Origin: a virus
Lineage: Duplodnaviria > Heunggongvirae > Uroviricota > Caudoviricetes
Strand: one strand, 5' to 3'
Virus record (IMG/VR): IMGVR_UViG_3300015155_000024
DNA length: 10,852 nt
Both the position numbers and the translations under genes were made by a program. A model generated the notes under the pieces. It was not told where the DNA came from. It saw nothing but the letters and a program-made list of their open reading frames with translations, and did not search any database. Each line of letters begins with the position of its first letter. Positions within the stretch are counted from its first letter, which is position 1. This document shows, one piece after another, positions 1 to 10,852 of this stretch.

Positions 1-11
1 ACAAATGACTA

Positions 12-619
<608 letters not shown>

Positions 620-629
620 GGGGGCTGAT

Positions 630-1241
630 ATGGGGCTTAATGTTGCTTCAGTAAAGTCTTATGTATCTTCGGCATTAACGACGACATTATTTGGCTCCGG
701 CGTTGGTGAGCGGGAAGTTGGCAAGCTGACGTCAATCATCATGAACAAAATGCTGTTCGCGCAAGGATGGCAGTTCTCTGTCGAAGTTGATGGTCTGGAG
801 GGGGCAGACTTCTTTGCTAAAGACATTACCTACCACGATTACAGCATCGAATATGAAACGATTAAAATCGGCGGAGGGAATATCCTTCAGCCAACGGAGC
901 GTTCGCCTGGGCAGATAACAATGATGGTCAGGGATACCGTTGATGGCCTCGTTTTGGACTGGTTTAAGACGGCAAAAAGTCGGGTGATCAATCCGGACGG
1001 TACCGGGAATATACCGTCTAAATATTTGCTCAATGTGCGTATTTATCGGTTGCTGTCCTCCGGTTTAACCAAACTGGAAAATGAGATGACGGTATTCCCG
1101 GTCACTACCGGCGATGTCACCTATGCGCGGGATCAGGTTACGGAATTTAAGTCATTCCCAATGACCTTCGCGTTGCACAGCACGTTTAACCAATCCTCAA
1201 GTTCTTTAGCTTCCCTTCTGGGCTTTAGTTTTTCGCTTTAA
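630..1241 (+). CDS. Putative major tail tube protein (203 aa)
   Basis: Strong SD (GAGGGGG) 6 nt upstream of ATG. Sits two genes upstream of the tape measure gene. By eye, the stretch FSVEVDGLEG...IEYETIKIGGGN...PGQITMMVRDT...LDWF resembles motifs of phage/contractile-system tube proteins (T4 gp19-like), but this is unverified pattern recognition. Confidence 0.6.
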   Translation: MGLNVASVKSYVSSALTTTLFGSGVGEREVGKLTSIIMNKMLFAQGWQFSVEVDGLEGADFFAKDITYHDYSIEYETIKIGGGNILQPTERSPGQITMMVRDTVDGLVLDWFKTAKSRVINPDGTGNIPSKYLLNVRIYRLLSSGLTKLENEMTVFPVTTGDVTYARDQVTEFKSFPMTFALHSTFNQSSSSLASLLGFSFSL

Positions 1242-1255
1242 ATTAAGGAGCAAGG

Positions 1256-2137
1256 ATGCTTTTACCCCTTTTCCCGCTACCATCGCGGCCAACTGAATTA
1301 ATCCAGTTCCGTCAGCCAAATATTGCTGATGCGATGCGTTTCAACTCGATAACACCGGAGGAACAAGAACAGCAGACAACAGCGTATTTAAAAGCCTTGC
1401 TGGCTGAAGCTGCGAAACATGATCCACTGAAATGGACGGCACAGGACCGGATTACCGCGTTATGGTGGATATTTACTGGCTCCCGCGAAACACCGATCGA
1501 GACATTTACCTACACCTGTAAACATTGCGGTAAAGAGCATTATTACGATTGCGATATGAATGCTCTGGCTGAAGATATCCAGGTCCTGGAAGTGGAACCG
1601 TTCATTGACGATATTGAGGTGTCTGTAGAGGGCGTGCCTTATCAATGGCGTATCGTGCCGCTTGATGGTTGGGCAATGGAAATGCTGGAGATGCGCCGAG
1701 CAGCATTGCCACCTGAAGACGACGCGGAATTCAAAGAAGCGATCGTTGATTTGCGTTTTTGGGAATTCGCTTATCAGTGTGAACTTTATAATGATGTTAG
1801 CGGTACTCGTGAAGAGCAGGCTGAGCGTCGTTATGAAACGATCAAACGGATGGCCATTGATACTGAATTTATGAAGCTGGCGGCACACATCCGGCTGGCT
1901 CATGAAAAGCTCGAACATGGTTTACCGTGCTACATCGATAAAGGCGAAATGCGTCTTCGTCTCCCGCCGCACAAATGCCCAAACCAGGATACAAAGGAGT
2001 CCACAGAGGGTGCGTATACCCGTCTGTGGGTGCCCTTTCGGGCTACCGACTTCATTCCACAGGTGGGGATTGAAAAGCTATCAGACCTTAGTGTCCAACC
2101 TGGTTTTGTATGGGGGTATACCGATTCAGGACGCTGA
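1256..2137 (+). CDS. Putative tail assembly chaperone-position protein (293 aa) with Cys motifs
   Basis: AAGGAG SD at 1245-1250, ATG at 1256. Located between the putative tube gene and the TMP, where tail assembly chaperones (lambda G/GT equivalents) are encoded. Contains CKHCGKEH...DCD and a later HKCP motif. A +1-frame ORF (to 2207) overlaps its 3' end and ends 12 nt before the TMP start. Confidence 0.65.
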   Translation: MLLPLFPLPSRPTELIQFRQPNIADAMRFNSITPEEQEQQTTAYLKALLAEAAKHDPLKWTAQDRITALWWIFTGSRETPIETFTYTCKHCGKEHYYDCDMNALAEDIQVLEVEPFIDDIEVSVEGVPYQWRIVPLDGWAMEMLEMRRAALPPEDDAEFKEAIVDLRFWEFAYQCELYNDVSGTREEQAERRYETIKRMAIDTEFMKLAAHIRLAHEKLEHGLPCYIDKGEMRLRLPPHKCPNQDTKESTEGAYTRLWVPFRATDFIPQVGIEKLSDLSVQPGFVWGYTDSGR

Positions 2138-2218
2138 AAGGCTTACTGAATCCTATGCGTTTTTCCTGTTGGAGAAACTGGAAGAAAAACTTAAACCGAA
2201 ACGGTAGGCGATAAGATC

Positions 2219-5200
2219 ATGGAAAGAAAAAACGCCAATATTGACGATGTTATAAGGACAGTTGAAACCGCCAGCGCGAAAGAGCTGGAAGAGCTTGCAG
2301 GTATTCGGGAAGCTGTTGAAGATTTGAAAGGGGAACGAGTTGCAACTGTTGATCCTGTCTCTCGCAGTGTGTCGGCATTAAATCGCACAATCGAAAATTC
2401 ACGTCCTGACTTTGTGACCAATGTGCCATCAGTGGACTCTATTGTTGACGCAATGAAACGGCTTAATTTAGGGGACGTTTCTCGTATACGGGAGGACAAA
2501 GTCACTAACCGTGAACAGCAGGCTGCACCAACAGCGCACAATCCCCCAAATAGACGAAGAGAGGCAATAACAGAGGATGTTAAAGCACAGCGGTTAGAAA
2601 CGGTCAAACTCGCTCGTGATTTGAAAGGGGAACGCGTTGCAACGGTTGACCCAGTATCTCGCAGTGTGTCGGCATTAAATCGAACAATCGAAAATTCCCG
2701 GCCAGACTTTGTGGCCAATGCGCCATCAGTAGACCCTATTGTTGACGCAATGAAACGGCTTAATTTAGGGGACGTTTCTCGTGTAGTTCAGGAGGGCATT
2801 GCTCAACAGGAACAGCAGGCCAAATCAACTACACCAAAGGGTAAAAAAAGACGCAGGAAGGCTATATCAGAGGATATAAAGGCACAACGGACCGAAGCAG
2901 CCGAACACGCTCGCGAAATGTTCGATCAAAAAGGCGGTGCGCAAAAAAGCCAAAACCAACGCGATGCGCGTGGTCGTTTTATTGGAAAGTCAGGGAGTAA
3001 GGCCGCAGCGGAAGATGCCCGTGCTGAACGTGCTGAAAAGGCCAGGCGCAAAGAGGATGATGAGCGTCTAAATGCTGAATCAGGTTTATTAAAAAAACTG
3101 TCAAAAGTAGCTGAAGGCATAGGTAACCCTTCAGAGACTCGTGCCGTCGATGCGTTAGGTTATGCCGTTGCTGGTCCATTGTGGGCAGCAGGGAAGGAGC
3201 TTGGCGGGATATCAAAAGAAGTTGGTGGATCGCTTAATGGCGCCAGAAAGTCTATTGCCGATGTGATTCGTGGCAATGACGATAACAGCCGTAGAAAAGG
3301 TTTTTTTAGGCGTAAATCGCAAAATAGTGCCGATGTCGTTCAGGTTAACACCCAAAAACGGACGGTTCAGGAACTTCAGGAGCAGACCAGCGAAATTAAA
3401 GAGGGCAATGACAAGATTCTCAGCGCCCTTGATCAGATAGCCAAAAACACCGGGAAAAAGAAGGGCGGCTTGCTGTCCAAACTATTTAGCCTGTTAGGGA
3501 AGGGGGCCGGTGGCGTCGCGTCGTTGTTAATGGGGCGTGGCATGCTGAAAAAAGCTGGAGCACTCGCTTTTGGCGCTCTGGGGGCAAAGAAACTTGTAGG
3601 AATGCTACGCGGTGGTGGCAAGAAGACTATCGCCCATGAAGGTGGAGATTTGGCTGCCCGGGCAGCAGGTAAATTTGGATTAAAGGCAGTTGGTAAAGGG
3701 GCGTTACGCGCAATTCCCTTAGTCGGCACAGTGGCTGGAGGTATTTATGATGCGGTAACCGGTTGGAATGATACAGAAGCGCAACGTCGAGCGTTTGGGC
3801 TTAAATCAGGACAAGAGCCATCATTCCAGCAAAAAGCCGCTTATACGTTAGCCAATGTTCTTGATATGGGGGGACTGGTATCTGGTATTAGCAGCGCCAT
3901 TGGTGAGGTTCTCAAATCACTTGGATTTGAGGATATCGGCAATATGTTGCAATCATTTTCGACGGAAAGTATTGCCCAGGCCATTGATAGTGGGATTACC
4001 AACTTAGAAACATATATTTCTAACCTTGGCGACACCATTTCTACCAAGTTCGAAGATTACACAGCAAAGATTGGTGATGCTGTTTCAGCATGGTTTAGCG
4101 ATACATCTAATAAGCTGCTTGAAAAGCTGGATGCCATCAAAGACTTCTTTACTGTTGATAACCTGAAACAGGTTTTCAGTGATGCAATTGATAGTGCAAT
4201 TGATTTCATTAAGAACCCAGGGAAACACATTAAAGAGGCGGCTGGTAATATTTGGGATGGGGTTAAAAATTTACCTGGTAAAGCATTAGATGCAGCGGTT
4301 GATGCCGTTAAAAATACCCCTGCGGCAATGATTGTATCAAAAATACCCAATCCGATCGGCGAGGCTAATGCGAAAGAAATCACTCCGGAGTTAAAAGCTC
4401 CGGTTAATAGCCACCAGGAGACGTCTGATTCTAAAACTGAATCCGATGCCAAACAGAGTAATATTGCTACCCGCGTGATAAATGCGGCACTGGACACAGC
4501 GAAAGATAGCAATAAAACAGTTAAACAAACTGCCAATCAGATTATCAATGCAAATGCCGTAGAAACGGGCAATAGCGCGTTGCAGAAAATTGATAAAGCT
4601 ATTGGTCAAAATAGCTCGTCATCATCGTCGCTTAATACCACTGGCACCAGGAATGACATTCAGAAAGCTGCGGATACTTACAACAATGGCAAATTAGATG
4701 TAAAAGTCGGAAGTCTTGGCGCTGAAGGTAAGGCAAATCTCGATAAGTTGGCTCCGTATTTTGCCGAACTAGAGAATAAATACGGTCTTCCAGAAGGCAC
4801 TCTTTACGCGATTGCTGCAACTGAATCTGGTGGTAATCCGTATGCAAAATCCCAAACCGGTGCTCTGGGGATGTTTCAGTTCACGGGGATTGCTCGTGAA
4901 GAGACTGGCTTAGCTGAAGGTGAATCGTTTGATCCTGTGAAATCGGCAGAAGCTGCGGCTCTTCTCATGAGCAAGTATCTTAAGCAAGCCAATGGAGACT
5001 TAAACGAGGCCATCACTGCATATAATGCTGGGTTTGGCACTATTAATAAGTGGAAAAAAGGCACCGGTGACTTATCGAAAGAAAACCGTGAGTACGCGAT
5101 CAAGGTCAATACTCATCGTGCTCGCTATTTAGGTGGTGAAATCTATACACCTGGAGCAGGAGCACAGGGTGGGGCGCAATATGGAGTGAGGGGACCACTG

Positions 5201-5908
5201 CCTGATAACGCTGTTATCGATCAGTATACTGGCCTGGCGTTTACCCCTGGTGATAGCCCGTTTGAGAAAGGCGGTCTGGTCGACAAAATCGGCAATGCTG
5301 TTGGCGTTAACGATCTGGTCAACAAATTCATGAATGGCCGGGGGATGCGTCGGGAAGTCGTTCAGGGAACGCTAGAAGAACGTGCACGAGAGAAGGGGAC
5401 CGCAACAGCAGCTGGCAATGTGTATGTTGATACTCCGATGCCAGTTGAAGAGGCGCGTCCGGTGGCCAACAACTCAAGTTACTTTGACCATCTCGGCGCA
5501 CAAATGGGGATTGATGGACTATTCGATAAACTCCGCAACTCGCCGGGGATGCGGAAAAATAATGCGCCTGAACCAGCCTCCACGTCCCAGGTGACGACTG
5601 CCGCCAACGATTTGCAGCAACCAACCGGTCGTATGCAGATAGACGGGCAGGTTATTAGTGACCTTGGCGGTTCCGGTGCCAAGCCGACAATGCAGTTGGC
5701 TGATAATACCGTTTCACTTGATGGTGAAACGAAGCGGCTGTTTGCGCAGATGACCTCATTGCTTGCCAGGATTGAAGAGCACACCAAAGACTCGGCGAAA
5801 GGCCAGGGAACTGTCGTAAAGGTCAGCACGCCTCAGCCGGGCGTTATGCGCACGGTACCACTGTCAATTGATGATCCGTTGATGAATGACTACGCGAGAG
5901 TTGATTGA
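2219..5908 (+). CDS. Tail tape measure protein (1229 aa) with internal SLT-type lytic transglycosylase domain
   Basis: Very long ORF in the canonical position after tube and chaperone genes. N-terminal charged, helical, repeat-containing region; Gly/Ala-rich hydrophobic segment (about aa 415-520); a lytic transglycosylase motif set ATESGGNP ... GALGMFQF ... AYNAGFG around aa 855-945. Confidence 0.9.
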   Translation: MERKNANIDDVIRTVETASAKELEELAGIREAVEDLKGERVATVDPVSRSVSALNRTIENSRPDFVTNVPSVDSIVDAMKRLNLGDVSRIREDKVTNREQQAAPTAHNPPNRRREAITEDVKAQRLETVKLARDLKGERVATVDPVSRSVSALNRTIENSRPDFVANAPSVDPIVDAMKRLNLGDVSRVVQEGIAQQEQQAKSTTPKGKKRRRKAISEDIKAQRTEAAEHAREMFDQKGGAQKSQNQRDARGRFIGKSGSKAAAEDARAERAEKARRKEDDERLNAESGLLKKLSKVAEGIGNPSETRAVDALGYAVAGPLWAAGKELGGISKEVGGSLNGARKSIADVIRGNDDNSRRKGFFRRKSQNSADVVQVNTQKRTVQELQEQTSEIKEGNDKILSALDQIAKNTGKKKGGLLSKLFSLLGKGAGGVASLLMGRGMLKKAGALAFGALGAKKLVGMLRGGGKKTIAHEGGDLAARAAGKFGLKAVGKGALRAIPLVGTVAGGIYDAVTGWNDTEAQRRAFGLKSGQEPSFQQKAAYTLANVLDMGGLVSGISSAIGEVLKSLGFEDIGNMLQSFSTESIAQAIDSGITNLETYISNLGDTISTKFEDYTAKIGDAVSAWFSDTSNKLLEKLDAIKDFFTVDNLKQVFSDAIDSAIDFIKNPGKHIKEAAGNIWDGVKNLPGKALDAAVDAVKNTPAAMIVSKIPNPIGEANAKEITPELKAPVNSHQETSDSKTESDAKQSNIATRVINAALDTAKDSNKTVKQTANQIINANAVETGNSALQKIDKAIGQNSSSSSSLNTTGTRNDIQKAADTYNNGKLDVKVGSLGAEGKANLDKLAPYFAELENKYGLPEGTLYAIAATESGGNPYAKSQTGALGMFQFTGIAREETGLAEGESFDPVKSAEAAALLMSKYLKQANGDLNEAITAYNAGFGTINKWKKGTGDLSKENREYAIKVNTHRARYLGGEIYTPGAGAQGGAQYGVRGPLPDNAVIDQYTGLAFTPGDSPFEKGGLVDKIGNAVGVNDLVNKFMNGRGMRREVVQGTLEERAREKGTATAAGNVYVDTPMPVEEARPVANNSSYFDHLGAQMGIDGLFDKLRNSPGMRKNNAPEPASTSQVTTAANDLQQPTGRMQIDGQVISDLGGSGAKPTMQLADNTVSLDGETKRLFAQMTSLLARIEEHTKDSAKGQGTVVKVSTPQPGVMRTVPLSIDDPLMNDYARVD
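2324..2917 (+). repeat. Diverged in-frame tandem duplication (2 units of 297 nt, i.e. 99 aa) inside the TMP N-terminus
   Basis: Core 162-nt segments 2324-2485 and 2621-2782 align with 13 mismatches by eye (about 92% identity), including a 47-nt identical stretch (2439-2485 vs 2736-2782). Each core is followed by a diverged basic motif (RRREAITEDVKAQR / KKRRRKAISEDIKAQR). Confidence 0.85.
4781..5060 (+). other. SLT (lytic transglycosylase family 1) catalytic domain embedded in the TMP
   Basis: Motifs E-S (ATESGGNP; candidate catalytic Glu codon gaa at 4823-4825), GALGMFQF and AYNAGFG in the order and spacing typical of soluble lytic transglycosylase domains. Confidence 0.8.
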
Positions 5909-6264
5909 TGGCCAACAATAACGAAATTGATCCTTTGCTGACGCTGGAGTTATCCGGCGTAAAAACGTATGAGTCCCAGGAGGAGGCCTGGGGCGCTCGT
6001 TTATATGAGTGGCTAAACACTTATCAGGGTGAGGTATACGGAGATCCGTCATGGGGCAATGTTTTACCGCTGTTTAAACACGAACCGACCAACTTGTCGC
6101 ATGTTCAAATTGCGGTTGAGGCAATGCTGTTGCAAAAACTGACGGTAGATTTACCTGACATACCGATTTCTGGCTTGTCAGTAGCCGAGGGAGATGCTTT
6201 TGATAAGTTGAAAATATCCATTCGTATCAGGGATATAACTATCACACAGGACGTGGTGCTATGA
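5908..6264 (+). CDS. Small baseplate/tail-tip protein (118 aa), possibly gp25/gpW-like wedge protein
   Basis: ATG at 5908 overlaps the TMP stop TGA (5906-5908) by 1 nt; the ORF track start at 5905 is a TTG and probably not the real start. Size and position match P2 gpW/T4 gp25-like proteins; the motif TYQGEVYGDPSWGNVL weakly resembles the conserved gp25 motif. Family assignment is tentative. Confidence 0.65.
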   Translation: MANNNEIDPLLTLELSGVKTYESQEEAWGARLYEWLNTYQGEVYGDPSWGNVLPLFKHEPTNLSHVQIAVEAMLLQKLTVDLPDIPISGLSVAEGDAFDKLKISIRIRDITITQDVVL

Positions 6265-7694
6265 GTAAAACAACACCGACTAAAGACAGTATTCGTGCAG
6301 AGTTTGAAGAGCTTGTCGAGAAAGATTCATTCTGGTCGAAGTTTGTCGGCTCTCAATTTGTCTCGATGCTGACATTGTTTATTACCCAGATTGTCTACAG
6401 GTGCTTTCAGTATGCCGATGCGGCGCTGGCTGAAGGCTTTATATCGACCGCGACGCGGCGTTCCTCTATCCTGGCAGCGGCAGAAACGAATAGTTACGTT
6501 GGTACCAAGCCAACACCGTCATCGGGGATGATTGAGATCACCGCCACAAGTGAAGATGCCCCAGCGGTAATCCCCAAAAATATGCCTTTAATATCTGACG
6601 ACCAGTACCCTTACATGACTATGGATGTATGCAGGTTGGTTGACGGCACCGGTACGGTAGAAGTGGCACAGTTGGAAATCCAGGAGGTGACATATACCGT
6701 TACGGCAGCCAAAGAATTTCTGGAAGTCGTGTTATCAAAGGCTCTCACTGCTGTCTGCTATAAGCTGGAAGTATTCGTGACGACCGATGGTAAGACCACG
6801 CAGTGGTCTTCCAGCACTATGTTCCGGTTAGCCGGTAGTAAAAGCCAGGTCTACGTTGAGTTTTATAAGCCATCCGAGCAGTTGGGGGTTCGATTCGGTG
6901 ATGGGCTAATTGGGCAAATACCGCCAGAAGGCTCGACCATTACACTTAAGGTATGGTGCACCAACGGAGATATAACCCTGGTTGCTGGCCAAAACCTGAC
7001 GCCTGTCGATTCTGCGGCTAATTTAGCTAATTTGATTTCAGTTAAGACAACGACACCCATAACCGCAGGTACCGATGCCGAAACAACGGAGATCACACGT
7101 AATCGTGCACAATATTACCTTGCCTATGATGATCAGGTCGTATGGGGCGGGGACTATACGTATTTTTTGGTGCGTAACATCCCGGGACTGTCCTGGGTAA
7201 AGGCATGGGGCGAAGGCCAGCAAGAGAAATTAGATGGTGCTTATAATGTTCGGAATATCAATAAGATATTTATTTCAGGATGGCATCCAAACAAAAGCCA
7301 GTCAGAGCTTGAAGAAGTGATCCTGGCTGCCTTTAAGAAGGTGCCGAATGAGTTGAACAAGAAATTCTCGTATAAAGAGGTCAGAAAACTCCCCTTTAAG
7401 ATCACTATCACTGGGCGGATATCGGCAAGCCTGACCATTGAGAACGTGACTGATGAGCTGAAGTCGGCACTGGAAACAAAATTTGGGCGTGACTCAACTT
7501 TCTTTGATCCGAACCGTGTTGGCAAGTACATCCTAATCAAGAAAAAAGACGTTTGGGCATTTATCGAAACGCTGGGTTATTTCCGCGACTTTTATCTGGA
7601 ATTTGTCGAGTGGAATGAGTCCAACGGCTTTTACGATTTCGTTTATCTGGATACAGAAAACTCCACCTTTAATATTTCGTATGAGGAGGAGTGA
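6261..7694 (+). CDS. Large baseplate/tail-tip structural protein (477 aa), possibly baseplate J-like
   Basis: ATG at 6261 overlaps the upstream stop (ATGA at 6261-6264), indicating translational coupling. Sits between a gp25-sized gene and the fiber-proximal genes, as for J-like baseplate proteins in P2/Mu-type modules. No unambiguous motif recognised. Confidence 0.7.
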   Translation: MSKTTPTKDSIRAEFEELVEKDSFWSKFVGSQFVSMLTLFITQIVYRCFQYADAALAEGFISTATRRSSILAAAETNSYVGTKPTPSSGMIEITATSEDAPAVIPKNMPLISDDQYPYMTMDVCRLVDGTGTVEVAQLEIQEVTYTVTAAKEFLEVVLSKALTAVCYKLEVFVTTDGKTTQWSSSTMFRLAGSKSQVYVEFYKPSEQLGVRFGDGLIGQIPPEGSTITLKVWCTNGDITLVAGQNLTPVDSAANLANLISVKTTTPITAGTDAETTEITRNRAQYYLAYDDQVVWGGDYTYFLVRNIPGLSWVKAWGEGQQEKLDGAYNVRNINKIFISGWHPNKSQSELEEVILAAFKKVPNELNKKFSYKEVRKLPFKITITGRISASLTIENVTDELKSALETKFGRDSTFFDPNRVGKYILIKKKDVWAFIETLGYFRDFYLEFVEWNESNGFYDFVYLDTENSTFNISYEEE

Positions 7695-8530
7695 TGCAGC
7701 GTTCCTGGTTTAATAACCGGCTTACATCAGCTAAGCAAAAGTCATTGCTCTATAAATCATTGGCTGATTTGGTTCAGTCAATGATGGATGCCTTTGTTGA
7801 CCCATGGTTGGAGCGAATTACCAACCGGAAGTCTATTTTTTCCATGAGCAAGGAGGATCTGGAGACCAGGACAAATGAACTTGGCCAGTTCTTTACTATC
7901 AGAACGTCGAACTCATCTTCCGTTCCGATGTTGTTACAACAGCGTCTTGATGAGATTCACTTTAAGGGGACTGAACGCCCTATAAACCAGACAATTTACC
8001 GCGAATTTAACGGTATTTCTGTTTTATGGGATCCGATATATGCACCGGTGGACCTTGAGCGTCATCCCTATGGCACGGTTCTAATACCAGAAAGCACACT
8101 GGAGACTACCGGCGGCACATTCGGTGAGATGTTTCTGACTTCCAGAGGGATGATCAGTATTCCCATAAACGACCTGGCCCGGACAATGGGGATTACTGGC
8201 ACGATAGATCAGTCCGCAATTACAGAAGAAATTCTCAGAAAGTTTAATCAGTTCGTAAAGCCTCTACTGCCACTGCATATAGTGTTTGATGGGCTTACGC
8301 TCTATTTGTCGGTTGTTGTAAATGAACAGGCCGACATGATCACTTTGAACGAGATTTCTGATACCGAAAAAGCATTCTGCTGGTTTGAAACTTCGGATAC
8401 AACTTCGCTTACTGGAGTTACGTCGATTAGCGCCCCGATCACCGCAACGCCTGGTGGCACTATTGTGAAAGCGACACCTACGTTTGATCGCACACGCGCA
8501 GATGATTTGTTGCTGGATAGCGACGCCTGA
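7694..8530 (+). CDS. Baseplate/tail-fiber-proximal structural protein (278 aa), possibly gpI-like
   Basis: ATG at 7694 overlaps the upstream TGA (7692-7694); the ORF track start at 7691 is GTG. Function inferred from synteny only. Confidence 0.65.
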   Translation: MQRSWFNNRLTSAKQKSLLYKSLADLVQSMMDAFVDPWLERITNRKSIFSMSKEDLETRTNELGQFFTIRTSNSSSVPMLLQQRLDEIHFKGTERPINQTIYREFNGISVLWDPIYAPVDLERHPYGTVLIPESTLETTGGTFGEMFLTSRGMISIPINDLARTMGITGTIDQSAITEEILRKFNQFVKPLLPLHIVFDGLTLYLSVVVNEQADMITLNEISDTEKAFCWFETSDTTSLTGVTSISAPITATPGGTIVKATPTFDRTRADDLLLDSDA

Positions 8531-8533
8531 CAA

Positions 8534-8558
8534 TCACCCCGTCCGCAGGGCGGGGTGA
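8534..8558 (+). terminator. GC-rich hairpin (stem tcaccccgtcc / ggacggggtga with G-U closing pair, 3-nt loop) 3 nt after the stop of the 278-aa gene; possible weak intrinsic terminator or RNA-stabilising/attenuating structure
   Basis: Inverted repeat read from the sequence. The downstream tract (caagttacttctctt) is only moderately T-rich, so terminator strength is uncertain. Lies in the only sizeable intergenic gap (8531-8608) of the operon. Confidence 0.35.
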
Positions 8559-8608
8559 CAAGTTACTTCTCTTACAATGAGGCTTCACAACATTGATTAG
8601 GGAAAATC

Positions 8609-9043
8609 ATGTCTGACGTCTCAACAAACCTCTATAAGAGTCAATTGTTGGACTATTACTATCAGCGGCGCGCTGAATCGTCCATTAACAAAGGCTCTCG
8701 ATTTTTAATCAGCAAGGCCGTTTTCGGTACCAGTTCACTGGTTACTAAGAAAGGAGATGGCACTTATGAGATTGGAGAACTGCCAAAGGCTTTCGATCTG
8801 GCAGAACTGACCAGTCAATTTTGCACCATCAACCTCGTCCCAACCTACTCAGGCGGGATAATTACTGTCCGAATGGACCTTGATCAAAGTCAGTTGCAGG
8901 AAGGGAAAAACTACCCATTCAACACTCTGGTTGTTCTGGATAACGAGAATAAGCCAATCGCCATTATTTGTGTCCAGGAAGACTCGCTGTATGTGGGCAA
9001 AACATATACCGCAGTTATGGCCATAAACTCGACTACAGCATAA
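8609..9043 (+). CDS. Hypothetical protein (144 aa) immediately upstream of the tail fiber gene; possible fiber-associated or adaptor protein
   Basis: ATG at 8609 with a weak SD (AGGGAA) 5 nt upstream; TAA stop at 9041-9043. Same strand, 11 nt before the fiber gene. No recognisable motif. Confidence 0.6.
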   Translation: MSDVSTNLYKSQLLDYYYQRRAESSINKGSRFLISKAVFGTSSLVTKKGDGTYEIGELPKAFDLAELTSQFCTINLVPTYSGGIITVRMDLDQSQLQEGKNYPFNTLVVLDNENKPIAIICVQEDSLYVGKTYTAVMAINSTTA

Positions 9044-9054
9044 GGATATGCTTG

Positions 9055-10852
9055 ATGAATGACGTTACAGTTGTTACATCGGTTACTTACCCATCACCCG
9101 AGTCGTTGGCTCTGGTGGCTGATGTGCAATACCACGAACCATATCTGTCAGCCGCTCTAAACCGAAAATTCAGGGGAATTGTTGACCCGGGATTTTATGC
9201 TGGTTTCTTGCCTAAGCCTGGCGGTGGGATGAACCTGTTAATCACCTCAGTGGATGGAGATAAAACCGCTGGCGCGGCGTCAGTGGATATTGGTGAATTC
9301 TACCAGGTAACTATTCAGCATCGTAAGGATATCTCTCTTGCACTTAACGCAGGCAAGAAATATGCAATTGTGCTGAAGGGAAGATACCTTCTTGGAGAAG
9401 ATACCTATCAGGTGAATACCGCGTCACATATTCATGCAGCTGAATTTGTTGCCAGAACCTATACCGATTCATATCAGTTAGGTGATGGGGAACTGCTGGT
9501 TTGTACGGTGAATATCCCTGCTGGCGTATCTACCATTACTCAAGAGATGATTGATACATCCGAGCGTATCAACCGCACGATCGGCATTGATATTTCAGAC
9601 TCTGTAACCAGTACCAGAAGTGATGTTGCTGCGAGTTCGCTGGCAGTTAAAAAAGCCTACGATCTGGCGAAAAGCAAGTATACGGCGCAGGATGCAAGCA
9701 CAACGCAAAAGGGATTAGTTCAGCTCAGTAGTGCCACTAACAGTACGTCCGAAGTGCTGGCCGCCACACCGAAAGCTGTCAAGGCTGCATATGACCTGGC
9801 TAACGGGAAGTATACAGCCCAGGATGCAACCACGACACAAAAAGGGATAGTTCAGCTCAGTAGCGACACCAACAGCACTTCTGAAACATTAGCTGCAACT
9901 CCAAAAGCGGTTAAAGCTGCATACGATCTAGCAGCCGGAAAGGCACCATCCAGTCATACACATCCCTGGAATCAGATCACTGGTGTGCCAACAGCTTCAT
10001 TGACAGCGAAAGGCATCACTCAGCTCAGTAGTGCCACTAACAGCACGTCTGAAGTGCTGGCCGCCACACCGAAAGCTGTCAAGTCTGTAAAAGATCTTGC
10101 TGATACCAAAGCGCCAATAGAAAGCCCGAGTCTGACAGGAACGCCAACCGCGCCGACGGCAGCGCAAGGTACAAACAGCACGCAGATCGCAAATACAGCC
10201 TTTGTTAAGGCAGCTATAACGGCACTTATCAACGGTGCACCTGGCACATTGGATACGCTGAAAGAAATAGCGGCTGCGATCAATAACGACCCGAATTTCA
10301 GCACAACTATCAACAATGCCTTGGCTCTCAAAGCGCCTTTGGCAAGCCCTGCATTAACGGGTGTCCCTACTGCGCCTACCGCTGCACAGGGTACGAATAA
10401 CACGCAGATTGCTACGACCGCTTATGTAAGAGCTGCCATATCCGCATTGGTTGGTTCATCACCAGAAGCTCTTGATACCCTGAATGAGCTTGCCGCAGCA
10501 CTTGGCAATGACCCGAACTTTGCGACAACAATGACAAATGCGCTGGCAGGCAAACAGCCTCTGGATGCAACTTTAACCGCTCTCGCTGCCCTTGCGACTG
10601 GTGCAAACAAACTGCCTTATTTCACTGGTAAGGATACGGTAGCTCAGACTGATTTAACGTCAGTCGGTCGCGATATTCTGGCTAAAACAAGCACACTGGC
10701 CGTTATCCAATACCTTGGTTTAAGAGAACTCGGTACCAGCGGTGAAAAGATCCCCCTGTTGAGCACGGCTAACACATGGAGTGCGCGCCAGACTTTCAAC
10801 GGAGGGATCACCGGGGCACTGACAGGGAACGCCGACACCGCGACGAAATTGA
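9055..10852 (+). CDS. Tail fiber protein, lambda Stf / P2 gpH family, 3'-truncated by the window end (at least 599 aa)
   Basis: ATG at 9055 preceded by AAGGA (9042-9046). I translated the frame by hand with no stop through 10852. Contains three copies of the hallmark fiber repeat xKGxxQLSSxTNSTSExLAATPKAVKxxxDLA, two collar-like units (KAP..SP.LTG.PTAPTAAQGTN.TQIA.TA.V.AAI ... L.TL.E.AAA..NDPNF) and the LTALA.LAT.ANKLPYFTG...VGRDILAK segment, all closely recalling lambda Stf. Not listed in the ORF track because it has no stop inside the window. Confidence 0.9.
   Translation, partial: MNDVTVVTSVTYPSPESLALVADVQYHEPYLSAALNRKFRGIVDPGFYAGFLPKPGGGMNLLITSVDGDKTAGAASVDIGEFYQVTIQHRKDISLALNAGKKYAIVLKGRYLLGEDTYQVNTASHIHAAEFVARTYTDSYQLGDGELLVCTVNIPAGVSTITQEMIDTSERINRTIGIDISDSVTSTRSDVAASSLAVKKAYDLAKSKYTAQDASTTQKGLVQLSSATNSTSEVLAATPKAVKAAYDLANGKYTAQDATTTQKGIVQLSSDTNSTSETLAATPKAVKAAYDLAAGKAPSSHTHPWNQITGVPTASLTAKGITQLSSATNSTSEVLAATPKAVKSVKDLADTKAPIESPSLTGTPTAPTAAQGTNSTQIANTAFVKAAITALINGAPGTLDTLKEIAAAINNDPNFSTTINNALALKAPLASPALTGVPTAPTAAQGTNNTQIATTAYVRAAISALVGSSPEALDTLNELAAALGNDPNFATTMTNALAGKQPLDATLTALAALATGANKLPYFTGKDTVAQTDLTSVGRDILAKTSTLAVIQYLGLRELGTSGEKIPLLSTANTWSARQTFNGGITGALTGNADTATKL
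9641..10110 (+). repeat. Three in-frame copies of the phage tail fiber repeat, with two near-identical 63-nt DNA copies
   Basis: Repeat cores start at 9721, about 9853 and 10021. Segments 9721-9783 and 10021-10083 differ at 2 of 63 positions and are exactly 300 nt apart; the middle copy is more diverged at the DNA level. Confidence 0.85.
10108..10560 (+). repeat. Two diverged 222-nt (74-aa) tandem units inside the tail fiber (collar-like repeats)
   Basis: Unit 1 begins KAPIESPSLTGTPTAPTAAQGTNSTQIANTAFVKAAI at 10108; unit 2 begins KAPLASPALTGVPTAPTAAQGTNNTQIATTAYVRAAI at 10330. Protein similarity is clear; DNA identity is only moderate, so the duplication is old. Confidence 0.8.

What the first reader, a model, noticed from the sequence alone, without database searches (positions are those of the whole stretch)
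2324..2917. In-frame 297-nt tandem duplication in the tape measure N-terminus, a possible tail-length variation switch
Two 99-aa units are repeated head to tail inside the TMP, with core segments about 92% identical and a 47-nt perfectly identical block (2439-2485 vs 2736-2782). TMP length sets tail length in long-tailed phages (established). Homologous recombination or replication slippage between the copies would delete or add exactly 99 aa in frame, changing predicted tail length by roughly 15 nm (at about 0.15 nm per residue) without destroying the protein. The repeats also carry conserved basic motifs (RRR/KKRRRK ... KAQR) of unknown role.
Basis: partly seen in the sequence, partly recalled or inferred. 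Interest (0 to 1): 0.55.

Follow-up and report, generated by a model that had tools for sequence, protein, structure and literature searches.

The report
Copy-number-variable repeat in P1 tape measure
The window comes from a phage P1-like plasmid-prophage whose tail "ruler" protein Sit carries two tandem copies of a 99-amino-acid unit where classical P1 has one. Related elements in nature carry one, two or three copies made by recombination between the copies, so tail length probably differs among them, although nobody has measured it.

Summary
The repeat is real. Two in-frame 297-nt units lie at 2321-2617 and 2618-2914.

The gene is sit of a P1-like phage-plasmid. Sit is P1's accepted but structurally unresolved tape measure protein.

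Classical P1, P7, RCS47 and SJ46 carry one unit. About 27% of 479 P1-like plasmids in PLSDB, and 198 of 470 sit-bearing complete E. coli genomes, carry at least two units. Seven plasmids and one phage record carry three, one of them as an intact 1338-aa Sit. No allele with zero or four units was seen.

Three-unit alleles have a hybrid middle unit (B-type head, A-type tail). One single-unit allele is the reciprocal hybrid. Two of these exchange points fall inside the 47-nt block. This is the signature of unequal homologous recombination.

It is not a "switch": the copies are diverged and the alleles are stable across isolates. The effect on tail length is inferred, at about +4-5 tube rings (15-19 nm) per unit, and untested.

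The kind is known (tandem repeats in tape measure proteins); this P1 case appears undescribed. A second 17-aa variable repeat (1-5 copies) also lies in sit.

The parts
2219..5908 (+). sit gene: tape measure / structural injection transglycosylase of a P1-like phage-plasmid, 1229 aa
   Evidence: ORF. It is 96% identical to P1 Sit apart from indels. The P1 record calls it 'putative structural injection transglycosylase; putative tail ruler'. PHROG phrog_2533 matches.
2219..2320 (+). Conserved N-terminal 34 aa (MERKNANIDDVI...) preceding the repeat
   Evidence: Identical in all alleles examined. Still recognisable in Sit homologues that are about 50% identical.
2321..2617 (+). Unit A, the extra 99-aa unit, absent from classical P1
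   Evidence: P1 Sit aligns with a 99-aa gap here. The A-type tail occurs in 137 of 479 PLSDB plasmids.
2618..2914 (+). Unit B, the 99-aa unit whose tail half is of the type found in the single unit of P1
   Evidence: The P1 unit's tail is 93% identical to the B tail and 63% to the A tail; its head is 93% identical to both.
2321..2485 (+). Conserved 'head' of unit A (55 codons; LKG..SRSV.A..IVDAMKRLNLG motif), under purifying selection
   Evidence: 92% nt identity to 2618-2782, with dN 0.025 and dS 0.28. The motif is conserved in distant homologues P0018 and P0019.
2618..2782 (+). Conserved 'head' of unit B
   Evidence: Same evidence as for the unit A head.
2439..2485 (+). 47-nt block identical to 2736-2782; encodes SIVDAMKRLNLGDVSR; mapped site of natural exchanges
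   Evidence: Exact identity confirmed. The exchange points of three-unit allele L004 and single-unit hybrid L077 fall between informative sites 117 and 165 of the unit, which is this block.
2736..2782 (+). Partner of the 47-nt identical block
2486..2617 (+). Divergent 'tail' of unit A (basic RRR cluster at 2552-2560, then a predicted helix)
   Evidence: About 64% nt identity to 2783-2914, with dN 0.45 and dS 0.87. The AlphaFold2 model shows coil followed by a helix, at low confidence.
2783..2914 (+). Divergent 'tail' of unit B (KKRRRK at 2843-2860)
4358..4408 (+). Single copy of a second in-frame variable repeat in sit (17 aa, GEANAKEITPELKAPVN); 1-5 copies in other alleles
   Evidence: 51-nt x3 array in L004. 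Two-unit Sit proteins have 1-5 copies and lengths of 1229 to 1307 aa.
4757..5086 (+). SLT lytic transglycosylase domain of Sit (aa 847-956)
   Evidence: Pfam PF01464, E = 2.3e-27.
1256..2137 (+). pmgB, immediately upstream; proposed tape measure chaperone
   Evidence: P1 annotation, PHROG phrog_1854, and the proposal in PMC9024508.

Best explanation
The feature is an in-frame tandem duplication of a 99-aa module near the N-terminus of Sit, the tape measure protein of a P1-like myovirus that is maintained as a plasmid prophage.

Each unit has two parts. The 55-codon head carries the motif ...SRSVSALNRTIENS...IVDAMKRLNLG. It is conserved and under purifying selection in both copies. The 44-codon tail is fast-evolving, holds a basic cluster and ends in a helix.

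The heads are similar enough for homologous recombination: 92% identity with a 47-nt exact block. Out-of-register pairing between sister or co-resident genomes adds or removes exactly one unit. That process has produced the 1-, 2- and 3-unit alleles seen in nature. This much is shown.

The next step is inferred. The N-terminal end of a tape measure protein lies at the head-proximal end of the tube, and tube polymerisation stops where the ruler ends. Each extra unit should therefore lengthen the tube and sheath by about 150-190 A, which is 4-5 rings of 40 A. P1 has 53 rings, so two-unit phages should have about 57-58 and three-unit phages about 61-63.

This is a slowly changing heritable polymorphism, not a programmed switch.
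For: Identity of the gene:
- The window is 97% identical to P1, P7 and RCS47 over the pmgC-tub-pmgB-sit-pmgA-bplA-16-R-S operon.
- Sit is in the virion and is taken as the TMP (PMC9024508). It is ejected on contraction, and the tail terminator's termini become disordered once it has left (PMC12810830).

Copy number:
- P1, P7, RCS47, SJ46 and JL22 carry one unit; phi456 and 673R5 carry two; 813R1 carries three.
- Of 479 PLSDB records, 137 carry an A-type tail, at 145 places. That gives about 342 one-unit, 130 two-unit and 7 three-unit records.
- Of 470 sit-bearing complete E. coli genomes, 198 carry an A-type tail, with at most two A tails per genome.
- Among the 80 IMG/VR loci plus the window and four annotated records, 84 sequences with a recognisable sit start were typed: 62 one-unit, 20 two-unit and 2 three-unit, none with zero.

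Functionality:
- The three-unit allele in NZ_CP068934 is an intact 1338-aa CDS.
- The two-unit phage phi456 forms plaques and myovirus particles and has an intact sit CDS.
- Head dN/dS is about 0.09, so both copies are constrained.

Recombination:
- The middle units of three-unit alleles have a B-type head and an A-type tail, with different switch points: L003 between unit sites 103 and 113, L004 between 117 and 165.
- L077 is a single unit with an A-type head and a B-type tail, switching between sites 117 and 165. Other single-unit alleles switch at 38-65, 65-80 or 80-83.
- Copy number does not follow flank relatedness. Multi-unit alleles have single-unit neighbours at 0-0.5% flank divergence.

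Ruler plausibility:
- The P1 tube has 53 rings of 40 A (PMC10304247).
- The N-terminal region is predicted to be non-globular, with short helices and coil.
- Engineered changes in TMP length change tail length in lambda and in T4, the latter a myovirus (cited in PMC13585406; PMC3271669).
Against: - No tail length or ring count has been measured for any two- or three-unit phage.
- Sit is unresolved in the P1 cryo-EM maps, so the position and conformation of its N-terminus are inferred.
- 1140 aa for about 2100-2200 A is 1.9 A per residue, more than an alpha-helix gives. The simple ruler arithmetic therefore does not hold strictly for P1.
- The unit contains prolines and a strongly conserved motif. 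That pattern suggests a binding module rather than inert ruler material.
- The structure prediction is of low confidence (pLDDT 45).
- The direction of change (duplication versus deletion) for the common alleles cannot be resolved. Recombination with single-unit alleles could also produce the block pattern.
Confidence: 0.6

Rival explanations
1. Length-neutral module duplication. The 99-aa unit is a binding or anchoring module, for example for the tail terminator gp24, the chaperone PmgB, the acidic tube lumen or the DNA end. It would sit compacted or disordered at the top of the tube or in the neck. An extra copy would then be tolerated, or would change assembly or ejection kinetics, without changing the number of tube rings.
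For: - The head motif IVxAMKxLNLG survives in homologues that are only about 50% identical, while the rest of the unit does not.
- Both heads are under strong purifying selection.
- At least one unit is always present.
- The unit is proline-containing and predicted to be about half coil.
- The terminator's termini are ordered only while the TMP is present, and the tube lumen is acidic while the unit carries basic clusters.
Against: - In every tape measure tested experimentally (lambda H, T4 gp29, TP901-1; established knowledge, cited), in-frame additions lengthen the tail.
- P1's Sit already has too few residues for its tube if it were helical. Extended N-terminal coil is therefore likely to count towards length.
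- Two-unit alleles carry further expansions at the 17-aa repeat and no compensating deletions.
Confidence: 0.3
2. Programmed high-frequency switch. The repeat would act as a contingency locus that flips between copy numbers within a single lysate or lineage, giving mixed tail lengths.
For: - There is a 47-nt exact block, above the roughly 25-bp minimum for RecA pairing in E. coli (established knowledge, not tested here).
- Natural exchange products map to that block.
- P1 encodes recombination functions such as Ref. This is recalled from memory and was not tested here.
Against: - The copies are only 79% identical overall.
- A-type tails are >=99% identical in 131 of 137 plasmids, and alleles are stable across many isolates.
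- Three-unit alleles are about 1.5% of plasmids, and none has four units.
- No dedicated recombinase site lies in or beside the repeat; the Cin/cix system sits 7.7 kb away in gene S.
Confidence: 0.05
3. Assembly or annotation artefact: a collapsed or expanded repeat created by the assembler.
For: One three-unit record, 813R1, is a frameshift-ridden assembly.
Against: - The same two-unit array occurs in about 130 closed plasmids, 198 complete E. coli genomes and 19 IMG/VR contigs from independent projects.
- The two units differ at 63 sites, so they cannot be confused by an assembler.
Confidence: 0.01

Closest known systems
Sit of bacteriophage P1 (YP_006507, 1140 aa), the tape measure / structural injection transglycosylase
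   Same: Same gene at the same position in the same operon, about 96-98% identical outside the indels. It has the same N-terminal 34 aa, a unit with the same B-type tail, the glycine-rich hydrophobic middle and the SLT domain.
   Different: The window protein has one extra 99-aa unit (type A) after residue 34. It also lacks a 10-aa insertion in the SLT domain.
Tandem-repeat 'units' in tape measure proteins of mycobacteriophages (Belcaid et al. 2011, PMC3271669)
   Same: In-frame tandem units within a TMP, whose number varies among related phages through duplication and loss.
   Different: Those units are 11 aa and found in siphoviruses. Here the unit is 99 aa with a conserved motif plus a variable linker, and the phage is a myovirus. 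Tandem repeats are reported to be uncommon in myovirus TMPs (PMC13585406). There is no sequence relationship: the unit profile finds only 4 cluster representatives among 1.84 billion, all of them P1-like Sit.
Engineered deletions and duplications in lambda gpH and T4 gp29 (Katsura & Hendrix 1984; Abuladze et al. 1994)
   Same: In-frame change of ruler length. For T4 it was done in a contractile-tailed phage and gave proportionally shorter or longer tails (cited).
   Different: Those were laboratory constructs. The P1-like alleles are natural, common (about 27-42% of elements) and generated by recombination between diverged copies. The phenotype has not been measured here.

Membership tests
Phage tail tape measure protein | Gene lies in the tail module, after the tube/chaperone genes and before the baseplate genes | tested here: met
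   The order is pmgC-tub-pmgB-sit-pmgA-bplA-16. BplA matches Baseplate_J and gp6-like Pfam families.
Phage tail tape measure protein | Long, non-globular, helix-rich protein with glycine-rich hydrophobic segments, often with a peptidoglycan hydrolase domain | tested here: met
   1229 aa with an SLT domain at aa 847-956. The N-terminal 394 aa are predicted as helices and coil without a fold. Gly-rich segments are visible in the translation.
Phage tail tape measure protein | Present in the virion inside the tube and ejected at infection | not testable with these tools
   Literature only. Sit was detected by LC-MS/MS of virions. Low-resolution density is seen in the baseplate, and Sit is lost on contraction.
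Phage tail tape measure protein | Protein length sets tail length | not testable with these tools
   No mutant or natural-variant measurements exist for P1. 1140 aa against 53 rings x 40 A gives about 1.9 A per residue, which is only roughly consistent.
Copy-number-variable tandem repeat within a tape measure gene | In-frame head-to-tail units | tested here: met
   297-nt period, no stop codons, same frame.
Copy-number-variable tandem repeat within a tape measure gene | Different unit numbers in otherwise near-identical relatives | tested here: met
   1, 2 and 3 units occur, with flanks differing by 0-0.5%.
Copy-number-variable tandem repeat within a tape measure gene | Hybrid units marking unequal exchange | tested here: met
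   L003 and L004 middle units, and the L077 single unit.
Contingency locus / phase-variation switch | Near-identical repeats or a dedicated site-specific recombinase giving high-frequency reversible change | tested here: not met
   79% identity with at most 47 nt exact. No cix-like site is annotated near the array. Alleles are stable across isolates.
Contingency locus / phase-variation switch | Length heterogeneity within one population or lysate | not testable with these tools
   This needs deep amplicon sequencing of lysates.

The most novel reading that the evidence does not exclude
P1-like phage-plasmids may carry a heritable tail-length polymorphism encoded by two independent variable repeats in the ruler gene: the 99-aa unit at 1-3 copies and the 17-aa unit at 1-5 copies. 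Sit would then range from about 1124 to at least 1338 aa, and predicted tails from about 53 to about 62 rings. The polymorphism would be kept at intermediate frequency because tail length matters for reaching the membrane through different O-antigen or capsule layers. Tail length would then be an evolvable host-range trait in a classical model phage.
Probability: 0.2. Interest if true: 0.6.

Novelty: new member of a known kind. Interest (0 to 1): 0.4.

Why it matters
P1 is a genetic workhorse whose tail has been counted ring by ring (53 rings), but whose tape measure protein is invisible in the maps. Natural alleles with one, two and three copies of a defined 99-aa unit, plus a 17-aa repeat with 1-5 copies, offer a ready-made allelic series. 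With it one could test the ruler mechanism in a very long contractile tail, calibrate angstroms per residue for a partly non-helical ruler, and ask whether the N-terminal motif is a stop signal or just length.

It also matters for annotation. The reference P1 Sit (1140 aa) and the PHROG profile (1130 positions) represent only the one-unit form, while 27-42% of P1-like elements in E. coli carry the longer one. If tail length has no effect on fitness, this is simply a common neutral indel in a well-known gene.

Tried and rejected
- The first homologue search, with aa 1-394, returned mostly truncated proteins. It was useful only for two distant homologues.
- A profile of the two units searched against 1.84 billion cluster representatives found nothing outside P1-like Sit. 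No wider family or function could be borrowed.
- The PDB sequence search of aa 1-394 gave only a chance hit, E = 0.16. Pfam finds only the SLT domain.
- The AlphaFold2 model of aa 1-394 has pLDDT 45 and pTM 0.17. I did not run fold searches on it, because a model of that quality gives meaningless matches.
- Literature searches for tail measurements of two-unit phages found none. The phi456 paper reports morphology only; 673R5 and 813R1 are cited in a bioRxiv preprint on phages located in carbapenemase-producing E. coli clinical isolates, which I did not open.
- Searches for any earlier description of the sit repeat found nothing.
- I tried to decide whether the single-unit state of P1 is ancestral or a deletion derivative. 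Single-unit heads are 5' A-like and 3' B-like blocks (runs test P about 0.05). That fits deletion, but it is equally explained by recombination homogenising the outer halves of the array. I left the question open.
- The antisense ORF 2191-2718 was considered and set aside, untested, as a by-product of the in-frame repeat.

Full report
**What the window is.** The 10.9-kb window is 97% identical over 96% of its length to phages P1, P7, RCS47 and JL22 and to many P1-like plasmids. Its ORFs are the P1 late operon pmgC-tub-pmgB-sit-pmgA-bplA-16-R-S. The ORF that holds the finding, 2219-5908 (1229 aa), is sit. The P1 record annotates sit as 'putative structural injection transglycosylase; putative tail ruler', and the protein carries an SLT domain at aa 847-956. 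The P1 virion proteome paper assigns Sit as the tape measure protein (PMC9024508). The P1 cryo-EM paper treats it the same way but could not resolve it (PMC12810830).

**The observation.** Tandem Repeats Finder reports a 297-nt period at 2321-2890 with score 777, and the repeat finder gives a matching pair. In register, 2321-2617 (unit A) and 2618-2914 (unit B) share 234/297 nt and 71/99 aa.

The unit has two parts. The first 165 nt, the 'head', are 92% identical (52/55 aa). The last 132 nt, the 'tail', are about 64% identical.

**Is copy number variable?** Yes.
- Classical P1 Sit (1140 aa) aligns with a clean 99-aa gap after residue 34, and the tail half of its single unit is B-type.
- In the phage collection, P1, P7, RCS47, SJ46, JL22 and Ro157c2YLVW have one unit. 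phi456 and 673R5 have two. 813R1 has three.
- In PLSDB, 479 plasmids carry the sit N-terminus. A probe specific for the A-type tail hits 137 of them at 145 places, and a three-unit probe finds seven records with an uninterrupted three-unit match. That gives roughly 342 one-unit, 130 two-unit and 7 three-unit plasmids. The evenly spaced sample agrees.
- Among 5,426 complete E. coli genomes, 470 have sit and 198 have an A-type tail, never more than two per genome.
They comprise 62 one-unit, 20 two-unit and 2 three-unit alleles, with none lacking the unit.
- The three-unit allele of NZ_CP068934 is an intact 1338-aa CDS, which is 1140 + 2 x 99. The three-unit allele of NZ_CP060921 is interrupted further downstream.
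- The two-unit phage phi456 has an intact sit CDS. It forms plaques and myovirus particles (PMC10967188).

- Three-unit alleles are A - (B-head/A-tail) - B. This is the product expected when unit B of one two-unit molecule pairs with unit A of another and an exchange occurs in the head.
- The switch point differs between the two alleles: between unit sites 103 and 113 in L003, and between 117 and 165 in L004. These are therefore independent events. The L004 interval is the 47-nt identical block.
- L077 is a single unit whose head matches a common A-type head through site 117 and then continues as B. It is the reciprocal deletion product, and its exchange also lies in the 47-nt block.
- Other single-unit alleles change from A-like to B-like state at 38-65, 65-80 (the majority, including P1) or 80-83. 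Several two-unit alleles have B-like patches in the 5' part of unit A, which indicates gene conversion.
- Copy number does not follow the flanks. Multi-unit alleles differ from one another by up to 3% in the 1.1 kb upstream, yet they have single-unit neighbours at 0-0.5%.
- I could not decide whether P1's single unit is ancestral or a deletion derivative. Distant Sit homologues (about 50% identical) have one unit. However, the block pattern in P1-type heads fits either deletion or homogenisation by recombination.

**What the unit is.** Both heads are under purifying selection (dN 0.025, dS 0.28). The tails are much more diverged (dN 0.45, dS 0.87), although the 1.5 kb downstream is 98.4% identical between the window and P1. 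The duplication is therefore old relative to the backbone, or the tails evolve fast, and the extra copy is not decaying.

The motif LKG...PR(S/T)V.A...I(V/A)xAMK(K/R)LNLG is what survives in the distant homologues, followed by a variable linker with a basic cluster. A profile of the two units finds only four cluster representatives among 1.84 billion, all of them P1-like Sit. Pfam, PHROGs and PDB add nothing beyond the Sit families themselves; the PHROG profile is the one-unit form.

AlphaFold2 gives no fold for aa 1-394 (pLDDT 45). It predicts short helices separated by long coil, roughly half and half within each unit. That is what one expects of a ruler segment outside its tube, but the prediction is weak.

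**Likely consequence.** P1's tube and sheath have 53 rings of 40 A, about 2100 A in all (PMC10304247). With 1140 residues this is about 1.9 A per residue, more than an alpha-helix provides. Part of Sit must therefore be extended.

By analogy with lambda and T4 (established knowledge), the N-terminus of a tape measure lies at the head-proximal end. This is consistent with the P1 terminator's termini being ordered only while Sit is present. At 1.5-1.9 A per residue, one unit adds 150-190 A, or 4-5 rings. Two-unit phages would have about 57-58 rings and three-unit phages about 61-63.

That in-frame additions lengthen tails is established for lambda gpH and for T4 gp29, the latter a myovirus (cited). 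It has not been shown for P1, and no measurement exists for any two-unit phage.

The main rival is that the unit is a binding module whose duplication leaves ring number unchanged. The conserved motif and the constant presence of at least one unit speak for that rival. I put the tail-length step at about 0.6.

**Why it is not a switch.** The copies are 79% identical, with a single 47-nt exact stretch. A-type tails are >=99% identical in 131 of 137 plasmids. Three-unit alleles are about 1.5% of plasmids, and none has four units. No site-specific recombination site is annotated nearby. The pattern is that of an evolutionary polymorphism changed by occasional homologous exchange.

**Comparison with what is known.** Tandem units of variable number in tape measure genes are described for mycobacteriophage siphoviruses, where the units are 11 aa (PMC3271669). 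A 2026 survey lists tandem repeats as contributors to TMP length and notes that they are uncommon in myovirus TMPs (PMC13585406). The P1 case is the same kind of thing, with a much larger, motif-bearing unit in a myovirus. I found no paper that mentions it. I classify it as a new member of a known kind.

**In passing.** The full-length homologue search showed that two-unit Sit proteins come in lengths of 1224 to 1307 aa. The main cause is a second in-frame repeat of 17 aa, (G/S)EANAKEI(T/A)PELKAPVN. It is present once in the window (4358-4408) and 1-5 times elsewhere. Extra 99-aa units are thus accompanied by further expansions rather than compensating deletions. Sit length as a whole is polymorphic in natural P1-like elements.

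Noticed in passing
window 4358-4408 (Sit aa 714-730); L004 7056-7210: A second in-frame variable tandem repeat lies in sit. The 51-nt / 17-aa unit (G/S)EANAKEI(T/A)PELKAPVN is single-copy in the window and present in 1-5 nearly identical copies in other alleles. It gives two-unit Sit lengths of 1229, 1246, 1256, 1273, 1280, 1297 and 1307 aa. It is proline-rich and lies between the helical region and the SLT domain. Because its copies are nearly identical, it is a better candidate for frequent slippage than the 297-nt repeat.
   Followed up: partly
window about 4852-4853 (between Sit aa 878 and 879): Relative to P1, the window's Sit lacks a 10-aa segment (TLTRSPNGKL) inside the SLT domain, and the neighbouring residues differ. 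The indel is not linked to unit number: the three-unit L003 allele has a length equal to P1's plus two units.
   Followed up: no
window 9655-10086: There are three diverged 132-nt direct repeats (75% and 64% identity) in the constant part of tail-fibre gene S. The P1 record annotates repeated elements a0, a1, b1 and b2 in this region.
   Followed up: partly
window 1902-2207: A 101-codon ORF in the +1 frame overlaps the 3' end of pmgB and ends 12 nt before sit. Its last 117 nt are annotated as a hypothetical protein in phi456. PmgB is proposed to be the tape measure chaperone, and such chaperone genes often use programmed frameshifts. I did not test for a slippery site or for conservation of the alternative frame.
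   Followed up: no
L004 4620-8707 (NZ_CP060921) and L023, L047: Several P1-like elements have sit broken by frameshifts or stop codons. In L004 it is split at about 6137-6167; L023 has a frameshift in unit B; L047 has an in-frame stop. These are probably defective prophage-plasmids or sequencing errors.
   Followed up: no
window 10020-10852: The window ends in the region corresponding to cixR and the start of the Cin-invertible C segment of P1 (hits to D6 cixR). The only dedicated DNA-rearrangement system in the window is therefore in the tail-fibre gene, not in sit.
   Followed up: no

What the first reader, a model, noticed from the sequence alone, without database searches (positions are those of the whole stretch)
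9721..10083. Near-identical 63-nt direct repeats exactly 300 nt apart inside the tail fiber gene
Fiber repeat copies 1 (9721-9783) and 3 (10021-10083) differ at only 2 of 63 nucleotides, while the intervening copy 2 is much more diverged at the DNA level although similar in protein. This suggests recent gene conversion or a recombinational join, typical of the modular shuffling known in Stf/gpH-family fibers. Because the spacing is a multiple of 3, recombination between them would delete 100 aa in frame, giving a shorter but intact fiber.
Basis: seen in the sequence. Interest (0 to 1): 0.5.

Follow-up and report, generated by a model that had tools for sequence, protein, structure and literature searches.

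The report
Variable 100-residue repeat in P1-type tail fibre
The two near-identical 63-base stretches mark the start of successive copies of a 300-base (100-amino-acid) repeat in the shaft of a phage P1-type tail fibre gene, a repeat present in 0 to 5 or more copies in related phage-plasmids; this is an ordinary feature of a well-studied gene.

Summary
Positions 9721-9783 and 10021-10083 differ at 2 of 63 bases, both synonymous, while the middle copy differs at 16-18.

The gene is the constant part (Sc) of tail-fibre gene S of a P1-like phage-plasmid. It lies after genes R, 16 and bplA, and cixR sits at 10706-10725.

The 300-nt spacing is the period of a tandem repeat. Each unit holds two Phage_fiber_2 elements plus an APSSHTHPWNQI linker. 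The window has 1.2 units. Related plasmids have five units that are 98-100% identical, and homologous proteins carry 5-14 repeat cores. Phage P1 has none and is exactly 300 nt shorter.

One E. coli draft contig is identical to the window over 3.7 kb upstream and about 1 kb downstream but carries exactly one extra 300-nt unit.

A separate mosaic join lies at the end of copy 3 (10081-10083), where array-type sequence meets P1/JL22-type sequence.

The exact 300-nt deletion product was not found. Every zero-unit fibre seen carries a different core.

P1 records already annotate repeated elements a0, a1, b1 and b2 in this gene. This is a new member of a known kind and of low interest.

The parts
9055..10852 (+). 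5' part of tail fibre gene S: constant segment Sc plus about 130 nt of the invertible Sv segment. The ORF runs off the window end.
   Evidence: Open frame from ATG 9055. 93-95% nt identity to gene S of P1, P7, RCS47 and JL22. Pfam Phage_fiber_2 E=7.9e-67 with 4 stretches. 100% identical to the 1296-aa fibre gene of E. coli plasmid NZ_CP103660.1.
9720..9783 (+). Core copy 1 (R-type core, QLSSATNSTSEVLAATPKAVK), the centre of repeat element a1.
   Evidence: Identical in L003, L004, L005, L008 and L010.
9853..9915 (+). Core copy 2 (D-type core, QLSSDTNSTSETLAATPKAVK), the centre of element a2. An old paralogue.
   Evidence: 18 and 16 mismatches of 63 to copies 1 and 3. pS 0.97 and 0.84.
10020..10083 (+). 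Core copy 3 (R-type). It is the first 64 nt of a second, truncated 300-nt unit.
   Evidence: 2 of 63 different from copy 1. Identical to the internal cores of the 5-unit arrays in L004 and L010.
9721..10020 (+). One full 300-nt (100-aa) unit of the tandem repeat: R core, rest of a1, a2, linker, and the 5' part of a3.
   Evidence: 1 mismatch to unit 1 of L004. L004 units differ from each other at 0-5 of 300 nt. TRF on L004 gives period 300, 5.3 copies, 98% matches. 156 plasmid records hold a full-length unit.
9943..9978 (+). 36-nt linker (APSSHTHPWNQI) that makes the second element of each unit 56 aa instead of 44 aa.
   Evidence: Spacing of 132 then 168 nt between cores. Spacings of 44 and 56 aa alternate in homologues.
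10081..10083 (+). Mosaic junction (AAG) between array-type sequence on the left and P1/JL22-type b1 sequence on the right.
   Evidence: Last mismatch to JL22 is at 10080. First mismatch to L004 is at 10084. 10081-10175 is identical to JL22. Segment identities.
9643..9678 (+). Partial element a0, in the phase used by the P1 GenBank annotation.
   Evidence: M81956 annotates a0 at 1615-1650 with S starting at 1027. Mapped by offset onto the window.
10111..10554 (+). Repeated elements b1 (10111-10332) and b2 (10333-10554), in P1 phase. These are old 222-nt repeats.
   Evidence: P1 annotation, mapped with the +300 offset. b1 and b2 are 59% identical with synonymous sites saturated.
10706..10725 (+). 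cixR, the Cin recombinase crossover site at the Sc/Sv boundary.
   Evidence: Identical to the annotated P1 cixR.

Best explanation
The two 63-nt stretches are equivalent positions in successive periods of a 300-nt (100-aa) tandem repeat. The repeat lies in the constant, shaft-encoding part of the P1-family tail fibre gene S. The general form is (R core + X)n + R core, and the window carries the n = 1 allele.

Their near-identity reflects recent common descent by duplication, maintained by unequal homologous recombination or replication slippage between units (concerted evolution). The middle element, a2, is an ancient paralogue inside the unit.

Because the period is a multiple of 3, gaining or losing units keeps the frame. 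Each change adds or removes two Phage_fiber_2 elements plus a linker, which presumably changes fibre shaft length without touching the receptor-binding Sv part beyond cixR.

Separately, the window allele is a mosaic. Array-type sequence runs up to the end of copy 3. JL22/P1-type b1 follows. A b2-cixR segment identical to yet another plasmid completes it.

Shown here: the repeat anatomy, the copy-number polymorphism, a +300 sister allele, and the mosaic junctions. Inferred: the recombination mechanism, the direction of change (the window may be a contraction of a longer array or the founder state), and the effect on fibre length and adsorption.
For: 1. L004 carries five tandem 300-nt units that differ at 0-5 of 300 nt. 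Its first core is identical to window copy 1, and its internal cores (four of the five later ones) are identical to window copy 3; the terminal core carries one extra difference. TRF gives period 300, 5.3 copies, 98% matches. L005 and L010 show the same.

2. The 120 top protein homologues have 5-14 cores with alternating 44/56-aa spacing and many different architectures.

3. 156 plasmid records hold a full-length unit, with 1-12 matching places per record.

4. L008 is identical to the window over 3696 nt upstream. Over 1097 nt downstream it has 5 mismatches, all at 10803 or beyond. It has exactly one extra unit, and its two units differ only at core positions 24 and 30.

5. P1, P7, RCS47 and JL22 are exactly 300 nt shorter and have one core.

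6. The units lie upstream of cixR in Sc. Host-range variation is assigned to Sv in the P1 annotation.

7. Each element is a Pfam PF03406 repeat. Phage Mu fibre protein S (PDB 5yvq) has one such element at residues about 99-153.
Against: - The window itself has only 1.2 copies, and TRF does not call a 300-nt repeat in it.
- All arrays have n + 0.2 copies, starting and ending exactly at the core. This suggests a core-X-core arrangement with already similar cores preceded amplification. Tandem duplication alone does not explain that origin.
- No zero-unit fibre with the R-type core was found in PLSDB or in complete E. coli genomes. Recombination between the two 64-nt cores of an n = 1 allele is therefore not documented.
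- Multi-copy arrays in draft assemblies, L008 included, can be mis-sized by short-read assemblers.
- No functional data were available here on fibre length or host range.
Confidence: 0.78

Rival explanations
1. Short-tract gene conversion. Elements a1 and a3 are old paralogues, like a1 and a2. A conversion patch of about 64 nt copied one core onto the other. The arrays in relatives arose later from this founder by unequal crossing-over between the homogenised cores.
For: - The identity tract is sharply bounded, with unrelated sequence upstream and diverged sequence downstream.
- Arrays always contain n + 0.2 units and begin and end at the core.
- Salmonella plasmid L006 has the same a1-a2-linker-a3 layout, but its third core differs from the first at about 9-10 of 63 nt. 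The layout can therefore exist without the identity.
Against: - The same two-base difference between first and later cores is shared by all array-type relatives, so any conversion is old and is not a feature of this window.
- In L006 the third core arrives together with a different downstream module, with a junction at 10021-10031. It may be a replaced module rather than an unconverted ancestor.
- Conversion and duplication cannot be told apart from a 64-nt tract alone.
Confidence: 0.13
2. Assembly collapse. The real molecule carries a longer array, and the 1.2-unit state in the window is what a short-read assembler leaves after collapsing identical 300-nt units.
For: Units in real arrays are 98-100% identical. 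A collapsed array would look exactly like core 1 - X - core 3. Phage record L005 shows sequencing problems in this very region, with 167-nt spacings and a fragmented CDS.
Against: Three plasmid records deposited as complete sequences and one further E. coli genome record show the identical one-unit structure. One-unit alleles with a different tail also exist in several complete plasmids, seen as 830-nt spans.
Confidence: 0.06
3. Nucleotide-level selection. The 63-nt core is a functional DNA or RNA site, such as a recombinase target or regulatory element, kept identical by selection.
For: None beyond the identity itself.
Against: The equivalent cores of a2, P1, JL22 and L006 differ at 10-19 of 63 nt while encoding almost the same peptide. 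The core has no resemblance to cixR. Rfam was not searched, so RNA families were not tested.
Confidence: 0.02

Closest known systems
Repeated elements a0, a1, b1, b2 in the constant segment Sc of bacteriophage P1 gene S. Source: GenBank M81956 and NC_005856 annotation. Papers: Sandmeier, Iida and Arber 1992, J Bacteriol 174:3936; Sandmeier 1994, Mol Microbiol 12:343. Both papers are cited in PMC3945230 but were not readable here.
   Same: Same gene, same neighbours (R, 16, bplA, pmgA, the SLT-domain protein), same cixR, and the same a- and b-type elements. The flanks of the window's repeat region are 95-97% identical to P1. From memory, the 1992 abstract already speaks of sequence acquisitions, deletions and amplifications producing mosaics of partially related repeated elements in P1 and p15B.
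   Different: P1 has a single full a element (a1) whose core differs at 17 of 63 nt from the window's. The window has three a elements plus a 36-nt linker, which is 300 nt more.
Array-type S genes of p15B-like and other P1-like phage-plasmids, for example NZ_CP027133.1 and NZ_CP102949.1.
   Same: 100% identical to the window from the start of S to the end of copy 3, and the same 300-nt unit.
   Different: They carry about 2-7 units. After the last core most continue with AAYDLANGKQAADATL... straight to the inversion region, and lack the P1-type b1/b2 elements that the window has.
Pfam PF03406 Phage_fiber_2 repeat, also seen as a single element in phage Mu fibre protein S (PDB 5yvq).
   Same: Each a element is one PF03406 repeat. 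Mu S residues about 99-153 align with a0/a1.
   Different: Mu S has one element. Here the elements are organised into a higher-order 100-aa unit that varies in copy number.
In-frame variable-number tandem repeats in surface and adhesin genes, and modular exchange in phage fibre genes (lambda Stf, P2 H, Mu S, T4 gp37). Basis: general knowledge.
   Same: The period is a multiple of 3. Copy number differs between otherwise identical alleles. Module joins sit at conserved repeat edges.
   Different: It is not a frameshifting contingency locus. No evidence was obtained here that copy number switches at high frequency or changes host range.

Membership tests
Punavirus (P1-like) tail fibre gene S, constant segment Sc | Sequence homology of the N-terminal part to P1 gpS | tested here: met
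   95.4-95.9% nt identity over 9055-9720. Full-length megablast hits to P1, P7, RCS47 and JL22.
Punavirus (P1-like) tail fibre gene S, constant segment Sc | Gene order: SLT-domain protein, pmgA, bplA, 16, R, S, with late promoter LPs upstream of R | tested here: met
   ORFs match the P1 annotation. The LPs boxes are conserved at 8560-8578.
Punavirus (P1-like) tail fibre gene S, constant segment Sc | cixR crossover site at the Sc/Sv boundary | tested here: met
   Window 10706-10725 is identical to the annotated P1 cixR.
Punavirus (P1-like) tail fibre gene S, constant segment Sc | Repeated elements a0, a1, b1, b2 | tested here: met
   All are present. The window has in addition a2, a linker and a3.
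Pfam PF03406 Phage_fiber_2 | Score above the curated gathering threshold | tested here: met
   221.1 bits against a cut-off of 22, E=7.9e-67, 4 stretches.
Variable-number tandem repeat (in-frame) | Head-to-tail copies of one period in the sequence itself | tested here: inconclusive
   The window has only 1.2 copies, and TRF reports only the older 132-nt period. In relatives the 300-nt period is clear, at 5.3 copies and 98% matches.
Variable-number tandem repeat (in-frame) | Copy number differs between otherwise identical alleles | tested here: met
   L008 versus the window: 0 mismatches in 3696 nt upstream and exactly +300 nt. 1 to 5 or more units were read directly in L003, L008, L004, L005 and L010.
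Gene-conversion tract between paralogous repeats | Sharply bounded identity between otherwise diverged copies | tested here: met
   62 of 64 nt identical, with unrelated 5' flanks and diverged 3' flanks.
Gene-conversion tract between paralogous repeats | Evidence that the copies were diverged before the event (unconverted relatives with the same flanks) | tested here: inconclusive
   L006 has a diverged third core, but together with a different downstream module. No relative with the same tail and a diverged core was found.
Phase-variable contingency locus (slippage causing frameshift) | Repeat unit not a multiple of 3, so that copy change switches the frame | tested here: not met
   The unit is 300 nt, or 100 codons. 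All variants read stay in frame, apart from a record with probable sequencing errors.

The most novel reading that the evidence does not exclude
The 300-nt unit array is a fast-changing length tuner of the P1-family tail fibre shaft. Unequal recombination generates fibres of different reach within a phage-plasmid lineage. Copy number is selected to match the thickness of the host's O-antigen or capsule layer. This would form a second layer of host-range adaptation, independent of Cin/Min inversion of the fibre tip. The absence of zero-unit fibres with this core type would then reflect a minimum functional length for that fibre type.
Probability: 0.2. Interest if true: 0.5.

Novelty: new member of a known kind. 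Interest (0 to 1): 0.2.

Why it matters
It explains an odd-looking repeat as part of a known feature of a classic phage gene. It also shows, from public data, that the shaft of the P1-family tail fibre varies in steps of 100 residues among natural phage-plasmids, which are common in clinical E. coli: about 10% of complete genomes here have a P1-like S gene. That is useful for annotation, because these genes are easily mis-assembled or split. It is also useful for engineering P1-based delivery vectors. It does not reveal a new mechanism.

Tried and rejected
- Reading Sandmeier et al. 1992 (PMC206102) and the P1 genome paper (PMC523184). Neither is held. The p15B record X62121 is not in the collections. 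Prior description therefore rests on GenBank feature tables, titles cited in PMC3945230, and my memory of the 1992 abstract.
- Literature searches for P1-like fibre tandem repeats or fibre-length variation found nothing specific. PMC6906374 notes only that the tail-fibre and C-segment region is a variable hot spot.
- Search for the exact 300-nt deletion product, built as window 9521-9783 joined to 10084-10350. In PLSDB and complete E. coli genomes the best single-piece matches are 94.5-95.1%, and these are P1-type cores.
- The same test for the commoner L004-type tail found 1-unit and +132-nt variants but no zero-unit variant.
- Exact-pattern scans of viral and metagenome contigs for the deletion junction gave 0 hits. 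The positive control, the window's own junction, also gave 0, so these scans have no power.
- TRF on the window does not see the 300-nt period.
- 'Places per record' from BLAST is only a rough proxy for unit number. NZ_CP102949.1 scores 12 places but has 5 units in the first S gene plus a second partial R-S copy.
- Rejected: selection on the DNA sequence of the core, because other cores encode the same peptide with 10-19 differences.
- Rejected: relation to cix sites, because there is no similarity.
- Structure prediction was not run. A monomer model of a trimeric fibre shaft would not have settled anything.

Full report
**Observation**

The window's last gene starts at 9055 and runs off the end. 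Positions 9721-9783 and 10021-10083 differ at 2 of 63 nt. The identity tract is 64 nt (9720-9783 vs 10020-10083), offset exactly 300 nt. The differences lie at 9744/10044 and 9750/10050, which leaves perfect blocks of 24, 5 and 33 nt.

The intervening copy (9853-9915) differs at 18 and 16 of 63 nt. In codon terms:
- Copies 1 and 3 encode the same 21 residues, with pS 0.12.
- Copies 1 and 2 share 19 of 21 residues, with synonymous sites saturated (pS 0.97).
- The 66 nt upstream of copies 1 and 3 are unrelated, and similarity drops immediately downstream.
- Given the 73-75% identity of the other pairs, 61 or more matches in 63 has probability of about 1e-6.

**What the gene is**

The gene is the 5' part of tail fibre gene S of a P1-like phage-plasmid.
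- Megablast finds P1, P7, RCS47, JL22 and other punaviruses at 93-95% identity.
- The upstream ORFs match P1's SLT-domain protein, pmgA, bplA, gene 16 and R.
- The late promoter LPs is conserved at 8560-8578.
- The Cin crossover site cixR is identical at 10706-10725.
- The window is 100% identical over the repeat region to E. coli IncY plasmid NZ_CP103660.1 and two other complete plasmids. There the gene encodes a 1296-aa fibre.
- The repeats are Pfam PF03406 Phage_fiber_2 elements, at 221 bits with four stretches.
- One such element is present in the solved Mu fibre protein S, PDB 5yvq, at about residues 99-153.

The P1 GenBank records already annotate 'repeated elements' a0, a1, b1 and b2 in this constant segment Sc.

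**The 300-nt spacing is a repeat period**

Every P1-type hit covers the query in two pieces spanning exactly 300 nt less. An alignment shows that P1 has one a element. Its 5' flank equals the flank of window copy 1, and its 3' flank equals the flank of window copy 3.

Plasmid NZ_CP027133.1 (L004) goes the other way. It has R-type cores at 6222, 6522... 7722 and D-type cores between them. That is five tandem 300-nt units, differing from each other at 0-5 of 300 nt. TRF reports period 300, 5.3 copies and 98% matches. NZ_CP102949.1 and phage vB_EcoM-673R5 also have five units.

The unit holds the following, in order:
- the R core;
- the rest of a1;
- a2, with the D core;
- a 36-nt linker encoding APSSHTHPWNQI;
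- the 5' part of the next element.

This comes to 100 codons. In these arrays the first core equals window copy 1. All later cores carry the two bases of window copy 3 at those positions; only the terminal core has one further difference. The window therefore carries one full unit plus the first 64 nt of the next.

**Population variation**

- The 120 best protein homologues carry 5-14 cores with alternating 44/56-aa spacing and dozens of architectures. At least four kinds of sequence follow the last core. This list is biased towards long arrays, because the score grows with repeat number.
- In PLSDB, 156 records hold a full-length unit, with 1-12 matching places per record.
- About 286 records have the zero-unit P1 architecture.

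The most direct evidence is protein P0024 and its contig L008 (GCA_051713205.1):
- It is identical to the window over 3696 nt upstream.
- It has 5 mismatches over 1097 nt downstream, all at or beyond 10803, inside the invertible segment.
- It carries exactly one additional 300-nt unit.
- Its two units differ only at core positions 24 and 30.

This is what unequal exchange between units would produce, in either direction. If the window is the ancestor, L008 is an expansion. If L008 is the ancestor, the window is a contraction.

**Mosaic structure**

| Window segment | Closest relatives |
|---|---|
| 9055-10083 | 99.6-100% to array-type fibres (L004; L006 up to 10031); 95.6% to P1 and JL22 |
| 10081-10175 | identical to JL22 |
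| 10084-10308 | 98.2% to JL22; 97.3% to P1 |
| 10309-10852 | 100% and 99.4% to zero-unit plasmid CP057172.1, whose b1 is only 96.4% identical |

The join between array-type and P1-type sequence lies in the AAG at 10081-10083. The last mismatch to JL22 is at 10080 and the first mismatch to L004 is at 10084.

P1 and JL22 diverge from the window at core position 12 (9732) and rejoin at core position 61. In the Salmonella plasmid L006 a different downstream module is joined within 10021-10031.

**Mechanism**

- Shown: the repeat anatomy, the copy-number polymorphism, the sister allele and the junctions.
- Inferred from general knowledge of tandem repeats: copy number changes by unequal homologous recombination or replication slippage between units.
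- Inferred: because units lie upstream of cixR in Sc, while host specificity is assigned to Sv, unit number should change shaft length rather than receptor specificity.

In an n = 1 allele such as the window, the only homology available for further contraction is 64 nt with two mismatches. That is close to the minimal length for efficient RecA-dependent exchange (general knowledge), so this state should be comparatively stable.

Consistent with that, no zero-unit fibre with the R-type core was found:
- The best single-piece matches to the constructed deletion product are 94.5-95.1%, all with P1-type cores.
- For the commoner tail type only 1-unit and +132-nt variants were seen.
- Scans of viral and metagenome contigs had no power, since the window's own junction was also absent.

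**Rivals**

1. A short conversion patch at the origin of the core-X-core arrangement cannot be excluded. It would explain why arrays always hold n + 0.2 units bounded by the core. It would be an old event shared by all array-type fibres, not something specific to this window.
2. Assembly collapse of a longer array is possible in principle, because a collapsed array looks identical. However, three plasmid records deposited as complete sequences and a further E. coli genome record show the one-unit state.
3. Selection on the DNA sequence itself is disfavoured by the 10-19 differences in other cores that encode almost the same peptide.

**Comparison with what is known, and verdict**

This is gene S of a P1-like element. 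All defining features tested were met. Its a-type repeated elements are annotated in P1 records dating from the early 1990s.

From memory, Sandmeier, Iida and Arber (1992) described acquisitions, deletions and amplifications producing mosaics of related repeated elements in the P1 and p15B fibre genes. I could not read that paper here.

The population-wide variation in steps of 100 residues, and the +300 sister allele, are tidy confirmations rather than surprises. I rate this a new member of a known kind, with interest 0.2.

The most novel reading not excluded is that unit number tunes fibre reach to the host's surface layer. I give this probability about 0.2, and interest 0.5 if true.

Noticed in passing
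window 10111-10554: The b1/b2 222-nt repeats are only 59% identical, with saturated synonymous sites. A mosaic breakpoint lies near their boundary: 10309-10852 is 100% and 99.4% identical to plasmid CP057172.1, whose b1 is only 96.4% identical.
   Followed up: partly
window 10706-10852: cixR is identical to P1, and the window extends about 130 nt into the invertible Sv segment. The only differences from the otherwise identical L003 and L008 are at 10803 and beyond, so the source carries a slightly different Sv allele or inversion state.
   Followed up: partly
window 8535-8578: A GC-rich hairpin (8535-8557) follows gene 16. After it come the P1 late promoter LPs -22 and -10 boxes (8560-8568 and 8573-8578), conserved with P1 except for one base between the boxes.
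   Followed up: partly
window 9721-9783 vs 9853-9915: The cores of a1 and a2 encode 19 of 21 identical residues, yet nearly every synonymous site differs (pS 0.97). This might simply reflect age. It might also reflect selection against recombination between adjacent elements. Unexplained.
   Followed up: no
L010 (NZ_CP102949.1) 9042-10300: A second copy of gene R and the 5' part of S, including an R-type core at 10154, lies about 3.6 kb downstream of the first S array. This is a duplication of the fibre operon start.
   Followed up: no
L005 (phage vB_EcoM-673R5, ON470615.2) 3501-5993: Three of the linker-containing spacings are 167 nt instead of 168 nt, and the S gene is annotated as several fragments. 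These are probably single-base sequencing errors in the repeat array.
   Followed up: partly
plasmids CP047090.1, MF510496.1, NZ_MN232192.1 and others: Variants exist in which the constructed zero-unit query spans 662 nt. That is +132 nt, or one extra a element without the linker. The 44-aa element can therefore also be gained or lost on its own.
   Followed up: no
window 6261-7694; L003 2762-4195: RefSeq names the P1 baseplate protein BplA homologue 'bleomycin hydrolase'. Pfam finds Baseplate_J and gp6-like domains instead, so this is probably a misannotation.
   Followed up: no
window 10020-10403, minus strand: A 127-aa ORF on the opposite strand lies entirely inside gene S. It starts exactly at copy 3 and is most likely spurious.
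   Followed up: no
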